DNA of 63,944 bases, counting the filler, from Choristocarpus tenellus KU-1152 (taxonomy: Eukaryota; Protista; Phaeophyceae): the NCBI GenBank assembly GCA_964200185.2. It is 10 parts of 10 records of this genome, joined end to end, with 100 filler letters (N's around TTAATTAATTAA, not from the genome) between each part and the next. Parts side by side here need not be neighbours in the genome. Positions count along the whole stretch, not along the records: positions 10,970 to 23,012 come from CAXNAD020002012.1; 9 more parts are not named here. One strand, given 5' to 3'. Each line of letters starts with the position of its first letter. Position 1 is the first letter of the stretch. The position numbers and the translations under genes are program-made. The notes under the pieces were generated by a model, which made no database searches, was not told where the DNA came from, and saw nothing but the letters and a program-made list of their open reading frames with translations. This document shows positions 1 to 63,944 of this stretch, in pieces.

Positions 1-689
1 CCCCCCCCCCCCCCCCCCCCCTCGCTTCCATCCAGCCTCTCTCACATCATGGTGCACGACCCCGGATCCAGTACACAACATGCAGTTATTTCCTTTGCGC
101 TGACCAGTTGCATTGCATCGAGGACAAAGGTGCTGTGGGTCCCACGAGTAGCTGCTCCCACATTTAAGAAATAAAAGAGGTGAGAGATGAGATGGAGGGG
201 GTGGGGTCAGCTCTTATCAATTCCCGAGTAGATACTAGGGTTAGGGGGATACAACATCGCTCAGTTGTGGACATGTCATGTCATACTCGTGGGACAGATT
301 TATTTCGTATACGCAAAAAAACAAAATGTCGTATTATTAGTTACCTCTGCCTGTCTGTAGATTTTGATTGCATCAACGGATCAATTTGCAATAGTAATAG
401 CAACACCACAATAGTAAGATGGACGAAGCAAATGACGCTCAAACTTCGTGGAGATACCATGGAACAGAAAAGCAACACACAGAACACACTCGGACAAAAT
501 GACCAAAGGCAACACACACACACACACACACTTGGGAGCAAAGGAACAAACCCGACAAAACACGAGAGATCACTGAAAAAAAAATAGAAGAAACAAAAAA
601 AAAGATGCCATTAATAGTAAATCAAGTCAATCAAGTCAAAAAGGAAGAAATCTTACAAAAAAAAGGACAAAAAAAAAATGTCACAAGAG

Positions 690-3060
690 GAATGGCCCCC
701 CCCGCATTCAAACGCACTGTTGCAGTGTTGCAAAATACCTCATAGAAAAGAGGCACGGCCCTCAGCAAGAGCAGCACAAAGCACTCCCTATGAACATCGA
801 TTTTTGCATCAATTTCTTCGACATCAACAACGTGATACACATCCCTTGTAAGAACAAAAGACCTATGCATGTTCAAAAACAATAAGATACTTGCATCTAT
901 TGTTGGAATACATAAGCCTGCGCCAATATGTACTGCAACCAAACGCTCAGGCCCTCACAACATTGTCAAATACTCTTGAATAATAATAATAATACCGTGC
1001 TTGTCTTTATGAAACCAGACAAATTCAAAATACAACAAAAGACGAATTGCTAACAGGAACCCCAGTAGCACCACTAGAATTCCCATGCAAAACCAGGAAG
1101 GCCAGGTGTGAAGAAGATAGGATGGACCCACCCTCTTCCCTTCCACTCCACTCCACATAACCCTAAGCCTAAGCCTAGACAATATATATATATATCTGTA
1201 ATGTGCACGTAATCATCTCCCTTCCGACACTATTCACAAAAATAATTTTTCTTTTGACGTCCCAGACTTTTTTTTCCTCTGGACCAATTTGAACAACTCT
1301 TTTTCTGGAGCATTGTACTATTCCCCCCCCCCCCTCTTGCATGTAACCAAAATGAAAAAAGAACCAAGTTCTCACCCTACTCCGCCACAGTTAATACAGG
1401 GCTTAAAGTACAGGATAAGTCTTGAGCTGAAGTTGCACTTGATGCAGCGGCTAAATACCTTGTGGAGGAACTTTTGTCCATCACAGAGGTCACACACCCT
1501 TGAAAAGAAGCCTGTTATACCCTTGATCTTTTCGTCCGGCAGTTATCACAAAACACACACATTAGTTGTACACACACACACACACACACAACAAATAAGT
1601 TAATAGATTTGAGAGAAGGGGAGGAGAGGGGAGCGGTGGGCATACACAATACAGCCGGTGCACTATTGAAAATAATATTAATTGTAGGAGCAACACAACG
1701 TGAGACGCATCAAGGACTTTCATTGCCCATTAGCAGTTATCGTTATAAGGTACTCAAAAAGCAGGGCGAGAAAAGGGGGTGATCATGACAACATCAAACA
1801 GCTTGCCATCACAACAAGGTCGCATTGGCTGGAGAGTGAGCACTTCAATGGCTCTAGATGTTAATGACTAAATATAGGATATATGTATAGCAGTCATTGA
1901 CTCGAAGCATCCCTCATGCACATATCGATAAGTATTCTTGTACAATCTCATTTGCAACTTCAATACAGTAGTTGTTCGATCAGAATGATAGTATAGTACA
2001 TCTTTTTATCAGTTTCATGCTTCTTCCCATTGGCGTACCAGTGGGGAAGAGTCCCCAAAACACAACATAAACCAGTTGCTGCAAGGGTAAGATCAAGACG
2101 GGGTAAGGCAAGCCTTTAACAAAATACAGGGTAGAAAAATAAAAGGATTCATACATACATACATACATACATACATGCATAAACACTTTGAATTACATTG
2201 TATACTACAAATAGTGCAATTGAGACTCTGTGCCTCCCACGCCATACCCAAGTATGGCGAATAGGGATACACTTTTAATCAATCACATTCAATCCACAGT
2301 GCATGAGATGATGAAAAAGGACAACAGGCTGGCAAGGGGCCCCACATAAGACCCAATTTGTTTTTTTTCATAAACTCATTCTTGAGCCCTTTTCCCACTG
2401 CCAGTAGAACCATCTCCTGAAATATATGAGACAGACCATAACCCCACATTTCACCCAAGAAAAATGTCACCCTAGAGCAAGAACGGCCAAAACATGGAGG
2501 GGCAAGGCCCTGCATCAGAAGGAAGAACCCCTTGCTCCCATCATCCATTTGAAGGCATGCCACCATCTTGAAGGAATCATCTTCCTCTTACACATCCTGA
2601 TCCACACGCCTCTTACTCATCAAAGCGCTCACCACGATGTCCAAGGGAAGCTCTAGTGAAACCCTTAGCCCTTTCAGCAATCTCTCGACAAGGGAAGCAC
2701 AGGCATTGCGTGCATTGTACTGAGCGTCCCAACCGGGTCTACTATGCCCTTAGCATGTCCCGTCTTAATTGCTCTGCCTCCTGGATGGCAAACACATCTG
2801 GCTCTACGCAGGCACAAATTGAGCTATATTCTTTCGGAATGCCGTGAAGGTGTATTGTACTAGGGTCCAGATTGATGGCCAGCACTGTCAACTCTTGGTA
2901 TCACTTGTCTTGTACCCCTTGGGCTGCCTACTTTGACCCTCTAAAGAGCAATTTTGAACCCACTTCCAAAGTATGAAGAACAACTTATCATACCTTGTCG
3001 CCTGTCCACAGCAACACAGCCTTCTTTCCTGCCTTGTGTATTACACCTCCAGCTGAATCT
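690..3060 (-). mobile_element. Degenerate Ty1/copia LTR retrotransposon pol relic (RT to RNase H, ending in a polypurine tract)
   Basis: Minus-strand remnants occur in copia order: RAKGFT (~2660, cf. ARLVAKGFTQ), SRWWHAF (~2560), PTGTPM (~2035), DAKIDVHRE (~800, cf. KHIDVRYH), then RLNAGG with a G-rich tract (~695). Many stops and frameshifts. Confidence 0.6.
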
Positions 3061-3087
3061 CGACAAGGGCAAAGTCACCATTGTATG

Positions 3088-3187
3088 NNNNNNNNNNNNN
3101 NNNNNNNNNNNNNNNNNNNNNNNNNNNNNNNTTAATTAATTAANNNNNNNNNNNNNNNNNNNNNNNNNNNNNNNNNNNNNNNNNNNN
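3088..3187. other. Artificial contig-join spacer (44 N + TTAATTAATTAA + 44 N). Identical spacers at 6591-6690, 10870-10969, 23013-23112, 27648-27747, 30893-30992, 38084-38183, 51988-52087 and 60516-60615
   Basis: Nine identical 100-nt blocks, each with a 12-mer that places stop codons in all six frames. Confidence 0.97.
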
Positions 3188-6182
3188 GGGGGTTGGGGGG
3201 GGGGGGTGGGGGGGGGGGGGGTTGGGGGGGGGGGGGGTGGTGGGGGGGGTTCGGGGGGGGGGGGATACGGGGGCGGATTTGGAGGCGGCATGGGCAGGGG
3301 AGGCTTCGGTGGAGGTATGCCCTGTCTTATCTTCCCCCGGCATATATGCAGGTCTCCTATCAGGGTCTTTTTAGTTCCATGCAATTTTGAGAGAGTATTT
3401 CCTCATCTTCTTGGTGGTTTTTGGTGGGGCCATACGCATATTTCTCACCCTCCGGTGTATCTTCAATTATTACCTCCCCTTGATTGCACTGTTTCAACCC
3501 AAGTCTAATTAGATAGTTGGTAACTTAATTTAGGTTTAGGAGGCTCACTGATTCTATTATCACCCCCCTCCAATGGCAAAGGTGAACTGAATTCCAATAG
3601 CTGGTTTTCTCGATATGTTTGACCCAATGAACACCTTTGTGTGTGTGCCATGGAAATATTTTTTTCGTCACACATTTTTTCTTGCTATGCCCACGTATCC
3701 TAAAAGATCCATCGGGCTCAAGATCCGGTGATCCCCTTCTTGTCAACCGGTAAAACATGAGAGGGATGAGGGGTTGTCTTAAGAAGCCGCGAAACGGAAA
3801 GGGGGGGGGGGAGCGCAAGCTAGGGGAGAGGGGGGACAAAGCATTTAGCCCGCTTCGCTTGCAATGGTGATGATGGTGATCCATGCAATAAAGTGACTGG
3901 CCCGGTGTTCGTGTGGGGTGGAGGCACGTACGAAAGCCGCTAAGGAAAACGGAAGTGGGGGTGGGGCAGATTTCGTGCTTGACAGTACTTGGCTTTGGAC
4001 TAGCTTGGGGAAAAGATGGAGTCGCTTGATCACTGTGTGGATAAGAGAGGGAGGATGTGGCCGTTTGCGTGGGGGTTGGAGGGGCTTGCTCTGTTCTATT
4101 CTGAGGGAAGCATGGGCTGAAGGCAGACCTGAGTGGAACTCATGGAGAGGGCAATAGGTGGTCTTTGCCGGACAACCGGAAAGGCGCTGGAGAGCCAGCA
4201 GGTTGTGAAGAGCTGGCTCGCTCGGGTGGTAGGGGGGAGGGAAACATAGCATTTTGGGGGGGAGAGATGGGGATGGGGTTAGGATGCTTCGCTTGCTATA
4301 CTGCACTAAAGGCGGGAAGCTCACAGGTGCTGCATCCAAGCCCCTAAAAAATAACGCGGAATTTTTTACCGAATAATCGTATCCTCTCCTTTCTGTGTCT
4401 GAGCTCTTCCGCACTATGCAGAGAGTAGGGTGGGCACCAGAATTGCCAGGGAGCATGGTTGCTTCTTAAATTTCAACTGGCAATTCTTTTGGCTAGGTTC
4501 GGCTTAGCTATCTGTCTGGTTGCTTCAGTACAGTTGTCAGACTTAGACTCCCATCCGACTAGAGTACATGCCCCCTCCGCTCGGTTAATCTTGTACATTG
4601 CTGCATTGGCACTAAAGGTCTTTCAGCATCCTAGCCCATGGAGGCTATATCGGACAGGGAGGGAACCTAGTGTCCCCTATGTACGACCGGCAATTGAAAC
4701 ATAAATAGTCGTAGTAGTTACTGATCTTTTTTTTTGTCGAGAAATTTTGCACAGCTAGCATTAAACAACTGAAAGGACATGTGCCTTCTTCTCCTCCCAA
4801 CTTCTACGTGTAAGCATTACCTCCCTGGCTTGTGTCTTTTTTTTCCTTTTGCCACTCTTTTTTGCTTTTTATTGTAACAGGGCGTCAGACAGAGCACCGT
4901 GTGGTTGTAACTGGACTCCCACAAAGTGCAAGCTGGCAAGACCTAAAGGATCACATGCGTAAGGTGAGATATACAAATATACATTTGGAGTGCATCCTCT
5001 GTGATCCCTACTTGGTCTTTTGTCTCATTTTGGAGGTGCATAGTCAAAAGTTGAGCTCTATTCATAGTTGTACCGAGGGATTGACAACAGAATTGGGGAT
5101 GTGCTTTATGAGTGGAGGGATTTTGTGGACTTTTTCACCTTCTCTGATAATCTTGTGAATGACACCTCTTTCTTTTGCCGTGGAGTTTGTGTGAATGTGA
5201 GGAACCAAAGACAAGCTCAGGCATGCTTATTTTAACTAATATCTGTCATGTGTGCTCTTCTTTGCAAACAGGCAGGAGATGTAACCTATGCCGATGTGGA
5301 TCACAAGGGCGGTGGGGTTGTGCACTACAGCAATTCTGATGATATGGACTATGCCTTGCGTAAGCTTGACGGTTCTGAGTTTGCCAACCGATATGACAGT
5401 GCCCAGATCATGGTGAGAGGAATATGGGGTCTATGCAAATCTTTCGAAATAATGCCTGTGCACAAGTGGTGTTCGGGTTCTATTTTTTTGTTTGAGCATA
5501 CAACAAGTGGTTTTTCTCAATTCTTTACTTTAGTTTGAATATCTTGACCTTTGTTGCACTTGGTAGGGGGAAAAGGCAGGTGTTGACCAGTGACTCCCCA
5601 AGATATTTATTTGGTGGAGTTCGATGGATTATTTTGACACAAAAAATGCCTGGAGATGCAAAGGCAAGAAGTTCAGGAATTTAGAATATAATGCTCGAGT
5701 AGGCATTTGAAAACCTTATTTTTTAGCGAATGTACTGTCCACATGCACATTCAAACTGTATCGTAACGAGTGCTTGATTTTAACCATACCACCATCAAAG
5801 GCCGTTTAGTCTTTGCAAGCCCCCAACTCTCCTCACTTGTTGCCCCCTCTCACCCTCTCCTTTGTGCACTACCTATGCCCTCATTATAGCTTCCCTCTTT
5901 CCTGTTCCTAACTAGCTGCTGACATCTTGCCTGGTCCCCGCTCTCCCTTTTGCCCCCGTGCATTCTTTTTGTTTTGTATCACGTAATATATGTATTACAT
6001 GCCTTGTGTACATGTGTAACATATATTAATTGTGTCAGGTCCTTCCGCACCGTGACTCGGCTCGCCGTGACAGTCGCAGTCGCTCCCGTAGTCGCTCCCG
6101 GTCCCCCAGGCGCCGGCGCAGCCCTCCCCCTAGGGAGAGAGACCGCTCTCCAATTGGGAGGTCCAGGTCTAGGTCTCGGTAA
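3188..6182 (+). CDS. SRSF1: SR splicing factor, SRSF1/ASF-SF2-like (5'-partial; Gly hinge + pseudo-RRM2 + RS domain)
   Basis: Exons <3188-3314, 4881-4963, 5272-5412 and 6039-6182 have GT-AG ends and consistent phases (1,0,0). Product: [84 protein letters not shown]...[42 protein letters not shown] is the diagnostic pseudo-RRM motif. Confidence 0.93.
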
Positions 6183-6690
6183 TGACCTGGATAGATGGGA
6201 ATTAAGTAGGATGGAGAAGGGGCATGAGAAGGTGGGAGGTGGTGAGAGGAAAGGCTGGTGGGAGTGGAATCAAATACGAGGTTTTTGTCGCTACCATATT
6301 TTCATGTGGGTTGGTTGAATCAGTGAATTTGGGTCGACAGGAGCCTTAGTTCTATGTGAGGGGAGGTATACAAAGATTCATTCAGTTACAGTTTGTATCA
6401 TATTGAGGTTGCAGGAGGGAAGCTGTAGGGGATTGCAAGGCGGGACCATTGGTGGAAGAATTAATAAGCAGATCCGAGGAGGAATTTGTCCCTCACTTGC
6501 AAGTAGAAGCTAACATGAATGGGTGGGGGGGGGGGACAGGGGGGGGAAAAGGGAAAGCATAGATCCAGGGGGGAAAACTTCCTGCCCAGGNNNNNNNNNN
6601 NNNNNNNNNNNNNNNNNNNNNNNNNNNNNNNNNNTTAATTAATTAANNNNNNNNNNNNNNNNNNNNNNNNNNNNNNNNNNNNNNNNNNNN

Positions 6691-6843
6691 CTGTCTGGAC
6701 CTTGAACCTGATAGGTTCCAATAGGTAATGGACCTATACTGGACATGTCAAAAATCAATGGAACTGAACCTGTCTGGACCTTGAACCTGATAGGTTCCAA
6801 TAGGTAATGGACCTAATCTGGACATGTCAAAAATCAATGGAAT
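6691..6843. repeat. 79-bp tandem duplication (about 2 copies) at a contig start
   Basis: CTGTCTGGACCTTGAACCTGATAGGTTCC... occurs at 6691 and at 6770. Confidence 0.85.
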
Positions 6844-7559
6844 CGTTCCAGTTGATAGACTGATCCCTTGGTATTTGCCTGGCCTGATAAAAAAACCTGC
6901 TAAATTGATCCTTGAAATTATCAAGACTAACTTAACAGTGATGCAATAACAACGACTCTCAAGGTATGACACACCAAAATACCGATCAAGGATGACCTTT
7001 CCTGACCAGTTAGTAGTGCTAGTCTATATTATTGTCGTAGTCACGCTGTCATCGATATTTCATATAAACTTGTTTGTGTTTGGTCACTACATTAGTCCAC
7101 TTGAGCTATATATCCACCCTCAACAATCACAGACCCTCTCCTCTACAAAGAATAGAATGAATAGAATAGAATAGAATAATGTTGGTTTAATCAAAATCTG
7201 TTGTCTCAAGGCAAAACACTTGCATATGCAGTCCCCTTATGAACAACCACAAAAAATGGTTAGGGTTAGGGTAGTACATGGTGTAGGCGTAATTGATTTG
7301 TCAATGCAGAATTTAAATGATTACTGGAACACTCTAGTTATGATGCTGATAGGAGTCTTTAAAATGGAGATGAGTGGTACACAACTACTATAATTGCTAT
7401 TATTTTCATTCAAGGTACACTGCATTGAAAATTACTAGTACTGTATATGTATGTATGTATGTATGTATGTACTGAGTTTGTCTTGTCCAGTCTTACACTG
7501 TTGTTTATTTTTCTATTGTGACACATATTATTGTGTATGTTGATTGGACCGCCACAAAA

Positions 7560-7598
<39 letters not shown>

Positions 7599-8045
7599 GG
7601 TTGAAAACACAGGCGTCACTGCATTAGAGCATGAGCAACAGTAGGTACACCAGATAAAAAAAAGAAAAGATGAAAGCTTTTTGACAGAATCTATTTTCAA
7701 ACAAAGACACAAACTATTGAAGAGTTTCAGGTCAACCAATTTCTACGATATTTTTTTTTTTTAAATCGGATTTGAGGGTTAGGGTTAGGGTTAGCTCGGC
7801 CAGTTAAATGAAGCCCTTACCACTCTTGAATGACTTGAATGAAATTAATAACCCTTAACCACAAGTTGGTCCATACACCACTCTGTAGTATTCTGGAATA
7901 ATTTTTTCCTAGAGCAATCCGGTCGTTCCCATTTCCTTTCAGTGTAATTTTTTAATATTAATTTTCTTTTTTGTTTTTTATTTTATGTAACGTAGAGTAT
8001 ATACATTCCATAAAACAATAAAAAAAGGTTGGAGCAATCAACCAG

Positions 8046-8079
<34 letters not shown>

Positions 8080-8351
8080 CTCAAAATCAGAAATAAACAA
8101 AAATATGTGCAGTTCAATTTTTTATTGAAGCCCCCCCCCAAAAAAACGCATACACATCAATAAAAAAATCAATAAAAAGAAAATAAAAAATCAATAAAAC
8201 CATTCAGTTTGTCTCGGATAGGTTGTCAGATGGCCAAAACAAACACGTGTCACTTTGAATCAACACTCAAGGACCTCCAGTCTTCATCATCACTGACTAG
8301 AAAAAGAAAAAGAAAAAAACATTCGAGTGCCACAAAATAAAAAATACCTAT

Positions 8352-8412
8352 GAGGGTTAGGAATAGGGTTAGGGTTAGGGATAGGGATAGGGATAGGGAT
8401 AGGGATAGGGAT
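8352..8412 (+). repeat. Interstitial telomere-like array (TTAGGG grading into ATAGGG); shorter TTAGGG runs at ~7259, ~7776 and ~12828
   Basis: GGGTTAGGGTTAGGGATAGGGATAGGG... seen directly. Confidence 0.85.
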
Positions 8413-8525
8413 AGGGATAGGGATAGAGTTAGTGTTGGAGATGGGTAACACTACTGAGGCAAAGGCACTGAACAGAAATATACAGAAATATACAGAAATA
8501 TACTATACTAAGTCACACGCATCAC

Positions 8526-8723
8526 CTGTGCATAAGATCAATCACCCCTAAACCCCCCACCCGCCCATTGGCAGCATCAAGAATCGATTCCAGCTCATGC
8601 ATACCTCCCCCAGCAAAGGGATTGAGGGCACTCCGCCCCCGTAGCTGCCATGAGCGCTCCAGGGCTTCCTGAAAATGGCCACGGGACGGATGGTCGGACG
8701 GTACACCAACTTGAGAGGTATAC
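8526..8723 (-). CDS. Candidate internal exon of an unidentified protein
   Basis: CTTTTCAAG acceptor and GTGAT donor, 198 nt, only one open frame: YTSQVGVPSDHPSRGHFQEALERSWQLRGRSALNPFAGGGMHELESILDAANGRVGGLGVIDLMH. Family not recognised. Confidence 0.45.
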
Positions 8724-8824
8724 CTTGAAAAGGAACCAGGCAGCAGAGGCACACTGGCACAAAGTGTGACAAGGATTGCTGGAGATGAATTTAAAGAGGG
8801 CTTCAACAGGTGTAGGACTGTTGA

Positions 8825-9045
8825 GGCTCAAAGTATCTGGGGGGGGGGGGGGGGGGGGGGGGGGTGGGTTTCTGGGGCCCTTTTTTTCGTCGCGGTGTTT
8901 TGGTGTNNNNNNNNNNGGGGGGAGACGAAGGCAGGAGGCTGGAGGGGGGGGGGGGGGGGGAAGGGGGGAGCCCGGCTGTCCTTTCAGGGCCCATTTTTCC
9001 ATGTCACGATTTTTGTGTGATTTGTTTGCATGCGACTGTCCTGAG
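8825..9045 (+). mobile_element. MITE family B copy (partial, contains an internal gap)
   Basis: Starts GGCTCAAAGTATCTGGGGG. Internal CCCATTTTTCCATGTCACGATTTTTGTGTGATTTG is shared with 57662-57843. Confidence 0.75.
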
Positions 9046-9665
9046 AAATCAGAGACTGTTACCAATACAATCACGGAAAAGGTTTGACAGGTAGGGGTAC
9101 GTATGCATGGCAGTACAAGGTACAAACTGCTGAAGGCGTAAAGCTGAGAACCTGTCAGGCGTGTATCGTTGAACAGCAGTGATATATATATAAATATAAA
9201 TATTTTATCGTACCCCGCCGATTATCGACATCCTTGATTAGTGATGGACCCTTATTGGGGGGAGGGGTTCTACTGGTCGTTCTTGACGTTAAAATAAAAA
9301 AGAGCCGTTCCATCGCATTTCAGGAGGCGCTTTCTCTTTTATTTTATTTTATTTTCTTAACATACGGATACTGAAGAAAAAAAAGTGAAAAAAACAAAAC
9401 AAAATTAAGATTTCGACAGTTAAAAAAAAAACTAAGATAATTAAAAACTACAAAAAAATCTTCAACCGAGGGTACAAAAAATAAAAAATAAAAAAAACAA
9501 ATACATAAATATACATATATAATACACCTAGGTCTTGCTCGCTTTCACTCCCCAGCGCCCCCGGGAAGGCGAGGTAGTGGTGCATCCGTCACGAGACCAT
9601 CGAAGGCGTATTTCTACTCTTTTTTGTAGCAGTAATAAGAAGCAGCAGGCTCCCCCCCCCCCCCC

Positions 9666-9696
<31 letters not shown>

Positions 9697-9785
9697 CAGG
9701 AAAACAAAAAAAAAAAAAAAAAAAAAAAAAGAGTTTTTTAAAATATTTTATAAAAAAAAAAAAAAAAAAAAAAAACAACACCCAC

Positions 9786-9819
<34 letters not shown>

Positions 9820-11139
9820 TCGGTCAGTGTCGCCTTAGGGACTGACTAGGCATCAGTTTCGCGCTACACCTCTCACTCACTACTGCCTTAAACCATCACG
9901 GTAGCAATAGAAGCATGAACGAGCTCATATGTCCGTTCTAGGTATAGCGCGCTAAAAGGTAGCACACCCTAACCCTGGGGAACGCGGTCGTTTTCCACTA
10001 CTGTAACAGTAAAAGAGCCGGTGCTGCCATAGCAAAGGAAAAACAAACAAACAAAAAAAACACACACACACACACACAATGAAAAAAAAAATTATATGTC
10101 CTCCGCCATCAAAAACGGAACGTCAGACGTCGATTGATGTGGACAAACAAAACAGGGAGGACGACGCATGCTCTCTCTACTGAAGAACAAAATAAAAAAA
10201 GTCGACACTCATCGCCCTGAGTAGTAGTGGTAACCCATCCACTGTATATGCATGATCGGACACGTTCACACGAGCATCTATAACAAACCCCACTGCTGCT
10301 GGCCGCCGAGATGCTAATTTTATCAACTGGCAGTTACAACAATTCTATATGACGCAATCCCAGTGATAATGCCCAGGTAATGTCGATGACCAATTGTGTC
10401 AAGATCAGCACACGTTGCCGTAACTGCAACGACAGAGTCAGTCAGTCAATCGTAACTCTCAGAAAAAAAGAAAGAAGAAGGACCGACAACAACTGACGTC
10501 AAAAACAAACGCCTGCACAAATACTACTATCTCCGTAGTCACACCCACACCAACACCAGTCGCGATCATTGCCGACACACCTTCATATCACCAAGATACA
10601 AGATCAACAGACATATATATATTAAAAAAAAAAAAACAGGATACAAGATCAACACCCGCGACAGCCGAACATAACGCCATCTCACCCAATACCAATGTCA
10701 GGATCGACGACAACACCAATTCCAACAAATCAACACAACCAGCAAGCACGCCACCAACATCAATACCAACACCAGCAACAGCTACAGACTGCTACAGAGT
10801 GCTACAGAGTGCCGCACCTGCTTGCACTCAGGGCAGGCAAACACGCCGCTGGGGGGGGGGGGCACTTCCNNNNNNNNNNNNNNNNNNNNNNNNNNNNNNN
10901 NNNNNNNNNNNNNTTAATTAATTAANNNNNNNNNNNNNNNNNNNNNNNNNNNNNNNNNNNNNNNNNNNNAAAAAAACAAAAGAAGGAAGGTGGGATTGTG
11001 GGCCCCGCTTTTTTTTTTTTTTTGGGGGGGGGGAGTTGAGAACATAGGTCCAGAACACTTGGTGGATCAATTATCTACCCAGACTCTTTGGCGAATGATA
11101 CGTCCAACGATATATACACCGACCGCTCTTGGAATAAAC

Positions 11140-13565
11140 TCAAGGGTGCCCGTTGTGTATTAATGTGCCCCCAACCGACTAAGTACATTAGCAAATAATG
11201 AAACAGTGCTTAGACACATTAATTTCGACCATAAAGCTGTTGGACAGGACTGGACAGGACTGTGAGTGATGTACACAAGACCAAATGCACCAGAAATCAG
11301 AGGCAGCAAGCACATGTGCTTCAAGACATGCACATTGTGCAATAATATTCAAGACATGCGAACCAAGAACAATAATATTATCACACCTATTCAAGACATA
11401 CGCCAATCTTCCTACTACTCAATACACAAGATTGGGGAAGATTGGGGCAAATTGGAGGGGGGCGGGGGCGGGGGGGGCGGAATGCTTGACCTCTCAACAC
11501 ACTGCAAAATCCATCACCGCTAAATGTAGATTAACATATTAACATATTAATTCTATTCTAGAAGTTGCCATCACAACCCCCTAATCTCCCTCCTTCATTT
11601 TCCCAAGCACAACTGCCAAAGAACAGCCAAACACACAACCTCCCTCCAACTCTTGTATCTTTTCCTGCTAAAACTGTAACTGTGGGTAAGTATTTCTTAC
11701 ATTCTAACAAAACACTGCTGCAACCTCCCCCAATGAGTATGATGTGGAGGTATGACCAGCAAACACGCACATACAGAAAACAAAAAAAAGGTGAGCCTCA
11801 ACCATTTTCTGAATGGAATGCTCAGTGAAGGTACTACATCCCAATAGTACATCGCAATAAAAGAGCCCATAAATCCACATTCGTTTGCTTCCCCAAGGGA
11901 CTTAGTACCACAAAACAAAGGAGTTTCTCCATGTTTTCAACAACAGATGGTGGTGGCAGAGGGTACCCACCCTACCCTCTCCCCACCAGTGGGCATCAAG
12001 GCACAAAAACTACCCCGACAGTCCACACACAACAGAAGAACAGCAACCCCCCAACAAATGCACTGTGTGGCAAACAAATAACACTTGACCTTTCCATTAC
12101 CCTCACCTTTTTCCTCTTCCTAGGCCCTCTCTTACACACGCCACCAGAAGGAGAAGCAGAAGTTATACCAACACCACCACCTGCCACACCTGCAGCAGCT
12201 GGGGCAGACCCCAACAGTGGCATGCTGTTGCCTGTTGCCACGGTAGGGGAATTTTCTGCCAGGAACACCATACTTGAGCCTATTTCGATCTCCCCTATTT
12301 CCTCACCTTCTCGAATATCAGCTGTTGTAAGACCCCCAGCACCAGACAGAGCAACCCCCTCCCCCTCTGGTCCTGTTCCTTCACCTAACCTTACTGCTTC
12401 CACTGCAAGCTCCCCTCCCCGCCCTTCCCCCTCTGCCCCTGCCCCAAGTCCTACCCCGGTCCCACCTATTGCAGTTGTTGATATATACTTGTCTGGCGTA
12501 GCTGTAGACGGGGTTTCCCCTTGATTTTGTTGTTGTGAGTTGAACGTGAAGTTGATCTTTCTAAGGTAGTGGAATCTACCCTCCACCTTCGAACATGGGC
12601 AGTTGTCAGTCATCAGCAGACAACCAACATTGGGGAGAGAGAGAGGTGACTAGGGGGAGGCGCTGTATGCATGAGTGTGCACTTTTGGTTGGGAGAGAGA
12701 GAGATGACTATTAACAGTGGCAAGTCTCAGACCCAAGGTTTGAGTCTCCTCAGAAAGATTGTGTGTCTCTCAGCTTGCACCATGTGCAAACAGCAATCAC
12801 TCCTCAGTTGAGTTTCGGACCATTTCAGGTTAGGGTTAGGGTTAGGATTAGTGTATAGTATAGTGTAAGATGGGTGAACGGAATCAGCACACGTCTCCAA
12901 AAGGCCGCACCTTGCACCTGATTACGGCAGTGTGAAGTGAATGCATTCCATCTCTCTGAAACCCTAACATCTATCCATACCCCCCAAAAAAACACTATCA
13001 TGCAAAAATGGCAGCACCAAATCAACTCAACATTTGCTCAAGGTTAAAACTAGTAGAGGTCCATTCATAGAGAGTACCTTGTGCACCGGAAATATCTGTT
13101 ACATAATAGTTGCAACGCCAGCAAGACACTTGCATTAAAAATCCTACCACGACAGTCAGCGCAGCTATGTATGTATGTATGTATGTATGTATGTATATAC
13201 CCCATGTGTAATTTGCAACTGACCTGGTGAGGCAAGCAAACGGATACTGACAATCAAAAAACAAATGGTTTCTACTGTGACTGCATGGAAATAACATTTT
13301 TTTCTGTCTTTCGAATGTGTGCACATGTGCAAGTCAGCTCACCTGTGATGGGCGCAGGCCCAGACTCTTTGCAAACCCCTCTAGTTGCTTGGAACGACCA
13401 CGCAGCGTTCCCCCCCACTCGTGAAACTTCTCCTCACAGGCCTCTATCTGCTTCTGGGAAAGCCTATGAGAGGAATAGAACACCCAACACCCAATAACCA
13501 ACACCGTATTGAAGGAGATGAAAAAAAAACATATATTTTGTAGTTGTATATATATATATATATAT

Positions 13566-13600
<35 letters not shown>

Positions 13601-16600
13601 GATGATGAGCGTAGTGGTAGGTCATACCACTGAATAGCATTGTTTGGCTGGTACAGTGGATGGATCAACACATAGAAAAATGCTCTGTGAATGGATACTG
13701 GTGTGATGCACCTGAGTTTAGACAGTGTGGCTGTGCTCACTGATTGGGTAACAAACCAGAGAAGGGCAAGGAAGGGCAAGTACAAGTGAGTTGACAACAC
13801 AATAGCTAAACTGTGATAATAAAAGGAGGTCCTGAGATAGGGCTGTGCCACTGTGTTGTACATAATGCCTGCTGTACAAAATAGGAAATAGGTGAGAACA
13901 AGGGGTGCATGAACTCATGCCGAGAAAGAGGAAGCTTGCATAGGCAACTCAAACACATCCAACTACTTGTCTTCAAGCATTGCATTCCCCTCGAATCCTT
14001 CTACTCAGAGTATCGCCAACGATACACTATGGACAATCCTTTCTAATCCTGTTCTTGCCGATGCCTGACGCCCCAAAAGCTCTGATTTACCCACCGTTGA
14101 TGTGATCGTTTCTCAGACAAAAGTCGGCCATCCTTTGCAGCGACCTCCCCAGCCTTGCGCTCCCTACCCATCCGGGAGATGTAGTGGAAGCGTTTTTCGA
14201 CCTTGGCCACTGAGAGCCCCATTGATGTTGCAAACGATATTAGCTCTGCTTTCTGACCCTACGTTCCCCCCCCCCCCCCCCCCCCCCCCCCGTGTCCAGG
14301 TCAAGAGGAATCCATTGTGGGGGAGAAAAGGAGTTGAGAGGAATTGGGGCTGTGCTCATGAGACATCTGCATGCCTAGGTTTGGACGATACATCCCTGTT
14401 TGTTCTTAACAGCACCTGGTCAACAATCGTCTTTCAAACAAGTTTTTTCCGGAAGGCAATAAGCTAGTCTACAGTGATTTTTCAGTTGAGTGAGGTGGTA
14501 TGAGGGCAGAGGAGTGTGAGTGCACACTAAGGCCAATGACTATGTTGTACAGGGCAGCCTTAGATCACACGAAGGGGCAAAAAGTGAGATGAAGAGGTGG
14601 TTTGGGGGTACCACTATATCTAACCTACTGTGCTGTATACATAGGATAGGAAGATGGGGATGTGCAACAGGGTTAGGGGTTGGGGTGAAGAGGGGCAATA
14701 TCTGAATGGCAAAAAAGAGTTGAACGAAAAATCTGCCGAGAAGGATAGAAATGAAAGGTCTACTGAGAAAGGGTGTTGCAGCCTCATTCCCATATGGAGA
14801 CTGAGGAGGATGGATCAGAGGGCACCAACAGGTAAAGGCACAGAGATGGTCAGCAACAGGGTAAGCAATTCCCCTCCAAGGCACTACTGTAGAGTTCCTT
14901 TTGGCTTCTGTGACTAAAGAGAGACAACACGTTAGCCACAACTTGGAGTAACAAAGAAGGCACCAATGTGCATTGTGTTTAGTAGTAACACTTGTCCCCT
15001 CCACCTATATCCCCAAGACGACTGGATACTACTGTAACCCTCAACTGCCCCCAAAAACACTGACCAACCTTGAGGGTTCCACCCCACTCATTGAACTTGT
15101 CTTCGATGGCCTCAGCCTGCCTCCTGCTCATCCACCTTCGTCCCTGATCCCCTGCCATCCGCCTTTCGCTATTGTTACACCCCACGCCTGGAGAGGATGA
15201 TTTCAGTGGTGATGGCAAAGGGGCCGACCCTGGTGACTGCTCTGAGTCAACATGTCCTTGCTGCCCCTTCCTTTGTACATGGAGATGGTTACTTGTAGAC
15301 TTGGAGTGTTGTTTGAGCTCCAGTCCTACATACCCCTGCTGAATGCCTCTATAACTGTCTCCACCTCCTATTTGGCTTGCAGCCCCTGCCCCTACTTGGT
15401 GGACTTGGCCGCAATTGAGGCTGTCCCCCTGCATCAAGATAAAATAACCACACAAGGGTCGGCAAAGAAAATGGGAATGAGTAGGGGTTGAAAAATACGT
15501 GCAACTGATGCTGGGGCATGGTAACTGAAGAGGTAACTCCAGTTAACACACAACAATGGCAAGTTTGCAAGCAGCAGGTGCAGGAATGGAGAGTTCATCC
15601 CTTAGCTGCAATATTCACAAACAGGCAAGGACTTGGGTTGTTCGCTTGTGCACAGCTGTGAAATATGTACAGCACCTCTGCAATAGCAGAACACCTCTGG
15701 AGTATGTTCGTGCTGCCTATGTATTAACTCACTAAGCAAGTATACCACTTTGAAGTGGAAGGGAAGAAATAGGATATTTGGAGGTGGAACAGAAGGCAGT
15801 GAACGGATCTCTACTCTTTCCTGAATCTCACTCTTCTGGAACCACTTTCTGTGGCAAGAAACTTGTGAATTCACAATTTGGTACGGGAATGATATATCTA
15901 CAATTGTGAACATTCCATCCTGTCCATTTTCTGACTCTCACGGTCAAGAAATACATTCATGGTTTAGCTGTTCTTTTCAGTGGACAAGAAGATGTTTCTG
16001 CATGAGTAATCCATTTGTTCAGATCAGCTTTCTATTCGGCATTCAAATCTTGTTCCAAATGGAGACCACCTCAACTTTAAATTTCCAATGGGAAAATTTG
16101 GAGACTGAACTCCTACAAGCACATGAGGGAAAGATAGAGGGAGGCGCCCTTCCTTGCACCGGGCATTGCGTTGGGTGGAGCCTTGCAGTCTCAAACCACG
16201 GCTATGACTGGGGGTATCAATGGTTTAGGAGTAAAATATCGATTCAACCTAAACGAGGCCTGCACTTTGATGGAAAGACACATGGGATGGGATAGTTTAA
16301 GGAAGAACGGCATTTCGAGTTCCTTGGAACTCCTTCTCCCGCACTACATCAACAGGAGGGTACCTGAATCCCTGTCCTCTGTCCCTGTCTGACCCACCAC
16401 TGACAGTAAGCTAGGAAGTAGGACGAAGGAGAGAAAAATACACTCACAACACCATTGGTGACCGGCAATACACCAAAGGTAGAACAACATATAAAGGTAG
16501 CGAGGAGTAAATGACGGATAAGGTAGAGTGGTCGCAGGCTAGTGAGAGTGTGTGTGTGTGACAACTTTGTCCCTTCTCGTACGACGGAACCTTATCGAGC

Positions 16601-17164
16601 TCAAACAAAAACTACAATCCGACCGATCCGACTTGGTTCATAAAAAACATTGTCTCAGCCTTGTTCACTAGAAATATAACAGTATGAACTGAAGGGAGGG
16701 AAAGGAGAAATCATGCCATGATAGTTGATGGAGGACCTATGCAAGGTAGCTCTCTCCACCTCTACGTGTCAACAATTCTTGAGCCATGTACGAACGGTCA
16801 TGAGAAAGAGTTCGCGAAAGAGGGAATGCAAGAGAGCATTAAAGAGGCCCCCTTCAAGTCGACTCACCTCCTGCAATGCATCGTCCTTTTCCTTCTTTAG
16901 GTGCTCTGATACTTCTTCGTCGTGATGTTCAAGGGATCCAATGACAATCCCTTCAACCATTCCAACATGCACCCTGATGCCCGCACCGTCGCTAGCTGAG
17001 GATACCTCGGCCGTTCCATCATCTGCAGAGGAGCCCTCGTGTTCAGCTCTGACGTTGTCCAAGGGACCCATGGTAGATTCATGATTGGATTGGGCATCCA
17101 TTCCAAGGGAGAGGTCGTCGTGCACCTCGTGCAGGTGTATCGAATCCATGCTGTCGTCGTCCAT
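11140..17164 (-). CDS. Putative transcription factor with two tandem divergent homeodomain-like repeats
   Basis: Well-supported exons 15428-15069, 14258-14095, 13463-13343 and 12586-12107 (GT-AG, phases 0,2,0). They give RRWMSRRQAEAIEDKFNEWGGTLKGQKAELISFATSMGLSVAKVEKRFHYISRM and RLSQKQIEACEEKFHEWGGTLRGRSKQLEGFAKSLGLRPSQVEGRFHYLRKI, then a Gly/Ala/Glu-rich region and an NLS-like KRGPRKRKK. Probable first exon 17164-16868 (acidic, MDDDSM...) and probable last exon 11178-11140. Exons between 16868 and 15428 are uncertain. Confidence 0.75.
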
Positions 17165-17945
17165 GCACCTCCCAAGGCCAGTCCACAAGGCTATCAAAGG
17201 GAAAATACCCAAGGTGTAACCTGTGGGGATCCCTCGAGGCAGGTGCCTCACGCAATTATATCCATATACAGTAATATCGGTAATTTAAGGGTAGAGTAGT
17301 GTGGGTGACAGGTTGAGGACCTGTTTTTTCTACAAGACTTCGGAGGCAGTCTGTCTAGATTCCTTCTCACTTCTCTAATTTGAGTTTAGTTATATATGGT
17401 TATTGTCGGGTAGGTGGAGGGAGGAATTGAGTTGCAGCTCGCATCTTTGTGGTATCTGTGCTGGAAGAGAGAGCCAAATTTCACTGGGTAAGATTTCTAG
17501 TATGAAATGTGAGACATTTCCCCATGAGCTCTTGCAGGCACTACGATATCGTAGTGTTTGTCCTCCGTTTGGTACCCACACATCAATAAAACCCTTGATC
17601 TTCGACTCCTCCTTGGCATCCCATCTGTCGCATCTATCTTATAGATTGGTATGGGCAGTGTTGGATGGTAGTCTGCTTCCTCGTATTTGAAAAGGCCTCT
17701 TCCGTGTTTTGATCTCACTGTGTCCTAGCTAATAGAGCAATCTTGATCCCCATACTCAAAGCCTTCCCTACAAGACCTCGTATAATTGTTTCGGGATCGT
17801 GAAGTCGCGGTAGGTGGTCTCACATCTCATTCTGAATCACTTTAAGTTTTATACCGTAGTGTACGCACTTTAGCAATGAGCTTAGTCCAACCTTCGCCTT
17901 CTTGCGACACCCCCGTTTAGGAGGAGAATTTCGTCGAAGTTCGAC

Positions 17946-20900
17946 ATGATGGAGGAAGTGTTCAGCGAGATATGGCCAGCCGCATTGGTGGTGGTGGTAA
18001 TGGTGGTCATACACCGGGGCATCACCCTTAACTTCGGCTCGGGGGCTGGCAAGTTCACCTTGGTTGCCGCCGCTGGCGTGGCTGGCTACTCTCTCTTCAA
18101 CAGCGGGAACATGGAGAAGGTACTAGGTTCATATAGATGCCTAGGGCTGTGCAAAGCAAGGCTTGTGTTTCACCATTACTGGGTTTGGTTCCCGCACTTG
18201 ATGAGACATCAGGTGTTCTGCCGCATTTGCTGCATTTTGTAGGACATCGAAGGGGATAGCCTAGTCCATCTCATCATCTCACACAACCCCGCAGGTAGAC
18301 TCCAAACGCAAGTGTAAAGTAGGATCTGATTCTTGATGGTAAGGTTAAATGGTAGATTAAAAAACCTGTGCAGCTCTAGCTCATGACGCCTCTTCGATTA
18401 AGGCAGCAAGTTGGGGTGTTCCTATCAACAGAGGTGGTACATCTAAACTCTTCTATTCCATGCTTAAGCCTGTGGACCTGTGTCATGACGCTGTGCAGTT
18501 CTTTCTGACATCCCCGCTCACCTCATATATCCCAATGACATGGTGGGCTTAATGTGGATACTCACACTTGTAGGCATGGGAGCACTTTACAGCATACGAT
18601 GAGGGCACCAAGCACATGTTTGCCATTGTTGGTGTGACCTTTGGATACGTCCTCGCCATGTTCTCTCCCAACTCGGCTAAGGTGTGAATCAAGTTGTGAC
18701 TATGAATTTGGTTAGATCTAGACATACGGGCAACTAGTGCACTTCAGGGGTTTTATTTGAGGAAGAGTTTACATTACCTTTCTAAACATGGAGTGGTGGC
18801 AACTCTCCAGCCAAAACACAAAGCCATCTGTTGTTAGCATCTATAAAATCACAAGGTCTCATCCCTTCACTGTTATGCTGCCCTTCCTTCCACTCCTAAC
18901 AGTCCGCTGTGCCCCTAGCGAGCACAGGACAGGATGGCAAAACCTCAAGCCTCCCTGTGATGTACCCCAGGGAGCTTCCTACTGACAAGAAAGAATCGTT
19001 CCTCAAGATTCATGACTTCCTTGTCGAGCAACTGCTGGATGACCTTGCAAAGAATGTAGGTACCCTCTCATTGCCTCTGCATTATTTCGTTCCTACTGCC
19101 TGTTGTCCACTTGCCTCTTCTGTGGAGAGCACCCTGGACCCACCTCACTAGCCCATAAGACGTGCATCCATCTTGTCCCATCCATGTGTTTTACTCTTCT
19201 TTACTTGCCTAACTGTTTAGACCTATTGCTAGCTATGGATCTCGAACCTCACCTTTGATCAGTGAGTACCTACATGCCTTAGGTCAAAAGACCGGAAGGA
19301 ATAATGCCAAGATCCTGTTCTTTGTCCTCGAACTATCGCCATTTACTCAAGTCCAAACCCTAACCCCTGACAATAGCTTGCGTTCTAAATCTCCCTCAAC
19401 AGTTCTTAGATCTTGTATCTTAGCTCTTGTCAACAGTTGCGTCATGATGATGTTGCCCGTTCCTCCACACATGAGCAAACCATGATACGTACACATTTAT
19501 TGGTCTGTGTTGTCCCCAGTACGAGGCCATTCCAGAGCAGATCAGCTGGATGTCTGAGATGATGATATATAACACCCGGGGTGGAAAGATGAATCGTGGG
19601 ATGGGGGTGGTCGATGTTCTGCGTGCTTTTGCTACTGCGGATGGGCGAGAGCTCACTCATGAGGAGGTGAATGCAAGATGGAAGCGAGAAGTGGTTTTGG
19701 TGTTGGGCTGAAATGCTGGGGAGATGAGGCACTTGTGATAGAAATGTATGGAAGTTGATATTATGCAGAGTGGTGATGAGGAAAGAAATGAAGGGTAGGT
19801 TGTGCCTCCGAGCCGCTTGTGCTGGTTACCTGAGTTTGTTCGTTTGTATATGTGTTTCGGGGATGCTGCTGCCACATTTTGTTGAAGGATTTCCTTTCCC
19901 CACCATAGACATGAGAATGGCAACATTTTCGAACTTGGTAGTGTACCTTCATCCAACCATATAGGCCCAGTCAATTATTTCGCATGGAGGTACGTTCCTT
20001 GATCTATGTAGAACTTAACATCCGTATCTGATACAAAGCCGAAACTCTGGTCCTTCAACTTCAACCTTCTTCCCCCCCACCATACTTTAGTGACTGTTTT
20101 TGTGTTGGTCTATCATTTGTTTACCTTGTTTTGGAGGTGATCTACCCACTTCCATCTTGGATGTGGACCAACAGTACCTAGTTTTGTTTCTTTTCTTTAG
20201 CCAGATATTTTTGTTGTTCTGAAATGGTATACCTCTGATTGTCAATTGCTTGTTGGTGAACTTCTCTCTAATAGGTCTCTGACGGGATATTGTGCTTTGG
20301 GGCTCCACAATGTAGTATGAATGTGAATTAGTACTCCTGTAGAATCATCTTTTTCTGGTGTAGTGGAAATGTTGGTTGACCACAATGAGGAGACAACCCT
20401 AGGTTATCTGCACAACTTAATTGTGTATGCAGTACAAGCTGTGGACAGAGCATGGCACTGAATTTTACCCATATCAATATGGTATCCCTAGGTCACATTA
20501 TTTAACTCACTAGGAGCAAGACACCAAGTTCAGATTGAAGTTTCCTATCTTTTTCTTCCTTGTCCCTATAACCTCCAAACAGATGCTTCTGTTTGAGGAT
20601 AAGATGGTGGTATTATCCACAAGAGTAGAGAGTGAAAGATTCAGTTTATGATACATATATGATACCTCTACACTCTCCCACCTCATACATGATACCTCGC
20701 TGCTGCCCAGGTGTGCCGTGGAAGTGTACTTGGATGGTGTGTGGAGTGGCTGCAGGCGTTCTTCCTCGTTGCTGATGATGTTATGGACAAGAGCCTCACC
20801 CGAAGGGGGCAGCCTTGCTGGTACAAGGTTCAAGCTACTACCCACAAGTAGTGCATACTCGGACAATCTCTCTTTCTGACCCCTCAACTTCCTGTCCTCT

Positions 20901-22363
20901 AGAGCCTTTTGTCGTTCCCCAGCAGTTATGTTTGAATCTGTCCTCTGCCTTTTGACTGCTTTTATTGTTTCTATGGTGTGACCCTAACCCTACACCTGGC
21001 CATTGCATTGTTTGATGCTCTAGTTGTTGGGAAATGCGTAAGTGGATGACGGAGGTCCGTCTGTATCAATGGATGAGTGATTGGAACACATCAAGGCATC
21101 TGGTTGTGCACTTAGTGTGCATTGTGCAATGTGCACAAGGGCAGTCTGTTTGGTGAATGAGCAATCACATGTGGGACCAAGCTTGAGACATTAGAGGAAA
21201 GAGAGGAGGCAATACCACAAGACCCTGAGTCAAAGTATCTTAGAGGGTAGAGCCGCATCCGTTGGGCCAAAATCCAATGTTGCAATTTTGATAAAATTTT
21301 GGCTATCATGTTTGTTGGGAAGGTGCCAATATCCTTGTTCCGAACACACCTTTTCATAACATACATATTTTGCTTACTTTGAGACATTTCGGAGTAGGAA
21401 AATGTCACAAAAAAACCCCGTGGGAAGCCAAGCCCCAAATGGAAAAGCAGGGCAAAATTCGTACCCATTAAGATACTTTCATTCCCTTTGAACTACCTTG
21501 TCCAACACCAAAGTTCATTCCACAGAAATATACTCCTAGGCCACACAGGCAACGCAAGTCTCTTCATTGCGCTGATCAGAGAATTTTTATTTATTGTCCA
21601 CAACCCGTTTTCATATTGAATTCTACCACTGGTACCTTGTTGTGACCCTTGATGTGATAAGTCAGAGGGCTGCCTATAGTGGACATGTCATTGAGGACTT
21701 TGTTTGCATTATTTCCATCTCACTACTGTTGGACAGATTCCCAGGGTGCAGGAGATAGCCGTCAATGATTCCTTCATCCTTGAGTCGCATGTGTTCAAGG
21801 TGAGCTCGCAGGTGGACAGAGGGGGGGGAAACAGATTATGTCCTGTGTGAGATCCATTTTCAGCAAAGCACAGAAAGTACTGACCCAGATTGTAGAGAAG
21901 TAGGGGCACTGCAGCTCCTAGTTCAAGTCACTTCAATGTGCAATGTGGTGAAATGTATTGCTAGTTAAGTCTGCGTATCTATTCCTTGTCCAAGCACTAT
22001 AGACTGCATGGCAGTGGAACATCATGTGCAGTCTATCTGCATGCGAAATTTGAACATTCTTGACCATTAATGCAATCTGCCACAAGGCACAGGCGAATCT
22101 TGGCAGCAGGGGATGCCAAGATTCGTGGAAGATTCAAACCACCCAAGTCTCTTCTTTTGTGTTTCAGAGACCACTCCTCTCGTACCCTGTGTTTTGTCTT
22201 TTGTTTTGATATCTAATTGGCAGCTTCTTAAGATTCACTTTGGGTCTGAGCCGTACTACCTGCAGTTACTCGAGCTCTTCCTTGAGGTGGACTACAAGAC
22301 CGAGATGGGACAGCTCTTGGACCTCACCTCCCAGCCCATGGACAAGCCCTCTGACCTCACAAG
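17946..22363 (+). CDS. FDPS: Farnesyl diphosphate synthase (3'-partial) with an N-terminal hydrophobic extension
   Basis: Exons 17946-18119, 18574-18681, 18903-19055, 19520-19666, 20711-20827, 21737-21799 and 22224-22363 are all in phase. Motifs: [44 protein letters not shown] (FARM with FF at -5/-4, the C15 type), IAVND and [11 protein letters not shown]. The remaining exons lie beyond the contig end. Confidence 0.95.
21227..21484 (+). mobile_element. MITE family A (~257 bp) in FPPS intron 5, TSD CCT
   Basis: TIRs GAGTCAAAGTATCTTAGAGGGTA ... TACCCATTAAGATACTTTCATTC, flanked by CCT on both sides. Confidence 0.9.
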
Positions 22364-23112
22364 GCAAGTCTCTTCTTCTGAACACATCTGTTGTTCGTCC
22401 TTCCTCTGACATGCACACATACACAACCTAGTTTTTGCATGGTTTGTGGTTTGTTCTACTTGTGACGGGGGCAAGAATGGTGGAAGCATGCACTGTTGTT
22501 GTGCCAGCCTGCTCCATTTTCCCACCTGCCTCCATCGCACTGAGGAGCCCTGTCTGTTGTAGACTCTGTTGTAGAGATGGTGGTTTGGGACTGGTCCAGA
22601 TTGCAGTCAATGTGGGCTCAAGGTTGTTTGACAGTGGTGTATCACTCTAAGTATTTTTTTGCAGGTTCCAAGGTGGTGGAGAGTGATACAAGTTTGATTC
22701 AAAAACAAGTGAAGGTGCTTGATTGTGAGGAAGGAGGGGGCTGGTTGTTGTACAAGGCAAGTTATTCTGTGCAATCCATGGTATTTTCTGCAGTGGTATC
22801 CTCAGATATTTCCATGTTGTGGAAAAGTACGGTATGCCCTTCTTAGATGGGGTCAGTGTCCAAGGTGTAAAATGGCGTGTGCACTTGAATCGGCACTCGC
22901 TTTTATCTTTTTTATTTGATGTGCTTTTTATTTCATGGCAAAGGGTGTTTTTTTGCTGACATTTCAAATCCGACACGTGCGACCAAATCACACCAAAAAA
23001 GTGAAAATCGAANNNNNNNNNNNNNNNNNNNNNNNNNNNNNNNNNNNNNNNNNNNNTTAATTAATTAANNNNNNNNNNNNNNNNNNNNNNNNNNNNNNNN
23101 NNNNNNNNNNNN

Positions 23113-23178
23113 CCCGGTGATTCTCTTCGCCACCCTTGCCTGAGTGAACCATGCCGCCACAGAATCACACGATTCACA
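23113..23178 (+). repeat. 3' end of an LTR-like repeat (same family as 49788-50134 and 52611-52939)
   Basis: GATTCTC..CCACCCTTGCCTGAGTGAA..CGCCAC...ATTCACA is shared with the other copies. Confidence 0.6.
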
Positions 23179-24614
23179 TAGAAGATATGGTATATATTGG
23201 GGTTCTAAACAGGCTAGTTTGATTGTTCCTTTTTCTCGGGAATCAAATACGAAATTTAAAAAGGTGAGTTTTGCTCTCTTGGCTAATATATTGAAATTTA
23301 TATCTATGTATGTGACGACGTTGAACTAGAACAAATAGAGATACAGTTGTATACATGTATTAAATATATACAACTCCCCATCCTCTATTTCTTCATTAAT
23401 GCGACAGGGTCAAAACGTCGAATTTGCATCTTTTTTTCATATATTTGCACATTTGAATTGTATTGCAGTGCGTAACAAAATATCTTTCGCCAAACCACAT
23501 ATGCAACTAACCCGACACTCGATCCCTCACTCAACAACAAACCAATGGGCCTTGACAATATAGAGGATTCGTTGTCGCAGCTCTTCGAGAGGACCATGCC
23601 CATCGCACCGAAGATGTAGGATGGCCACCCGTCAGCCACTAAGGGACCTGGCTAACAACGGGAATGAACTCGTGGACTCCGGAGGGGTAGACCCCAGGAC
23701 ATCCCAAGGGTAAGGCCAGGCCTCCATCGCAGCTAGACACACCCCAATGTAGCCTGTGCGTTCTGTAATTACCAGATCAAGGGATTAGCGCTTGAAGACG
23801 AGACATATAGCGAAGCATATGGTCACCATATCCTTCCGAAATTCACACATTTGCATCGAAATTAGTGACACATGGTGTTGACCAGTTACACTGTAGCTCG
23901 GAACTGGTGATGCACACATCCTCCCATCAAGAGCAGGACGAAACCTAACAACAAAGTTCTTGTCCTCCGATATGTCATTTCCAATCCGTATCAGAAGCAA
24001 ACAATGTTCCTTTCTGTTTCTGTTTCCAATCCTAACCCTATCACCTATCCCAGCCCTAACCATGTGTCTCAACCCCAACACCATCCCTAACCCTTACAAT
24101 CCCGAAATTATGCCAACACATGTTTCGCTCTTCCTCCATCCACTCGCCTCATGTCATTCTTTCCATACTTTACCGTACAACAAACTATGGGAAAAGTTGC
24201 TGTGGTCCACGTAACAACTTATTTGAAGGCACACTCCTCCAATCCATCATCCTCGATTTCCAACAACTCCAGCAAAATCTCATATCCCCCGTAGAGAAGG
24301 AGGCCCCAAAAATGGTATGTGCATCTGGAGATATGTATAGACCTTCACCACATGATGAAACGTTGGGCATCCGTTCCACCAAGAAACCCATCCTACACAA
24401 TAGTTTACCGTACGACAGAACACATTAATTGTAGTACATACATACACCAATATTTTGGGGGTGACTCACACCAAAGCACTTGTCAGATGTTTCCCAAATA
24501 TTTCAGATCAAGGCGCACACTCTACCGTAAAGTAGACTACCTCAATTCACTTCATCCTACGTGCTTCGGGGCGGTTTCAGACGAGAACAGGTAGCACATA
24601 TGCGACGTGTGCAG

Positions 24615-25238
24615 TCCCCACCACCCACAATAATCGACCTCTATTTCCCACTGACGACAGAGACTCACCCCTCCCACCCCTTGCCAACCCATACACTAAA
24701 CACGCTATAAATATCGTTGACCCATTACGTTAAGTCCATGCCTACCCTTCTCGTTGACACCATGCATGATGTGCTAATCGCATATTGCACTTCTCAATCG
24801 ACTGCACACCGTTCGTGCACACTTGCAATCAGCGCCCTCTATTTTTAACACGTCTACCAATCGATATACTCGCGCAAAACTCCAAGTTGTTGTTTTCTTT
24901 CATGTACCAACGGCAGCCATGTACACATCGCTTGTTGCAGGAATACATAGCACATGTACTACATACATGATTCCCTCCACTCACAATAATCGATCCCTGT
25001 TTGCCACTGGCTACAGACTGCCCCCTCCCGCTCCTTGTTAACCCATACAATAAACATGCAATAGATATCATTGACCCACTATGTCACATCCGTGCCTTCC
25101 CTTCATGTCGACACCACGTATGACATGACCATCACACATACACACTTCTAAATTGACCGCTCACCGACCGCGCACACTTACAATCATCTCGCCCTCTATT
25201 TTCCAGAAGTCTGCCAAGCGCCAAACTTGTGCAAATTA
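24615..25238. repeat. Old diverged direct duplication, period ~356 bp
   Basis: CACAATAATCGA...AACCCATACA.TAAACA.GC.ATA.ATATC.TTGACCCA...CGCCCTCTATTTT occurs at ~24626-24850 and ~24982-25205. Confidence 0.75.
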
Positions 25239-27570
25239 CCTTGGGAGGTAATGCTATTTCTCAGTAGTGAAGATAAGATAGTGTGAAGCCTCACACGACC
25301 CCCTTTGCTGAACGTGATAAAAAAGAATGGATGGTTAAAATTTAGAAGAGTGACCTTTGTGTATGGTGTCTTCTCATTGCTGGTTTATTATTTATTTGTG
25401 CTTCCTATCTGAGTCAACGGTCATGTCAAAGTTAGTTAAATGCAGAAAAAATACCAATACATAATTCCATACATAATCTGGACGTACTATTTAATTAGTT
25501 ACATCACATGAACTCAATTCAACACAACAATCTCATATACACAAAATAAGGTACACCTCGCTATTGTCTTATTTTGCACAAAACTAACCCAAACTCTAAG
25601 TTTTCGTTTTCATCACATATTAACACACCTGTCATTTACCAAACACTTATTCCAGGAATAGGTAGCACAGATCAATCCAAAGAATATGCCATCACATCGA
25701 ATCGGTCACAGGACACCGCCACAGTACCAACACTGACTCCAACACGTACCACCCCTCCCCTTATACGCACAATCACCACAATCCTTAGAAACGGACGGAC
25801 AGGGACGGCAGACAGCACAGTAATATGTCTACGAAACTTCTTTACATCAACACGTTTTGAACACGGGAGATGGTCCACCTCCCGGCTTACAAGATCGACT
25901 GCGCGGGACGACGCGACCCACATGTCCCAAACCTCGGTGGCATCTAGTCCATGCACAGGCTCTTCACTGGTCGGCTCACCACCGGAGAGTCCCGTTCATT
26001 GATATACACTGAACTGTCGTGCTACGACAGGAACTGTTCCATCGGCAACCTGGCCCAATGCAGGTGGCAACTAACCCACGTACCCCCGCTTAAGGAGATA
26101 GACCTCGGATTTTCCACGGAAACAGGAACGGGCGATATATATCTAAGAAGCCACCTGTCAAGGAAGAAGAGACAGCTCGCCGAGGGGAACATATGCATTG
26201 TGCGGACGCACCCATCGGAATACAATGGTACAGAGTTCTTGCCATTCATTGTCCACTGCAAGGACACGATTCATTGAAACGCCAGGCACCACTCCAGCTA
26301 CGGAGGAATGTTCAGCGCTGGAGATGAGGTCGTCTTTGTCACTGAAGACTTCGAGGTGCTGAGTGCTAGCTTTGTTGATGGATGATAACTATTCGCATGT
26401 CACGGACGGACAAGGTGAGAAATGCTTCTTATTGTTGCTAAGAGAACAATGCTCCACAGGAATGATTCCACGCTGTCCATAGACAGATGTTACATATCTC
26501 CTGATATCCCCTCATACCCAACTAAATTCCTCCATAACGTCCAATCCTGACATCCAAACCAGTGTCATATTCTTTCTCCTACTCTACAACCACGAACGTT
26601 GACTTTCACCAAATATTTTACAAGTTCCGTAAGGCAAATAAGTGTATTCCATTCCTTCATTTCGCTGTCTAAGTGTATACTCTATCCTACATAAAACTCT
26701 TCGATTCCTCAAAACCAAAACAAACAAGACTCCTATACAACCAAACAAGGCCATCACGCGCAAGCACATACCAATAGTCCAATAAAGCAACACAGCCCCA
26801 GCAACGAACATCTTTGTGTTGATGCAGGAGGCACAACCGGGTCCCCTCGCTGTGCCCCTTCAGGCTATCATCATCCCAGACTTCACAAACATTCACCACA
26901 ACACATTCATAATCTTGCCTGGTCAATACCAGAGGTTCACCACAGAATCCAACCGGCAATCCCTCGGTGCAATACCTGCTCGCTTCTCAAGGCAACTCAG
27001 AACTTGGGGACATATCCGACGCCAGGTTCAGTCGAGGAACCAGCTTCATCCTATATGTGAGTGGGGGGTCTATCGTACAGGGGAAGGTCAGCGATGTTCA
27101 CGTGCACAGTTCAGGGGCGTACATTTACCCAGTGTTCTATCTTCCGGATGATGGTGAATACTCCTTGTGTCAATTATGTCCTCATACGCATGCTTTTATT
27201 GGCCCGATGACAACCTGGAATTCATCTCAATTAGTGCGTTCTGCCACTATCCTCTAACACTCTTGCTGACATGCCCCAATCCTTTTTCCTCCCCTCTTTG
27301 CATTGATCGGACCACAGAGCAATTGACAGAAACCTTGCTAAAACAACTTTGACGCGGAAGCATCTCGTACTCGGTATCACCATCTTCAGCACAAATCAAG
27401 ACTTTCACAACAGATGACCCCTCTTCCACACCCAATCCAAACGGCGGCAACCATCCCAGCTCCAAACTTTACTTCCCTGAGCCACAGTAACATAGTCTAC
27501 GCCCACTCAAGCGCCAAGAGTAGGTCTTAAAGGCACATTATTCCTAAATACGTCAAAAAGGACGGTGACT

Positions 27571-27647
27571 GGGTCAACGTATCTGGGGTGGTGGTGGTTA
27601 GTGAGGGGGCGTCCGAGTCGAAATGGACGCCCCCTCACTAACCACCA
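27571..27647. mobile_element. Minimal fold-back MITE of family B type, truncated by the contig end
   Basis: GGGTCAACGTATCTGGGG terminus, then a perfect 23-bp inverted repeat 27592-27614 / 27625-27647 with a 10-nt loop. Confidence 0.75.
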
Positions 27648-28047
27648 NNNNNNNNNNNNNNNNNNNNNNNNNNNNNNNNNNNNNNNNNNNNTTAATTAAT
27701 TAANNNNNNNNNNNNNNNNNNNNNNNNNNNNNNNNNNNNNNNNNNNNCCCCCCCCCCCCCCCCAACATACGCATACACCTTTTTTTGTGGAACTGTGTTT
27801 CTAAGCATGGTTTTTACTAACCCCTTTGGCTTCAGCATAGCAAAGAGTGAAGTGTTTCCATGAGATATTTATGTATTTTTGTGTCAGCAAACGGGGCGAT
27901 GAAAACGCCTGCCTTTTCTTAACAAAAAATTGTTTTGGAGTAATGTCTTTCCGAATGTTGAAAGGGGCGAAATTTTTTTTTTCTCATACACGAAAAGTAC
28001 TTAAATAATAAACAACCCTGAAATTTGTACCACCTTAACCCCCCCCC

Positions 28048-28084
<37 letters not shown>

Positions 28085-28238
28085 CCCCCCCCCCCCCCCC
28101 CNNNNNNNNNNAAAAATAACTAAAAAAACAACAACCCCAAAATTTTTCCCCCCCCACCCCCCCCCCCCCCCCCCCCCCCCTGCTGCCACCGTGTTGTAAC
28201 TGCCACTTGTCCACCTGTGTGTGTTGCAATGAGAGTAG

Positions 28239-28412
28239 GTCTGGCCGATCTACGACATGATCCTGTATGCTTACGTACCAACAGCCCATCGGCCGCTATT
28301 CAACTCCTTCATGTCTATTGCTTGGGGTGGCTACCTGAGCCATGTCAGTCAACCAGTGCCGGAGGATGAAGTTGATTGTTCTGATGCCGTGCCCGTTGAG
28401 GCAACGTCTTGA
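28239..28412 (+). CDS. Mpv17/PMP22 family membrane protein, terminal exon
   Basis: AG acceptor, then VWPIYDMILYAYVPTAHRPLFNSFMSIAWGGYLSHVSQ...*. This matches the family pattern WP...VP...R.LF...W..YLS. The exon is missed by the ORF track. Confidence 0.8.
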   Translation, partial: VWPIYDMILYAYVPTAHRPLFNSFMSIAWGGYLSHVSQPVPEDEVDCSDAVPVEATS

Positions 28413-30706
28413 AAGATTCACCACCATTAGGAGGCGTTTGTGTCTTCTAGTGTGGTGGCGGTTTTGTAAGGTCAGGTTTGCGTGTTGCTGTGATAAGAGC
28501 AAATATGTGCGTGCGTGTGTGTGTGTGTATGTGTGTGTGCTTGTGTGTGTGGAAGGGGAGTTAGTGAATGCTCTGTAGCTCAAGGTATCGCCTTGAACCT
28601 TGCTTGGTACCACAAATTGTGGTAAGAGAGAGAGAGAGAGAGAGAGGGTATATGCCCGTTGTAGAGAGACTATTTTAGAGTAATGGCATTTGACACAGGC
28701 AAGGTGATGATACACTGTGTAGTTGACCGTCGAGGGAGAGTTGACGAGAGGTGAGGTGACACTTTTTGGAAATTCTTTAGTCGATACTGCTAGAAGTGGT
28801 GAGTGTGGGTTGTGCGTCTCAGAAAGGCTCTTTTTGTTGTGGCAAACTTTGCAGTGTCTTTTTGCCATGTGAAAAACCGAATAAAATTGCCATTTGGTAC
28901 GATTTCACAGGTATAGATCAATTTCCTGTGTTATTACGTGTGTATTCTTCTTTTTTTTCAGTTAGGTATGGAGCCTATCCTGCTGTCGTCTTTCTGGTAC
29001 GAACTCTTCTTAGAGTTAAGTGCCCATTGGGGCTTGTGGGTCACAAGCCCTGGGACTTCCTATGTATCGTTTTGGTAGTTGTTTGGGACTGGAAGAGGGG
29101 TATATAGACCTACTACGTGTTCGCCATCCAAGGTAAAGGGATTGAGGCCTGATTCGATGGATCTCTACATATGCTGTCTTTTTTGCTGGTGGTTGGAGAT
29201 ACGTGAGCCACTTGTTAACAGGGTTGGAATGGTATTGTTGATATATTGAATGAGATCTCAATAATTGTTACACTTTTTTTCATTGTGGTGAGCCGTGGTT
29301 GCTTCTTGAAGTGAATATGAGATTATACATTCGTTGATACGTTCGGTGTCCACGGATGTCTCTACCCCCCTGCCATTTGTGTTAAGAGTTGATCAAATGA
29401 CGCAATGCCTTAATTGATGATTGAGCTTGTTGTGATTGAGTTAAGGGTTGTTTGTGTCTTCCTTCTCTGAACACATCGTTCATGTTTATCGTTATTGTTA
29501 TCTCTGCCTCTTCCAGCTGAGCCTAGAGTCCAGCATCATTTTCAAACTGAACATATCACAAGATTGAGCTATCGCCAAGTTCTCACCATATATAACCGTT
29601 AAGAACATCATACATGTCATTTATGATACGCCGATAATGTGCGGAAAATATCTTGCATATACCTGAGTGATACTATCTGGATCTAGGAGGGGGGTGCCAC
29701 TGATTTTGTTTATGGCCTCTGTGACGACTGCCTTGTGATGCATGAGTAATGAGCATTGTGGAGGGGGGCACTTTCAGCAGACAATGTACCTCTAGCTAAT
29801 AATCTTCTTCGGCGGTCACGCCCTTCTAAAATGGGGGATTTAACTACATATCAGGATTGAGGATGGTGTTTATTGCACAAGGATCAAAAAGGCTTATGAC
29901 TCACAAGAGCCAAGATCGACCTCCACTCTTAGGTCCATCTTGAATCAGTGTTGAGTCCTGAATTAAGCACATGTGCAACCATTTGTTAGAGGAGGTCAAT
30001 AGATCGCAGTTGTAAGTAATGATGAGGGATGTGGTTACATGTCTCACCCACGAGAGGTATTTCTGGACCTTCTTGATAGGCACCTGATGAATACCTACAT
30101 GGGAAACTGCAAGTCAGGAAAAGAAAAATATGAGAACGATGCTGTCATTGACAGACAGTATATCTGAAAGTAGTGTTACACTCAATAATTTTACCACAAC
30201 TGCCGAAAGGTTCAGCAGTTGATGTCCCCCTGTTACATCAGTTGTAAGCGCAGGTCCTTATTCTTTTGTGTTCCAGTCTCCACATCTTACTGTTGCTTGC
30301 CATGATCAAAAGGAACAGACTAACCCTAAGACTAGATTGGATAGTGCGCAGCTCTTTGTTTTCCTCTGCAGCATATGGATTAAGGTGGATGTATGGGAGG
30401 AAGCCAAGAAGGCAGATGCCACCTGAAGGCTCGAGGAATAAGAAAAAAATAATTACAACTCACATCTTTTGCTTCTTTTGTGATTTAAAAAAAATGATCG
30501 AACTTTTTCAATTCAGATATTCTCAATTTATTGCACTAAGAAGGCTGAATGAGCTGACCCCCACTTACTATCACCATCTTATCGAATCTACCTGTACATT
30601 CTACAACTACGAAAGATCCCCTAAGTTCAATGATGCTACATCAACAACTCATGCATGTGAGGATGAAAGTCGCAACCACAACTCCAGCAATTTGTAATAC
30701 ATCTTC

Positions 30707-30840
30707 GAGTGAAAGTATCTTAGAGCGTACGAGTTTTGCCCTGTTTGTCCATTATTTGGGGCTTGGCTTCCCATGTTTTTTTTATGACATTTTCCTACTC
30801 CAAAATTTTTCAGATTAGTTAGGTAAAATGTATATGTGAA
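30707..30840 (-). mobile_element. MITE family A, partial; another terminal fragment at 30993-31032
   Basis: GAGTGAAAGTATCTTAGAGCGTACG terminus and matching internal sequence. Confidence 0.8.
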
Positions 30841-31194
30841 ACAGGTGGAAACAGCCGACAGGTTCTTCGTAATGAAGGGGAGCGGGAAGACCNNNNNNNN
30901 NNNNNNNNNNNNNNNNNNNNNNNNNNNNNNNNNNNNTTAATTAATTAANNNNNNNNNNNNNNNNNNNNNNNNNNNNNNNNNNNNNNNNNNNNCCCAAATG
31001 GACGCGGCCCTACCCTCTAAGATACTTTGGCTGAAAACCTACATGCCTCGGGGGACAGCAGCAGCCATCATGGAGGACTTCGGAATTTCCTAATCACTGT
31101 TTCGTCATCTGAAGGTATGACAGGCAGATTGCACGTGGCGAATGTATGGACCTTGTACGGAATCGCAAGGGGCAATATGACTGCTGTACAAGTA

Positions 31195-31900
31195 TCTGTT
31201 AAAACAAAGGCTACTCATCTGTTTGTTCCTTGATACGATACAGTTCCACCAGTCAACACTGACGGTTGATTGATTGGTCTGTTACGTTCTGGGCGTTACT
31301 TTCACTAGTTCGTCATCACCACATCAACTACAATCAGAACACCTTAATACAGAACAGTCGCTCTGCGTTCCACGAAAATAGTATAGTATAGTATATGTCG
31401 CTTGAGTTGCATCGCATATTGGTTCAAGTTTTTTCTCTTGTTCTCTTGTTTGTTTTCCTTTCGCTCTTTCTTCTTATCAGCAGAAGATGGCAGTTGTACG
31501 TTGATGGTTTATTATTTCTTTCGTGACTGCCATTGGTCCCTCAAATTGCACCAAACTCACACTGCAAACTGTGTACCAAACACACACATGGATGTAATAT
31601 AATCAGAATTAAAACCATCCACGAAAACCCCTTGCCAGCCAAGGTAACAAGCCTCTCCACAGAGCATGGACTTCTTTCGTTGAGTATTTTATGAAAGAAC
31701 ACCGAATTCACATCACATCACTGAGAGATCAATGACATCAGTTACAACAGAATAAATACATCGATGCTTTGCAGCACAATCACACCTATCCATAACATAG
31801 ACTACGCGTATCACTCATTGGTACTTTGCAACACCATGATTCCTCATCGCTAGTAGTCTACGCATTTTGCTTACATGTACGATGTATTCGATTCAGGTTT
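31195..31900 (+). repeat. Dispersed repeat carrying a decayed exon (SELKPSTKTLASQGNKPLHRAWTSFVEY); homologous to 48405-48975(-) and 56230-56990(+)
   Basis: Near-identical core AAACCCTTG...AAGGTAACAAGCCTCTCCACAGAGCATGGACTTCTTTCGTTGAGTAT at three loci on three different contigs. Confidence 0.8.
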
Positions 31901-32639
31901 CAACAAGTTATGAGCCTCAACACTTGATCGACACATACAACAACACATTTGCCTGACCTTGTCTTGTACTTCCACCAACTACACACTAGATAGACCCACT
32001 GTACCGCCTGGAACGCAAGCTAACACCACCTATTTCCCCTGGTGATGACTCCCCCTGAACCGCGTTCGAACTCTGCTTCGTGAGCATCTGGAGCTGTGTG
32101 GACCCTTCGGGCCCATCGAGTTTTGATCCAGCGTGCTTCTTGTCTTTTCACCACTGCTACTCCACCTACCATCCGATACAAAGAAGTTGACGACTAGCTG
32201 TTACGCAGTCTCGTTGCTACCTGCCACGGACCTGCGCAAGACCTTCACGGATTCCAGCAGGGGGCAATAATCCCGACCAGTGTCTCATGCGCCTCCGCAA
32301 GACTAAAAGCTGAGTCAGGGACCCCTCAGCCTTACTCCTATTGATCGAGCTCTCCACTGCAGCTACTGTCACCAACCTGGACACCCCCTGCGCCATTTTC
32401 CAAACTGTCCCCCTGTCCCCACCTGACCACCACCCAATGCCCCCACCCCACCACCAATCACGATCAAGCACACACTCACAATACAAGGCACACCCACAAC
32501 CGACCTCACCACAATCATACCTCACCCTGGCTGCACAGCTCCTCCCCTGGCTAATCCGTCCCGTCAAACACACCATCTCCCACTCTTGCTACACAACAGC
32601 ATTGCTAATCTTTACGAGCACACCATCAGGGAAGCTGTG

Positions 32640-33145
32640 TTTCATTCGTTCCAGTACGCACACCGTCAGGGACATAGCTACGTACAACATCAGCACCCAC
32701 TCCGTTCGTGTACAAAGACGTCATGGACATCACTACTTGCAACCGCAGAGAAGCACTTCGTTCGTAGACCAAGACACCATGGACATCACTACTTAAAATC
32801 GCAGAGCAATACTTCCTTAGTTCGTGTCGGCTGACGACATGGACAGCACTACTTACAACCACAGAGCAGCACGTCGTTCATGTATGCAGAACGTCATGGA
32901 CGTCACTCACAACAAGCCCAACACTATTTCGTTCGTGTATACAGACGACATGGACACCGCGATCTACAACCTCATCGCCTGTTCCGTTCGTGTACCAAGA
33001 TGACATGGACATCGCAGCCCACACCTTGACTCCACCCCAGAACTTCACATCGTTCATGTACGCAGAAAGAACGTCATGGACATCACTCACAACACCTGCA
33101 GCGCTTACTTCGTTCCTGTATGCAGATAGAATGGACATCGCTGGC
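32640..33145 (+). repeat. Degenerate minisatellite, 9 units of ~55 bp with a conserved core TTCGTTCGTGTA..AGACG.CATGGACATC
   Basis: CATGGAC-like anchors at 32667, 32722, 32778, 32838, 32895, 32949, 33004, 33075 and 33130. Confidence 0.85.
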
Positions 33146-33181
33146 AATAACCTTTACCCACAACACCAACTACTAGCTGAC

Positions 33182-33438
33182 AATTCAAAGTATCTTAGAG
33201 GGTAGAGCCGCGTCCATTTGGGGGCCAAAATCCAACGATGGAATTTGATGTAATTTAGGCTACCGTATTTGTTAGGAAGTGTCAATATCCTTATTCCAGA
33301 CATACCTTTTCATAATGTGTACCTTTTACCTACTCCGAAATATTTTAGAGTAGGAAAATTCATAAAAACCCCAGAGGAAAGTCAAGTCCCAAACGGACAA
33401 ACAGGGCAAAACTTGTACCCTCTAAGATACTTTCACTC
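33182..33438 (+). mobile_element. MITE family A, TSD TGAC
   Basis: Both TIRs present; TGAC on both flanks. Confidence 0.9.
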
Positions 33439-33559
33439 TGACGATTTTGAACAAGATCATCAACAACATTTCCAAGATCTTCGATTTCTACGTATTTCCC
33501 TAATATAGGAATTTGACTCCTAGCACGGTGTTACTTTTGTAGTCTTTTACTAGTATTCT

Positions 33560-34420
33560 AACAGTATGCTCGAAGTTTGGGATGTCCCAGCACATCCTTC
33601 GGCACATGGGCAGCCAAAGCTGGGGTCTCCCTTGCCTCATTGTGGGATCTGTGCAAGTGTGAAAAGGTGAAGGTCAAGCTATGGATTAAGCCAGTCCTCT
33701 CAGACGAACATAAAGTCAACAGGGTGAGTTTCGTCATCAGCCACACACACAGGAGGGGACGAAGTGGGGTATTGATATATTATACAACTGGGTGCGTGTG
33801 GATAAGAGTTGGTCTTACATCCTCAAAGATGGGAAAGGTGTATACCTTCACCCCACTGAGGACCCCCGCCAAACCCCTGCAGGCACAGAATAAGCATTAT
33901 ATTACGGTGGTGTTCCTTATAGGTGTGGCCCGCCCTAGAAAGCTCTCCAATGGGGTGCGTTCGATGGGAAAATCAGGATTGGACAAATCGTGGACACAAG
34001 GGTCGCTCAATGTTCCAGCAAATACGCCCCAAGGGCACCAAGGTGCTTGTGCCAGCTACGGTGGATGGGGAGAGGTGTAAGAAGCTCGTGATCGAGGATG
34101 CCATCCCTGCAACCAAGGTCCGCATGGCTAGGGTGGAAGGACACACCATCTTCATACAGCAGGTTGGGGCTAAGCCAAGCCGTACACCAATGGAAGGATC
34201 ATGGAGGCATTCGAGGAGGCGGTGGGAGACGACATTGTCGTAGGGATCCAGCCAGTCAACTCACCTGACCTCAACATCAACAACCTGGGATTTTTTCCTT
34301 CCATCCAGCAACTGCACAACAAAGAGAAGCTGGTGGAAGCCACAATGGAGGCTTTTGAAGTGTGCCCCCAGGAGACACTAGAGTGCGTCTAGCAGAGCCT
34401 CTTCGCAGTATATGGTGAAG
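33560..34420 (+). pseudogene. Tc1/mariner transposase pseudogene of plant-type DD39D (Soymar/Osmar-like)
   Basis: Frameshifted pieces WIKPVLSDEHKVNR, KHYITVVFLIGVARPR, IFIQQVGAKP (cf. QQDNARPH) and QPVNSPDLNINNLGFFPSIQQL (cf. QPPNSPDLNVLDLGFF). Confidence 0.88.
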
Positions 34421-35399
34421 AGCTGGGGCCCAAGTGTGACATCTTCAAAAGTCCCTATCTTGGCAAGGAAAAGGCTGAGAAGGCGGGCAGCCTCCCCCTC
34501 AATGCCCCGGTGGATGCGGCGAAGTACCATGCTGGAATGGAGTTTGGAGGGCCTCAAGGGTGGAATCATACATAGGTGTAGGCTGCCCCTTTTTTTATTG
34601 AGATTTTGGTGGGCAACCTTTTAGTGTCTGCACAATACACCCATAAAGTTTGAACATGTGAAAAAAAATCTTGTTTCTTCATCGGGGCTGCAAAGGTTAT
34701 GTTAATTTTAATTCCGAACAGTGGAAGTTAATTATTTTCTCATTTGCCCACACGGCTACCGCTTCTTCAATAGTCCCTCTCAGATAGGACTAGACTTCTT
34801 GGTCGAGATTGGAAGTGAGCTAGGTGGGGCCCGACCTCTACTAATCTCAGACTTCTTGATCTTACCATACAAGAGATCTAGAACCAAGTGCCCGTTCCAA
34901 GAATGCTCCCCTTTCTAGGATGTTCTTCTGGAACATTCTCATTCTACGGAGTTCCCACTTTATTCCATCGCATATCTTATTCTACTCTATGCTGCCATGG
35001 CATTTTGACTTGTCTTGTTATCAGCTACTCAAATATATCAACGTATGAGTGTCCCTAGTAAGGCTGTGGACCACCCAACACGAACATAGAATGCACACTA
35101 TACTACTACTTCTCCCAAATCAGGAAAATAGAAGTACTCACCACAAAACAAGCTGTGGATACATGACGATGATACAGTGATTACTGCCAGATACTCCTTC
35201 CCTTCTACTTGTACATAGTCCAAGAGTATTGACAATCATGACAGAATGGTTGTAGTCTACTTAGTAGGAGGAGTAGTGCCCTGGATGGTTAGTTCAGGGA
35301 CACCGTTCATAGTTTTTCTCTGTATCATGCGGCAGCATGGTCCTGGCCTGCCTGTGATCCCTTTCTCACTCATTATTTTGAAATCAAGTACTGAGTAGT

Positions 35400-35780
35400 T
35401 TAAAATTATCTCTTGGTGCCACTTTGAACATCAAAGTTGTCCACAGGTACCACCCTCACACGAGGGCAGGTAGGTTTAAATCATCACACCATCTACCACT
35501 ACACAAACAAGCACAACACACACACACATATATATTCTATACTCCCCCTCGTATTTCTGGAGCATCCTGACTGTAAGCTTGGCGGACCCACTCTCCACAT
35601 CTTCCTTTGTCGTGGCAAGGATTGCCACAAGCAAGGTACGTATTCAATGTCAACAGAAGAGTAGAGTGATGGATACAACACTGTGGAGATGGTAAAACCT
35701 GCTCTGTCCCTAGTCAGTGCGTCAACTACCCGCCTTCAACCACCTGGGCATCTACCTGTGCCCTCTGCCCAAAGTGGCCC
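35400..35780 (-). mobile_element. Ty1/copia RNase H relic
   Basis: SSVDIEYV resembles the copia SSTEAEY motif; otherwise heavily decayed. Confidence 0.4.
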
Positions 35781-35785
35781 ATCCT

Positions 35786-36022
35786 GAGTCAGAGTATCTT
35801 TGAGGGTATAGCCGCGTCCGTTTGGGGGCCAAAACCCAATGTTGTGATTTTGATGTAATTGTGGCTATTGTGTTTGTTAGGAATTGTCAATATCCTTGTT
35901 CCGAACACACCTTTTTATAAGGTATACTTTTTACCTACTCCGAAACATTTCGGAGTAGGTAAATGCCAAGCCCCAAATGGACAAGCAGGGCAAAACCCGT
36001 ACCCTCTAAGATACTTTCACTC
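35786..36022 (+). mobile_element. MITE family A (small internal deletion)
   Basis: Both TIRs present. Confidence 0.88.
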
Positions 36023-37158
36023 CCAGGTCGAGAGTTCTGCATGCAGAACATAGCAGCCATGTATGGGAATCCCTACTATAGGGGAACCAATGTCAGTATC
36101 ATTTCGCGATATAGAGGGAGGATAACATTATTGATAGCATCAAGCAAAGTGTGACCCATCATGGAGGGCAGACCGGTGTGCTGGCGATGAACTTGTACAG
36201 AGCATCGATGGATTACAGAGCAGCATCATTCGAGGACAAAATGCACAGCAACTTCTCCAAAGGTTTTCCTTTACATTGGTCAAGACAATATTTATATTGT
36301 GGCGGCAAGGGCTATCGACAAACCAAGAATCGACGACACAACAGCATCAATCGAGGCACTGATTGAGGGCACAGTATATTTACCTATTGACTATGTTGAT
36401 ATCGATGAGATAAAGCATGAAGGTATCCCGAAGCTTGGATCTCCAACGTTTGTATGTAAGTACTGGGTAGTTTAAACCTCAACCAACATCTTCGCAGCAG
36501 AAAGCATACTGAAGCTGATTGCTAGTTACACCTAGCTGAATTTCCTCTCTTTCCTCACTGTATTAATCAGGTTATGCACTTTGTTAAGGAAACCGAATTT
36601 GCCAAGACTTGTGTATATAAATGGCTTGGTTATTTCCTTATTTGGATTATACAGGTTTAAGGAAGGAGAAAAGGGGAGTAAGCCTTCAAGCCCAAGGGGG
36701 GGTGGGGGGGGGTCCTTGCCATCAAATCAATCCTATTATGTTCTTCACTAATCACTGATCACAGATGACTTACTAAAATGTTTCCTATTCCTAAGCTCTT
36801 CCATGTTCTAGTTCATTAACCCGTACCTATCTCTCTTACCCTTGAGAACACGAACATGGTCTCTTCCACCATCAGATTGTTTCTTGCAGAATGCACTTAC
36901 TTTTACACATGAACAAGAGGAGTATTCTTGACATTTATATTATTTTTCTTTGGTAGCATTGTTTCGGTTTTCTATAGTTTTAGCTACTATTATTACCTGT
37001 TTGCATTTCTGTGTCATTCCTGTGTCATCTCTTGGTTTGTCATTTTTCAAAAGCATCTCTGGTCCTTGCCATATCTATTCCCTTTCTTTTGTGTCCTCTG
37101 AATTTGGTACTCCGTCATCTATTAAACTCAACATGCTGTATTTTGCTTTCCTCATGAA

Positions 37159-37320
37159 GAGTCAAAGTACCTTAGAGGGTAGGGCCGCGTCCATTTGGGG
37201 ACCAAAATCCAATGTTACAATTTTGATGTAACTTAGGCTATCGTGTTTGTTAGGAGATGTCAATATCCTTGTTCTGGACACACCTTTTCATAACGTACAC
37301 ATTTTACCTACTCCAAAATG
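37159..37320 (+). mobile_element. MITE family A, 5' half
   Basis: GAGTCAAAGTACCTTAGAGGGTAGG terminus, truncated next to a tRNA-like sequence. Confidence 0.85.
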
Positions 37321-37345
37321 ACGGCTAGGTGCCATAAACAGGAGC

Positions 37346-37417
37346 CGACCTCACTGGGAATCTAACCCGGTCTTCGTCCGTGACAGGGGCGAATGCTAAC
37401 CTTTATACCACGAAGCC
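37346..37417 (-). pseudogene. tRNA-Asp(GTC)-like pseudogene or SINE head
   Basis: GGCTTCGTGGTATAAAGGTTAGCATTCGCCCCTGTCACGGACGAAGACCGGGTTAGATTCCCAGTGAGGTCG forms a 72-nt cloverleaf with a CTGTCAC anticodon loop. The T-loop reads TTAGA, and the anticodon and T stems each have a mismatch. Confidence 0.7.
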
Positions 37418-38213
37418 GTTATTGAACTCCGTGTGGAGATGACAACTTAGCTTTCTCTTGCATTATATACTACTCCAATATCCATTTCATGGCAGTTTTG
37501 TGTCCATCACATAATCACATTTTTCTTCCACCACTACCCTCCTTTGCCTCTCTTTTTTTATTCTTTTTTTTCAAATTCTCTTGTGTTTATCCTTTCTTTT
37601 TCCTGACGCTACACAATTCGCTTACGCTACACTGAATATCGTAACAGTTGAAATAGTTAACAATATTAGTCTGCCTTCTTACCAACGTTCCTTTTGTTGG
37701 ATTAAGAAGCATATTTGATGCATGTGTCGCCATTTTACGGTCTCACATATCTGAGAGGCCATATTCTTCACTCGTGAAAGGCCTGGAACAAGTAAGAAGC
37801 ATGACCTTTATAAATATTATTATGCCCTCTGACATTTTGCAGGTGTGTCAGGGGGGAAACCAATGAAAATTATACATATGCCGTTATTAGCCCTAAAGAA
37901 ATAAAATATCCTAAACGTAAGAACACTATAAAACATTGTAAGTGTGGAAACCACTAATCTATCAGTTACTTCACCAATATAAAATATTGTACTACTGTCG
38001 TCCTTTACTTCCCATCTACCTACTCCTGTGCCCCGGGGGGAGTTAGGGAGGCATCCCAAGAATCCATCTGTCCCCTCCGTGCCNNNNNNNNNNNNNNNNN
38101 NNNNNNNNNNNNNNNNNNNNNNNNNNNTTAATTAATTAANNNNNNNNNNNNNNNNNNNNNNNNNNNNNNNNNNNNNNNNNNNNTTTTTTGTGACTCCAAA
38201 CACCACCCCCCCC

Positions 38214-38290
<77 letters not shown>

Positions 38291-38659
38291 CAGATACTTT
38301 GACCCTCATGTAACGTTGTAATTCACAATGATTCCATCACGTTGGTTCATTTAATTGAAGAGCAGTAGAGGTTGCAATCAAAACTCTCCCTCTTGTACAG
38401 ATTTTTTTTTTTGGGGGGGGGATGGGGTACTTGCTGTGCAATTCAATTTGAACTTTCTCCCGGCCACCTCGTGGCAATTGGTGCCTTGCGAGTCTCTTCT
38501 TGGTCTCTGCGCACACGCTTTGGTTCAATCAAGCACTGGGAATATTGAAATTTTTTGAGACAAATGCTTTGATACTCCTAAATCCTTTTGATTCATGACA
38601 CTGGAATTATGTGGTTGAAATTGTGTTGAATAACCCCAACAGTCAAAGTTCATGTTCCT

Positions 38660-39900
38660 CTTTTGTATTTGCCGTTGACAAGGTCACAGGATATTGTCCT
38701 TGCTCGTGATGGAGGCAATGAGGGGAAAAGGTATGGGCTCTATCGACAGATACAGAGGCATGCTGCATCACTAGGCCTCCCAGTGCCATCGCAACTGGAT
38801 AGTGCAGTGTCAATATGTGCTGGCATTGGCCGTGGAGCAACATGTGATGAGACACAGAGGAAACCAGTGTTGGATATTGCATCAGTGTTGAGAGACGGTG
38901 CTGAAAGTGGTGTGGGTGGGGGGGTGGATAGGGGGAGAGGACTGGGGTTGATGTGCCGCCTTCAGCTGTGGGGTTCTGGGGAGGATGTATACAGTGTCTT
39001 GGAGCGGGAGCTGATGCAGCATGTTTGATGTAGTAATGATGACCACTTGGCTGTTGAGGGGTTGAATGGGTTTCACCGGGACAGAAAGTGATAGATGTGG
39101 TGGCTCAGGTCTTACTGAGGAGACAAATACAGACTTTAGATTTGTGAAGATGATGATGCCCTGGGTTTGTTAGTTTCGTATTTGGTTGGCTAACAAGGGC
39201 AAGAGGAGAATACCCACCCAGTTCGTTCACCTTAGTGCTCGTATGCTTTACCCTCCTTGTTGTAACAATTTCTTGTTGGCTGCCATGGTAGTATGAGTAC
39301 AACGTATGCAACTACACACTGGTCCTAGAGGAAGGGCATTGCCTGAGCAGTGAAACGGAGGTAGAATTGGAGGGGATGTAGTGGGTCAACTTGCTGTGCT
39401 CCCAACCCGGACTGCAGGACATTTTCTCTCTCCTTCTATCAGATGGAAGAGTAGCTCTGGCAAGCCTCTGTTTTCGAATGCATTCTTCCCATCTATGCTC
39501 AGGACCCATCCCCACTCCTTTGGGGATCCTGTCACCAAACCATATGGTCCTAGGTACTGCTTCAAGTATGGACTTGACTCAGTCCAGAATGCCAAGCAAT
39601 GCGCCCTCCAGAAAATGAACCAAATGCTGTTGTACGACACATTTCCTTCGTGACAAGAGATTCGGAATGCTGTATGGAGAGCCTCCTACGATCTGGGGGA
39701 ACAGAACCTGGGCGGTGCCTACAGTTTGGCAAGGACCCCGGGCACACCATCATGGTCAATGTCTATGGAGATGATCAATTGGATGTGGCTGGGGTCGAGG
39801 TCATGAGGCAGCTATCTTTTCCTGTCAGCCACATGCGCCAGTTGTAGGGTATAGGATTTCCTGGTTAGGTGGTTGGAGATGAGCACCTCAAAGTGGCATT
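38660..39900 (-). mobile_element. CRE/NeSL-like non-LTR retrotransposon RT relic
   Basis: WVLSIDGKNAFEN (cf. LDxxNAFN), GAQQVDPLHP (cf. GVQQGDPLGP), VAYV (cf. AYLDD) and YPVAMALGGLVM (cf. LPxxxGGLGL), in the correct order with frameshifts. Confidence 0.75.
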
Positions 39901-40122
39901 CTTCCAATGAACAGGCATGAGTCGGGAGGGCTCTATATTCCTTGAAGATGCTCCTATGATAAATGAGTGCAGCTGCCTGCTGCTGTCTGATGCCTGGTCC
40001 TCTCCCCTACAATTTCGATGTCAATTTACCCCTCTGTGCTTGCTTGAGAAGCTCTATGGTCTGCTCTCGTATGCCCTCGTTGGACACCCTGGTGAAGGGT
40101 CTTTCCGATTAAAAATTGCTTT

Positions 40123-40379
40123 GAGTCAAAGTTTGTTAGAGGGTAGAGTCATGTCCGTTTGGAGGCCAAAATCGATGTTGTGATTTTGATGTAATTTTGC
40201 TGTTGTGTTTGTTAGGAAATGTCAATATTCTTGTTCCCAACAACACACCTTTTTGTAACATACACATTTTAACTACTCCGAAATATTTCGGAGTAGGAAA
40301 ATGTCATAAAAACCCATGGCAAGTCAAGCCCCAAATGGACAAACATGGCAAATTCGTACCCTCTAAGATACCATCACTC
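40123..40379 (+). mobile_element. MITE family A, TSD TTT
   Basis: Both TIRs; TTT flanks. Confidence 0.9.
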
Positions 40380-41159
40380 TTTAATTGGATTAATAATTGT
40401 CTGGTACAATACCCAGGAGTTCAGATGATTTGCAGCCTCTGTGGATGGTATCATTTCCATCCCAAGGTTGGACTCTCATCTAGGCCTATACATTTCTTGA
40501 CTGACAAGGACAACGTGAACCACAGCGATTTGGAGAACGTACTTCCCCTAACCAACATCATGCAGCTTCAGGTCATGGCCCAGTTCGACCTTGATGAGGT
40601 AGGCCACATGCCTGCACCAAGGCAGCACTATGCCCAACATTAACCTCTTCTACCACCTCTGTACTCAGGACAGGGGCAACGCAACTCAGCAAGTGCCATT
40701 TTTTCCGAGAGGTCTTGCTATTGCTGAAAGTGCATGGTGGGGTTGATAAACTTGTGTGAGTCCATTGTACAGCAGATGCCTCCTCTTCAGGCAATCAGCC
40801 TCTGATAAACATCTTTGGCTACTGCCAATGATAGGCTCCTCTGGAACATCTTGTGCACGAGGAGTGCAGACTGGAAAAGGTGAACGCTTTCCGTAGCTAG
40901 AATGGAAGTTTCAGAGTACGATGGGTTAGGGTTCCTCATGTTCACTATTGGGCGTAATGAGACTGAGGCTTGGGACATTAGGGCGTATTCGGATTATGAC
41001 ATCTTGTTTCAAGCGATAGACAGGATGGTGACAGTAGTGAAGGATTTTAGGTTGGTGAAGATGTGCATTTGTGAGGTGTGTTCAGTATGTTGAGTAGAAG
41101 TATCTTGCTAGCAGTATGACGGATTGCATGGGGTAGCCATTAGGTGTTGCAGTACAAGA

Positions 41160-41418
41160 GAGTGAAAGTATCTTTGATGGTACGAGTTTTACCCTGCTTG
41201 TCCATTTGGGACTTGGCTTCCCAAGGGGTTTTCTTGGCATTTTCCTACTTCAAAGTGTTTCGGAGTAGCGTAAAATGTCTACGTTATGAAAAGGTGTGTC
41301 CGGAACAAGGATATTGACACCTTCTAACAAACACGATAGCCAAAACTACATCAAAATCGCAACATTGGATTTTGGCCCCCAAATGGACGCGACCCTACCC
41401 TCTAAGATGCTTTGACTC
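41160..41418 (-). mobile_element. MITE family A, TSD AGA
   Basis: Both TIRs; AGA flanks. Confidence 0.9.
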
Positions 41419-41799
41419 AGAAATTATTTGTTCTAGTGGCGAGTGCATCGGTGAATGCAACTCTCCCCTAAAACTACATGTCTAGTATCTGTCTTACTCG
41501 AATCCCCCATTGTTAGTTCTAGGCAATGAGCCCTACAACATAACAAGCTTTGAGCTCCCTTAAGTGTCTTCAAGTTCCCTACCTAGAGGAGGTACTGCTG
41601 GGACTGGAGTAGTAGGACAGGAAAGGACACTGCACATGACCTAACAGGGATACCAGACCAAGCTCCTTCAGCCCATGCCCTCCGATTATGAGGATTGATT
41701 TGCAAATACGCAAGCTTTCTTGGGCAAGGGGAATTGGGACAAGATTTTGGAGAACAGGTAGAACCCTCTTCATACGGGTGATGACAACTTGACGAATGG

Positions 41800-42420
41800 T
41801 GAGGGAATAAATAATATGGATATCGTCAAGGCCAAAAGGGCTTTTGACCTCCTACTCAGGATTATAGATGGAGAGTACAGGGGCATCGTTCGTATTGCAG
41901 CATCCCCCTTGGAAGCATGGAAACAACTGTGGGGACATTTCAGTCGGAAGAAGAAATTGTGAGATTTCAGAGATTGGTGTTAACTGTTAAAATTCCCAGG
42001 GGGTCAAACCCTCAGGTGACTGTTAATGCTTTGGACGATTGAGTTGGCCAACTGGTGATGATGGGGCATGAGATTTTGAATTTCACCAGCACAATAATTG
42101 ATGCAGTGAGGAGCGCTTCAAGTGTGGTACAAGAGGGCATTTACAATACGTTATTTCGCCAGAGGAGGGTGGTCCCGTCTACCAAGGTGGATTTTTTACC
42201 GGATCAGAGAAGCAATCCAGCAAGAGCAGCGATGGGGCCTGGAGATTCAAGTTCTCTCTGGGTGCTGTGGTTGAAGTGATCAGGTGGGAGTGTCTGGATT
42301 TGAAAAATGGCGATTTTATTGGGAGGTATCAATGAGTGTGACAATGAATGCAACTCACATGTGCAACTTCAACCCCTATGGTGATAGCAGGTGCAAGAAA
42401 GTTTCAATGGAAATTCATCA
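41800..42420 (+). mobile_element. Ty1/copia gag relic (possible LTR at ~41430-41775)
   Basis: ASPLEAWKQLWGHF...GSNPQ...QLVMMGHE resembles copia gag; a DSG-like remnant lies at ~42385. Confidence 0.5.
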
Positions 42421-45167
42421 TCAACCCAAGGGTACGACATGCTAAATTTATAGATCAACGTAGGCTAAGGAGAATGCATTGAAGTGACGCTGATGTCAGT
42501 CACTCATGTCCCTGTTTTTGCAATCAAAGCCCTTTCCTCCAACTCAGCCAGTGCGCCTTGTGGGGTGGAAATTACTCCAGTTGCACTCACAAAACGCACT
42601 ACATATCTGTTGGGGTGAACCCGCTCCGCACTTGATGATATTTTTCACCTCGTTTTCAACCATGTTGATGAGTTTGTTGTGCTTCGTTAGACAGGAGAAG
42701 AACAGGGAAGATAGCCAGCCTCTCTGGCTTTGCGGAAGTGCATGGGGTGTGCCCAGACCATCCAACCTCGTGAACCAGTCTTCAAGTCCACCAGTGTTAA
42801 GTATGTGAGTCGGTCACTCATATTTTTGTTGATCTCACCAGACCCCAAGAAATTTTAGGTTGCAGGGTAGGGTCTGTACCATGGTGATTGTCATTGACGC
42901 AAGTTGTTTGATTTGTATTTCTCTGCTCATGCTTAAAAGAGTGAAGCAGTTTCAGCACTGGTACAGTGGCATACAACAGAGGACATTTCAGAGGTGTACC
43001 AGTATGCCATGTTTATTCTCAACAGGGGTGCTAATGATCCCCAACAAAGGGGCAACACCTTACTGTACCCTGGATGGCGAGTTCAACATGCTAAAATGAC
43101 TGCCAGAGTATTGAACATGAGAATATTCCAAAGATTATTCGACTGGACAAGCTACTAGGGAGTTGTAGACAAAAGGGTATCCTTCTTTGGAATGTGTTCC
43201 TCGCAGGATAGCGCATGATTTCCATTTCACCAACGTTTGAATTTTGGAACTTGAAGACAGCTGGACCTCATCACTCCAGACCTCCGGATAGTGGGGCTAC
43301 AAATAGTAGTATATGAAGGGTGAGAAGGTAGTCCCTTTTCACACAAAAAAATATTAGACAGCGGGCAGATTCCTCAAAGTGGAGTGGATAATCCCTTTTC
43401 TTACAAACAGGATGTATGTCCTTTTGCTCTCAGGGAAGGAAGGCAATAGTCCAAGTCAACGATCCATCACTAAACATGTAACCACTGATCTAATTCCTTC
43501 AAACCCTTAGGCTCAGTGCAGTTCCTCTTGAAGCATCTGAGTCAAATCAATTGAGAGTCGGCAGGTTTGGGCCCTTTTTCATCCTAAACCGTCTTTCCTA
43601 ACCTACGCAAGAGTGCAGTATAAGCAAAATTGATATTCCTCATTTACACACACAAGGGTAAACCACAGGAAGATGGCTTCTTCCGCAAGAAATCACTACC
43701 TGGTAATAAATCTCTAAGTTGAAACCGGTTTGAGTACTCGTATGCGGTGGTACGACCCAGTCCAGGTTTATATGGTCAGTTTTGCCACCAATGAAGCCTT
43801 GGTTGGACGCTCGAATTCGCTTCAATATCCAGTTCAGGTAATATTTTTACATAAACAAGAACAAGTATATAGTTTATTTCTATTTCTGGTTCAGGATGAC
43901 CATTGCACACATCGCACTTAATAGTATACATTTTAGCGAGAATGGTATATTGGTCTAAGTCGGGTTTACATATTATGTGAAATAATCGAAAGGCAAGAAA
44001 GGTTACCAATTAGAGGATCTCGAGAAAGACCACAAAGACGACATTTTGTTCGCCTCCGTAAAGAGCTATTCTTGAATCGTGGTGTGATCTTGAGTGTGGA
44101 AGGAGGGAGGATATCAATTTTGCGTACTCTATTGTGAATATAAGCAACAAAATACGGTGCATTGCACGTGGTAAATGCAAAAGGGTCTCAACCTGTCTCT
44201 ATCATCAACTGGTTTGCCTCCCTGCGTATTTCCGTGTCATGTATGCCGTCCACATACATACATACCGCACCTGTTTGTGCTACGATAATAAATTGTAGGA
44301 TTGGCAACAGAAATCCCAAGGAAAGCAGGAGGAGCACTTAATCTCACCTTTACAAACTCTTCTTGTCTCTATGTATGCAGGTCGCTTCAATCATAGGAAG
44401 AGTGTCTTACACACACAAACAAGACCTCCTCTGTGTAGTGTGTTGGGAGTTGTAGCGTAGCTGTAGTTGGTTGCGACTACCAAGCTGATCTCGCCAATAT
44501 TTTGCTTATTTTTGTCATTGCTACAATTTAAAACCTTTGAAATACACTTGTTCTACAACACGATCCACCCTGCACTAGAACGAGGCAATACACCTTACTC
44601 GTACACACAAAAAAAGCTAGTATTAAACAGCTACATCTTCCTCTCAACATTACTCGTAACAAGGAATGCATCCATACACAACACCATCCGATGCGTGGTC
44701 TTGCTAGGGTATCTCGCCGCTAACAAACCCACTAGAAACAAAAATGCCAGCTTGGGTCCATTCCAGAGATTGTATCTCACTTCCAATGTTGTCCAGATCT
44801 TCAAACTCCTTGAACTTCAAATGAGTCATGCTACTAATAATACTATTACCTGTGTTTCTTCTCACAAATCGAGCTCAATGCTGGCTAAGGCAACACATAC
44901 TTCCAAGTACAATAAAACGGAAGAATACACAACCCAACAGAATAAGAAGAAAAATCGTAAGGCGCGTAAAGAACATAGGTCCATAATCCTCGATACTTTC
45001 CATATTGTCTCGAGAGATCTAGTCAAGGATCCACCCAAGAAACAAAAAAATCATTTTCTACAGATGGTACCTAAAACCTTCAAATAGTCACATATATGCT
45101 ACTTCCAGCCTCCCACTGCGAATAGCTTCCTCATGTCAAGAGGATGTGTACACAATGAAGAGGATTA

Positions 45168-46782
45168 TTACTCATCACCAAGCACCATGACAGCAATCTG
45201 AAACAGGGGAGAGATGGAGACATTGCGATCATTAGAGATTGGGCATAGCATTAGGATTCACATTGGTATACGGGGTCAGGGTGTGAATGGGGCTTGAGTG
45301 AAGAACCGGAATAGACGATCTCACGAAACTACTCCAAACAGATGTAATTTATTAACCCACAACAAAGAGAACTCTTCAGCAGTTGACTAGCATTTTACTT
45401 TCAAATCGGTAAAACTTTGAACAACAATGCTACATATTTCTAACCAACGTTCATTCCAGGTTAGAACCCAATGTACCATACCAGGTGTTGCGTGCTTGTG
45501 ACTCTCCACCTACAACCCATTTGTAGAACTAGAATATGGAGTGACCCACCTCAGTAATGCTGATCCATTCGTCATTGTCCAGATTGAGGGATTCGAAAGA
45601 CAATGTCCTGACCTTGGAGGCATAGATGTCAAACCACTGATGATAATAGCAAAAGAGAAATCCAGGAACACAAGGGCACAAAAGTCTCGACCATTAATAT
45701 CGGTGAACAGTGCAAGAGAGATTCGTTATCAACACGGAATGGGGTTATTCAATGTCTATCTACCTACGCAGTATTTTACCTACGACAAATACTACAGGTT
45801 TAGACATCTAGAGTGGGGGAGTCAACATATTTCCTTGACCTTTGCAAAGTCGACGAGAACTTGTGCTTTGTAGATTCTGAGTAGTCAGTAAGAGAACTAA
45901 GTAGGCGAATAGACCTACCTCCAGGTCTCTGCTCATCCCGCTAGATGTGATCTGTCCAAGATCTTTTGATCCGTTCGCTACCACCTTCAACGTGCGCATC
46001 CTCTCCTTGCCCTTGTAAAAGGCTTCCAGAAGGGTAAATCGACAAGATATTGAGTTACGAACATTGAGCAAACGACGGTGTGCAACGTACTGGAATCGGC
46101 TGTCAAAGTTGTCCATGTTGACCTACTACAAACTGTATGAAACATAACGTCAATGCAATACGCGACGCGCACAGCATGCACGGGACAGTGAGATACGATA
46201 CATCGTGTAATACTCACATCAGCGTCTAGTGTATAAACGACCAACGCAAGAGTAGGACAGAGAAGGGACTCACCAATGCCAACCTTGACGACTTCTTGCC
46301 TCTCATCAAACACAAGTGTTAGCACGCACTGTTCACCATCCGCGATGTCCTCGCTGCACGACCAACGAGACAAGTCTTTGATCCTTCCGTCCTGCATCCG
46401 ATTGAGACGAGAGGGGAGTGTTTGTAATTCCTCTGTTCTGCTTGCCCAAGGGGGTGCTGGAGAGTATTACCTGCCTACCACTTGAGACTTCAGAGGTTAT
46501 GGTGCAGGTATTGTATTACAGAGAGAAAAAAACACCACAGTCTAGTCCCAGAGAGTTACCAGTCGATGGGCAAATACTGACCAGGACGAATTCAGGCTTG
46601 CAGCCCTTTTTGTAGCAGCCTCCTTCCGCCCTGGGGCGCATGTCATAAGCCGAGGCCTTGACCTTCACATCGGTCACGTGTTGTACCACGTCGTACTCCG
46701 AACCAGACGTGATAGAGGTAAGATGAGCTGACGTGAAGCAGATGGTGGCAAGGAGAAGAGCAATGATGGCGAAGAATTTCAT
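45168..46782 (-). CDS. Secreted single-domain discoidin/F5-8 type C (CBM32-like) protein, complete, 179 aa
   Basis: Exons 46782-46582, 46391-46274, 46022-45919, 45636-45550 and 45197-45168 (GT-AG, phases 0,1,0,0; total 540 nt). Signal peptide MKFFAIIALLLATICFTSA. Motifs DG...SRWSCS, LTLVFDE, IAFYKGKERMRTL, ITSSG and EWISITE. Confidence 0.88.
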
Positions 46783-47359
46783 TTTCGCAAATGTGCCCAG
46801 AAGGAAGGTGTTGGTGAATTTGTTAGACTGCTTGAGAGTGAGGTGGGGTGTTACTAGCAGAATTCGAGTTCAAACGGTGTAACTTTTGTTGCTCTAGGTT
46901 TGTTCCCCAGGAATAGATTCAAACGAAGATTATAGTTCGGTGTTGTGTTTGTGCAGGACTTCTCAAAATGTTAACTGTTCCAACCCTCAAATGTGGGAAC
47001 AAGTGTTCTATGTATGGACTTGGAGTGATAAGATAGGTAGAGGAAAGTATCAAAATGCTAATAATACTCATTACTGATAGACATGTTCAATGAGGGGTAT
47101 AAATTCATTCATGTCGTGGACACTCTATTGCAAACAAGACTTAAGGGATATGGTACTAACAGATCCCCATCTACTTCGAAGAATAATAAAAGTAGTATAC
47201 ATTCAAGATGCTTAGAGTTAGGGATAGGTTTGACCTTCGCAAAATATATGAATATTATTACTACTACTACTGCAACTAATACTATTCTGCATATATATAG
47301 TTTTGTAGTTAAACTTTTTCTAGTTTTACATGTGTACGACCTCTAAAATTTTTCGTCTT

Positions 47360-47480
47360 AGAGAATATCTTAGATGATAGAGCCGCGTCCATTTGGGGAC
47401 CAAAATCCAATGTTGCGATTTTTATGTAATTTTGGCTATCGTGTTTGTTAGGGAGTGTCAATATCCTTGTTCCGGAAACA
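47360..47480 (+). mobile_element. MITE family A, partial
   Basis: TATCTTAGATGATAGAGCCGCGTCCATTTGGGG... matches family A. Confidence 0.75.
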
Positions 47481-47498
47481 ACTTTAAAAAGTAAAGTA

Positions 47499-49163
47499 CA
47501 GTCGGTGTACCTCTATATAGGAGAGGTCGATATAAGAGAAGACAGGATATTAGAGAGGGTAAATTGCCTTGGTCACAACTTTTTTAGGCTATAAGAGAGT
47601 TTTCGGCGTTTTCCTGCCAATTCTCTCCCATATCCAGCAAACTAGCAATTTTTTTCATCACTTGACCAACGGGTTTCCCAAAAAGCCATGTCTAAAGTTA
47701 AGCAAAATATAACAAAGGCACAAAGCTGCTCGAGACCAACAGTACACAGCATAGCAGTCTTTTGTCTCTCAGTACTGCACAGTACAGTACACACAGTTAT
47801 ATCACATCAAAATTTAGACAACTGCATCGTACAGATATTATAACGATGCCCTGCGCAGCGGGATACAGCTGTGCAACATACGGGGTAATACTCCCGGTCC
47901 GCCACACCATACATGTCATAAGTGTCGCATTTGTAGGGGCTATCTTCATGGCATTTGCGGCGTCGTGGATCCTTTTGGTGCCAGCAAAATCAAACCGCGT
48001 GTGCAAATTGTGCATGGGCCCCACCAAGCACAAGGCTTGTCGAATAACCTAGTGTTATTCTTACGTTGTGTCTGTGCTGAAACAAGTATAAAACATAGGT
48101 TTCATGTACGTTTATCTTTAGTTTGGTACAATACGAAGTAGTAACGTGCATAGCGGTATGATGGGTCAGTCTTTGGTCATACATCAGAGATAATTGATAG
48201 CTAAGACAAAGGCCAAGTGGATAAATAATATTCAGTGTATGTATTACCATGTAACTCAAATACTAGCTTTTGGCGATGAGCTTTACACGCTCCAAGCTTC
48301 TCAACAAGGCTTCGAGTCCTCCAGCCAGTGACAATATGGCATCGAAGCGCCGTGGTAACAAGAACAAGGGCGAGGGGAAGGTGCTGCCAAATTAATCTAC
48401 ATTGTACCTGAGGTCATTGATCGCTCAGTCAAGAATGATGTAATGTGAATTCAGTGTTCTTTCTTAAGATACTCAACGAAAGAAGTCCATGCTCTGTAGA
48501 GAGGCTTGTTACCTTTGTGGACAAGGGTTTCCGTGGATGGTTTAACTCTGAATATATAGCATCTAGACTTGCATCAGGGACGCTTATTGCCGAGTGAGCT
48601 TGGTGGTGCATTATGAGGGGGCAATGACAACCAAGAAATATATAATAATAATCCACAATTAACGTACAACTGGGGTGTTCTGGTATTAAGAAGAAGAAAG
48701 AGAAGAAAACAAAGGCAAACAACAGAACAACAGAACAACAGAACAACCTTGAATCAACATGTGGTGCGCAAATCAAGTGATGCATACTATTCCTGTGTGT
48801 GGGATGTGGAGCGACGGTTCTGTATCGTGGTGTTCTGACACTAATAGATATGATAAAAATTAGTGAGAGTAATGACCAGTGCGTAATGGACCAATCAACA
48901 GTCAGTATTGACTGGTGGTACTGTATCATATCATCAAGAAATTATTAGCAAATGAGTAGCCTATGTTCTATCAAGCCGCGTCCTACAAGGCCTGGGGTGC
49001 CGGCAATCGTAAACGCTTATACTTTGTGGAGAAGGTGGAAGCGTTGACACTCCTGAAGACCATGACGGGAACTGTGATTGCTCAAAAGTTTGGAATCGGT
49101 CACAGCACCCTCTACAAGTTGAACCTCGTGGGAGAGTCGGTCATCAGAGGGACAGGTTGTTGA
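47499..49163 (+). mobile_element. pogo/Tigger-like DNA transposon relic: TA|CAGT terminus and HTH-psq transposase N-terminus at 48963-49163
   Basis: TA-CAGTCGGTGTACCTCTATATA at 47497. RKRLYFVEKVEALTLLKTMTGTVIAQKFGIGHSTLYKL matches the CENP-B/psq HTH pattern. Confidence 0.6.
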
Positions 49164-49229
49164 CATCAAAGGTAATCCTCCTCGACTCTTGGTATATCTC
49201 AATGAAGGGAAGTCCACGACCTGTGGGAT

Positions 49230-49744
49230 TATACATATTATTATCCCCTCTGAAATTTTGCAGATGTGTCAGAGAAAGAGCCAATTCAATGTCATCAGAA
49301 TCCCCGTAAGAGTAACAGTTGTCGTATATGCAAAAGACATCTCTCCAATATATATATTTACTATCTGACTACCAGCTATAACTACACCACTCCCTTTCTA
49401 TGCCTCCAACCTAGCATAGTCCTACTCCACAGGGTGAGGAGCAGCTAGGGAAGCATCCCCAAGAATCTGACTGGCCCCTCCTTGCCCATCTCCCTGGTCT
49501 CTCCAGCTTAAAAGATGCATGACAAGTATTGATAAAGTCACTTGTGTTGCGACAGATACTGCCTGTCATAAAACGGTATTTGACACCTCCTTTCTTGTTG
49601 TAAACCTCCCGCCCCTCTCCCCGGTACTACGTGTATAGCCAACTCAGCCAGAAATTTTTTTGCTTGCTTACCGACTTGCCCAAAATTTTCCACTGGGAAG
49701 GTGTTGAGGTTAGAACTTACTACTATTGTAGTACAAGTGCACAT
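49230..49744 (-). mobile_element. 3' end of a CRE-like LINE (REL endonuclease tail + 3' UTR); related 3' fragments at 37815-38083 and ~54890-54950
   Basis: FPVENFGQVGKQAKKFLAELA...RQYLS matches the ExxGxxGxxA pattern. TAGGGARGCATCCCAAGAAT occurs at three loci. Confidence 0.7.
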
Positions 49745-49787
49745 AGCAATTTTTATTGGAGATATATCTATTACAATTTACGACAGC

Positions 49788-50134
49788 TATTAATCGTATG
49801 ACTCTGTGGCGGCGTGGTTTACTCAGGAAAGGGTGGAGAAGAGAGTCAGCAGGCAAGACAGACCCAACAGACGAAGACGAACCATAACTGAGAGAACGAG
49901 GTTAAGGTTGGACAAATGCAAGACTACAAGGACTAGCAGAAAATTGGGGCGTGATGAGAATCTCGTGAGAGGATGATCATCAGAATATGTCAAGACGTGA
50001 GGAGAAAGTGGATCTTTGATGTTTATCAACTCTGAATGAGGAGATGTCCCTCTTCTGTGGGACTGGTCTCTTGAAGAAGTTCCATTGATTCAGTTTCGCG
50101 AATGGTCTTCTACTGGAATTCGGGATTCCCGACA
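49788..50134 (-). repeat. LTR-like repeat (solo LTR candidate)
   Basis: Starts TGTCGGGAATCC on the minus strand; homologous to 52611-52939. Confidence 0.6.
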
Positions 50135-52087
50135 ATGATCCTCAATCGGCATGACGGTATATGGTATGCGGGAATAACTGTATGATAACAGAAAAACCTG
50201 CTTCCAACACAACTGTTACTTTTGCAGGGGTTCTTGTGATATTGGTTTGGCTTTTCCCGTGACATGTTTTTATTATCAGAATGTCAGAGGGTATTATGAT
50301 ACATCTGCACAATATTTTCGACTGTTGTCTAAATCAAAATGTATTTACCTCTACTTTCCGTACTTTGGAGCATTACACAGTTGGTTGCCCCTCTTATGGC
50401 GACCTTCAATTCTGTGAACCAGTCAATAGGGCAACCAATTTTGCCTTACCACAAACAACATTTTGGATTTCGTCTTGTACGTCGTGTCATACTGACTAGA
50501 CTCGCCTCATAGTAGACAAACAAGCTTGTAAACGGTAGTCATAACCCCATTTGTTTTTTGTCAGGTCTGTGTAACCCTCTGCACGACACCTTGTGTATAC
50601 TGCATTCATGATGTGCGCATTGAAACATCGCAGTCTCATTCTTACCGTGATGCACAGACCACCCCACTTTACTGGGCATAAATGTCAGTGCGGAGGATAC
50701 CTACGGAATTTGTGGCAATCTGGATTCTGATGGAGATGATGAGATAAAGAGACTGTGTTGTAAGTGTAACACTCCCAATGACTGTATTTCTGATGAAGAG
50801 AAGAGTGATAAGGGCAATTCACAATGGTGAGCTCATCATTGTGTCAGTGACTTCCCCTCCAACTAGAAACAGACTTGTCACTGACAATAAGTTGCAGCTG
50901 TCTGGTGCAGGGTCGACTTTGGGGGAAAGTTTTGAAAGCTCGCTTGGGTCCAGTACTTTGTCCAGGACATCAATGTACAAAGCAAAGCTTCAAAATGGTA
51001 ACACACTAGATGCCGCTGACAAAAGGAGAATATTTTCTTTGACTGAGAAAGGTGATTTGTCGGACTAACTTCCTAGGTAGGTGCAAGATGAACCATAGAA
51101 TATTGTGCTGGTGCGAGGACCATTTCAATAATTTGATCCTGCAGGGAGGAGGTTGGGAACCAACTCCTTGCCAGTGCAAAGGGCAACAAAAGGGCCTCTA
51201 GTATACCAAGAAACTGGAAGCCAGCTCATGTAACTGCTAATACTGTATGTGTTTCTTGTGGTATTACCATCTGCATTACATCAGTAGTTTGTGCCGTCCA
51301 ATAGCTTGTCAACTCAAACTAAGCCCTAATTTCTAGATCAGATATATTGCTGCAACAAACTAATCGCTGGTCGCTTTTATGTTCTTAGCAAGTTGGACCA
51401 GGTAGATAGCATGATCATGTACTTGGTAGAGGAGACCGGGAGAGCTGGTGTGCCTGTGATTACAGACACCATCACACCATTTGGTCGTAAGTCCAAAGCA
51501 GAACTAGTTCTGAAAATACTTGTTCATGTACATATCAAGGTCTTAGAGGGCATTGATGGTGGGAATAAGCGAGCGAGATATTATTCGAAAATTCAGAAAC
51601 TGTGCAAATGGGAGTCGATAAGGAGAGAAGGGAGAGAGAGAGAGAGATTGCGACGTCAACTTGGGAAAGACATTGGAAGACCTGGAGTTGAAGGCTGGCG
51701 ACCTCCCAACCGACCACAGCATCCCTAGGGGTCAGGAATGGCTCCAACTAGAAGAGCAGGAGGATATAGTTGAGGTCTTGGTGCAGGACCTGAGGGACGA
51801 GCTAGTGGAGGTAGACTGTGTTAAAAACACTGCAATTCAGACTTGGTGAGGAAGCGGGTGAATCAACCAGAGACTAGGCAGAGAGTGAACACAGGACGAC
51901 GACGATGATGGTGGCGGTGGTGGGGCGAGTCTTCCATCACCTCTCTTTCTGTTGAAGTGGCACCAATGGGTCAAAGTATCTTGGGGGNNNNNNNNNNNNN
52001 NNNNNNNNNNNNNNNNNNNNNNNNNNNNNNNTTAATTAATTAANNNNNNNNNNNNNNNNNNNNNNNNNNNNNNNNNNNNNNNNNNNN

Positions 52088-52205
52088 CATTTTACCTACT
52101 CCGAAACATTTTGGAGTCGGAAAATGTCATAAAAAAAACCATGGGAAGCCAAGCCCAAAATGGACAAACAGGGCAAAATCCGTACCCTCTAAGATACTTT
52201 CACTC
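52088..52205 (+). mobile_element. MITE family A, 3' half at a contig start
   Basis: Ends GTACCCTCTAAGATACTTTCACTC. Confidence 0.85.
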
Positions 52206-52610
52206 AGTAGCCATGTGGTTAACTCCTGAATGTTCCTTGACGCAAAACGAGTGAACCGTTCCTCCCTCAAAAACATTCTGTCATTGGGCAGTAAAGGGCC
52301 AGAGACCAGGTTGGAGGAGTTTGGACGATCTGACAGCCCCTAATGAGGGGGTCCCCCCGCCTAGTCGTGGGACAGTCGCTTCATGCATCAGGAGGTTTAA
52401 TGCGTGCATGAGGGCGATCCACGTGGGTGTTGTGATGCCTGCCGGAGACCTTCTTAACTGTGGTGATAATTACTCGCTTCAGGATCTCTACCTGGACAAG
52501 GGCAGAAGTAAGAATATATATATAGTGCTTACAGTATGGAAAGGAGGATTACCTGTTATCATATTGCTATTGCTTCATACCGTACACAATGTTACACTGA
52601 TTCAGGTTCT

Positions 52611-52939
52611 TGTCAGGAATCCTTTGTTTAGTGGAGGATCTTTCGTGAGACTGAGGTGTGGAATCTTTTCGAGAGATCAATCCCATGAAAAGTGGACATG
52701 TCTTTAATTAAAGATGATGAACATCAAATATTCTCTCTTTAATATCATGTCTTATCATTCTGAGAATCCTACTCTCATGAGGTTCCCCCACTCTGTAGTT
52801 CTTGCACTTGTTCAACCTTAACCTTGTCCTCTAGCTTAGGTTCGTCTTGGTCCGTCTTGGTGGTTCGTCTTACTCGTTGATTCTCATCACCACCCTTGCC
52901 TGAGTGAATCACGCCACTTATATTATCATATTATTCACA
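52611..52939 (+). repeat. LTR-like repeat TG...CA (solo LTR candidate)
   Basis: TGTCAGGAATCC...TTATTCACA; homologous to 49788-50134 and 23113-23178. No clear TSD. Confidence 0.6.
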
Positions 52940-53420
52940 ACGGTAGTAGTGTTACAGGCGCCCTTTCCAGGATGTACAAGTCAAGTCCAATTCCCAGAGT
53001 ATCGAACGTCAGCTCAGCAGAACAGGGGTACTCTTAATTGAATCAATCAGTATAAAGTGTATATAAAGTGTAGCATCAGTTAAGAGTGCGATATGTGAGT
53101 CTTGTTAGATCAGAAGAACTGATCTGGTTAGAGCCATTTTTAGGGACTCTAATCATCATTTGCCGTTGGGGGATTGTTCGGGTTTGCAAATACTGGTATG
53201 TATCTGAGAATCCTTTCCGACCATCCATCCATGACCCTCTGCAACTACCAGTGTTACAGTTTATTCTGCAACTTTTAGGCAAATCGGAGTTCCCCCTTTT
53301 GGGGTTCCCCACACGCGTATACTGCTCGCGCTGGTTAAAGCGCGGGAAGAAATACTCGCGCTATTCGCCCGTGACAGTAGCATAGGATACAAGATACAGG
53401 TAGGGTCAAAGTTAAAGAAT

Positions 53421-53680
53421 GAATGAAATTATTTTAGAGGGTACGATTCTTGTCCTGTTTGTCCGTTTGGGGTTTTGCTTACCACAGGGTTTTTACGACA
53501 CTTTTCAAACTCAGAAACGTTTCGGAGTAGGTAAAATGTGTACGCTATGAAAAGGTGTGTCCAGAACAAGGGTATTGACACCTTCTAACAAACACAATAG
53601 GCTAAAATTACATCAAAATCGCAACATTGGATTTAGACCCCAAAACGGACGCGACTCTGCCCTCTAAGATACTTTGACTC
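53421..53680 (-). mobile_element. MITE family A
   Basis: Both TIRs, one of them degenerate. Confidence 0.88.
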
Positions 53681-56229
53681 AGATGAAGGCGCGGCCATGA
53701 CGTGGCCAGCTCCAGTGTCAATACACTACTGACTGGCCGTTGGTAAAATATTTCAACATGGCCGAGTATATAGCCATCACTACTCATCATGACCGGGGCT
53801 GCTGGCTTGCTATATGCAACCAAGTTCAAACATGACTGAGTCCATGGTCATCGACCGTTTCAACATGGTCAGACCAGGGGTCAGTCCAGACCATATGGCA
53901 ATAGTAGATATGCTAACTACCCGGCCTGGTGAAAGCCCAGATTTTGACATTTTCCTTAGCAACAACTTTCACCACACCTACTCGACAAATCTGACTGAGG
54001 AGATGCCTAACCCTCACCCTTACCCTTGCCCTTACCGTCTTGAACGATGTGAGGCCGTGGCTGGTTGTAGGAAAATTGGTTGTAAAAAAATATAAACTAG
54101 TCTATAACAAAATATATATTCTCCACTAAATTTAAGACCTCCAAGAAATTTCAAGTAGTGGCGGTTTATATTTTGTTGATCTTTCCCCTCCCCTGACACA
54201 TATCCAAAATGTCAGAATGTCAGAGAGGAGAATGATCTTACAAGAATATAAATTTCAGGGGCGAACACGCATACATGGAGGTTTGTTTAACCAAACACAA
54301 CAATAAGTTTTACCATTCAAAAATTGGACAAATACATGTATTATGTACTCAAATATCATTTTGGAGATGTATGGGGGGGGGGGAAACAAAAAATAATTTA
54401 TTTTTGAAAATTCGCAACACTCTCCCCTTAAGGATTGATCTTTAAGTAATGTGCACGGTGCTGCAAACAGGATCTTTTGAATTCAAAGTCGCCCATTGAA
54501 ACCCAGTGTGACATTTCGGATAAAAAAAATTGTCATTCAGTTCTGCGAGACGAAACGGAAATAGAATATTGTCGTGCATGCTGTGGACCCTGCTTTAGTG
54601 AGACCAATCTAGAACCGTGTCATGCGTGTGCGCGTTCTCTGCTAGCATTTTTGGCCGTAACGTAGTTACACCACAGTCAGTCACGATGATATAATCTCTA
54701 TTGTTTCTATTCACCAAACCTCGTATGTACTGTGTGAACCTGTTTTGTTTTATGTACCACTACTGCTCCTACTGCTGCTGCTACCGCTGCTGGTGCTACA
54801 ATTTGCAGCTATTTCATACAGCTAAACAGGAAGATGTTCAATAATTGTGTTCTTCTGTATAGGTTAGCCCAAAGAAAGTGGGTAAGACGCTAGGGAAGCA
54901 TCCCAAGAATTTGTCTGACACCTTCTTTCCCACCTGCCCAGGAACACTCTAGTACTTGCTTACCAACGCACTCAAAACTTCCCGCAGCAACTCTCTTCAG
55001 ATTTATACTGCAACAGTAATAAAAATCGCTCAAAGTGGATGTTAACATACTTTCTCTGCTGAAAAGATATCTGACGACCTCCATCGCTCCTTATGTCCGA
55101 GAAACCGGTTCAAGCCTGGACATTCGTATTCCTTGTGCATTTCTTTGCATTTCTTGTAGGGTCCTTTTTTCATCGTACCTTCAACACGTTGTGTGTGTTG
55201 ATCATACCACAAGTAGTGTTGATTGTTGGAATTAATTGGATGAGTGTCTTCTGTGTTGACTCGTCTCTCAATTGCTGTTGTCAATTGTTTAGTGTGTTTT
55301 GAGGAACACCTCCAACTTGTCAAGTAGTGCTTATCGTCAGTGAAATTATTTGCATTTCTGGAACGCATCCACAACCTGAGTCCTTGATATGTGCCTTTCT
55401 GCTCATGCGTTGGTTTCAGCACTCCCACTATTCGTCCCTCTGTCCTAACTCTAGAATCTCTGCTGGACCCACTTTAAGTTTCCAACTTGATGTTGGTCAG
55501 GCATTCTTGTGATATAGACACAGTTAGGGTATTAGGGGACATACATCCCGTTGTGCTTGCCACCTGGAATTGTATCATTGAAAGCGTATTTCCGAAAAAA
55601 GAAGTTCAGTGTCAAAGGGGTTCAAATCCACGTCTTCTTGCGCATAGCCGCCGCCCTCATCACTGACCCACTCCAAGAATTGATGCTCGGAAGAGGAAGT
55701 ATATCTTTCAAGTATCCCCTTGGACCCCGTGGTATATATGATGTAGATTAGCAGGAAACTATTTTGCTTTGTGCGAATGTGTCTGTGCTAGAGTTACACA
55801 GTCATTGGTTTAATTTCCTTTAGCTGAACATGTAAGGATGAGACAACCCATTACCATTCCCATAATCCTATTAAAGATGTGGTTTTGTCAGTGTCAAAAT
55901 ATGAACTGCTTACTTTCTTGTCTTCAGTAGCACACCTAGAGAATAGAACACCAATCACAGAACATCAACCAACGAACACATCTGGCACATGATGTCACAT
56001 ATCAGATGTATAATCAGTGCCTTGTCTATGGCATTTGCATCGAAGGTCTTTCGGTCGATTCTTATAACAAGAATTGATGCATCCTTCTCGGTTCAAGTGT
56101 TTTTATTTTATCACGGAACCTGCTGAGAGAGAGGCTAACCGTCGTTTTGTGATCGGTTATAAGCAGCATGTGTACACATTAACCAGCCCTTTCAGTTCTG
56201 CACTTACCTCCTGTTTCGATCTCCTAATT

Positions 56230-56990
56230 CTTACTGTTAAAACATAGGTTACTCATTTGTTTCTTGTTGATATGACACAAAAACTACCAGCTTGTACGGA
56301 CTGTTGATTGGTGTACTGCACTGGTTGTTATTGTCCATTTATTTCATGCGCATCACAACTCATCATTGCATCGATGGCAGTAGATAGAAGTATAGCATCA
56401 GTTGATATTCAGTTGATACATACCACACACAGGAACATCATAGCACGCGTCATTCAAGTTACTTCGGAACTTGTTTCAAGTGCATTCCACTGTTACCTTG
56501 TGTTCTTCTTTTCTCTTTGTTGTTGTCTGTCATCTCTGTTCTTTCTTATGGGCATAAGACCCCAGATGCAAGTTAATTGTTGGTTATTATTTTTTCTTTG
56601 GTTGTCATTGGCCCCTCCGAGCGCCTCAAGCTCACTCTTGCAAGTGCCCCTGACGCGCAATTGGATGCAATACATACAGAGTTAACACCATCTACGGAAA
56701 CCCTTGCCAGTCAAGGTAATAAGCCTCTCCACAGAGCATATACTTCTTTCGTTGAGTATCTCATGGAATAACAATTCACATCACATCATTCTTGACTGAG
56801 AGATCAATGCCTTCGGTTGCAACAGAACAAATACATCAGTGCTTTGCATCACAACTACATCTACTCATACCATAGACTACGTATTCTACTCATCGGTGTT
56901 TTACAACACCATGATTCCTCTTCACTTGAAGTCTACGAATTTCGCTTACATATACAATGCATTCGATTCAGCTTTCAACACTTACATCCA
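56230..56990 (+). repeat. Third copy of the dispersed repeat with exon APDAQLDAIHTELTPSTETLASQGNKPLHRAYTSFVEYL
   Basis: Homologous to 31195-31900 and 48405-48975. Confidence 0.8.
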
Positions 56991-57661
56991 AAGGATGTTC
57001 ACGGTTGTTTGCGTTACCAGGTTGGTGTATGTTCCGTCTGTAGGTTCGTAGTCGTCTGAGATTCATACAATCAATGGAATATAAATCCGCCCGGAAATCT
57101 GCTTAGATGTGTGCTGACTGTTGTCCTGTGATTGACGATAAAATGGCATATACATCTAAAACCCTTCTTCTCGGATCTACACCAATCTCCAGGTTTAACC
57201 TCATATTCTTGGTTCGCATGGTACGCAAGGCTGTATACATTCCTGGTTTACCACTGTCTCATCTCTGGTTCTATATTTGCACGAGATTAATATATTCTAA
57301 CAAGATACTGCTTTGTATGGTGTGGTGAGAATATGTCTACTACTACGCTGTTGGTCAATCAATAGGAAGCTGTACACAGTGTTCCACTTAAAATCTTACG
57401 TGTTACGTAGGTTGCCAGATATTACGATCTGCTAACTGATATGATATGGTGCCTCTGAAGAAATTGTAGGTATGGTACATATTTTGGAAGTTGGGTATAA
57501 GCTGCGAAAGGGTTATTCAGGTGTGTGTGTGTGATCTCTGCATGTAGCGATATTATGTTTAGCTTACTTAATCCAGCAAGGTACTCTATGTAGATAAATA
57601 TCTGATAGGGAATGACCTACAAGATTATCACCTATCCGATTCATTACTCTATGCAAGAAAT

Positions 57662-57843
57662 GACTCAAAGTATCTGGGGGGAGGGTGACGGCTGTCTATT
57701 TGGGGCCCATTTTTCGATGTCGCGATTTTTGTGTGATTTGGTTGCACGCGTCGGATGGATAATGTAAATGAACTTTTCCGGGTAAGGGCCCGAATGGACT
57801 CCCTAGAGTAGAATCCCTCCCCCCCTCCCAGATACTTTGAGCC
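57662..57843 (+). mobile_element. MITE family B (~180 bp), TSD AAT
   Basis: GACTCAAAGTATCTGGGGGGAGGG ... CCCTCCCAGATACTTTGAGCC. Confidence 0.9.
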
Positions 57844-58468
57844 AATAGATGAAAGGTATGAACCTAGAAAATTCCTACAAGTGTTCAAGCATCTCAAAAC
57901 CTCTCCCCAAATGACGTGGTTTAGGTATGGGAAAACTATGATGGGTTGTTATCATAGTAATTTTAAAATTAGACTCTTCCAACTCTATCGGACAGTTTTG
58001 TTATAATATGTATGGAGTAAGTGAACAATCAATAGTGGTTGAGTTATCAGAACCTTTTACTAGTGATTAGCTGTATGAGAAAAGTTCTCATATAAAAGGA
58101 AATCTTTCTGATTTTATGGGGTGCTGCATGCTCCACTTAGCTTTAATCAATCACTCTACAGACATCAAGCAATCTCGCTGGGTTTATCACCTTTATCCTC
58201 TAGGATGATTTGGGCGATACTTTAAAAGGCATTGGCTGCAATGATCATGGTTTGGGGGCTATGACTCTTGTGCTGCGCTAATCATAACCCTGGAAGGTCG
58301 CTATCATCCTCATGCGGAAATACCCTAGCCCTTTCCCGATCAGTCATCACGTAAAAACAGGTTTCACCCACATGGATTGTGTTCGCCATGGAGGTGTACG
58401 CACCACGTTTGCGGTCCACCTTATCGCAAACAAAGTCCATTCATTCTCCATACCCTTTGCCACGATTT

Positions 58469-58723
58469 GCGTGAAAGTATCTTAGAGGGTACGAGATTTG
58501 CCCTCTTTGTCCATTTGGGACTTGGCTTCCTACAGGTGTTTTATGACATTTTCCTACTCCGATATGTTTCAGAGTAGGTAAAATTTATATGTTATGAAAA
58601 GGTGTGTCCGGAGCAAGGATATTGACACTTCCTCAAAAGNNNNNNNNNNATTACATCAAAATCGGAACATTGGATTTTGACCCCCAAATGGACGCGACTC
58701 TACCCTCTAAGATACTTTGGCTC
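58469..58723 (-). mobile_element. MITE family A inserted in the mariner ORF, TSD TTT
   Basis: Both TIRs. Removing the MITE plus one TTT restores the transposase frame. Confidence 0.9.
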
Positions 58724-59172
58724 TTTAAGCTTGGGTTTGATCCGCGGCGATTCAGCATGACCCCCATATCATCCAACCACCTGTTTATGGTGCTCATGCT
58801 ATAATTTAGCCCCTTGGCGACCATCTTCATTGTAATCTGGCGCACTGTGGATGACCGATTATCGGAGTTGATGCTATGTATTGCAGCCATCTTGGATGAC
58901 GTGACCTCCGAAGGCCATCCACTACGTGCCACCACCCCTAGGTCAAGCGTGTGGCCATGGGCGAGCTAATCGGTGACGTCCTCCCAGAGGCCTCACATGT
59001 AATGCTCAGACACTCCAAACTGCGCTGTGAGGGTTGGTCCAACGTGTTGTGGCAATTTATGCTCACCAGGGACCATCGCGAGGGTTTGTCACACTGCAAG
59101 CGCAACTCTAGTATTTAGGTATGCTTGGGTACCCTTCCTACGTGGGGGGGGGCAACGGGGGGATTGCCATGC

Positions 59173-59350
59173 GGCTCAGAGTATTTGGGGGGGAGGTGAG
59201 GGCTGTCCATTTGGGTCAATTATTTCATGTCGCGATTTTTGGGGTATTTGATCGCATACGTTGGATGGATAATGTAAGTGCGCTTTTCCTGGTTATGGCC
59301 CAAATGGACACCCTGGTGTAGAACCCCCCCCCTCCCAGATACTTTGAGTC
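59173..59350 (+). mobile_element. MITE family B, TSD ATGC
   Basis: GGCTCAGAGTATTTGGGGGG ... CCCAGATACTTTGAGTC, with ATGC on both sides. Confidence 0.9.
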
Positions 59351-60047
59351 ATGCTGACGTTCTGACCCTTGACATGCCCATTCTGGCCTCAAAATCACCC
59401 CAAAAGACTCCTACTTTGACGGCTTGGAGCACCTTGAGTTTGCAGCTGATGATCCTCGACCCGAAACCTTTTCTGATAGCTGAGATTGTCAACCTCATTT
59501 CATCCTGCGGGGTTATCATCCGATTTGGTGCCGTTCTCGCTTGGCGAGCTCAGATGTTTTGCGGAACAAGCTCATGGCATAGAGGTAGTACATTAGCAAG
59601 ATAGTTGAAGATTATATTTACCAACCACTAAAATGAACATCTTAGAGCTCTAGGAATTCACTCCATGAAGAAATCAATTTAAGACAAACTTGAAAATGTG
59701 TGCACACACCAAGTTTTATCTTCTACAAATAGAGTTGGGGGTGGTCATCATTGGGCTCCTCATCAAGAGTAGACCCTGTTGGACATTTCAATATTACCAA
59801 TCCACCAAGCAAAACTAAAACACGAGTGAAAATGGAGAGGCATTCCATATAGTATTGGATGTACAATCTGATTAGGTGAACGCAACTTGTTATGACCTAT
59901 TGACAACTACGCCCACAATATGTCCTCATCCGTCCATCAAGTGGGTACTCTTTAGATGGGGATACATAATTTCACAGATATCCTTAAATCTTGTATTAAG
60001 ACATTTGTGATCAAAAATGAAAATATGTCACAACTCGTTAAAATGAT

Positions 60048-60305
60048 GAGGCAAAGTATCTTAAAGGGTAGCAGCGCGTCCTTTTGGGGCCAAAATCCAA
60101 TGTTGCGATTTTGATGCAATTTTGACTATCGTGTTTGTTAGGAAGTGTCAATATCCTTGTTCCGGGCACACCTTTTCATAACATACACATTTTTCCTACT
60201 CCAAAACATTTTGGAGTAGGAAAATGTAAAGAAAAACCCCATGGTAAGCCAAGCCCCAAATGGACAAACAGGGCAAAACTCGCACCCTCTAAGATCCTTT
60301 GACTT
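60048..60305 (+). mobile_element. MITE family A; family B termini also at 38280-38305, 51968-51987, 60461-60515 and 60616-60657
   Basis: Both TIRs present. Confidence 0.88.
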
Positions 60306-60898
60306 ACTTCATTTGGTAAGCTAGTTAATAGCGTCCAGAAGGAGTCAAAACGGATCCTCCTGTTTAGGAGGCAAGTGATCTCACGTTGAGCCCTCCTTGC
60401 AATCCTGGCGTCATGGGCTTCCAGAATGTGGACCTCCAGGGCAGGTGTGGGAGATGCTGTGGGTCAAAGTATCTGGGGTGAGGGGTGTCGGCGTCCGTTT
60501 TTCACCCTTTATTCGNNNNNNNNNNNNNNNNNNNNNNNNNNNNNNNNNNNNNNNNNNNNTTAATTAATTAANNNNNNNNNNNNNNNNNNNNNNNNNNNNN
60601 NNNNNNNNNNNNNNNCCCAAATGGACAGCCGCTACCCCCTCCCAGATACTTTGAGCCAGACGGTGAGAGCAACCAGTGAGCAGCGAGCCGCGAGCAAAAG
60701 GGGAACAGAGTTTTAACTAACTGCTGGTTGTTGATTATACCTGCAATTTGATTCTGGCACGTTTGCCCAGGGATATTAGCATGATACAATATGACGATAA
60801 GCTCACTCTTGTAATTGTATTTTTGGTTGGCGCCCTCAAATAAGTAATGCTACTAGTTAGTCACAAGTTCCCCATTGGATTGGGAAACTCATTCTCAC

Positions 60899-62762
60899 CC
60901 TGTGGTCAGCTGTAACCCGAACTGTGAACTCCGCGATGCTCCCTTGCTTATATTCCTTGAGGACAGGCCACTTTTTGTTAGCGGTCCCATACACAATTTC
61001 ATTCTCCGCACGGTGCTGTTTTCTCACATCATTTTTTAACAGGTAAGCACAAGCGGTGGACAATGAACGCCAATGTGATACAACTGCTGTTGTCAAATGG
61101 CGAGGTTTATGTGGCATATAATGGAGCTAAGCAAAAAAAAATGTTCGTTTTGTAATGTCAGTAGTCTCCTAACAGTGGCAACTCTGCAACATGTCATTGC
61201 TGATAAAAGTAACACTCACGATCAAGGACAGAAGACGATCGTGGTATTCTGTTGTACTTCAAGCGTGCTGTTTTTTCCCGAACATACGCAATATGCCGTG
61301 CAGTGGGCAAGAATAACGCTAAGTACACAACTGTGAGCATTCATGTACCCGCAGAACACGGAAGTCTACACGCACAATATACTATTGTCTCCACTACCAT
61401 ATTTCTTCGCCAGATGTGTGTTCAGGGGAGGGAAAACACGAAGATGAAGATGTACAAAGAAGTTGTATTCAAAAGTAGAGGATCATAACCAATATATATA
61501 TATATATATGTAGTTTTACCATAATACTAAATGTACATACTACACTTGTATATAATTTATACTATATTATATAACAATCGACTGGTGAAGATTGTGTGAC
61601 ACGTGTGGGTTAAGGACCCCTAACGATAAAGGCAAGTGTGTGTAACATGGAAGTGTGGAGACGTGTTGTCAAGCAAACAAATGTTCGTACGATACCACAC
61701 AGCTCGGGGTACTGGGCACAAACAATACAAATTGCGAGATCACCACAATTCTCTCACCTGCCCAGGGTCGCCGCAGATACCGTGACGGACGGCGACGGCA
61801 TCAGGCTCGAGAAAGTTGCCATTCGCTGCCATCTCGCCACGCTCGTACACCGTCACGAGAGGCCAGCTACCATCGTTGTACGTCTTGAACGTTTCCGGAT
61901 CCATCGATCTCTCCTGACGATCCCTCACAGCTGGACCGTCGCCAGAAGCGAAGGTATCAGAATACCGCTCGAAGGTAGGGTCGTTTCTGCAACACGGCAA
62001 ATACGAAATGGTGTTCGACGCATTGGAAAGGGTCAGAACGAGGCAGGGACTCCAAAAAAAATCGTATCTACATAGACAGATTCGCGTGTCTACAGCTCTC
62101 TGTTGCGGTAGGCACCCTTGGCAAAGTCTCGGAATTTGTGCAATTGGTGAGAGAGCTGGATCAGAGAGCATATATGGTCAACCAATGTGTACACCGGCCT
62201 CCTGCAACCAATGTTGCAACAGAGAACTTTTACAGTAGAAGATAGTTGAGTAAGACAACCGATATTTCTATCCGTGGTAAAGGAGTTCAGTTGTAAGCGT
62301 TTGTTGGTCCGACCTGGCAGTACACCTCAAGGGTAGGCATAGAATAATCCAACTCAGGTGTACGACGAAAGTGAGGATTTTGTAAAAACAAGACCTCTCG
62401 GTAGACTTGCTTTCCTCGAGTTTACTCATGCAAACACTGGGTCACAACAGGAGACACTTACTCGCTGACGAAGCCAATCGTCTTCGACGTCTGGCGCGAC
62501 AGAGGCTCAATGAGGTCACCGTGACCATCAATTCCTGGTGCAAGGCTCACGAGCCCGACGAGATATCCTATGGTCGTAATTGCGAACAAGCGATACATCT
62601 TAAAATGTTGATGTTATTACAAGTAAAAGAGTACCCAACTCACGACAAATGCTATTGTGCGTGAGGTAGGTTGTGTGCGATGCAGAAGTGTGTGCAATGT
62701 GGTGGAGACCTACCAACGAATATGGTAAGGATATAGTACTTTTTTAGGGATTTTTCTGACAT
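60899..62762 (-). CDS. Secreted lytic polysaccharide monooxygenase-like protein (AA10/AA15-like), 3'-partial
   Basis: Exons 62762-62714, 62567-62462, 61986-61758 and 61015-60899 (GT-AG, phases 1,2,0). Signal peptide MSEKSLKKYYILTIFVGYLVGLVSLAPGIDG, then mature N-terminal HGDLIEPLSRQ (HGxxxxPxSR), RHGICGDP and YKQGSIAEFTVRVTADH (second brace His). Confidence 0.85.
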
Positions 62763-62865
62763 AAGAAAAGTTGGTTTTTCCTTGGAGATCTGGAAAATGT
62801 CAAAAGGATAATAATATGTAAAGATATATAACAATAGTAGTACTCGTATTTTATAGTCGAGTTTC

Positions 62866-63944
62866 TACAGCATCAATGAGTATAGTATACTGTTCATATA
62901 AAAACTATTTCTCCGAATGTAGGTTATATTTTGGGTCAGAGGAAGTAGTACTACGTAAGATGTTTTCCGTTGGGAATATAGTACGATAAACTTCGGAGTT
63001 CTCCTCTTCCTATTTCTTCTTTTTCATAAGTATTGATTTCTTCTGTGCATATATTTGCTACATTCTTTTCCTCGTCTTTCCTCTTTTTCAGTGATCTATC
63101 TCTCAATATATCATTCTGCCCTCTGACATTTTGAAGATGTACGAGGGAATTAATCACTATTTCTACCACTATCTCTGTTCTATATTGCTTCTTTCTATAA
63201 CATTTTTATCGTACATCGCACTCCCTCCAACATGATACTATAAATCATATACTCTATATAAATAATCCACATATTGTTGTGGGTACAGCATTAATGAGTA
63301 TAGTATACTGTTCATATAAAAACTATTTCTCCGAATGTAGGTTATTTTTGGGGTCAGAGGAAGTAGTACTTCGTAAGATGTTTTGCGTTGGGAATATAGT
63401 ACGATAAACTTCGGAGTTCTCCTCTTCCTATTTCTTCTTTTTCATAAGTATTGATTTCTGTGCATATATTTGCTACATTCTTTTCCTCGTCTTTCCTCTT
63501 TTTCAGTGATCTATCTCTCAATATATCATTCTGTCCTCTGACATTTTGAAGATGTACGAGGGAATTAATCACTATTTCTACCACTATCTCTGTTCTATAT
63601 TGCTTCTTTCTTATAATATTTTTATCGTATATCGCACTCCCTCCAACATGAGACTATAAATCATATACTCTATATAAATAATCCACATATTGTTGTGGGT
63701 ACAGCATCAATGAGTATATTATACTGTTCATCTAAAAACTAATTCTCCAAATGTAGGTTATATTTTGGGTCAGAGGAAGTAGTACTTCGTAAGATGTTTT
63801 CCGTTGGGAATATAGTTCGATAAACTTCGGAGTTCTCCTCTTCCTATTTCTTCTTTTTCATAAGTATTGATTTCTGTGCATATATTTGCTACATTCTTTT
63901 CCTCGTCTTTCCTCTTTTTCAGTGATCTATCTCTCAATATATCA
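62866..63944. repeat. ~417-bp tandem repeat, at least 2.6 near-identical copies running off the window
   Basis: ACAGCAT(C/T)AATGAGTATA starts at 62867, 63285 and 63701. The duplicated ORFs 62951-63169 and 63354-63584 are by-products. Confidence 0.95.

What the first reader, a model, noticed from the sequence alone, without database searches (positions are those of the whole stretch)
12107..15428. Protein with two tandem TALE-length but non-canonical homeodomains (WFxN replaced by RFHY)
Seen: splicing four exons hidden from the ORF track gives two similar ~60-aa repeats with the homeodomain framework (Q..A.E.KF in helix 1; FA..LGL...V in helices 2/3). In both repeats the helix-1 Phe to helix-2 hydrophobic residue spacing is 17 rather than 14, i.e. 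a three-residue loop extension. Known: that extension defines TALE homeodomains, and the TALE factors ORO and SAM control the sporophyte programme in Ectocarpus. Unusual: the PYP loop is replaced by WGGTL, and the near-invariant W48/N51 by R/Y in both repeats, so DNA recognition must differ or be lost. Inference: an undescribed double-homeodomain class with an acidic N-terminus and a basic NLS.
Basis: partly seen in the sequence, partly recalled or inferred. Interest (0 to 1): 0.8.

Follow-up and report, generated by a model that had tools for sequence, protein, structure and literature searches.

The report
Double divergent homeodomain gene, brown alga
A spliced gene of the early-branching brown alga Choristocarpus tenellus encodes two tandem domains with a homeodomain fold and a TALE-length loop, in which the two most conserved homeodomain residues (Trp48, Asn51) are replaced by Arg and Tyr. 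This marks a small homeodomain family that is in neither Pfam nor the one published stramenopile TALE list I could check.

Summary
On the minus strand, five GT-AG exons (17164-16868, 15428-15069, 14258-14095, 13463-13343, 12586-12107) encode a protein with two ~63-aa repeats. The repeats are 51% identical without gaps (BLASTP E 5e-20).

- **Fold.** An AlphaFold2 model of the repeat (pLDDT 84) is a three-helix bundle. Its 31 best matches among 48,161 PDB representatives are all homeodomains (Z 10.2-7.0). Myb/SANT domains reach only Z 5.8 or less.
- **Loop.** Loop 1 carries three extra residues, the TALE length.
- **Sequence.** No Pfam family is reached. Homeodomain is the best match but falls below threshold (14 bits against 22.9).
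- **Family.** W48 and N51 are replaced by R and Y in every relative found. The family motif is R-F-[H/D/E]-Y-[L/I]-R-K. The family is tiny and otherwise known only from environmental eukaryotic contigs. Most relatives have one such domain plus an uncharacterised C-terminal domain.

The most likely function is a nuclear nucleic-acid-binding regulator with non-canonical recognition, but binding was not tested. TALE membership is not established.

The parts
16868..17164 (-). Exon 0, with the start codon at 17164-17162. It encodes 99 aa and is strongly acidic (26 D/E against 5 K/R).
   Evidence: Translation equals P0001 residues 1-99. Composition. GTGAGT donor at 16867. No Pfam family.
15069..15428 (-). 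Exon 1 (120 aa). Its last 28 codons (15152-15069) encode the N-terminal arm, helix 1 and the start of loop 1 of homeodomain 1.
   Evidence: Equals P0001 100-219. AG acceptor and GT donor present. tblastn of relatives P0002 and P0007 ends exactly at 15069.
14095..14258 (-). Exon 2 (164 nt). 14258-14154 encodes the rest of homeodomain 1 (helices 2 and 3, ...VEKRFHYIS...). 14114-14095 encodes the start of homeodomain 2. The exon ends with two bases of a split Arg codon.
   Evidence: Equals P0001 220-273 plus part of codon 274. P0007 residues 52-76 align from 14252.
13343..13463 (-). Exon 3 (121 nt). It encodes helix 1, the extended loop (EWGGTLRG) and helix 2 of homeodomain 2.
   Evidence: Equals P0001 275-314. 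tblastn with P0002 gives E 1e-9 and 57% identity. Sub-threshold Pfam Homeodomain match over P0001 269-316.
12107..12586 (-). Exon 4 (160 codons). 12586-12539 encodes helix 3 of homeodomain 2 (VEGRFHYLRK). A Gly/Ala/Glu-rich low-complexity region follows. 12133-12107 encodes the basic KRGPRKRKK stretch, a candidate nuclear localisation signal. A GT donor follows at 12106, so the gene continues towards the contig end.
   Evidence: Only the first 50 codons are in P0001. P0002 170-183 aligns at 12589-12548. No further homologous exon was found in 10970-12100.
14266..14291 (-). A G26 homopolymer on the gene strand inside intron 1. It ends 5 nt before the AG acceptor of exon 2.

Best explanation
This is a real, spliced, protein-coding gene of Choristocarpus tenellus, cut off by the end of its 12-kb contig. 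The product has four parts:
- a strongly acidic N-terminus;
- a Ser/Gly/Gln-rich linker;
- two tandem 63-residue homeodomain-fold domains, 13 residues apart;
- a low-complexity region ending in a basic NLS-like stretch.

Each domain keeps most of the homeodomain framework: the basic N-terminal arm, Q12, F20, A35, L38, L40, Q44, V45, F49 and, in HD2, R53. Loop 1 is three residues longer (E-W-G-G-[S/T]-L-[R/K]-G). The canonical W48-F49-x50-N51 is replaced by R-F-[H/D/E]-Y, which is conserved throughout a small family of eukaryotic proteins.

Shown: the exon structure, the repeat, the homeodomain fold, the loop length, conservation of the substitutions, and the lack of membership in any curated family.

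Inferred: the protein is nuclear and binds nucleic acid. Helix 3 would sit in the major groove and the basic arm in the minor groove. Base recognition would differ from the N51-adenine contact of ordinary homeodomains. The two domains would read a bipartite site in the way other double-homeodomain proteins do, with the acidic N-terminus acting as an activation region.
For: - **Gene model.** Exon translations map exactly onto public protein CAM9339846.1, and all introns are GT-AG. That annotation came from Gmove, an evidence-only combiner of transcript and protein alignments. No protein relative exists in Ectocarpus or UniRef-type data. The model was therefore most likely built from assembled transcripts.
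- **Junctions.** 15069/14258 and 13343/12586 are colinear with uninterrupted relatives P0002, P0007 and P0012.
- **Repeat.** E 5e-20.
- **Fold.** pLDDT 84 with helices at 10-22, 31-41 and 45-67. The Foldseek top 50 are all homeodomains, probability 0.85-1.0. VIA-align gives Z 9-10 at rmsd 1-2 A over 55-65 residues. In the exhaustive search, ranks 1-31 are homeodomains and Myb reaches Z 5.8 at most. ESM Atlas neighbours all carry PF00046.
- **Sequence trace.** Homeodomain is the best Pfam family for 3 of 18 copies, at E 0.02-0.04. There is also a full-length alignment to Engrailed in the same register.
- **Conservation.** R-F-H-Y is invariant in 7 complete copies. R-F-D-Y and R-F-E-Y occur in three further lineages.
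- **Charge.** Net +6 per domain.
- **Regulator-like context.** Relatives sit in open frames of 700 to more than 1000 codons with polyglutamine tracts.
Against: - No binding data exist.
- N51 is the residue that ordinary homeodomains use for base contact, and here it is lost. Position 50 is acidic in some lineages, which is unusual for a DNA-facing residue.
- Net charge of +6 is modest for a homeodomain.
- The sequence link to homeodomains is sub-threshold, so the fold could in principle be convergent. Z of about 10 for a small helical bundle is not decisive on its own (tool note).
- The structural evidence is a prediction from an 18-row alignment.
- RNA reads were not examined.
- The C-terminal part of the gene is missing from the contig.
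Confidence: 0.6

Rival explanations
1. The domains have a homeodomain fold but have lost DNA binding. They would act as protein-protein interaction modules, as the homeodomain-only protein HOP/HOPX does. The conserved R-F-x-Y-[L/I]-R-K surface would then be a partner-binding face.
For: N51 is lost, W48 is lost, and position 50 is acidic in some lineages. HOP is among the structural matches (Z 8.2). Net charge is only +6.
Against: The basic N-terminal arm (R at column 5 in 9 of 12 copies), R53 and K54 are conserved. These are the phosphate and minor-groove contact positions of DNA-binding homeodomains. Strict conservation of the helix-3 face across distant lineages fits either reading.
Confidence: 0.22
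2. The family is a DNA-targeting module of a nuclease-like or mobile-element-derived protein. The homeodomain-like domain would direct a C-terminal restriction-endonuclease-like domain, which may be inactive. The Choristocarpus gene would be the front half of such a protein.
For: Relatives P0002, P0007, P0012, P0020 and P0021 share a roughly 250-aa C-terminal domain with no Pfam family. The best fold matches of its model are repeatedly restriction endonucleases, Mus81/EME and XisH-like proteins.
Against: That model is of low confidence (pLDDT 58). The matches are weak (Z 6.9 or less, TM about 0.25), which is within the tool's stated background. No conserved D...(D/E)xK motif is evident in alignment A5. 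No such exon lies in the window. Copies are single on their contigs, with no repeats or multi-copy signal.
Confidence: 0.1
3. This is an annotation artefact. The exons would be chance open frames, or the contig would belong to a contaminating eukaryote rather than Choristocarpus.
For: The contig is only 12 kb. No other brown-algal homologue was found, although many Phaeoexplorer proteomes are in the searched databases. RNA reads were not examined.
Against: The internal repeat has E 5e-20. Relatives match each exon, up to E 1e-9. All junctions are GT-AG and in frame. The long introns fit a brown alga, unlike the intron-poor environmental relatives. Contamination cannot be excluded, but it would not change what the protein is.
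Confidence: 0.05

Closest known systems
TALE-superclass homeodomains (PBX/MEIS/KNOX/BELL, yeast MATalpha2, brown-algal ORO and SAM)
   Same: [quoted passage not shown] MATalpha2 aligns 60 residues on 60 without a loop gap. An Atlas cluster carrying Homeobox_KN superposes at rmsd 0.9 A over 65 of 68 residues. TALE factors are the only homeodomain class described in brown algae.
   Different: The loop has no P-Y-P; it reads E-W-G-G-[S/T]-L. WFxN is replaced by RF[H/D/E]Y. No Homeobox_KN, KNOX, PBC, MEIS or ORO/SAM-type domain was found. The family is absent from the published stramenopile TALE sequence list. Typical homeodomains score higher structurally than TALE ones (Z 10.2 against 8.1-7.0). 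Loop insertions have arisen repeatedly in evolution (PMC4901127), so length alone does not prove membership.
Double-homeodomain proteins (human DUX4; multi-homeodomain stramenopile proteins noted in PMC6368402)
   Same: Both have two tandem homeodomain-fold domains on one chain separated by a short linker. DUX4 HD1 is the top exhaustive structural match (Z 10.2, rmsd 1.8 A, 64 residues). The eLife paper notes stramenopile proteins with more than one homeodomain.
   Different: DUX and the listed stramenopile proteins have canonical WFxN helices. There is no sequence relationship beyond the fold (17% identity). In this family the double arrangement is the exception (P0001 and P0002/P0019 only). 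The two repeat types also occur in opposite order in P0001 and P0002.
HOP/HOPX homeodomain-only protein and other degenerate homeodomains (ZHX, HOMEZ)
   Same: Both have a homeodomain fold with DNA-contact residues changed. Structural matches reach Z 8.2-7.2.
   Different: Those are lineage-specific animal proteins. In this family the substitutions are a conserved signature across distant lineages rather than relaxed positions.
Myb/SANT three-helix domains
   Same: Both are three-helix bundles of similar size. One of the 18 copies gives a weak Myb_DNA-bind_4 hit (E 0.11).
   Different: The structural match is much poorer (Z 5.5-5.8, rmsd 3-3.6 A, against Z 9-10 and rmsd 1-2 A for homeodomains). 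The regularly spaced Trp triad is absent.

Membership tests
Homeodomain (homeobox superfamily, Pfam PF00046) | Three-helix helix-turn-helix bundle with an N-terminal arm and a long recognition helix 3 | tested here: met
   The AF2 model has pLDDT 84 and helices at 10-22, 31-41 and 45-67. Ranks 1-31 of 48,161 PDB representatives are homeodomains, Z 10.2-7.0. The Foldseek top 50 are all homeodomains. Atlas neighbours are all PF00046. This rests on a predicted structure, not a solved one.
Homeodomain (homeobox superfamily, Pfam PF00046) | Sequence match to the family profile above the curated threshold | tested here: not met
   The best score is 14.2-14.4 bits against a cut-off of 22.9 (E 0.02-0.04), and only for 3 of 18 copies. 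A profile search against PDB sequences reaches Engrailed at E 0.38 only.
Homeodomain (homeobox superfamily, Pfam PF00046) | Hallmark residues W48, F49, N51 and R53 in helix 3 (established knowledge of the family) | tested here: not met
   F49 is kept. R53 is kept in 6 of 7 complete copies. W48 is R and N51 is Y in every copy (with register). Framework positions Q12, F20, A35, L38, L40, Q44 and V45 are retained.
Homeodomain (homeobox superfamily, Pfam PF00046) | Sequence-specific DNA binding | not testable with these tools
   Only indirect evidence is available: a basic arm and net +6 charge.
TALE superclass | [quoted passage not shown] | tested here: met
   48 residues align on 45 Pfam profile positions. 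Model residues 4-63 align on Antennapedia 4-60 and 1-63 on Pdx1 1-60, but 4-63 on MATalpha2 132-191. Loop 1 has 8 residues.
TALE superclass | TALE signature residues (P-Y-P in the loop, WFxN with a small residue at 50) and a match to Homeobox_KN (PF05920) | tested here: not met
   The loop reads E-W-G-G-[S/T]-L and helix 3 reads R-F-[H/D/E]-Y. PF05920 gives no hit even at E 10.
TALE superclass | Phylogenetic grouping with TALE genes, or TALE partner domains (KNOX/MEIS/PBC, ORO/SAM domains) | tested here: inconclusive
   No such Pfam domain is present in P0001, P0002, P0007 or P0012. The motif is absent from the published stramenopile TALE sequences.

The most novel reading that the evidence does not exclude
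The R-F-x-Y domains define an old, unrecognised homeodomain class of stramenopile-like algae. On this reading the class has abandoned the universal N51 base contact and reads nucleic acid, either DNA with a new code or RNA, through a Tyr/His/Arg face. It would normally be coupled to a C-terminal endonuclease-like domain. Among sequenced brown algae it would survive only in the early-branching Choristocarpus lineage, having been lost before the radiation in which ORO/SAM-type TALE factors govern the life cycle.
Probability: 0.3. Interest if true: 0.72.

Novelty: new variant of a known kind. Interest (0 to 1): 0.55.

Why it matters
Homeodomains are among the best-studied DNA-binding domains, and W48 and N51 are treated as nearly invariant. 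This family keeps the fold and framework but has replaced both residues, conserves the replacements across distant lineages, and escapes every curated profile. That makes it a natural experiment in how far homeodomain recognition can drift.

It also means transcription-factor censuses of brown algae and other stramenopiles are missing members. Those censuses currently count only three TALE genes per brown alga.

The gene was found in the early-branching Choristocarpus but in no other brown-algal proteome searched. If that absence is real, it gives a dated gain or loss event that can be tested. The practical importance is moderate until binding or a phenotype is shown.

Tried and rejected
- **Exon-by-exon Pfam scans** found nothing, because each repeat is split by an intron. 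The joined product was used only as the public protein P0001 returned by the profile search.
- **Sigma-70 region 4 or other bacterial HTH.** This was suggested by a weak language-model lookup on exon 2 (scores 0.78 or less). I rejected it because no such fold appears among the structural matches.
- **Myb/SANT.** Rejected on Z 5.8 at most, against 10.2 for homeodomains.
- **G-patch.** Profile A6 hits the Spp2 G-patch peptide of PDB 6rm8 at E 0.0047 over 26 residues. I judged this a compositional or short-motif coincidence. The region is the loop plus helix 2 of a confidently folded bundle, and the hit does not extend further.
- **Other searches that gave nothing.** The Atlas feature search on P0007 returned nothing. 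The first metagenome scan with A4 failed for lack of a conserved block.
- **C-terminal domain exons.** A search of 10970-12100 found none.
- **Fold of the relatives' C-terminal domain.** The model has pLDDT 58 and only weak endonuclease-like matches. I kept this as a hint only.
- **Profile-profile comparison (hhalign) with a curated homeodomain alignment** was not done. No reference homeodomain sequences were available by reference, and I did not type any.
Full report
**What the sequence is.** The piece 10970-23012 is a complete 12,043-bp contig. The profile search described below returned a 364-aa protein, P0001. A cluster look-up identifies it as NCBI CAM9339846.1, 'unnamed protein product, partial [Choristocarpus tenellus]', on a contig of exactly 12,043 bp. 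Choristocarpus is an early-branching brown alga sequenced in the Phaeoexplorer project.

**Check of the observation.** Instead I tested each exon translation as a substring of P0001. The mapping is:
- exon 0 (17164-16868): residues 1-99
- exon 1 (15428-15069): residues 100-219
- exon 2 (14258-14095): residues 220-273, plus two bases of a split Arg codon for residue 274
- exon 3 (13463-13343): residues 275-314
- exon 4 (first 50 codons, from 12586): residues 315-364

All four introns begin with GT and end with AG, and measure 1439, 810, 631 and 756 nt. The public model stops inside exon 4. The open frame continues to 12107, where a GT donor follows, so the gene runs on towards the contig end. 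No further homologous exon lies in the remaining 1.1 kb.

The two repeats (P0001 192-254 and 268-330) align without gaps at 26 of 51 identities, E 5e-20. The repeat is real and far beyond chance.

**Support for the junctions.** There are two indirect lines of support.
- Relatives encoded without introns (P0002, P0007, P0012) align colinearly across 15069/14258 and 13343/12586. For example, P0002 130-171 ends at 13340 and P0002 170-183 begins at 12589.
- The Phaeoexplorer gene models were built with Gmove, which uses only aligned transcripts and proteins and makes no ab initio prediction. No protein relative exists in Ectocarpus or other reference proteomes. The model was therefore most likely derived from assembled RNA-seq transcripts. 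This is an inference, not an observation.

**The family.** A 41-column profile made from separate, unjoined exon pieces (alignment A3) was searched against 1.84 billion representative proteins. It gave 18 hits at E of 0.001 or better, 16 of them true relatives.
- P0002/P0019 has two copies of the domain. P0007, P0012, P0020 and P0021 have one copy followed by a conserved domain of about 250 aa that matches no Pfam family.
- Four further metagenomic loci carry P0007-type genes in open frames of 700 to more than 1000 codons, with long polyglutamine tracts.
- The ribulose-phosphate epimerase next to P0019 is closest to brown-algal, Chrysoparadoxa and oomycete proteins at about 60% identity. This suggests a stramenopile origin for that contig but does not prove it.
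- The same result shows that many brown-algal proteomes (Ascophyllum, Pylaiella, Scytosiphon, Ectocarpus) are in the database. None of them yielded a homologue of this gene.

**Conservation of the unusual residues.** The motif R-F-H-Y is invariant in the seven complete copies first aligned. The invariant W and G of the loop (E-W-x-G) are present in all 18 copies.

Many short hits are unspliced gene calls. In four lineages with G+C from 47 to 65%, the exon ends ...G-L-T followed by GTGAG[T/C]. The next exon reads ...QVKKRFDYLRK (L008, L009) or ...RFRKRFEYLRK (L010). The family signature is therefore R-F-[H/D/E]-Y-[L/I]-R-K. R48, F49, Y51, R53 and K54 are fixed, while position 50 varies and is sometimes acidic. 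The substitutions are a maintained feature, not decay.

**Fold.**
- AlphaFold2 on the 18-row alignment A4 gives a confident model (mean pLDDT 84), with helices at 10-22, 31-41 and 45-67 and an 8-residue loop 1.
- Foldseek against the PDB returns only homeodomains in its top 50 (probability 0.85-1.0, TM 0.6-0.8). E-values are 0.2-0.7, and none of the matches reaches the tool's 0.001 cut-off.
- VIA-align gives Z 9-10 at rmsd 1-2 A over 55-65 residues.
- The exhaustive search of 48,161 representatives, independent of Foldseek, places homeodomains at ranks 1-31 (Z 10.2-7.0). The first unrelated chain is at Z 6.9, and Myb/SANT domains at Z 5.8-5.5.
- ESM Atlas neighbours all carry PF00046.

The tool warns that Z below about 13 can be a common arrangement for helical bundles. 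Here, though, the list is exclusively homeodomain, covers the whole domain, and agrees with the sequence trace. Homeodomain is the best Pfam family for three copies (E 0.02-0.04, 14 bits against a 22.9 cut-off). Profile A6 also aligns end to end with Engrailed (E 0.38).

**Register and loop length.** Typical homeodomains align 57-60 residues on 60-63 model residues (Antennapedia 4-60 on model 4-63; Pdx1 1-60 on 1-63). The TALE protein MATalpha2 aligns 132-191 on model 4-63 with no length difference. The Pfam alignment places 48 residues on 45 profile positions.

With this register the family keeps R5 (in 9 of 12 copies), Q12, F20, A35, L38, L40, Q44, V45, F49 and R53.

**TALE membership.** The three-residue extension is met. 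The other TALE features are not:
- There is no P-Y-P in the loop and no WFxN.
- PF05920 gives no match.
- No KNOX, MEIS, PBC or ORO/SAM-type domains are present.
- TALE structures score lower than typical homeodomains.

Buerglin and Affolter stress that loop insertions have arisen repeatedly (PMC4901127). The published catalogue of stramenopile TALE homeodomain sequences contains WFIN and WFAN helices but no RFHY, EWGG or EWNG (PMC6368402 supplement 6). A full-text search for RFHY together with homeodomain found nothing. I therefore treat this as a TALE-length homeodomain-fold family of uncertain class, not described in anything I could search.

**Likely mechanism.**
- Both domains are moderately basic (net +6). 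They keep the basic N-terminal arm and the R53/K54 positions, which contact DNA in canonical homeodomains (established knowledge).
- The protein has an acidic N-terminus (26 D/E against 5 K/R in 99 residues) and a KRGPRKRKK stretch at the end of exon 4.
- Relatives have polyglutamine tracts.

Together these fit a nuclear transcription-factor-like protein whose two domains read a bipartite site with non-canonical base recognition through Y51 and residue 50. This is inference.

The main rival is a non-DNA-binding interaction module like HOPX. It is favoured by the loss of N51 and by the acidic position 50 in some lineages.

A weaker rival links the domain to the relatives' C-terminal domain. Its low-confidence model (pLDDT 58) repeatedly but weakly resembles restriction-endonuclease-like folds.

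**Verdict.** The caveats are that TALE membership, DNA binding and read-level splicing remain untested, and that the double arrangement is not the family's defining trait. It is a new variant of a known kind, of moderate interest.

Noticed in passing
window 18900-22410, + strand: The neighbouring gene is a multi-exon polyprenyl/farnesyl-diphosphate synthase. The exon at 20711-20848 matches PF00348 at E 2.7e-16 (DDxxD region), and a second piece at 22113-22406 matches weakly. It is transcribed divergently from the homeodomain gene.
   Followed up: partly
window 14266-14291: An uninterrupted run of 26 G on the gene strand ends 5 nt upstream of the AG acceptor of exon 2, where a pyrimidine-rich tract would be expected. 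It may affect splicing or be an assembly-prone homopolymer.
   Followed up: no
window 12828-12851 (intron 3): Four copies of the telomere-type hexamer (GGTTAG on the + strand, CCCTAA-type on the gene strand) sit inside an intron. Microsatellites also occur: (TATG)8 at 13166-13196, and (TA)9 plus (AG)14 at 13547-13596.
   Followed up: no
window 12107-12437: The public model CAM9339846.1 ends at about 12437, inside exon 4. The frame stays open for another 110 codons, ending in KRGPRKRKK and a GT donor. The deposited protein therefore lacks the candidate nuclear localisation signal.
   Followed up: partly
L008 2083, L009 3178, L010 325, L011 884: Four environmental relatives share an intron at the same codon boundary (…G-L-T | GTGAG[T/C]), between helix 2 and helix 3. 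This is three codons upstream of the intron in Choristocarpus repeat 2. Repeat 1 instead has its intron in loop 1.
   Followed up: partly
P0001 against P0002/P0019: Choristocarpus repeat 2 is most like the first repeat of P0002 (34/54 identities). The second repeat of P0002 is most like the single domain of P0007 (34/54). The two repeat types therefore sit in opposite order in the two double-domain proteins.
   Followed up: partly
P0007 78-350, P0012, P0020, P0021, P0002 336-575 (alignment A5): Relatives share a conserved C-terminal domain of about 250 aa with no Pfam family. A low-confidence model (pLDDT 58) gives weak but recurrent matches to restriction-endonuclease-like folds: R.BspD6I, EcoT38I, Mus81/EME and XisH, at Z 6.9 or less.
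   Followed up: partly
alignment A6, columns 23-48: The loop plus helix 2 segment (W-G-G-S-L-R-G…G-L) matches the Spp2 G-patch peptide of PDB 6rm8 at E 0.0047. I judged this a short-motif coincidence.
   Followed up: no
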